Position numbers and translations under genes: made by a program
NCBI GenBank assembly: GCA_048885285.1
Contig: JBHLQA010000001.1
Coordinates: 1 to 26,326 of the forward strand
Reading direction: 5' to 3'
DNA from: Candidatus Odinarchaeota archaeon
GTDB lineage: Archaea; Asgardarchaeota; Lokiarchaeia; Sigyniarchaeales; SOKP01
Length of the DNA stretch: 26,326 bases
Part shown: positions 1 to 26,326 of the stretch, piece after piece
Numbering within the stretch: position 1 is the stretch's first letter
Layout: each line of letters begins with the position of its first letter
The notes under the pieces: generated by a model
What the model was told of the DNA's origin: nothing
What the model saw: only the letters and a program-made list of their open reading frames with translations
Databases searched by the model: none

Positions 1-83
1 TAAAAAAAAATTAAATATATTACAATTTAATATATTTTTAAATAAGATTATTCTAATCTAATCAAAAACTTTTTGTTATCTAA

Positions 84-2069
84 ATGCCTAAACAGCGAAT
101 AATATTTGATGCAAATTTCTTTATTTGTATGCTCCAAATTAAAGCTCGAAATTTTCTAAATAATTTAGAAATTGTAGCAGAAGATTTGGGATATGAATAT
201 TATATCTCCCAAATTGTATTAGATGAAGTAAAAGCGCCCCACACCTATAAAGGAAAGCTAAAAAACATTATAAATACAGAAAAAGTTTTACAAAAAGAAA
301 TTGATACCGTTAAAAAAGATTTAAACCAATTTAATATAAGATTTCCCGCTCAAGATCCTGATTTGACACTTGTATGTATTGGAAAGAAATTATTGGCGGA
401 TAATGATGCGTTACCTGTTCATTTAGTGACAGATGATTTTAAATTAGCAAAAAATACAAATTTACTCTATAAAGGAAAGATTAATATATTATCTCTTTCA
501 AGTTTTTTGTTGAAAATACTAAAATCAACATCTAAATCTCAGATGAGAAAATACTTTAAAGAACTTTGGAAGAGAAGTCTTAATTATACATTATCATATA
601 TGATTGAACGCTCTAAGATATATCCTGCTGAACAAAAAATAACTTGGTTAATTGAAAAAGCGATTGCTGTTACAGAAACTTCGATTCTTACTCAGGATGT
701 TGAGTTAGAAAATCCTGATACAGGTGTTAAATTTGCGATCGGAACTTCTAAATATGCAGATGAAATCAATATTGCTGAGAAATATATTTCTAATCAAGAT
801 ATTCCTCAAAGTGAGGAGGAACAAATAATTGGAATAGTAAAATTTCTAGAAAATTTAAAAATTTCAAGAGAATATGTAATTAGGGCTAGAGAGGCGATAG
901 TAAAAAGTGATACAAAAAACGCTATAAAATATTTAAAAACTGGGAATGGTTTTTTAGTTTCTTTGCTTCAAGTTGCATCAGGGCAGTTGAATAATATAAA
1001 GGATTATGAGATTGTAGAACAGTTAATATGTTCCGAAATTAGTAAAATGGAATTTTTACGGGCATTTTTATTAGTTTCCCTCGGGCGTATTAACGCAGCT
1101 ATAGATTCGCTCGAAAGAGCGGCTTTATTTTCGATAATAATTCACAATTATAAGACTTGCTTAACTCTAAATTATATAAAGGCTTTGATCTATTTATTTC
1201 ATGGACTTTATGAAAACGCAATTAAGCAATATAATTTTACTGAAGAATTAGCTGATATTTACGAAGATGATAAGTTGAGACTCAAATCTTTAATTGGTAA
1301 AGCTATAGCAATTTACATTCAAGGCGATAACAAGGAAACAGCAATGAATATCATGGACGAAATTTCTAAAATCGATTTAGATGAAAATTTTCTTGATGCG
1401 ATTATAGTATTTAGTGAATTAGGTGACTATTTCTTGGCTTTGGGCCATTCTCAGATTGCAGTAAATCTTTATAATCAAGCATTGGAAATATCAATTGACT
1501 ACAAATTAACATTTAAAAGTGAAACCCTAATAGAAAAACTAAAAAGATCTTATATTGCAACAGTATTAGATGGTTATTCGGCAGAAGATATGGTTGAAAA
1601 ATTAGATGTTTTATTAGATAAGGCATATTCAATAAAAGATGTTGAAAAATATAATGAGCAAATAAAAAAAATAGCAAGTTTTAATCTCTTATTTTATACT
1701 CCTTTCCCATATATAACTGGTAAAACTAAAACAATTACTTTCTCAAAATTACCTAGAGAACTTCAAGAGGATTATTTAGAAGTAGTATATTTCGAAAAAT
1801 CAAAAGATACTAAAGACCTCATGCTTTTTATTGTAAGTCACTATGAATTAGGATTATTAGGAATTAAATTAAAAACAACTGAAAATGTTACTGGAATTGC
1901 AGAAAATTATACACTTAAAATTAAACCGACAGCTAAATTAAAAATATATGAACCTGAAGAAGATTTAAAAAATGATTTCTTAATTAGAGCTGTTATCGAA
2001 GTTTCAGCAAAAGATCAGGTTAATATTATTTATACATTACCTTCTTTTTTCAAACAATTAAATTTATGA
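84..2069 (+). CDS. PIN-domain (putative RNase) + TPR-like helical repeat protein, 661 aa
   Basis: N-terminal PIN pattern IIFDANFFI...VLDEV...QDPD...LVTDDFKL. Central region has TPR-like helices (AIDSLERAAL; YENAIKQYNFTEELA; LGDYFLALGHSQIAVNLYNQALEIS). The C-terminal ~120 aa is not recognised. Confidence 0.7.
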   Translation: MPKQRIIFDANFFICMLQIKARNFLNNLEIVAEDLGYEYYISQIVLDEVKAPHTYKGKLKNIINTEKVLQKEIDTVKKDLNQFNIRFPAQDPDLTLVCIGKKLLADNDALPVHLVTDDFKLAKNTNLLYKGKINILSLSSFLLKILKSTSKSQMRKYFKELWKRSLNYTLSYMIERSKIYPAEQKITWLIEKAIAVTETSILTQDVELENPDTGVKFAIGTSKYADEINIAEKYISNQDIPQSEEEQIIGIVKFLENLKISREYVIRAREAIVKSDTKNAIKYLKTGNGFLVSLLQVASGQLNNIKDYEIVEQLICSEISKMEFLRAFLLVSLGRINAAIDSLERAALFSIIIHNYKTCLTLNYIKALIYLFHGLYENAIKQYNFTEELADIYEDDKLRLKSLIGKAIAIYIQGDNKETAMNIMDEISKIDLDENFLDAIIVFSELGDYFLALGHSQIAVNLYNQALEISIDYKLTFKSETLIEKLKRSYIATVLDGYSAEDMVEKLDVLLDKAYSIKDVEKYNEQIKKIASFNLLFYTPFPYITGKTKTITFSKLPRELQEDYLEVVYFEKSKDTKDLMLFIVSHYELGLLGIKLKTTENVTGIAENYTLKIKPTAKLKIYEPEEDLKNDFLIRAVIEVSAKDQVNIIYTLPSFFKQLNL

Positions 2070-2102
2070 TTCTATGGTTTTATAATAATAAATGGATTGA
2101 GA

Positions 2103-2219
2103 ATTTATCAATATGAACTTACATTACTGGAATAATTTTCCTTTAATATAGATGTTTGTCTTGCCATTTTCAAGCTTAAGGGTTAAGTTGCTGTTTATGG
2201 CAAATTCATTTGGCATCAT
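2103..2219 (-). pseudogene. Remnant of the N-terminal domain found on Lokiarchaeal LRR-type proteins
   Basis: Minus strand from ATG at 2219 reads MMPNEFAINSNLTLKLENGKTNIYIKGKLFQ*CKFILIN (TAA at 2126-2124). This resembles the recalled F.IN..LTLKLE..KT.IY..G..F.QCK..L.N motif; similarity ends after ~40 codons. Confidence 0.55.
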
Positions 2220-2360
2220 TCTAATTATAGGATTTTATCCTTATAAATTTAATTTTAAGGTCCTCGTTAATTTCAAAATGGCAATATTGCCAGAATTCCC
2301 CTGAAAAAATATTATGTTTATTTAGAAACAGAGAATTATATACAACCAGAGTTGTTGGAT

Positions 2361-2633
2361 CTATGGTCTCCTCTCATCTTTCGCTCTTTGGGAAATTCTC
2401 CCCATATGTACTCCACAACTAATGCAGTAATATTTCGTTTTACTTGGAGCTTGAATAATTGTACCCGCTTTTTTTAGTTCAGAATACATTCGTCCATCCA
2501 CAAGAGAAACCCTTCTTGTTACAGCTTTTGCTTTACTTCTTGGCACAAACCTTCCACATTTACTACATTGAACTCTAGCATAGTGTCCTTTACTAGAACC
2601 GCTTTTACCGCCACTTTTTCTTTTTTTTGGAAT
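2361..2633 (-). CDS. rps26e: 30S ribosomal protein S26e (90 aa, apparently starting at ATT; the ORF track captures only the C-terminal 61 aa)
   Basis: The frame extends upstream of the listed GTG as (ATT)PKKRKSGGKSGSSKGHYARVQCSKCGRFVPRSKA...YYCISCGVH. It has the S26e N-terminus and Zn-finger CxxC...CxxCxxH. Confidence 0.92.
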   Translation of the reverse strand: MPKKRKSGGKSGSSKGHYARVQCSKCGRFVPRSKAKAVTRRVSLVDGRMYSELKKAGTIIQAPSKTKYYCISCGVHMGRISQRAKDERRP

Positions 2634-2768
2634 AAAAATCAGCCAATATGTAATTTATCTTATTTACATTTTACAGTATTAACTAATAGAATAGGGTAAA
2701 CCTTAAAAAATTTATCTTTCGGCATAAAAATTATAAAAACAAATAATTAATTTCGGTTAAACTAAAAA

Positions 2769-3491
2769 TCAATTTATATCTTTTCTATTAATATTAGGAC
2801 TTTTTAAAGCTTTAAAGGCATAACTTAATCTTTGTAGAAGAGTATAAACTAAAGCACAAGTGTAGATTAAAATAGCTATAAGAAAAACAGGTGTCACTGG
2901 GATTCTAGTAATAAAGGGAATAAGAATTGTTAACGGTTCACTTGATAAAATGCTTGTTGAAAAATATGTAATTAATTCTATTATTATAGTAAAAAGTAAA
3001 AACAAAATACGTTCAGCTCGTTCCATAATTCCGATACCCTTCATATTCACATCCTCACTTTCAGCTCTAGAACGAACGTAAGAAATCATAACAACTAAAA
3101 ACAGAATTATATAACCAAATAAATAATTTACTAATCCTCCGAATATTAGACTCAAAATTAATATGGCATCTGAAAGTCTATCTAAATTTGAATCAAGAAA
3201 TGCACCAGATTGCGTTTCTTTTCCTGTTCTTCTCGCTACTTCCCCATCAAATAAATCAAAAGCACCTGCAAATCCTAAGATAAAAGGAATTATCCATGAA
3301 AGCCATATTGAAAAATATAAACCACATATTGCAATTAATAATGAACCCACTAATGTACATATAAATCCTAAATAGGATATTATATTAGGTGTAAAATTAT
3401 GTTTAATCAAAAATTCTACTGGACGATCAATAAATCTATTTAAAATTTCTCTCTCTTTAGTTCTCTTTTTAGTCTCAATTATTTCATTCAA
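2769..3491 (-). CDS. CDP-alcohol phosphatidyltransferase (archaetidylinositol-phosphate synthase/PgsA-like)
   Basis: Signature DLFDGEVARRTGKETQSGAFLDSNLDRLSD, TPNIISY motif, YVRSRAES and GIMERAER; multiple transmembrane segments. Confidence 0.93.
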   Translation of the reverse strand: MNEIIETKKRTKEREILNRFIDRPVEFLIKHNFTPNIISYLGFICTLVGSLLIAICGLYFSIWLSWIIPFILGFAGAFDLFDGEVARRTGKETQSGAFLDSNLDRLSDAILILSLIFGGLVNYLFGYIILFLVVMISYVRSRAESEDVNMKGIGIMERAERILFLLFTIIIELITYFSTSILSSEPLTILIPFITRIPVTPVFLIAILIYTCALVYTLLQRLSYAFKALKSPNINRKDIN

Positions 3492-3562
3492 TTTGCTTAT
3501 AAAAACTAATATCTGATATTTTAGATTATTATTTTTAAAATTATATTATAATAAAAAATTTA

Positions 3563-4159
3563 TTATAATGCTAATAAATGTAATTTCAATAATCTTATAA
3601 CTGAAGAAGCTAGATAAGATTGATTTCCAATACTTATCTTTGGAATTTTTAATGTAGATAATTCCTGTGAGTAAATATATCCATCCTCTTGACTCCCAAT
3701 TATGAAAAGGATATTTTGTTTTTCTCGAAGAATATTTAATATCTTAAAAAATTCTTGACCTTGTTCAGACAAGATATAAATATCATAATTTGATTCTTGA
3801 AAGTAGTTTATTGCTTCTATTAAATTCATTTTTGAATTTCTAATTGGATGTGACGATTTAAGTTTCAAGTCTTCATTGTTATGAACTTTTCGAAGAAAAT
3901 CAACGAAATAATCAGAAAAAAGGATTTCATTTTTAGGAAAAAAATCATAATCAAAAAATTTAGAATTAAAACAAAAAATACCATAACGTTCTAAAAATAT
4001 CCATATCTGTATATTTCTTTCAAGAGAATTATATCTTGAAATTGCTGCCAAAATACATCGTGAAATTACATCTAATCTTCCTGAAGTTCCTGGTATATCT
4101 TTGATATTATAATTATCAATATTTACTGTTTTAGAATAGATAAAGAAGACAATATTCAT
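3563..4159 (-). CDS. trmY: tRNA (pseudouridine54-N1)-methyltransferase, SPOUT family
   Basis: DIPGTSGRLDVISRCILAA motif and C-terminal SPOUT knot (FIIGSQEDG...KISIGNQSYLASSVI). Confidence 0.85.
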   Translation of the reverse strand: MNIVFFIYSKTVNIDNYNIKDIPGTSGRLDVISRCILAAISRYNSLERNIQIWIFLERYGIFCFNSKFFDYDFFPKNEILFSDYFVDFLRKVHNNEDLKLKSSHPIRNSKMNLIEAINYFQESNYDIYILSEQGQEFFKILNILREKQNILFIIGSQEDGYIYSQELSTLKIPKISIGNQSYLASSVIRLLKLHLLAL

Positions 4160-4237
4160 AGAGCATAAACAATTTATTTAATATGTATAAGAAATCTTTT
4201 TTTTATTAAAAGTATTATAATAAGATTTGATAATAAT

Positions 4238-5173
4238 ATGGATGAAATTGATTTTACAATCTGCATGCTTTTAATGACTAATTCAAGGATGCCTTATAAA
4301 AATTTAGCAGAATTTTTTCATATAAGCATCAATTCCATCCATAAGAGAATTAGATCTTTAGTCAATCTTAATATTATTCAAGGTTTTAAAGCTCGTCTTG
4401 GTTTTGCGAATTTTCCGAATATTTCTAATATTTTAATGTATGGTATCTCAAATATCAAAGATAAAAAAAAATTGATGAAACAATTGGGTAATAATGAAAA
4501 TATTTATAATATAACTCGTGCAAGTGGAAACTTATTCTATATCCACGCTTATATTCGAAATACAAGTGAATTAGATTATTTAATTTCATATATCCGTAAG
4601 AATGGAGATATTAGAGATTTAACTATTGGTATTGATAGGAATGTGCCATCATTTTCTTCAGAAAACATTAAAAAGCTCTCAGATATGGATTATCTTATTA
4701 TAGATTCTTTAAAAGATAATGCTAGAAAAAACATATCAGATATTGCTAATGAATTAAATATTTCCACTAAAACTGTTAGTAGGAGGTTAGATAACCTAAT
4801 CAACAACCTTTTAGTCCAATTCCAGATTGACTGGTATCCTGATAATTCTGGTCAAATTATCTCAATAATTATCTTAAATTTAAAGTCTGAATTGATTATA
4901 GATGATAATGAATTCATTAATAATCTAAAAAACCATTATGGTTCAAAAATCCTTTTTACGTGGTCTTTTAGTAATTTACCTCATATTAAACTTGTTAGTT
5001 TTTGGATTGAATCAATGAAGGAATTACAAAGTATCGAAGCTTCATTCCTTTCTGATATAAGATATGAATCAGTAGAAATAACTATACTTATTCAAGGAAA
5101 AATGTATTCTACATGGATTGACAAACAATTAGAAGAAAGAGTTAAAGATATAAAACTTAAACTAAAAAGATAA
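4238..5173 (+). CDS. Lrp/AsnC-family transcriptional regulator with two HTH-RAM units
   Basis: Two HTH motifs: MDEIDFTI...NSRMPYKNLAEFFHISINSIHKRIRSL and LSDMDYLIIDSLKDNARKNISDIANELNISTKTVSRRLDNL. Confidence 0.88.
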   Translation: MDEIDFTICMLLMTNSRMPYKNLAEFFHISINSIHKRIRSLVNLNIIQGFKARLGFANFPNISNILMYGISNIKDKKKLMKQLGNNENIYNITRASGNLFYIHAYIRNTSELDYLISYIRKNGDIRDLTIGIDRNVPSFSSENIKKLSDMDYLIIDSLKDNARKNISDIANELNISTKTVSRRLDNLINNLLVQFQIDWYPDNSGQIISIIILNLKSELIIDDNEFINNLKNHYGSKILFTWSFSNLPHIKLVSFWIESMKELQSIEASFLSDIRYESVEITILIQGKMYSTWIDKQLEERVKDIKLKLKR

Positions 5174-5488
5174 CTTTTGGAATAAAAATTCTCAGTTTTC
5201 ATACATAATAAGGTGATAATGTAGAATAAGGACTTTCTTGATATTTTTTACTTGATAATTTAAATATTGATGTAAATAGAACAAAATAGATTAGTAATAA
5301 TTATACTATTCTTAACCCACTTGGGTTAAAAAACGCCCATTTTGCCATTATTTTTTACTCATTTATTATATTATGAGATATCATCGAATTTATAAGCAAT
5401 ATATGCTATTTTGATATCAATTAATGGACTAAAAATGTTTTATATTGATTTAAATGTTAAATTATGTAAAGCAAAACAAGTGAATAAA

Positions 5489-6307
5489 ATGTCAGAAATT
5501 AAAACAAAAGAATATGAAAAACCTGAAAATATTATAAACCCAAATAGTAAATTTTCTATTGAGGTAGATAACCTTAAGAAAGTATTTAAAGCGAAGAAAG
5601 GTTATGATGACGTAATCGCGGTTGACGACATCTCATTTAAAGTAAAATCTGGCGAATCATTTGGTTTCTTAGGTCCAAATGGAGCAGGAAAAACAACGAC
5701 AATTAATATCTTGATTGGATTATTAAAAGCAACAAGTGGCATTGCAATAATAAATGGATATAATGTAAATGATGGACTCTATCATATTAAACAATTGATT
5801 GGAGTTTGCCCTCAAGAACCTGCGATATTTAAATTTCTAACAGGAAAAGAAATGATTGAACTTTTTGGTGGTCTTCATTCAATGAATAAAGCTGAAATAA
5901 GGGAGAGAACTAATAAATTATTAGAGATTCTAAATTTGTCCAATGCGAGTAAGAGAAAAACTAAAGGGTATAGTGGTGGAATGTTGAGACAATTAAATTT
6001 AATAATAGCGCTAATTCATGACCCCAAAATAGCCTTTTTAGATGAGCCTACTGTTGGCATGGATCCCAGAGTCCGTAGGGCAACTTGGGAATTCATACGT
6101 TCACTAAAGAAAACCAATAAATCAATATTTCTAACAACACATTACATTGAAGAAGCTGAAAAACTCTGTGATAGAGTAGCAATAATAGATTATGGAAAAA
6201 TAATTGAAAGCGGAAATCCAAAGGAACTTATTGAAAAATACTCAGTTAACAATTTAGAGGATGTATTTATGAAAATTACAGGAAGAAGAATAATGGAAGG
6301 GATGTAA
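5489..6307 (+). CDS. ABC-2/drug-exporter ATP-binding subunit (DrrA-like)
   Basis: Walker A GPNGAGKTT, signature YSGGM, Walker B IAFLDEP, H-loop TTHY. ATG at 5489 is preferred over the upstream TTG at 5411 because no ABC-like sequence lies before it. Confidence 0.92.
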   Translation: MSEIKTKEYEKPENIINPNSKFSIEVDNLKKVFKAKKGYDDVIAVDDISFKVKSGESFGFLGPNGAGKTTTINILIGLLKATSGIAIINGYNVNDGLYHIKQLIGVCPQEPAIFKFLTGKEMIELFGGLHSMNKAEIRERTNKLLEILNLSNASKRKTKGYSGGMLRQLNLIIALIHDPKIAFLDEPTVGMDPRVRRATWEFIRSLKKTNKSIFLTTHYIEEAEKLCDRVAIIDYGKIIESGNPKELIEKYSVNNLEDVFMKITGRRIMEGM

Positions 6308-7045
6308 TTGAATTTTAAGAGAATAAGAGTTTTATTGAAGATAGAATTATTAAAAATAGTTCGAGAACCAGCATTTTTGTTTATGATGTTATTATTTCCC
6401 GCAATTCTTACAATTATGTTAGGCTTTATTTTTGCAGATCCTGAGTTAGGTATGTCTATGGAAACTGTTGCTCCGGGATTATTTGGATATGCGTGCATAT
6501 TTATTATAATGATTGTTGCCCAATCGTTTACCGAAATGAGAGATCAGGGGCTATTAAAGAGATTAAACACCTCTCCTATGACATCAGGAGATTTTATGGC
6601 TAGTGAAATCATTTCAAATATGATTATGGTTATATTACAAGTAATTATAGTGTATCTTTTAGCTCTTCCCTTTGGATTTAATCCAAACACGAATGTTCTT
6701 GGAATGTTCTTGGCGTTTCTTTTAATGATTGTATTTTCCCTAAGTTCAGTAGGATTAGGGCTTATAACAGCCACAATCTCAAAATCTTCCGGAACCGCCA
6801 CAGGCTTATCATTTATCTTTATTTTACCTCAAATGTTTCTTGGAACTTTTATACCAGTTACTGCAACCACTAAACCTATTGCTTTGTTCATGCCAAGTTA
6901 TTATGCAACCCAAGCTTTAACTGCAGTTTTCAGTGGTGATTTAACAAATCCTTGGCTAATTTATGGTTTTACCTTTATTACTACAGTGAGTTTAATAATA
7001 ATAACTATTGGTGTGTTCTTATTCAAGAAATTTGGAAATAAATAG
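6308..7045 (+). CDS. ABC-2 type permease
   Basis: About six hydrophobic segments; EMRDQGLLKRLNTSP and MPSYYATQAL motifs; starts (TTG) immediately after the ATPase stop. Confidence 0.9.
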   Translation: MNFKRIRVLLKIELLKIVREPAFLFMMLLFPAILTIMLGFIFADPELGMSMETVAPGLFGYACIFIIMIVAQSFTEMRDQGLLKRLNTSPMTSGDFMASEIISNMIMVILQVIIVYLLALPFGFNPNTNVLGMFLAFLLMIVFSLSSVGLGLITATISKSSGTATGLSFIFILPQMFLGTFIPVTATTKPIALFMPSYYATQALTAVFSGDLTNPWLIYGFTFITTVSLIIITIGVFLFKKFGNK

Positions 7046-7108
7046 ATAATATTATGAATCTCTAACCTTTTCCTTTTATTTTAATTTTTAGTTAATAAAA
7101 AAAGGGTT

Positions 7109-7606
7109 TTAAATATTGGTATTAATCGAATTCTTTTTTTTATACCTAATAATTAAATAGAATACAGAAGACATTATAATGACTGAGATTGCGACACCTA
7201 AAATTGCGGTACTATATACATTAGTTATCTAGTTAAATATAGGTTCCCAGGGGGATACTAAATCCTCAAGCCAAGATTCACCATTTTGATATATCAATAC
7301 TCTCTCTAATCCATCTGGAGCAGTTGATAAAATTCCAATTGTAAATCCTACCGCTATCATTAGTATTAATGTTATAGAAACTATGAATATTGTAATTATC
7401 GGTTTCCTATATTTGGAAATATTTATTATTTTTATTTTTTCCATCATAATAGATTCAGTTATAATTATTTCTGGTTTAATTCTATAAATGTATAATGCAA
7501 TTAAAGCAGAAATAATCGCTTCGCTAATACCTATTAAAAGGTGCCAATAAATCATGGCTGGGATAGCAATTTGAAATGGAACTGCACCTGAAATAATGAT
7601 TTCAAT
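7109..7606 (-). pseudogene. cbiM: 5'-truncated CbiM/NikM-type ECF substrate component fused to a PDGLE (CbiN/NikN-like) domain
   Basis: Frame reads IEIIISGAVPFQIAIPAMIYWHLLIGISEAIIS (CbiM C-terminus) then STAPDGLERV (PDGLE). After an in-frame TAG (7231-7229) it continues into a TM helix ITNVYSTAILGVAISVIIMSSVFYLIIRYKKK to TAA at 7111-7109. The N-terminal part of CbiM is absent. Confidence 0.75.
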
Positions 7607-8354
7607 TATGCTGTAGAAGTAGAGGATTTAGATTATACTTATAATTCTGGTTTTAAAATACAGAATATATCATTTAAACTAGAGGAAAAAGTAATATGTG
7701 GACTTACGGGAAATAGTGGTTCAGATAAAACCACACTATTAAGACTATTAGTTGGACTATTAAAACCTAAATCAAGTAATATTAAGATTTTCAATGATCT
7801 GCTTACAAGAAATAAACAAGAATTATGGGAGATTAGGAAATCAATTGGATTTTTATTCTAAAATCCTGATAATCAATTATTTACCCCTACTATTGAAGAA
7901 GATATTAGTTTTGGCCCAAGGGATTTAAAACTCGATGAGGAAGAGGTAAAATTAAGAGTAGATTGGGCTTCAGATGCCGTAAACTTATCTGAGTTTAGAA
8001 CTTATTCACCTTTTAATCTTTCTTGGGGACAAAAAAAGAGCCGCTTTAGCAAGATTACTAGTAATGAAATCTAAATTACTAATTTTAGATGAACCTTTTG
8101 TAAATTTAGATTTTAAATCAATCTACAATCATCTTGGAATTTTAGAAAAATTGCGAAAAGAAAATGAAATCACTATCTTTTTCACCTCTCATAATTTATT
8201 TTTCGTGGAACACTGGACGAAAAAAATGTTATTTTTGGACAAGGGAAGGATTCTTTTTGATGGAAAACCTCATGAAGGATTAAGAAATTCAGATGTTAAA
8301 CAATTGTTAGGCTCATATGATGAAATATTGACTCTGATAAAAAAGAATAATTAG
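7604..8354 (+). pseudogene. cbiO: ECF transporter ATPase (CbiO/EcfA-like), inactivated
   Basis: Reads NYAVEVEDLDYTY...GLTGNSGSDKTTLL (Walker A G>D), IGFLF*NPDNQLFTPTIEEDISFGP (TAA at 7859-7861 where Gln is expected) and NLSWGQKK. A frameshift near 8031-8041 leads into RAALARLLVMKSKLLILDEPF...SHNL. No start codon seen. Confidence 0.85.
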
Positions 8355-8437
8355 TATATTCAATCATTTCTTTTTCTGTTAAATTAATTTTAAATTTGCT
8401 AAATTTATGTTTTTATAAAATTTAATATATAAAATTC

Positions 8438-8938
8438 ATGCTTCTTACAATAACTTACTTTCATCAAATAAAAGGTCCAAGCGTATTAATATCTTATCCA
8501 GATGTTAACTTAGAAGAAGATATTGTAAGTAGGCTTCTTAAATTCTTTGATCTTGAAATTGATGAAACTTTTTTTGAAATTGTTCTGATAACTAAAAAAA
8601 AAAAAATAATCAATTTTCATTTTGAAATTCCCTCAGAGTGGGGACGAGGGAAAAAAGAATTTGCTATGTTGTCTTTAATTATGAAAAGAGAATATGAAAG
8701 TGAATTAGTTTATGCCTTTATTATTGACGCTTCTTATAAAATTCTTAAAACTAAAAATGTTTTTAAGGCTCTTTATAAGGATGATGACTTTCGTAACGGT
8801 AATGATTTAGAAATTGATATAACCTATGAACAGATTAGAAAAATACTATATAACTGCCTAAATAGTTTAATTTCAAGAATAGAAGATAAAATTAAAGGAG
8901 TAAATAGAAAAGATCCTTTTCCTTTCTCTAAAAAATAA
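8438..8938 (+). CDS. Stand-alone uDENN/longin-like domain protein (Asgard eukaryotic-signature type), 166 aa
   Basis: YFHQIKGPSVLISYP resembles the F.(H/D)...GP start of uDENN/NPRL2-type longins; EWGRGKKEFAMLSLI resembles the ARG..R motif of folliculin/SMCR8 longins. Confidence 0.6.
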   Translation: MLLTITYFHQIKGPSVLISYPDVNLEEDIVSRLLKFFDLEIDETFFEIVLITKKKKIINFHFEIPSEWGRGKKEFAMLSLIMKREYESELVYAFIIDASYKILKTKNVFKALYKDDDFRNGNDLEIDITYEQIRKILYNCLNSLISRIEDKIKGVNRKDPFPFSKK

Positions 8939-8971
8939 AAATTTTTATAATCAATTTATTCTATAACTATA

Positions 8972-9235
8972 TTGGGACAACTATGATTGATTAATAGCGT
9001 CATCGAGGGCACATATGATTATATGTGATTATGTAGCGCAAGGGTACGCTTACACTTGAGTTGATTAATCAGTAATTTTCCTGAACAAATGGGCTCTTAA
9101 CCTAGCAATGGTATATACCAATCGCAATGAAGTTTGAGTCAGTACCCAGACAGGAAACATGATTATGTCCCAAAAAGGCATATAAATTAAACGCCTAGCA
9201 CGAGAGAGCTATTTTGATTTTATGGAAAATCCATT
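8972..9235. ncRNA. Putative structured non-coding RNA of unknown family
   Basis: ~39% GC (93/240 hand-counted, 8971-9210) in an AT-rich convergent intergenic gap with no ORF of 60 aa or more. Closing helix TTGGGACA(8972-8979)/TGTCCCAA(9166-9173) plus at least five internal hairpins. Confidence 0.55.
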
Positions 9236-9287
9236 AAATGAGAAATAAGAGTTAGTGTTTTAGGCAACAATAATATGCTGATTTCAG

Positions 9288-9758
9288 CTATAGCATACCA
9301 ATAGAATCAGATCTAAATAATTCCTTCATTTCTTTACCAAGCTCTGCTTGATCAGATTGTAGATACCTTCTTAAAATAGATTCAAGCATAGGACCCCATT
9401 TTTTCATAATTGCTCGTATAAATCCTATTTGTGCATTTTTATCTGCAACAATACACAAAACTCCTTTACCAACTTTCATAGAAAAGATCATTCCTTCAAG
9501 ATATTCTGTAATTTGAAGATTAATAGCTCCATAACCCAGAATATGGCCTTGTTCCTCACCAGCAACGAAAACAGCACCACCTATAGCACCAATTTTCTCT
9601 ACAGAGATCCCATCACTATCAGAAAATTTAAATTTAGATTGACTTAAAATTGTTATTCCTGTATCATCTGTTAATAGAGCATACTTTAATCCGGGTGCAC
9701 TATTGATAATTTTGATTAAAATCTTTTTTAATCTAATCTCGTCCTCGGAATAATTCAA
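9288..9758 (-). CDS. Roadblock/LC7 (LAMTOR2/MglB-like) domain protein
   Basis: Pattern helix-LKYALLTDDTGITILS-VEKIGAIGGAVFVAGEEQG-ITEYLEGMIFSMKVGKGVLCIVADKNAQIGFIRAIMKK is the classical roadblock fold. Confidence 0.88.
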   Translation of the reverse strand: MNYSEDEIRLKKILIKIINSAPGLKYALLTDDTGITILSQSKFKFSDSDGISVEKIGAIGGAVFVAGEEQGHILGYGAINLQITEYLEGMIFSMKVGKGVLCIVADKNAQIGFIRAIMKKWGPMLESILRRYLQSDQAELGKEMKELFRSDSIGML

Positions 9759-9966
9759 TTATACATCAACCCATATTTTAATAATCTTATATTAACAGTA
9801 TCTTTAAGTTTAAAATCTATTTATTTAAACTTATCTTAATATTTTTAGCTTAATTCTGCTTTAGATAAAGAAGAAATTTTAAATATAAAAATGTTAGTTA
9901 AGTATCTAATTTTCTACGGGGTGCGATAAAAGATAATTTTAAACTCTTTTTCAGGAAGAATGTTCT

Positions 9967-10344
9967 CTAAAAAAGTTCTTGAGACTTAATTAAAGATTTT
10001 AATAGCTTTATACGACTCTTATTTTCCTTAGATTTTTCTAACAAAATCATTAGCTTATAATTCTTTGATTTATCTAAATCTCGTTTAACTTTAATCAGCT
10101 GAGAATCTTCTATAAAATCGCGATTCTTCGTAATCGCAGATAAGGCTAATGTATTTTCGAGAACCCATAATTTCTTTGAGATTTTTGAAGCAACTGGAAA
10201 ACCATGTCTGTCGGTTATGATACCTGCAACAAAATTAGGAAAGTTTTTTTCTATTCTATACAAGAAATACTTAACTTCACTCTCGTTTATTAGACTATCC
10301 AATAATACTACACCTAATGCATCAAATTGATTTAATATAATCAA
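9967..10344 (-). CDS. Divergent Roadblock-like protein
   Basis: EVKYFLYRIEKNFPNFVAGIITDRHGFPVASKI...ENTLALSA matches the first half of a roadblock domain; the C-terminal half is atypical. Confidence 0.55.
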   Translation of the reverse strand: MIILNQFDALGVVLLDSLINESEVKYFLYRIEKNFPNFVAGIITDRHGFPVASKISKKLWVLENTLALSAITKNRDFIEDSQLIKVKRDLDKSKNYKLMILLEKSKENKSRIKLLKSLIKSQELF

Positions 10345-10527
10345 GTTGATAGATTCTCATTAAATGTTATAATATGAAGATAATATCATTATCAAATCAA
10401 AAAAAGCATATAATAGTGAAATTAGGCATCAAACCTATGATATTGAGGATATTTAAGGGATTGACTATTATGCTATGATGAATTATAATTATTCTTCTAT
10501 AAGAATAATGAAAATTAAATTTTTTAA

Positions 10528-11505
10528 TTATTTAGGGTCTTTTTTTAATGATATACCTAAATTAAGATGCTCTACGAGCTCGCTGAAACGATTACGCACA
10601 GTAACTTCAGTAACACCACTGATTCGTGCTATTTTTCTCTGAGTTCTTCGTTCATTATTTAAAATACATGAAGCATAAATCGCAGAGGCACAAACTCCTG
10701 TTGGACCCCTTCCTGAAGTTAATCCACGCTCTTCTGCCATTCTAATTATTAATTTCGCTGTTTTTTGACATTTTGCCGGTAACTTTAATTCCGAACTAAA
10801 TCTCGTGAGATAATCCATAGGTCTAGTAGGATTTAATTCAAGTGATAATTCAATTGAAATAAATCTAAAAGAACGTCCAATTTCTTTCTTGTCAACACGA
10901 GCTACTTCAGCAATTTCATTCAAAGTTCGTGGAATTTTATACATCCTGCAAGCTGCATATAAACTTGCAGCAGCTACACCCTCTATACTTCTACCACGAA
11001 TTAAATGGGCTTCAACTGCATCTCGATATATTTTTGCGGAACATTCTCGTAAATTTTTCTGAAGATCTAAATTGGAGGCCATTCTATCAAGTTCACTTAG
11101 AGCAAATGTAAGATTTCTCTCAGTTGCATCAGATACTCTTATACGACTTTGCCATTTACGCAATCTATATATTTGACCTCTTAATTTGGCGGGTATTTCT
11201 TTTCCAAAAATATCTCTATTTTTCCAATCTATCATTGTACTGAGCCCTTTATCGTGTATCATATATGTCATTGGGGCACCAGTTCTAGTTCTCTTTTTTT
11301 TCTGATCTGCATCAAATGCCCTCCATTCTGGTCCACAATCTATATACTTTTCTGAATGAACTAAACCGCACTTTTCACAAACTATTAATCCTCTATTTTC
11401 ATCAAAAAATATATTTTCCCCACATTCAGAACATATATCATTTTCAAAAGTTATGAATTCTTCTGTTTCTGATTTCACTTCTTTCCAATTAGAAATATAC
11501 GACAC
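10528..11505 (-). CDS. tfb: Transcription initiation factor IIB (TFB)
   Basis: Zn ribbon CSECG...CEKCG, B-reader GPEWRAF, RLRKWQ..R, two cyclin folds ([14 protein letters not shown]; [13 protein letters not shown]), VTEVTVRNR. Confidence 0.98.
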
Positions 11506-11551
11506 CTTTTTTAATAATTATAATCTTACATTAATGAAATTCTTAAGAAAA

Positions 11552-11806
11552 CTAAACTATTTTAGTATAGAATTTTTCATCAGAATTGAATGATTGGGTT
11601 TGTAGAGTTTTAACAGATATAAAGGGAAACTCTATTGGACCAAAGATATCTTTAACATATCCAATTTTTTCATACTTTGCATTATAAATTGTGCTTTTTA
11701 ATATCTTTTCTAGGTTCTTATTCCACTCCTTTGCTCTAAATATTTGATGTTTTTTAGTTGATTCTCCAATATAGTATAAATTCAATGCAACCCAATTCTT
11801 TTTCAA
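11552..11806 (-). CDS. gar1: H/ACA RNP component Gar1/Naf1
   Basis: KIGYVKDIFGPIEFPFISVK motif; position directly upstream of tfb, as in many archaea. Confidence 0.85.
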   Translation of the reverse strand: MKKNWVALNLYYIGESTKKHQIFRAKEWNKNLEKILKSTIYNAKYEKIGYVKDIFGPIEFPFISVKTLQTQSFNSDEKFYTKIV

Positions 11807-11971
11807 CGAATCCCCTTATAGAGAGATTAAATTTAAAACTAAAGTAAATGATGGTAGGTAATATTTAAATATAATGTTTTTTAAATGATTTTGGACAAAA
11901 ATGGTTATTAGTCATATAATAAATTAATAATAATATAATAAGAAGTCTATGTAGCAACAATTTTTTACTTT

Positions 11972-13093
11972 TTAGTAAAAATTTTTTGTCATACTATAAT
12001 TTCTTTTACAATCACATTCATATTCTTGTTCTTCTAGCTCAGTTATATCTTGGGTTAAAACAAAGTTTTTAAGTTTCTTTTTTGCGGAATTCTCACATTT
12101 TCTCTTTAAACAATTATGGATTCCTCTTTTTGTACCAGCTCCCGAAGGATCACATAATAATCGTATATTGTTTAATCCACCTTCATTAATAGATTTTTTA
12201 ATACATTTAAATAACGAATAAAACCATGGTGGGCGATATCTATTCTGAAACCATAAATATTCTGTAAGGGTACCTTTTTGAATATTCATTGGGTTAATTG
12301 AAATAGAATTTACTCCCAAATTTTTTAATATCTGTATTGAATTAGTGCAATCGTCAATTGCCGCTTGTTCATTTAAAAATAATGGTTTAAACAATAAATA
12401 TACTTTCACTCCAATGCCCATGTCTTTACACTTTTTCAAGGCATCTCTGAAATCTTTAAATAATAAACCTTTATTAATATAATTATTTCTTATATAATCA
12501 TCTACAGTTTCAAGTCCAATGGCAATTTCAAAGTGCTTTTTTCCAAAAAATTCTGAAATTTCCTCTAATTTTTCTTTAGTAATATATTCCACACGTGATT
12601 CAATAACTACTTCCTTAATTTTATCTAATTTTGAAATTTTTTTATAAATGTAGGTTCTAACTTTTTCAGGTATTTCTTTTTCATCTAAAAAACTACCAGA
12701 ATTGAATAATTTAAAAACAAAATTATCTGTATCTTTCTTTATTTCATTAATCTTATCATTAAATGCATAATCAAATTGTTCAATAAGATCAGCAATAGGT
12801 ACATCAGCATTGTTGGCATCTAAATAATATCCACACATAGAACATCCTCCATATTTGCTTAATGCCCAACTACATCCTCGCGTCCGTAAAATAATTGTGA
12901 ATGTCTTCCCAATTTCATTTAATAACCTATCACCTTTTATCCAATAACTTATTGGTCTTGAAAGTTGTTCTTTGCTGTAAATATTTTTCCGTTTATAAGC
13001 ATCTTGTTTGATCGAATTAATTTTATCGATTAAATATGTATCATCTTCCAAAAGATTATTATGCTGTTTCATAGATTTTTGCAATTCTCCCAT
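11972..13093 (-). CDS. raSEA: Archaeosine biosynthesis radical SAM protein RaSEA (TIGR01210-like)
   Basis: TIILRTRGCSWALSKYGGCSMCGY, FNSGSFLD, IESRVEYI, AIGLET, YLLFKPLFL, YRPPWFYS; adjacent to arcS. The start may be the ATG at 13072. Confidence 0.9.
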   Translation of the reverse strand: MGELQKSMKQHNNLLEDDTYLIDKINSIKQDAYKRKNIYSKEQLSRPISYWIKGDRLLNEIGKTFTIILRTRGCSWALSKYGGCSMCGYYLDANNADVPIADLIEQFDYAFNDKINEIKKDTDNFVFKLFNSGSFLDEKEIPEKVRTYIYKKISKLDKIKEVVIESRVEYITKEKLEEISEFFGKKHFEIAIGLETVDDYIRNNYINKGLLFKDFRDALKKCKDMGIGVKVYLLFKPLFLNEQAAIDDCTNSIQILKNLGVNSISINPMNIQKGTLTEYLWFQNRYRPPWFYSLFKCIKKSINEGGLNNIRLLCDPSGAGTKRGIHNCLKRKCENSAKKKLKNFVLTQDITELEEQEYECDCKRNYSMTKNFY

Positions 13094-15140
13094 TTTTAGA
13101 ATTTTTTATGAAATTAGAACTAACAATTAAGTCCCCACTTCCAATGATCTCTTTCTTTTCTTTATTAAAAATAATTACTTGACTATTTGGTATAAGATCT
13201 TGACTATATTCTAACACACCTTTTCGAAATAAGGTATTCCCTTGAATTTCCTCCCCATCGAAAATAATATAGTGAGAATTAATGGTTTGAGGAGACTGAA
13301 CTAATTTTTTAAGCCCAATAATTGATAATTTGATTTGACCTGTTGAAAAATTAAATACACCCAATTTTTCGTGAGTCTTTAAATCTCTTATATCCCTTTG
13401 ATTATTAACTTTTAGCTTATCTAGTTTTAAACCATTGGAATTAATTTTATTTCCTGAGCCAATTCCAAATTGATAATCTAAAACTTTAACAATCTTTCTA
13501 CTCCATGTTTTTGATAAATAGATTTTATTTAAATTTTCAGTTTTAACTTGATAAAAATCTTTATATTTTTTAATCAGTTCCTCTAATGATTGAAGTGATT
13601 TATTAGAAGTGGTTTTATCCTCAATTTCGGAAAAGTGAAATATATGGGGTAATTTTGAAGATGCTCTCTTAGCAATTTCAAGATATCCATTTTGTAAATG
13701 ACATATAATTGGGATATTTTTATTATATTTTTCCAATAATTTAACAATCATTTCAGATATAATATTTGTTTCTTCATTATCCCAATCACCTGTGACGGAT
13801 ATGTCGTATGCATTAACGGGATAAACATTTTCTAACTGTCTTGGTATTACTCCTAAAGGTGAAGTTAAAATAAACTCTTGAAAATTAGGAAATTCTCTAA
13901 ATTTTCTTAAAATATTGTAAAATTTTTTGTGTGATTTTGATTGTGAATAAGGTTTTTTTGCTGAACACGGTAATAGAATTATTAAATTTGTCCAAAATTC
14001 TGGTTCAAAATATTTAATTATATTTTCTCTAAAAAATTGAAAATCTGGTCTATGATATGATGAAGGACCTAGACTTTTTACTATTTTATTTTTTTGTATT
14101 AGTGGAGTTTCATATTTAAGATCTTCATAATAACTTTTATCTAATACTCTTAATATCGAAATTAAATTTATATCATCCATAGAAGATTTTTCTACAAACC
14201 CTCGAAACTCTTCATAATTCAAATACTGTTTAATCTTGTTCATGTAATTTGAAGCTGTAATCAGATTGTGTAAGCATAATAAGTCAATTTTTTCAGAGGA
14301 GTATTTATTCTCAATCTTATTTTTTAAATTATTTTTACAAACTATACACGAACAAGGAAAATATTTGATCTTGTATATAGGTAATAGATATTCTATCGTA
14401 TCATAGAAGTTTTCAGCGGATAAAAACAATGAATAGGAGCAATCAATGAGATCTATCCCTAAGTATATTAATAATGGATAATATTTTGGAATGATCCTGC
14501 CTGAGGCCATTATAATTAAGTTATTATCTAATTCTCTTTTAATCCTAGAGATTATTTTTAGCTTATTTCTAAAATTACTTAAATTATCAAAAAGGTCGAC
14601 TAAATTCAATATTTTAATATTCTCAAATTGATTTATAGTTTTTATAAATAATCCAAATAATTCAGCAAAATCAAATGTTCTTATTGATAAACCGAAATTT
14701 AAATTGGGATATTTTTTTACTATTTTTTCTACATTTTGAAGATAATTTTTTATCTCTGTTAGTGCAAATTCTTTATTAATGATAGTAGTAGGAGTATTAA
14801 ATGGAATAATTGATATTATGTTATCCTCCGTGAAAATTATATTATTTTTTTCTAATATATCTTGAAATTTCTGATTTGTTCCTGGATAAGTGAAGATAAA
14901 TCCATTATTTTTAAATTTCTCTCGCAGAAATCCAATTTTCAAGAAAAATTCTTTTGAAATAGTGAAAATCTTATGATTCTCAAACTCTTGAATAAAGTTT
15001 AATTGTTTCATTAATGCACTTTTTATAGGAATGATTAAATTAGGCGTCGAAATATATAATTTTCGTTCTTTAGAAAATAGAATTCGCCCAATTCTAGAAT
15101 AACCAATCTTAGAGGCTAAAACTTCAAATAGATACGTCAT
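13059..15140 (-). CDS. arcS: Archaeosine synthase ArcS (degenerate TGT domain, DUF5591-like domain, PUA domain)
   Basis: LCLHNL, RGFVE, ILLPCSAKKPYSQSKSH, TSPLGVIPRQLE..YP...YDISVTGDW; C-terminal PUA (NTLFRKGV...GSG). Confidence 0.9.
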   Translation of the reverse strand: MTYLFEVLASKIGYSRIGRILFSKERKLYISTPNLIIPIKSALMKQLNFIQEFENHKIFTISKEFFLKIGFLREKFKNNGFIFTYPGTNQKFQDILEKNNIIFTEDNIISIIPFNTPTTIINKEFALTEIKNYLQNVEKIVKKYPNLNFGLSIRTFDFAELFGLFIKTINQFENIKILNLVDLFDNLSNFRNKLKIISRIKRELDNNLIIMASGRIIPKYYPLLIYLGIDLIDCSYSLFLSAENFYDTIEYLLPIYKIKYFPCSCIVCKNNLKNKIENKYSSEKIDLLCLHNLITASNYMNKIKQYLNYEEFRGFVEKSSMDDINLISILRVLDKSYYEDLKYETPLIQKNKIVKSLGPSSYHRPDFQFFRENIIKYFEPEFWTNLIILLPCSAKKPYSQSKSHKKFYNILRKFREFPNFQEFILTSPLGVIPRQLENVYPVNAYDISVTGDWDNEETNIISEMIVKLLEKYNKNIPIICHLQNGYLEIAKRASSKLPHIFHFSEIEDKTTSNKSLQSLEELIKKYKDFYQVKTENLNKIYLSKTWSRKIVKVLDYQFGIGSGNKINSNGLKLDKLKVNNQRDIRDLKTHEKLGVFNFSTGQIKLSIIGLKKLVQSPQTINSHYIIFDGEEIQGNTLFRKGVLEYSQDLIPNSQVIIFNKEKKEIIGSGDLIVSSNFIKNSKNGRIAKIYETA

Positions 15141-15299
15141 ATCTTCATAAAAGAGTATTATTTAGTAATATTTATTTTTTAACTTTAAATTATGAAATCT
15201 CTCAAAATTATTAAGAATTTATGAATTTTATTTGAATGAAATCTTAAATTAATATTTTGTAAGACTTTAAATGTTTAATAGTCTTTTCAATAATTTGGT

Positions 15300-16253
15300 C
15301 TAAAACAATAAGAAATTTATATATGATTTTAATTCATCTAGAACAAAATTTGTATACGTGTCTTCTATTTCTTCCGTACTATATAAATCTCTTATAAATG
15401 AAGCATAATCTTCTATTTTTTTTACTCTCACAATTGCAAAGAGTCCATATTGCTCACCTATTCGAAATAAATCAGTAATATTCTTGTTCATATCCAATTT
15501 GAAGGCAAGCTCGCTATATTTGGATGGATCTTTTGGTTTAATTCGAAGGAGATATTTTCCTTCAATTCCTATTTTTTTTGGACAAAAATTAATAGTATAA
15601 TTTAAAATAGCATCTTGTTCTTCGAGTTTTTTAATTCTGTTATGAATAGTTGATTGAGATATTTCATTCTGAAGTTTCTCTTCAAATATATTTCTTATCT
15701 CATAAGTGGATATTGGTTTAAGTCCTTGATTCTCTCGGAGTATATTTAAAATTTTATAATCAATATCGTCTAATTTGGTCACTTTTAAATTTTTAAGGCT
15801 AATTCCATTAGTTTTAAATATTTTTATAGTGTCAATAATTTGATATTTTTTAAAGTATGACTTTGCCATTATTTTATCAATATTATTTAAGATTTGATAG
15901 TATTCTTCAGGAGATTTAAAGACAAATAAGGCAAATAATGAAAAATCTCCAATAATTCCATCCAACATTCTTAGTTGAGGTATATCTAATAATTCTTTTA
16001 CTAGCTTAGGTTCTTTTGGATTGGTTTTGATTTCCATCATTACATATTTCAAGGCATTTGGACGTATATTTGGATTAATATTTATTGTAAAATTTTTAAT
16101 TATTTTTTGAACTCTCAAACTATCAAGTTTATTTTGATAGGTCTGCCTAGAGACTCCAAGCGCACGTGAATTTTTTGAAATTATAAATTTAGTTTTTCCA
16201 CTTAAGTTTTTTATAAATTTTTGGGCTTCTACTTGATCTATAATATTATTCAA
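15300..16253 (-). CDS. Lrp/AsnC-family regulator with duplicated HTH-RAM units, divergent from ahcY
   Basis: LGVSRQTYQNKLDSL and LDDIDYKILNILRENQ...ISQSTIHNRIKKLEEQDAILNYTI, each followed by RAM-like beta/alpha segments. Confidence 0.85.
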   Translation of the reverse strand: MNNIIDQVEAQKFIKNLSGKTKFIISKNSRALGVSRQTYQNKLDSLRVQKIIKNFTININPNIRPNALKYVMMEIKTNPKEPKLVKELLDIPQLRMLDGIIGDFSLFALFVFKSPEEYYQILNNIDKIMAKSYFKKYQIIDTIKIFKTNGISLKNLKVTKLDDIDYKILNILRENQGLKPISTYEIRNIFEEKLQNEISQSTIHNRIKKLEEQDAILNYTINFCPKKIGIEGKYLLRIKPKDPSKYSELAFKLDMNKNITDLFRIGEQYGLFAIVRVKKIEDYASFIRDLYSTEEIEDTYTNFVLDELKSYINFLLF

Positions 16254-16330
16254 ATTATGAAAATTTTCTAATTATTTATCTTATTAATAATTAAATGTAA
16301 AATATTATATATAAATTAATTGCACTTGAC

Positions 16331-16348
16331 CAAAAAAAGCTTTATAAA
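16331..16348 (+). promoter_or_regulatory. Candidate BRE + TATA box for ahcY
   Basis: CAAAAAAAGC followed by TTTATAAA (16341-16348), ~45 nt upstream of the ahcY ATG. AT-rich background makes chance matches common. Confidence 0.35.
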
Positions 16349-16390
16349 TTAATTAAAACTAATAATCTTACAAAAAACAAAGTGATTTAA

Positions 16391-17659
16391 ATGGTCAATT
16401 ATAAAGTAGCTGATGAAGGTCTAGCAGAAAAAGGAAAAGAAGCACTATATATCGCAGAAAGTAAAATGCATGTCACTGCTAAAATTATTCGTGAAAGATT
16501 TCAAAAAGAAAAACCACTAAAGGATATAACAATAGCAGGATGTTTACATGTTACTAAGGAAACAGGCAATTTAGCACGAACTCTTAAAGCTGGCGGTGCC
16601 GAAGTCTATCTGTGCGGTAGCAACCCTTTATCAACTCAGGATGATGTAGCTGCAGCATTAATAAAGGAAGGAATTAATGTTTTTGCTTGGCACGGTAATA
16701 CTGATGAAGAATTCTATTGGTGTATAAGGCAATGTTTAGATGCCAAACCAAACATCTTAATTGATGATGGAGGTGATATGATAGTCACTGCCCATCAAGA
16801 ATATGAAAATCTAATAAATTCAGATATCATTCTTGCCTGTCAGGAAGAAACTACCACTGGAGTTAAAAGATTCAAAGCAATGGACAAACAAGGAGTATTA
16901 AAAGTGCCATTATTTCCTGTTAATGATGCTCGATGTAAGAATCAATTTGATAATGAATTGGGTACAGGTCAAGGTATAGTCTCTGCAATTTATGGAATGC
17001 ATGTTCTTTTTGCTGGTAAAGTTTGTACGATATGTGGATTTGGTCATTGTAGCAGTGGAATGGCGTTGAGAGCTCGCGGTTTAGGTGCAAATGTAATTGT
17101 AACTGAAGTTGATCCGATTAAAGCTCTCCAAGCTAAATTTGCAGGATATCAAGTTATGCCTATAGCAGATGCTTTGCCTATTGCTGATATTATCCTAACA
17201 GCTACGGGCTGCAAGCATGTGATTCCCCCAACGAAAGAGATTTTTGATAAGTTCAAGAATGGAGTCATTCTCGGTAATCTCGGACATTTTGATATTGAAG
17301 TGCCAACCAAGGAACTTTATGAATACGCTAAGGAAATTAAACCTATTCGTAATGATGTTGAAGAATTAATCTTCCCCAACGGTAAAAGAGTTTATTTGCT
17401 GGCAAAGGGCCGTTTAGCCAACTTAGTGTTGTCAGAAGGTCATCCAGCTGAAGTTATGGATATGTCGTTTGGTCTTCAATCACTAATGTCCGAATATATC
17501 GTTAAAAACAAAGATAAATTAAAGCAAGGAATGATTGATGTTCCAGTAGAGATAGATAACATGGTTGGCATCTTAAAACTTCAATCTATGGGCGTTGAGA
17601 TTGATAAATTAACAGAGGAGCAATATAACTATATTCATGGTTTTCTTGAGGGAACTTAA
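16391..17659 (+). CDS. ahcY: Adenosylhomocysteinase (SAH hydrolase)
   Basis: GCLHVTKET, GSNPLSTQDDVAAAL, DDGGD, EETTTGV, KNQFDNELGTGQ, GHFDIE, GRLANL..SEGHPAEVMDMSF. Confidence 0.98.
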   Translation: MVNYKVADEGLAEKGKEALYIAESKMHVTAKIIRERFQKEKPLKDITIAGCLHVTKETGNLARTLKAGGAEVYLCGSNPLSTQDDVAAALIKEGINVFAWHGNTDEEFYWCIRQCLDAKPNILIDDGGDMIVTAHQEYENLINSDIILACQEETTTGVKRFKAMDKQGVLKVPLFPVNDARCKNQFDNELGTGQGIVSAIYGMHVLFAGKVCTICGFGHCSSGMALRARGLGANVIVTEVDPIKALQAKFAGYQVMPIADALPIADIILTATGCKHVIPPTKEIFDKFKNGVILGNLGHFDIEVPTKELYEYAKEIKPIRNDVEELIFPNGKRVYLLAKGRLANLVLSEGHPAEVMDMSFGLQSLMSEYIVKNKDKLKQGMIDVPVEIDNMVGILKLQSMGVEIDKLTEEQYNYIHGFLEGT

Positions 17660-17805
17660 GTAATTACATATTTATATTTTTTTCTTTATTCTAGAAAATA
17701 TTAAGGATTAATCTCATAAACATTATTCAATAATTTCACCAATTTTTTCTATGGATTTTTGCGTCTTTTAAAGTTAATTCTTTAAAATCAAAATAAATAA
17801 TAATC

Positions 17806-17915
17806 TAAATTATTATTTTGAACGTTTCTGTTTATTATTTCAAGATAATATAATATAAAAATCCTAATCCTCTTGGGATTGCTTTCCACCCGCTTTCTGT
17901 AATCATGAGAAAAAA
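17806..17915 (+). repeat. Direct repeat copy 1 (contains orphan 3' end of the arsR-like gene on the minus strand)
   Basis: 110 bp with 8 mismatches versus 21936-22045; minus strand reads FFLMITESGWKAIPRGLGFLYYIILK*. Confidence 0.92.
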
Positions 17916-17969
17916 ATATATCCATTTTTGTTTCATTAGAAACAAAATAAAAAGAAAAAAAAAAATTAC

Positions 17970-18572
17970 TTATAGTTTTTGTTCATCACTGATGCATGGA
18001 TGAGACCTCATATCAAAATGAGGAGATTCGGACAATTCCTCATTATTTTCTCCATTTTCATGCAACTCCTTGAACTGTTCACCTATTGCATACATCCAAT
18101 CAGCGATTTTAACATTTAAAGGAGAATCATACGAGGGTAGATGAGGTTTGATATCTAATACTGGTGATTCATTTATTGCATCTAACCCTTCAACGATAAG
18201 AATATTATCTTTGCATTCAAGAAGTCTTACTGAGATAAGTGCGAGAGGATTCGGTCTAACAGGAGATCTCGTAGCAAAAATTCCCTTTATAGGCATTGAT
18301 TTGAGCCCCGCTGGGTGCACTTTTTTAATACTTCGAGCACTATCCGGTGTTTTATGCGTCCAATAAATTATCATCAGATGGGAAAAATCTTCGATTCCAT
18401 CCAAGCATTCCAGATATTCATCATATATGAGGATCTCAGAAATATCAAAAGCATGTCTGGATGATTTAATTCTTTTACGATCCAATTCAATATCTTTATT
18501 ATTATATTTGAGTATTTCAGCATCTACTTTATTTTTTACAATTCCTATCGGTCTAATAATACATTCTTTCAT
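17970..18572 (-). CDS. tsaA: TsaA/TrmO-family SAM-binding protein (tRNA m6t6A37 methyltransferase-like)
   Basis: IRPIGIV, LDGIEDFSHLMIIYWTH, GIFATRSPVRPNPLALISV, GLDAINESPVLDIKP. Confidence 0.9.
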   Translation of the reverse strand: MKECIIRPIGIVKNKVDAEILKYNNKDIELDRKRIKSSRHAFDISEILIYDEYLECLDGIEDFSHLMIIYWTHKTPDSARSIKKVHPAGLKSMPIKGIFATRSPVRPNPLALISVRLLECKDNILIVEGLDAINESPVLDIKPHLPSYDSPLNVKIADWMYAIGEQFKELHENGENNEELSESPHFDMRSHPCISDEQKL

Positions 18573-18629
18573 ATTTATTTCACCAATTTTTTTAATTAAC
18601 TTAAATTATTTTTTTAAAAGAAAAATTTT

Positions 18630-19403
18630 TCAAATTTCTGTTGAAGGTTGAATTGGGATAACAAATTTAATTCCATCTTTTTCAAACACTTCTACTTTTA
18701 CTCCATAGACGGTCTCAATATTTTCTTTACATATAATCTCTTGTCCTCCATTAGCAAACACTTTACCTTGATGGAGTATTATAAATTTATCACAATATCT
18801 TAGCGCAAGGTTGAGATCATGAATAGCAATAATAATAGATACTCCTTTTTCCTTGGTCTCCAATAATAAATCCAATACCTCAAGTTGATGCTTTAGATCA
18901 AGATTTGCGGTAGGTTCATCCAAAAGTAGAATTTTTGGTGATTGGACTAAAGCTCGGGCTATAGACACCTTCTGTCGCTCTCCACCACTCAGTTGATTGA
19001 TATCTCGTAAAGCGAAATCTCCCAAATTCAGTTTCTCAATCATGTTTGCCACAATTGCTTTATCTTCTTTTGTCTCCATCCATTTAATATGTGGTTTTCT
19101 TCCCATGAGCACAAATTCAAAAACATTGGTGGTAAAAACGTTATCATCCTTTTGGGGAACATAACCTATCAATTTAGCAATCTCCTGTCTATTTAAATCT
19201 TTTTGATTTTGATTCTGAATAAAAATAGTCCCTCCTTTTGGATGTAAAATTTTATCTATATTCCTTAGTAATGTACTTTTTCCAGAGCCATTTGGTCCCA
19301 CGATTCCCAAAAATTCGCCTTCTTCCAATCTAAAACTAATATCAATAAGTACAGGAAGCTTGTTATAAGAAAAATTTACATTCTTAGCGCGAAGAATCAC
19401 CAA
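18630..19403 (-). CDS. Iron-chelate/cobalamin ABC importer ATPase (FecE/BtuD-like)
   Basis: GPNGSGKST, YVPQ, LSGGERQKV, LLLDEPTANLDLKHQ, IHDLNLA. Confidence 0.93.
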   Translation of the reverse strand: MVILRAKNVNFSYNKLPVLIDISFRLEEGEFLGIVGPNGSGKSTLLRNIDKILHPKGGTIFIQNQNQKDLNRQEIAKLIGYVPQKDDNVFTTNVFEFVLMGRKPHIKWMETKEDKAIVANMIEKLNLGDFALRDINQLSGGERQKVSIARALVQSPKILLLDEPTANLDLKHQLEVLDLLLETKEKGVSIIIAIHDLNLALRYCDKFIILHQGKVFANGGQEIICKENIETVYGVKVEVFEKDGIKFVIPIQPSTEI

Positions 19404-20467
19404 AATCCCCTTTTTTCCTTTTTCAAAAGTAAATACAGAAACATGGGAGCACCCATAAATGATGTGAGTATTCCAATCGGCAATACAATAGGAGAGATAA
19501 TGGTACGTGCAATTGTGTCTGCTATGAGTAAAAACGCCCCCCCAAATATGCTTGAAGCGGGGATCAGATATCTCTCGTCTCCACCGATAATTCTGCGAAC
19601 TATATGGGGAACGACTAGCCCCACAAACGCAACCACGCCAAAAAATGCAGTTACAACTGATACGATGAGGGATGCAACAAGCATCCCCGTAATTCTTAAT
19701 CGTTCTGTATTAACGCCGAGACTTTCTGCAGTTTCATCTCCTGAATTTAGCGCATTATAATCCCAAGCATTTTTCAAGAAATAAAGAAAAGCTGGGAAGA
19801 TAACAATGCATAAAATAAGAAAATTATCCCAAGTAGACCGACTAAAATCCCCAAATGTCCAAAATATCACTGAAGCTATCTGTACATCACTGGCAAAATA
19901 CATTAAAGCTGTCGTCAGTGCACTAAATAATGAACCTAAAATAACTCCCGTGAGGATCATAGTTTCGGGTTTTGCACCTTTAAATTTAATTAAAAGTAAC
20001 ACCACACTGGTGCTTAGAAGCGAAGATAAGAATGCAAATATAGTCACCGAATATGGGTTATTAATCAATACGGCGTCACCCGAAAGGCTTTGAATGCTTC
20101 CAGCACCAAGTATAATAACTGCAAAAGCTACTCCAAATACTGCAGCCTGTGATATTCCCAAAGTAAAAGGAGATCCAATTGGGTTTCGCAAGATACTTTG
20201 CATACTCACTCCAGCTAATGATAATGCTACACCCGCTAATAGTGCTGAAAGCACCCTTGGCATTCTTATTCTCCAGATGATTATACCGTGTGTTCCATTT
20301 CCTCCTCCGAAAAATACTTTAATCACGTCAAAGAAGGAGATTTCAAAAGGTCCAAAACTTATTCCTATAAATATAAATATAATAGAAAAAAAAAGACTCA
20401 GGATAATAAAATATATCCTTCGTTTATTATAATTCTTATACTCTTTCAGGATGATTTCTGCCTTCAT
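19397..20467 (-). CDS. FecCD/BtuC-family permease
   Basis: IIWRIRMPRVL, MQSILRNPIGSPFTLGISQAA, GDETAESLGV, GVVAFVGLVVPHIVR, LPIGILTSFMGAPMF. Confidence 0.95.
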   Translation of the reverse strand: MKAEIILKEYKNYNKRRIYFIILSLFFSIIFIFIGISFGPFEISFFDVIKVFFGGGNGTHGIIIWRIRMPRVLSALLAGVALSLAGVSMQSILRNPIGSPFTLGISQAAVFGVAFAVIILGAGSIQSLSGDAVLINNPYSVTIFAFLSSLLSTSVVLLLIKFKGAKPETMILTGVILGSLFSALTTALMYFASDVQIASVIFWTFGDFSRSTWDNFLILCIVIFPAFLYFLKNAWDYNALNSGDETAESLGVNTERLRITGMLVASLIVSVVTAFFGVVAFVGLVVPHIVRRIIGGDERYLIPASSIFGGAFLLIADTIARTIISPIVLPIGILTSFMGAPMFLYLLLKKEKRGFW

Positions 20468-20500
20468 GTCTCTCCCAGATTAAACTTTTATTATCAGATA

Positions 20501-21670
20501 CTAAGTTGAGCCATAATCGTCTATTTCTGTTCGAGTAATATTATGAAAACCTCCATAGAAGTCGTTTTCTATATCCATGTATACACCTTTACCCACAAAT
20601 TTTTCATAAATATCATCGTATATCTTACCATTGGAGTAATTTAGATCGCTAAATTCTTCAGGAAAAAATCGCTTTCCTAAATAGTAGGCATCCGCAAACA
20701 CTGTACCAAGATTGGTTGTATAATAGTTATAGGGAAGTGTCATAATTGCGTGAGGGGGATTGTCTTGTATGCAATTTAAGAGACCTACACCCCCTGCTGA
20801 TTTATTTTGTAGATCTTGCAAGCATAATCCATATCCACCTGCATCAACTAGGATATAATCTAATTGATTTTGAGATTCCCATTGGAATAGTTGTTCCGTA
20901 TTTATGAAGGCATGTCCAGTACATCCTTCAATTAGGCTGGCAGTATTATTTCCGTTAATGTATTCTAAGGGCTCATATTGACAATCGGTTGATGCAATTC
21001 CATGGACTCCTTGGTGTCCTATTCCTCCCACGTAAATCCATTCGTTATCTCCAGGTGCGATGTTCTTAGTCCTATTACCTAAATCAGTTATTAATTGATT
21101 GATATAATTTTTTAATTCTATGGCTCGATCTTGTTTATCTAAGATATTTCCAAGAAGATCTAAGGAGTCGTAGAAGTAATCTAACTGTAAATCTCCGAAA
21201 TATTCCCCATAGCCTAATGCTACCACGGGAACTCCCGTTTGAACTTGCAAAGTATTAGCCTCTTCAATGGTTCCATAAGTTATAAAAATCATATCTGGTT
21301 TTTGCCCCAGAATGAGTTCAGGATCTCCTCCGAATTGCGGACCGATACTAGGCAGATTTGAGAGTTCGGGGTGTGCATAAAGATAAGGTCTACCGATTGA
21401 ACTTTGACTTAATCTCTCTATATCCTCTACTCCACAGACAAGATCCTCTGCACCTATATAGACTAATAATCTTAAACAACCAGGATTTACTCCTACTATT
21501 CTGTCAATATCAGCCGCTTGAGGAACCTTAATCTCTCTTCCCAAGAAGTCGGTTATTGTTCTATCTCCTTCAAATGTATTCAAATAGTAGCTAAAAATCA
21601 CAATACCCGAAATCATTCCAGCTAATGCAACAATAATAACAATACTTCCAATCTTTTTTTTATTTTGCAT
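20501..21670 (-). CDS. Membrane-anchored class III (BtuF/FepB-like) substrate-binding protein
   Basis: N-terminal TM anchor, RTITDFLGREIKVP...RIVG, PELILGQKPDMIF, EQLFQW...DYILVD. Confidence 0.88.
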   Translation of the reverse strand: MQNKKKIGSIVIIVALAGMISGIVIFSYYLNTFEGDRTITDFLGREIKVPQAADIDRIVGVNPGCLRLLVYIGAEDLVCGVEDIERLSQSSIGRPYLYAHPELSNLPSIGPQFGGDPELILGQKPDMIFITYGTIEEANTLQVQTGVPVVALGYGEYFGDLQLDYFYDSLDLLGNILDKQDRAIELKNYINQLITDLGNRTKNIAPGDNEWIYVGGIGHQGVHGIASTDCQYEPLEYINGNNTASLIEGCTGHAFINTEQLFQWESQNQLDYILVDAGGYGLCLQDLQNKSAGGVGLLNCIQDNPPHAIMTLPYNYYTTNLGTVFADAYYLGKRFFPEEFSDLNYSNGKIYDDIYEKFVGKGVYMDIENDFYGGFHNITRTEIDDYGST

Positions 21671-21861
21671 GTGGATAAATCACTTTTAAGCTTTTCATAA
21701 TAAATTATAAAAAAGTATGAAGTCTTATTAAAGTAACGTTTTTTTTAAACTACTGAAGATTAGATTCAAAATACGATTAAAGTCTGCTTTACTTAAATAT
21801 TTAATTAACTACATCCAGTAATTAGCTGAAAATCTTTGCATTTACGAGCAACAGCATTGTT

Positions 21862-21905
21862 CTAGTTGGATTCCTAAAATCTCAATCTATGGGTATTGAA
21901 ATTGA
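21862..21905 (+). pseudogene. Short remnant of a second ahcY 3' end
   Basis: Reads LVGFLKSQSMGIEI versus ahcY MVGILKLQSMGVEI (17561-17604); 34/44 nt identical by hand alignment. Confidence 0.7.
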
Positions 21906-21935
21906 AAATAATAATGTAAATTATTATTATTAAAT

Positions 21936-22045
21936 TAAATTATTATTTTGAACGTTTCTGTTTATTATTTCAAGATAGTATAATATAAAAATCCTAGTCC
22001 TCTTTGGGTTACTTTCCACCCACTTTCTGTATTCATTAGAAAAAA
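21936..22045 (+). repeat. Direct repeat copy 2 (overlaps 3' end of intact arsR-like gene)
   Basis: Matches 17806-17915 at 102/110 nt, offset 4130 bp. Confidence 0.92.
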
Positions 22046-22246
22046 TAATTGTTTTAGCATAGATAAATGATATTGTAATTGTTCCTCCTTTAATTGGAAC
22101 TTATCCTTTATTTCATCAAAAGACTTAGCATTAATATCTATAAGTTTTAAAAGATCCCGTCTTATTTTATTTGTCATTACTGAATAAAGATAATTATGTT
22201 CTTCCTTAGGATCAACATGCTTAGTTCTCTCTAAGTATTCATTCAT
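21965..22246 (-). CDS. ArsR-like winged helix-turn-helix protein
   Basis: VMTNKIRRDLLKLI...KSFDEIKDKFQLKEEQLQYHLSMLKQ...GWKVTQRG. Confidence 0.8.
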   Translation of the reverse strand: MNEYLERTKHVDPKEEHNYLYSVMTNKIRRDLLKLIDINAKSFDEIKDKFQLKEEQLQYHLSMLKQLFFLMNTESGWKVTQRGLGFLYYTILK

Positions 22247-22461
22247 TTCTTTTTCTTTTAATATACACTTTTCTAAAATAACACGACTTCCAATAAAAGT
22301 TGAATAATAAGATGAGTTTATTTATAATTCTTATATTGTATCAAAAAAGAGAAATTGTAAAGAAAAAGGGAATTTTGAGTTTTTTTTTAAATATTCTTTC
22401 AAAAATACCTTTATTTAATTCTACATATTTAATAATTAGAATTTAAAAACAAATATAAATC

Positions 22462-22751
22462 ATGAATGCTATTATTGAAAGAATTATTGAGCCTTCTGAC
22501 AAATTCACATTTTTAGTTGGGGCAGGAATTTCCATGGATACTCCAAGTAATGTACCCTCAGCTAAAAACTTTGTAGAGAGCGAAAAGCTAAATATCTTAG
22601 AAGCATGGGTATTTCTTATTATAGTTATACGGGAGATGGTGAAACGGCGATTGATATATTAAAAGAGGCTCAAGATATTTATAAAAGATTAGGTGATACT
22701 CCGACCAAAGAGGAAATTGAAAAGGATATTGAATATATTCAAAATGAATAA
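22462..22751 (+). pseudogene. Internally deleted SIR2-domain/TPR gene (SIR2 N-terminus joined out of frame to a terminal TPR-like helix pair)
   Basis: Frame 1: FTFLVGAGISMDTPSNVPSAKNF (SIR2 GAGIS motif). From 22578 another frame reads ERKAKYLRSMGISYYSYTGDGETAIDILKEAQDIYKRLGDTPTKEEIEKDIEYIQNE* (stop 22749-22751). Confidence 0.7.
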
Positions 22752-22954
22752 ACTATATCTTCTAAATGAACAACCAGATTCAAAGCTACTAAGAGGGCTA
22801 TAAAATATTTTTTCAATTTATGATATAATTTTCTTTTTGATTAATAAGACTTATTCTGTTTATAACCTTATTAAAAATGTTTTATTATTTGAATTATCAA
22901 GTATTTTTATTAATATAAAATACTGTTAATAACAAATCAATTATATTGTTAATT

Positions 22955-24109
22955 ATGTTTGATGTAGATGAGTGCATTAGATGTGGAATATGCTTAGAAA
23001 GTTGTCCTGTTATTGATTTAGATATTGATCAAGCTAAAGAAGAAATTGAAAATCTTATTGCTGGTTCGAGTTTTGTTGTTAACCAATGTGCAATTTGTGG
23101 AACATGTGACTTAAATTGTCCTAATGATTTAACTCCATCACATTTAATTAAAGAACTAAAATTAGCAAAAATAAAAGAATTAGAGGAAAATGGCAAAATT
23201 CGAAGATCAAGTAAATTTATATTCCCATATAATAAACCAAATGTTTATGATTTTTATGAAAAAGTAATGATGAGTCCTGAAGAAGCAAAAAATTTGGAAG
23301 AATGGAAATCACCTTCGAAATCTGAAGAGCTGGTTATATTGGGGTGCGCAATTTCGTATCTTATGCAATATTTATACAAAAATCCTACACTTGAAGGGTT
23401 ATTAGAAGGAAAGACTCTTGTAGGAGGTATTGATTTTTGTTGTGGCGAAGTTTATCATAGAGCGTGTATGCCTCTTCCGAATATTGACTTTGAAAATCAT
23501 TTATATTCTAGGTTTTCTAGCTTAGGAGCTAAACGATTAATTCTTTTTTGTAATGAATGCTATGAAGCTTATAAAACTGAATATAAAAGGATTTCTAATG
23601 ATTTTGAAATAATCTCAATTTGGGAATATATTGTCAGAGCAATTGAAACAGGAGACTTAAAAATAACAAATAAATTGAATCTTAAAGTCGCATTTCACGA
23701 TTCATGTGTTGTAAAAAAGTATCCTGAGTTATTGGATTATCCACGAAAAATTGTTGAATTAACAGGTTGTGAAATAATAGAATTAGAGCATAATCGTGAG
23801 AATGCGCTATGTTGCGGTTTATCTCTTAGTTTATTGGATCAAAAACTTATGGAAAAAATTCGAACGAAAAGATTTAGAGAATTTAAGAGAGCAAATACCG
23901 AATATATAATTAATACTTGCCCCGGGTGTATTTCTACTTTTGCATTTGATTATCGAATTCAAATGAAAAAATACAAGGTTTTATCTGTATTAGACCTCTT
24001 AAGGATGAGCTGTGGTGAAGAAATCAATTTATCAAAAAATGTAGAGGTTTTTAATGATATATTAAATACATCTATGGAGTTGTATAGAAAGAGAAAGATG
24101 CAAAAGTAA
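22955..24109 (+). CDS. Fe-S oxidoreductase with ferredoxin-like domain and two CCG domains (HdrD/GlpC-like)
   Basis: CIRCGICLESCP and CAICGTCDLNCP; LGCA...CCGE...CNEC; HDSC...CCG...CPGC. ATG at 22955 (TTG at 22946 is the alternative). Confidence 0.88.
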   Translation: MFDVDECIRCGICLESCPVIDLDIDQAKEEIENLIAGSSFVVNQCAICGTCDLNCPNDLTPSHLIKELKLAKIKELEENGKIRRSSKFIFPYNKPNVYDFYEKVMMSPEEAKNLEEWKSPSKSEELVILGCAISYLMQYLYKNPTLEGLLEGKTLVGGIDFCCGEVYHRACMPLPNIDFENHLYSRFSSLGAKRLILFCNECYEAYKTEYKRISNDFEIISIWEYIVRAIETGDLKITNKLNLKVAFHDSCVVKKYPELLDYPRKIVELTGCEIIELEHNRENALCCGLSLSLLDQKLMEKIRTKRFREFKRANTEYIINTCPGCISTFAFDYRIQMKKYKVLSVLDLLRMSCGEEINLSKNVEVFNDILNTSMELYRKRKMQK

Positions 24110-24174
24110 AATATTACTGAATCACTTTTTTAATTATAGTTAAATTCGTTATTATTTCTCTAGATTACTTAAAA

Positions 24175-24624
24175 TTATTTATTTTCCAATTTGATTTTTT
24201 TTCTATCTTCAACTTTAATTTCCATTACAATCTTACCAAATCCTCCACATCTTAAACCAACATCGGCTTTACAGTCAACACGTTTAAACATCATTTTATT
24301 AGAATCAACACCCGCATAATATAATTCATTTACAGCAAAGATTAAATGGTCTAATGCACTTAAAGCATAAATACAAATTTTTTTAGGACCATATTTTGTA
24401 AGTAATTGTCCAATTCCATTAAAATAAAATTTATCACCTACTTTATGTTGCGCAGTACAACCATGAGAGCAAACAACTTCGATTACAATAGTTCGGTCTA
24501 ATAGTTCCAATGATTTTGAAATTGCCTCTAAGTTTCTAGGATTTTCAAGTAAAGTTTGTAATTCCTCATCTGTATATCCATAATGTTCCTTAATATTATT
24601 CTTCATATCATCAGTTATTTTCAT
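24175..24624 (-). CDS. TIGR04076-like small Cys-containing protein
   Basis: IEVVCSHGCTAQHKVGDKF...KICIYALSAL...C...CGGFGKIVMEI; GAGGT SD-like motif just upstream of the ATG. Confidence 0.6.
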   Translation of the reverse strand: MKITDDMKNNIKEHYGYTDEELQTLLENPRNLEAISKSLELLDRTIVIEVVCSHGCTAQHKVGDKFYFNGIGQLLTKYGPKKICIYALSALDHLIFAVNELYYAGVDSNKMMFKRVDCKADVGLRCGGFGKIVMEIKVEDRKKIKLENK

Positions 24625-24782
24625 AATTAACCTCTCTTTTCGCTCAATAATCTTAACTTATTTAGTTTTACATAATATATTCTGTTTCAAAAAGATTTTC
24701 ATGAAATAGAAAACTAATTTTTATTGAAAAATAAAAGTTTTTAATATATAATAAAGAATAAAAATTACTCACTTATTGGAAA

Positions 24783-25808
24783 TTATATCTTAGGCTTTAA
24801 AATCTCCTCAGCACTAATATTATCTCCATAAACTTCATAAGCAAGACTTCTCAAACCATCTAATCCTATTGGTTCTTCTTTAAGTTTTTCTGATTGCCAG
24901 ATTTTTAATTTTTTAAATTCTTTTTTAATTGCGTTGGTATAGCTCAGTTGAAGGTTTCTAATTTTTTCGCAAAAATCACATTTTTTTGGTTCTGGGATAA
25001 TCATATTTATATGGATACCCTCTAATTTAATATAACGTTGTGTCAAATCTCTAGCTCTTTTAATCTCTTCAAAACTTGGTTTTTCAGCAATAGTTACTAG
25101 TCTAAGTGATCCAATGTTGTGAATTAGATCTGATATTCTTTCTCCGCGCTTTTCTAATTCAACAATCATATTGAAAATATCTTTCCCTAACTCTCTTCTT
25201 TCCTCATGGTCATCAAAAGGCTTAACTATATTTCTCCACATTTTTGAGAAATTTCGAATAGCACCTTTAATAGAATTATAGAAATTTAATGAGTATTTGA
25301 GTACTACTTTTACTTGATCTTCAGGTATCTCAAATAGTGTGATCATATTTGCAGTAGGGGGAAAATCCGCAATAATAATATCAAATTGAATATTTTGAGT
25401 ATTAATATCCTCAGCATCTAATATTTTTTGAAAAAACATAGCATTTTTTAAAGCCAATGGAATGGAATCAGCAGTAAATGTTTTATCTATAAATTTTTCA
25501 ATTTGAGGTAGCATTCCTACAAGTGGCATTTGTCTTGTAAGGGTTTTCATTTTTTCTATTAAATCCTTCGTATACTTCTTAGCATAACTATCCGCATCGG
25601 GTTCTATACCCCATAAATTTTTAGTTAATAACGTTAGTTTATTTCCAATTTTCAATTTGAATAAATCACTAAGATTATGTGCCATATCAAAAGAAATAAG
25701 TAAAATTTTTTTCTCAGGAAGTAGATCTGAAAGTAAAACAGCTGTAGCAGCGCTAATAGAACTCTTCCCTACTCCTCCTTTTCCTCCTAAAACAATGATT
25801 TTCTCCAT
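24783..25808 (-). CDS. Single-domain ArsA/Get3 (TRC40)-family ATPase
   Basis: GGKGGVGKSS, ISFDMAHNLSDLF, IADFPPTAN (canonical DTAPTGH), LVTIAEKPSFEE, INMII, CDFC. Confidence 0.85.
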   Translation of the reverse strand: MEKIIVLGGKGGVGKSSISAATAVLLSDLLPEKKILLISFDMAHNLSDLFKLKIGNKLTLLTKNLWGIEPDADSYAKKYTKDLIEKMKTLTRQMPLVGMLPQIEKFIDKTFTADSIPLALKNAMFFQKILDAEDINTQNIQFDIIIADFPPTANMITLFEIPEDQVKVVLKYSLNFYNSIKGAIRNFSKMWRNIVKPFDDHEERRELGKDIFNMIVELEKRGERISDLIHNIGSLRLVTIAEKPSFEEIKRARDLTQRYIKLEGIHINMIIPEPKKCDFCEKIRNLQLSYTNAIKKEFKKLKIWQSEKLKEEPIGLDGLRSLAYEVYGDNISAEEILKPKI

Positions 25809-26326
25809 ATTTTAAACTTGGTTTGAAACCTATAATTTATAATATCAAAAATAAAAATAACATAAAAAACTAACTAAATAGATAGACTAATCACGATATT
25901 TTTTTTTCCAATTAGCAAAAAAATAAATTGGTTAAATAATTTTTAGTAGATATAATAGTAAATGTTATCAAAATTATTTATTATATTATAAAATAATAAC
26001 CAATCATAATATTACATTTATATTATTAAATTCCTAAATAAAAGTATTAAAAATTTTCACCAATTAATTGAAACGATTAAGAAGTTAATAAAAATAAAAT
26101 AATAAAAGGTTCAATAAATCAAAATTACAAGTCAGAAACATAATTAAAAATAAGAAGTAGGCTTATAAATCAAGTTTAATAATAATTTATATTAATATCT
26201 TAAATGATAAAGTACTAAAGAATTCAATTAGAAAAAATTATAATGATATAATTTCTAATCCAATTTGCTAGATTCTACTTCTACGTAAAAAGACTTCCTT
26301 AATGTTTTGCTTTATTGAACAGATAA

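Follow-up and report, generated by a model that had tools for sequence, protein, structure and literature searches.

A conserved RNA gene of an Asgard archaeon is very probably a three-module box H/ACA guide RNA, the counterpart of HgcG/Pab40

What lies in the gap of about 350 bp between two convergent open reading frames, 8438-8938 (+) and 9288-9758 (-), in a 26,326-nucleotide stretch of the genome of an Asgard archaeon (the window)? The gap differs in composition from its surroundings, with 35-39% GC against 20-28% in the flanks, and an initial annotation, which put its GC content at about 39%, had read it as an unannotated structured RNA on the + strand, ending at 9235 and carrying kink-turn motifs of the type bound by L7Ae. 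Comparison with relatives upholds much of that reading: there is indeed a structured RNA gene in the gap, on the + strand, with a TATA box of its own and with kink-turn motifs, and it is neither a MITE nor the RNA of SRP or RNase P. The RNA runs on to about 9285, however, and where a possibly new Asgard RNP RNA had been suggested, the anatomy, the predicted targets and a transitive Rfam homology lead to a known family of three-motif H/ACA RNAs. We consider it very probable that the gene encodes a three-module box H/ACA guide sRNA, the Asgard counterpart of HgcG/Pab40/Pf7/Afu4. It is most likely a divergent Asgard copy of this archaeal guide, which would direct three pseudouridines in LSU rRNA.

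Conservation across relatives gives a gene of about 310 nt (approximately 8972-9285, +) made up of a core (8972-9173), a 3' domain (9177-9279) and a short tail, with an oligo-U run 5-10 nt past the last helix in relatives. Its TATA box, TTTATAAT (8944-8951, +), precedes the first conserved base of the RNA by about 24-28 nt and is kept in the genus and across the family; together with G-U pairs it supports the choice of strand. The element was found by blastn in 34 of the 36 genomes of the genus, at full length in 119 of 131 genomes of the family with model R1, and, as weaker matches to model R2, elsewhere in the Asgard phylum, at the level of other families, orders and classes. One R2 match (locus L134 in genome G156) was a false positive, the HgcG match of that genome being at another locus. 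Metatranscriptome contigs in four libraries from different studies cover 8983-9272, although these contigs come from relatives (80-99% identity), do not allow RNA ends or strand to be read and are no proof of transcription. None of these four libraries covered the flanking genes, an observation that we do not count as evidence.

A mobile element of the MITE type, or conserved 3' untranslated regions of the convergent genes, might explain why the orientation of the element against its flanks is reversed in some genomes, as in G003, where the unit 8938-9269 is inverted by itself against both sides. But there is just one copy of the element in its genome, as the proposed copy-number check found for each genome, and it is therefore not a MITE; it also has its own TATA box, and its structure is kept across the phylum beside different neighbors. 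We regard the chance of either explanation as negligible.

Folded alone, the sequence outscored shuffled controls just modestly, with z = -2.2 on the + strand and z = -2.6 on the - strand. In a genus alignment made with MAFFT, 89.3% of cells were paired, compared to 28-39% when each position was given a slid partner, and 19 pairs were doubly changed. The family alignment, which was fitted to the model, had 90.8% of cells paired against 32-40% for slid partners, and compensatory double changes in 40 of 51 core pairs, a strong covariation signal. For the 3' domain the values were 87.6% against 34-51%, with 11 of 24 pairs changed on both sides.

Outer helices enclose the modules described below. 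P1, which closes modules 1 and 2 by pairing 8972-8978 (+) with 9167-9173, has invariant GGG/CCC and outer pairs that covary at the family level, so that the long-range closing helix first noticed here is conserved. H4 pairs UAAUCA (9066-9071, +) with UGAUUA (9160-9165) outside the ACA box of module 2; 99% of its cells are paired at the family level, with compensatory changes in five of six pairs, and the 3' strands of H4 and P1 together take up 9160-9173 (+), again with covariation. Module 3 is closed by T1, whose strands at 9177-9183 and 9273-9279 (both +) show the compensatory variants GCGUGC/GCACGC, GAGCAU/AUGCUC and GCAUGGGA/UCCCAUGC and are lost together in six genomes.

This fold keeps some of the elements drawn in the initial annotation and redraws others. 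Hairpins at 9110-9119 and 9222-9226/9230-9234 are conserved and covary. Four others are not conserved, namely those at 9010-9027, at 9032-9054, at 9069-9084 inside GAGTT..GGCTC and, as AGGC/GCCT, at 9176-9196. The pairings that are conserved instead are 9009-9015/9030-9037, 8996-9000/9046-9050, 9078-9083/9151-9156, 9092-9096/9136-9140, 9193-9197/9261-9265 and 9177-9183/9273-9279. The closing motif, described as kink-turn or SECIS-like, had been built from tandem G.A pairing of UGAU (8984-8987) with UGAU (9160-9163), and here the partner strand was wrong. Positions 9160-9165 pair Watson-Crick with 9066-9071, where G019 shows compensation by A>G/U>C, and the 5' AUGA forms a kink-turn with the GA at 9058-9059.

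The latter motif, Kt-1, is a C/D-type kink-turn at the base of module 1. Its bulged strand (8979-8989, +; C-box-like consensus AUGAUGG) comprises a C-stem (8979-8981), a 3-nt bulge (8982-8984), G8985 and A8986, and an NC stem (8987-8989); the non-bulged strand (9055-9062, +) contributes G9058, A9059 and the C-stem 9060-9062. Flanking pairs covary at 8981/9060 (CG/UA/UG), 8988/9056 (GC/GU/AU) and 8989/9055 (GC/AU/GU), and the D-box-like element reads CUUGA here and CUGA in many relatives. This kink-turn is an Asgard-specific feature, as are the outer helices P1, H4 and T1 that clamp the ANA boxes.

Within these helices lie three modules. In each, a pocket formed by an internal loop separates the lower stem from an upper stem bearing a kink-turn or K-loop, and an ANA box lies on the 3' side. 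Module 1 (8996-9054, +), with covariation at 8999/9047, 9009/9037, 9011/9034 and further pairs, has its lower stem at 8996-9000/9046-9050, its upper stem at 9009-9015/9030-9037, a 5' guide CAUCGAGG (9001-9008), a 3' guide GCAAGGGU (9038-9045), a K-loop (9016-9029; U.U, G9017.A9028, A9018.G9027) and an ACA box (9052-9054) 14 nt after G9038. Module 2 (9078-9159, +) has a lower stem (9078-9083/9151-9156) that switches among CCUG/CAGG, GCAAAA/UUUUGC and CUGCA/UGCAG, an upper stem (9092-9096/9136-9140), a 5' guide (9084-9091) and a 3' guide AGUACCCAGA (9141-9150). Its kink-turn, Kt-3, consists of an NC stem (9099-9101/9132-9134), the pairs A9104.G9129 and U9103.A9130, a bulge (9126-9128) and a C-stem (9105-9106/9124-9125), with an apical hairpin at 9110-9112/9117-9119 and an ACA box at 9157-9159. 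Module 3 (9193-9269, +), also with covariation, combines a lower stem (9193-9197/9261-9265) and a stem at 9207-9210/9250-9253 with the invariant 5' guide CACGAGAG (9198-9206) and a 3' guide within 9251-9260 that contains the invariant GUUAGUG. Kt-4 follows in module 3 (NC stem 9212-9215/9242-9245; G9216.A9241, A9217.G9240; bulge 9237-9239), with an apical hairpin at 9222-9226/9230-9234 and an ACA box (9267-9269) 14 nt after U9253.

These modules were compared with the rules published for archaeal H/ACA RNAs (PMC2377435). The GA dinucleotides of the K-loop, Kt-3 and Kt-4 are invariant and their flanking stems covary, as the kink-turn/K-loop rule asks, and each ANA box lies 3' of a lower helix and is kept in class- and phylum-level homologues. 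Internal-loop strands of 8/8, 8/10 and 9/7-10 nt fall within the 5-11 nt described between H1 and H2 (PMC2377435). For the distance from ANA box to target the rule (n+15) gives 14-15 nt; modules 1 and 3 have 14 nt and module 2 has 16 nt, and a spacing of up to 17 nt is tolerated (PMC7075261); in non-Loki lineages the module 2 spacing is 14 nt, and in other Asgard lineages AACCCAG begins exactly 14 nt before the ACA. The helix lengths depart from Pyrococcus rules of 5-6 bp for H2 and at least 7 bp for H1 (PMC2377435), as the upper helices here have about 7-10 layers and the lower stems 5, 6 and 5 bp, which gain length solely from the outer helices; a 7-bp upper stem is present in motif 1 of the Rfam HgcG consensus, too. 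Unlike those of described H/ACA RNAs, the ANA boxes are not part of a free hinge or tail but sit in internal loops that outer helices clamp.

The RNA could also be read as one of the box C/D type, either a methylation guide or a U3-like processing RNA assembled with Nop5 and fibrillarin on the C/D-like kink-turn (8982-8989/9055-9059) and a D'/C'-like K-loop (9015-9031). AUGAUGG and CUGA, the latter canonical in many relatives, make up a covarying kink-turn, the C, D', C', D order is maintained, and Pab21, an H/ACA sRNA, has been reported both with and without a C/D motif (PMC2377435). Yet the 24-25-nt spacers between the boxes pair with each other and covary rather than standing free as guides, so that kink-turn and box-like words are present but the free 10-12-nt guides upstream of D/D' that a box C/D sRNA has along with its C (RUGAUGA) and D (CUGA) boxes are not. 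No rRNA antisense match of at least 9 bp lies beside a D box, and the same region satisfies the H/ACA rules. A box C/D identity thus seems very unlikely to us.

If the RNA is an H/ACA guide, its pockets should match rRNA. Pocket borders were set by published rules (PMC2377435), an earlier scan with other borders having given nothing consistent, and the scans used LSU rRNA of same-family genomes rather than that of the window's own MAG; rRNA was not found in the window's own genome, G006 or G024. A generic antisense search against rRNA returned chance-level duplexes, and a recurrent match of ACGAGAGAAC to GGUUUUCUCGUA at about LSU 427-440 was set aside as a misfit to H/ACA geometry. With the published borders, bipartite complementarity around an unpaired UN was found for module 1 and, as UNN, for module 3, while module 2 matched through its 3' guide alone.

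The module 1 pocket fits LSU CUUGC-UU-CCUCGAU with a canonical UN and 4-5 plus 5-9 bp, a site that was the best match in G148, G090 and G079 and fell below the scan threshold in G082 and G091. Its most likely target is predicted to be the first U of the central UU in CUUGC-UU-CCUCGAUG, in the peptidyl-transferase centre (PTC), which we take to be E. coli 2496 and P. abyssi psi2588. In module 2, the 3' guide word ACCCAG is complementary to LSU CUGGGU over 6-7 bp, the LSU rRNAs of same-family genomes carrying GAGCUGGGUUUAGA, and the 5' guide showed no complementarity beside the predicted target. That target would most likely be the U after CUGGGU(U), equivalent to H. volcanii psi2605 and presumably to E. 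coli 2586. Module 3 matches helix 69 (ACUA-UAA-CUCUC) at the homologous place in five genomes, with 4 plus 5-8 bp; this match leaves three target bases unpaired (UNN) and has a 3'-guide duplex of just 4 bp, and an alternative site near LSU position 1000, UAGC-UG-GUUCUC, scores similarly. We predict the helix-69 uridine in ACUAUAAC as the most likely target, and possibly a second helix-69 uridine in the same segment by a UNUN-like mode; we assume that these are E. coli 1917 and 1915, respectively.

The RNAs HgcG, Pab40, Pf7, Pho40 and Afu4 (RF00064) likewise consist of three consecutive H/ACA motifs, each with a kink-turn or K-loop and an ANA box (PMC2377435). In Pab40/Pf7/Afu4, motif 1 is assigned to psi2588, motif 2 (in Afu4/Pf7) to the equivalent of Pab 2678 and motif 3 to psi2016 in stem-loop 69 (PMC2377435), the same three predicted 23S sites in the same order: the PTC site psi2588, the Pab 2678 equivalent and stem-loop 69. 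The guide words CGAGG of motif 1 and GUUA of motif 3 are common to HgcG/Pab40 and the Asgard RNA. Differences stand beside these likenesses: the extra C/D-type kink-turn at the base of motif 1 and the enclosure of the ANA boxes by P1, H4 and T1 are both absent from the Rfam consensus structure, and Asgard motif 3 fits U1917 in UNN or UNUN mode instead of fitting the other uridine of helix 69 as a plain UN.

Lokiarchaeial copies are too diverged in sequence for Rfam detection. The window itself has no RF00064 match (gathering threshold, 77 bits), and at gathering and E ≤ 10 thresholds Rfam returned chance matches alone (mir-9413, SIB), in line with the proposed check for known families, which found none on the window. 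RF00064 does match in 8 of 41 Asgard genomes, the distant homologues scoring 28-52 bits (E 5e-6 to 4e-13), below the gathering score, and in G187 (40.7 bits, E 3e-8), G157 and G158 it matches R2-defined homologues at the same loci. Because the window has no match and the other Asgard matches lie below the gathering score, the HgcG link is transitive, through our own models.

The absence of an Rfam match in the window could suit a new class of Asgard RNP RNA in which kink-turns merely assemble proteins on an L7Ae scaffold and the H/ACA likeness is superficial, and such a class would also be consistent with four kink-turn motifs, one of them of a C/D type absent from the Rfam HgcG model, with upper stems longer than those of Pyrococcus H/ACA motifs and with helix-clamped ANA boxes. 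Against such a scaffold without guide function stand three pockets whose LSU matches agree in site and order with those of Pab40/Pf7/Afu4, an ANA spacing of 14 nt, and distant homologues that HgcG matches. We consider this explanation unlikely, and the H/ACA guide is our preferred identity.

Several other identities were rejected. SRP RNA and RNase P RNA were set aside because genomes of the genus have both of them elsewhere; for SECIS there was no Rfam match, and the element is not in the 3' untranslated region of a selenoprotein gene; no tRNA or tmRNA was found. By eye, there was no support for a sarcin-ricin-loop mimic, a T-loop (UUCGA) or a tRNA-Ala acceptor mimic (GGCUC/GAGUC), nor for an Sm site, the GARAR motif of RNase MRP or a U3-like RNA. 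Literature searches turned up nothing specific on an Asgard noncoding RNA of this kind.

Gene neighborhoods in other Asgard lineages raise the thought of a guide or cofactor for tRNA modification: families f7, f8 and f17 have TRM5/TYW2 genes directly adjoining the RNA gene, PheRS subunits and Tyr/TrpRS lie on its flanks in f8 and f21, and a THUMP protein and a TrmY-like protein are its neighbors in f2. The neighbors differ in the focal family, however, and it is rRNA sites that the pockets match. A search for tRNA complementarity, a weak test because just 7 tRNAs could be called in the MAG, gave none. A role tied to tRNA appears highly improbable, slightly more so than the box C/D identity considered above.

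Among characterized haloarchaeal RNAs, sR-h45 of H. volcanii guides psi2605 through its SL1 and both psi1940 and psi1942 of helix 69 through its SL2, the latter by an atypical UNUN mode (PMC7075261). It serves the same conserved sites with about 200 nt, kink-turns and dependence on Cbf5. It differs in having two stem-loops joined by a 56-nt linker in reverse order (PTC first, helix 69 second), no module for the CCUCGAU site and no C/D-type kink-turn. In yeast, snR46 guides psi2865. Helix 69 is guided in eukaryotes by snR191/U19 (PMC7075261). These snoRNAs share rRNA targets and Cbf5/dyskerin chemistry with the Asgard RNA, but they are two-hairpin H-box/ACA RNAs without kink-turns, and the sites are split over separate snoRNAs.

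As an H/ACA guide, the Asgard RNA would work through a particle whose proteins, Cbf5, Nop10, Gar1 and an L7Ae-family protein, are all encoded in the genome. The gar1 gene lies in the window itself (11552-11806, -; 84 aa; PF04410 match above cut-off at 11564-11698), beside tfb and 2.3 kb from the RNA gene. L7Ae would bind the kink-turns, and Cbf5-Nop10-Gar1 would dock on each ANA box plus lower stem; both strands of each internal loop would then pair with 23S rRNA on either side of the target uridine, which Cbf5 would isomerise to pseudouridine.

Eukaryotes have composite C/D-H/ACA scaRNAs, for example U85. The archaeal H/ACA sRNA Pab21/Pf1 also has an attached C/D box motif (PMC2377435). Both join an H/ACA module and a C/D-type kink-turn in one transcript, as here; by comparison, one H/ACA hairpin lies between the C and D boxes of the Asgard RNA, with no evident methylation guide sequence. 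It is conceivable, if doubtful, that the particle is a true composite in which the C/D-type kink-turn recruits Nop5-fibrillarin or a second L7Ae and the clamping helices lock the ANA boxes. One compact RNP might then place the helix-69 and PTC pseudouridines coordinately, or chaperone that region of the rRNA, and might be ancestral to the split eukaryotic snoRNAs (snR191/U19, snR46 and others).

As far as our literature search showed, this is the first concrete H/ACA guide annotation for Asgard archaea. In AT-rich Lokiarchaeia the gene escapes the curated Rfam model and is therefore absent from automatic annotation; the covariance models and alignments from this analysis could extend RF00064. 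How Cbf5 docks becomes a modest question in view of the extra C/D-type kink-turn and the clamping of the ANA boxes. One three-module guide, with modules for helix 69 and two PTC sites, would be common to Thermococcales, Archaeoglobus and the whole Asgard phylum. The sites that it is predicted to guide are the most conserved LSU pseudouridines, and the same positions are snoRNA-guided in eukaryotes, which supports an old origin of these RNA-guided modifications.

The RNA gene (~8972-9285) lies between convergent ORFs, an upstream + strand ORF of 166 amino acids without a Pfam match (8438-8938) and a downstream Roadblock/MAPKK1_Int-like ORF on the minus strand (9288-9758), where GC content is 35-39% compared with 20-28% in the surroundings. 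Scanning the window against Rfam gave no match at gathering scores and only chance matches at E<=10 (the initial annotation had seen no RNase P, SRP, 5S, or riboswitch consensus motifs); a tRNA and tmRNA search of the window region found none. Folding of the single sequence, which the initial annotation had named as a check on its structured RNA candidate, was better than shuffled controls only modestly, and on either strand (z = -2.2 and -2.6). A TATA-type box, TTTATAA(T), conserved at 8944-8951 in the genus alignment, precedes the first conserved RNA base (UUGGGAC, 8972) by ~24-28 nt and thus assigns the gene to the + strand, the strand proposed earlier and one also favored by conserved G-U pairs. 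On its other side the gene abuts a co-oriented minus-strand block (9288-11806) of two Roadblock-type ORFs (9288-9758 and 9967-10344), tfb (10528-11505), and gar1 (11552-11806), the last two being commonly paired in archaea.

The structure was derived from alignments and then tested against a control in which pairing partners were slid. In a MAFFT alignment of 35 sequences from the genus, 89.3% of cells were paired versus 28-39% after sliding, and 19 pairs had changed on both sides. The Infernal alignment of 13 genera of the family, which is fitted to the model, gave 90.8% versus 32-40%, with changes on both sides in 40 of 51 pairs, and the 3' domain alignment gave 87.6% versus 34-51% (11 of 24 pairs).

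All elements of this fold are on the + strand. The core is closed by the outer helix P1 (8972-8978/9167-9173) and contains a standard kink-turn, Kt-1 (C-stem 8979-8981/9060-9062, bulge 8982-8984, G8985.A9059, A8986.G9058, NC stem 8988-8989/9055-9056); module 1 (stems 8996-9000/9046-9050 and 9009-9015/9030-9037, K-loop 9016-9029); a second outer helix, H4 (9066-9071/9160-9165); and module 2 (stems 9078-9083/9151-9156 and 9092-9096/9136-9140, kink-turn Kt-3 around G9129.A9104, apical hairpin 9110-9119). The 3' domain, module 3, comprises outer helix T1 (9177-9183/9273-9279), lower stem T2 (9193-9197/9261-9265), a short stem (9207-9210/9250-9253), kink-turn Kt-4 (G9240.A9217, A9241.G9216, NC stem 9212-9215/9242-9245), and an apical hairpin (9222-9226/9230-9234). 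T1 is strongly supported: compensatory variants occur, and both strands are lost jointly in six genomes; an oligo-U run lies 5-10 nt after it in relatives. The initial annotation had correctly drawn the closing helix, the hairpins near 9110-9119 and at 9222-9234, and the presence of G.A kink-turn motifs. Its UGAU/UGAU pairing is not supported: 9160-9165 is Watson-Crick paired with 9066-9071, with a compensatory change in one relative (G019), and the 5' AUGA instead partners GA 9058-59. Nor are its hairpins at 9010-9027, 9032-9054, and 9069-9084 and AGGC/GCCT (9176-9196), whose bases have other, covarying partners, and the RNA is ~310 nt long rather than 200-260 nt. In genus g22 (loci L098 in G081 and L143 in G079), a 10-nt insertion, GUUUCGGCUC, separates the invariant GUUAGUG of module 3 from the strand of the lower stem, giving that genus a longer 3' guide-to-ACA spacing in the module.

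A single copy of the element is present in its own 3.48-Mb MAG, and one copy each, at 68-93% identity, in 34 of 36 genus genomes; the MITE that the initial annotation had weighed and disfavored is rejected. It is neither SRP RNA nor RNase P RNA, as also judged earlier, since both map to other loci in genus genomes. Our covariance model of the core, R1, found a single full-length copy in 119 of 131 family genomes (E 1e-28 to 1e-59). Homologues recovered with a broader model, R2, belong to the neighboring family f2, to other orders within the class (80-88 bits in family f7), and to eight more families from other classes of the phylum, and the same motifs are visible in the sequences of the class- and phylum-level homologues. 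One weak R2 match, in G156, was a false positive. A few near-complete family genomes (G063, G036, G122, and others) have no match to R1 or R2, including the 100% complete G063, in whose genus the RNA is otherwise present; the gene may have been lost or have diverged strongly, or the assembly may have a gap there.

In one relative (G003), segment 8938-9269 is inverted alone relative to both flanks, which are otherwise collinear, and in six other genus genomes the RNA gene and the 166-aa ORF are inverted jointly (window 8438-9269; loci of both kinds of inversion, L029, L031-L034, L036, and L038). An independent transcription unit would behave in this way. Three genomes (L026-L028) have other sequence in place of the 166-aa ORF region. 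Contigs of four metatranscriptome libraries from four studies (wetland, marine sediment, mangrove, and estuary) cover 8983-9272 at 80-99% identity, although these come from relatives and, being contigs, are no proof of transcription and do not reveal the ends of the RNA.

A conserved ANA triplet stands 3' of each of the three hairpins (9052-54, 9157-59, and 9267-69), and each hairpin has a large internal loop beneath an upper stem bearing a kink-turn; archaeal H/ACA motifs are built in this way. By the published rules (PMC2377435), each strand of the loop measures 5-11 nt, the motif carries a K-turn or K-loop as well as an ANA box, and 14-15 nt lie between ANA and the target U; UNN is tolerated, and the 3' guide counts more than the 5' guide. 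Using these rules to set pocket borders, we sought targets in the LSU rRNA of same-family genomes. The guides of module 1, GCAA(G) on the 3' side and (A)UCGAGG on the 5' side, are complementary to CUUGC-UU-CCUCGAU, the top match in three of five genomes scanned and just under the scan threshold in the other two. UAGU and GAGAG of module 3 are complementary to helix 69 ACUA-UAA-CUCUC at the homologous position in five genomes; a UNUN-like mode with GUUA is also possible. The module 2 3' guide (A)ACCCAG is complementary to CUGGGU(U) within GAGCUGGGUUUAGA, and no match to its 5' guide was found at that LSU target. In modules 1 and 3, 14 nt separate the ANA box from the base that begins the 3' guide; module 2 has a spacing of 16 nt here and of 14 nt in non-Loki lineages. 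Among the rRNAs, the G077 LSU (L139) diverges from all relatives directly after ...CUCUCUUAA in helix 69/70, which suggests an insertion, intron, or assembly join, and one 16S rRNA (L141/L142, G079:C76) aligns to the Rfam SSU model as two pieces (model 4-828 and 830-1343) that abut on the contig, its 3' end missing.

Pab40, Pf7, Pho40, and Afu4 are three-motif H/ACA sRNAs, in which motif 1 guides 23S psi2588, the authors' rules give Afu4/Pf7 motif 2 the equivalent of Pab 2678 as its target, and motif 3 guides psi2016, one of two conserved stem-loop 69 pseudouridines (PMC2377435). H. volcanii sR-h45 guides psi2605, two bases after m3U2603 (= H. marismortui 2619), and also helix 69 psi1940/1942 in UNUN mode (PMC7075261). 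Comparison with these sites places the three predicted Asgard targets at the same three sites as those of Pab40/Pf7/Afu4, in the same order. For P. abyssi, the stated spread of pseudouridines across helices 89, 90, and 93 agrees with E. coli numbering shifted by a constant +92, by which we take 2588 and 2678 to be E. coli 2496 and 2586; the yeast equivalence is likewise assumed. Independently, matches to the Rfam HgcG model (RF00064, annotated 'Pab40') coincide with R2-defined homologues at the same loci in G187, G157, and G158, reach 40.7 bits (E 3e-8) across all three hairpins in G187, and occur in 8 of 41 Asgard genomes in total, none attaining the 77-bit gathering score. The RNA gene very probably belongs to the HgcG/Pab40 H/ACA guide family, as a divergent Asgard member present across the phylum.

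Whereas the three hairpins of the Rfam HgcG consensus are free, in the Asgard RNA a C/D-type K-turn (C-box-like AUGAUGG and, in many relatives, D-box-like CUGA) brackets module 1, and the ANA boxes sit in internal loops enclosed by P1, H4, and T1. Its upper stems exceed the 5-6 bp of the published H/ACA rule, and modules 1 and 3 have short lower stems. Pab21, which has forms with and without a C/D motif (PMC2377435), provides a precedent for uniting H/ACA and C/D motifs in one RNA. The added elements may attract Nop5-fibrillarin, may lend the RNA stability in an AT-rich mesophile, or may have to open before Cbf5 can dock.

Genes for Cbf5, Nop10, an L7Ae-family protein, and Gar1 are all present in the window's genome, with gar1 2.3 kb from the RNA gene. 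The analysis shows the gene, its promoter motif, its fold, its conservation, and its complementarity to rRNA. In the most likely mechanism, the kink-turns would be bound by L7Ae and each ANA box with its lower stem by Cbf5-Nop10-Gar1, so that each pocket would present one 23S rRNA uridine for isomerisation.

In distant Asgard lineages the gene directly adjoins genes with tRNA-related functions: one for a TRM5/TYW2 methyltransferase in f7, f8, and f17 (L110, L112, L126, L127), PheRS subunits and Tyr/TrpRS in f8 and f21 (L124, L125, L126), and a THUMP protein with a TrmY-like SPOUT protein in f2 (L113, L114). G187 has PheRS-beta, the RNA gene, and TRM5/TYW2 in that order on a single strand. This neighborhood may be the ancestral gene order. 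The RNA gene is real but ordinary in kind, very probably an Asgard gene of HgcG/Pab40 type, and it escapes automatic annotation.
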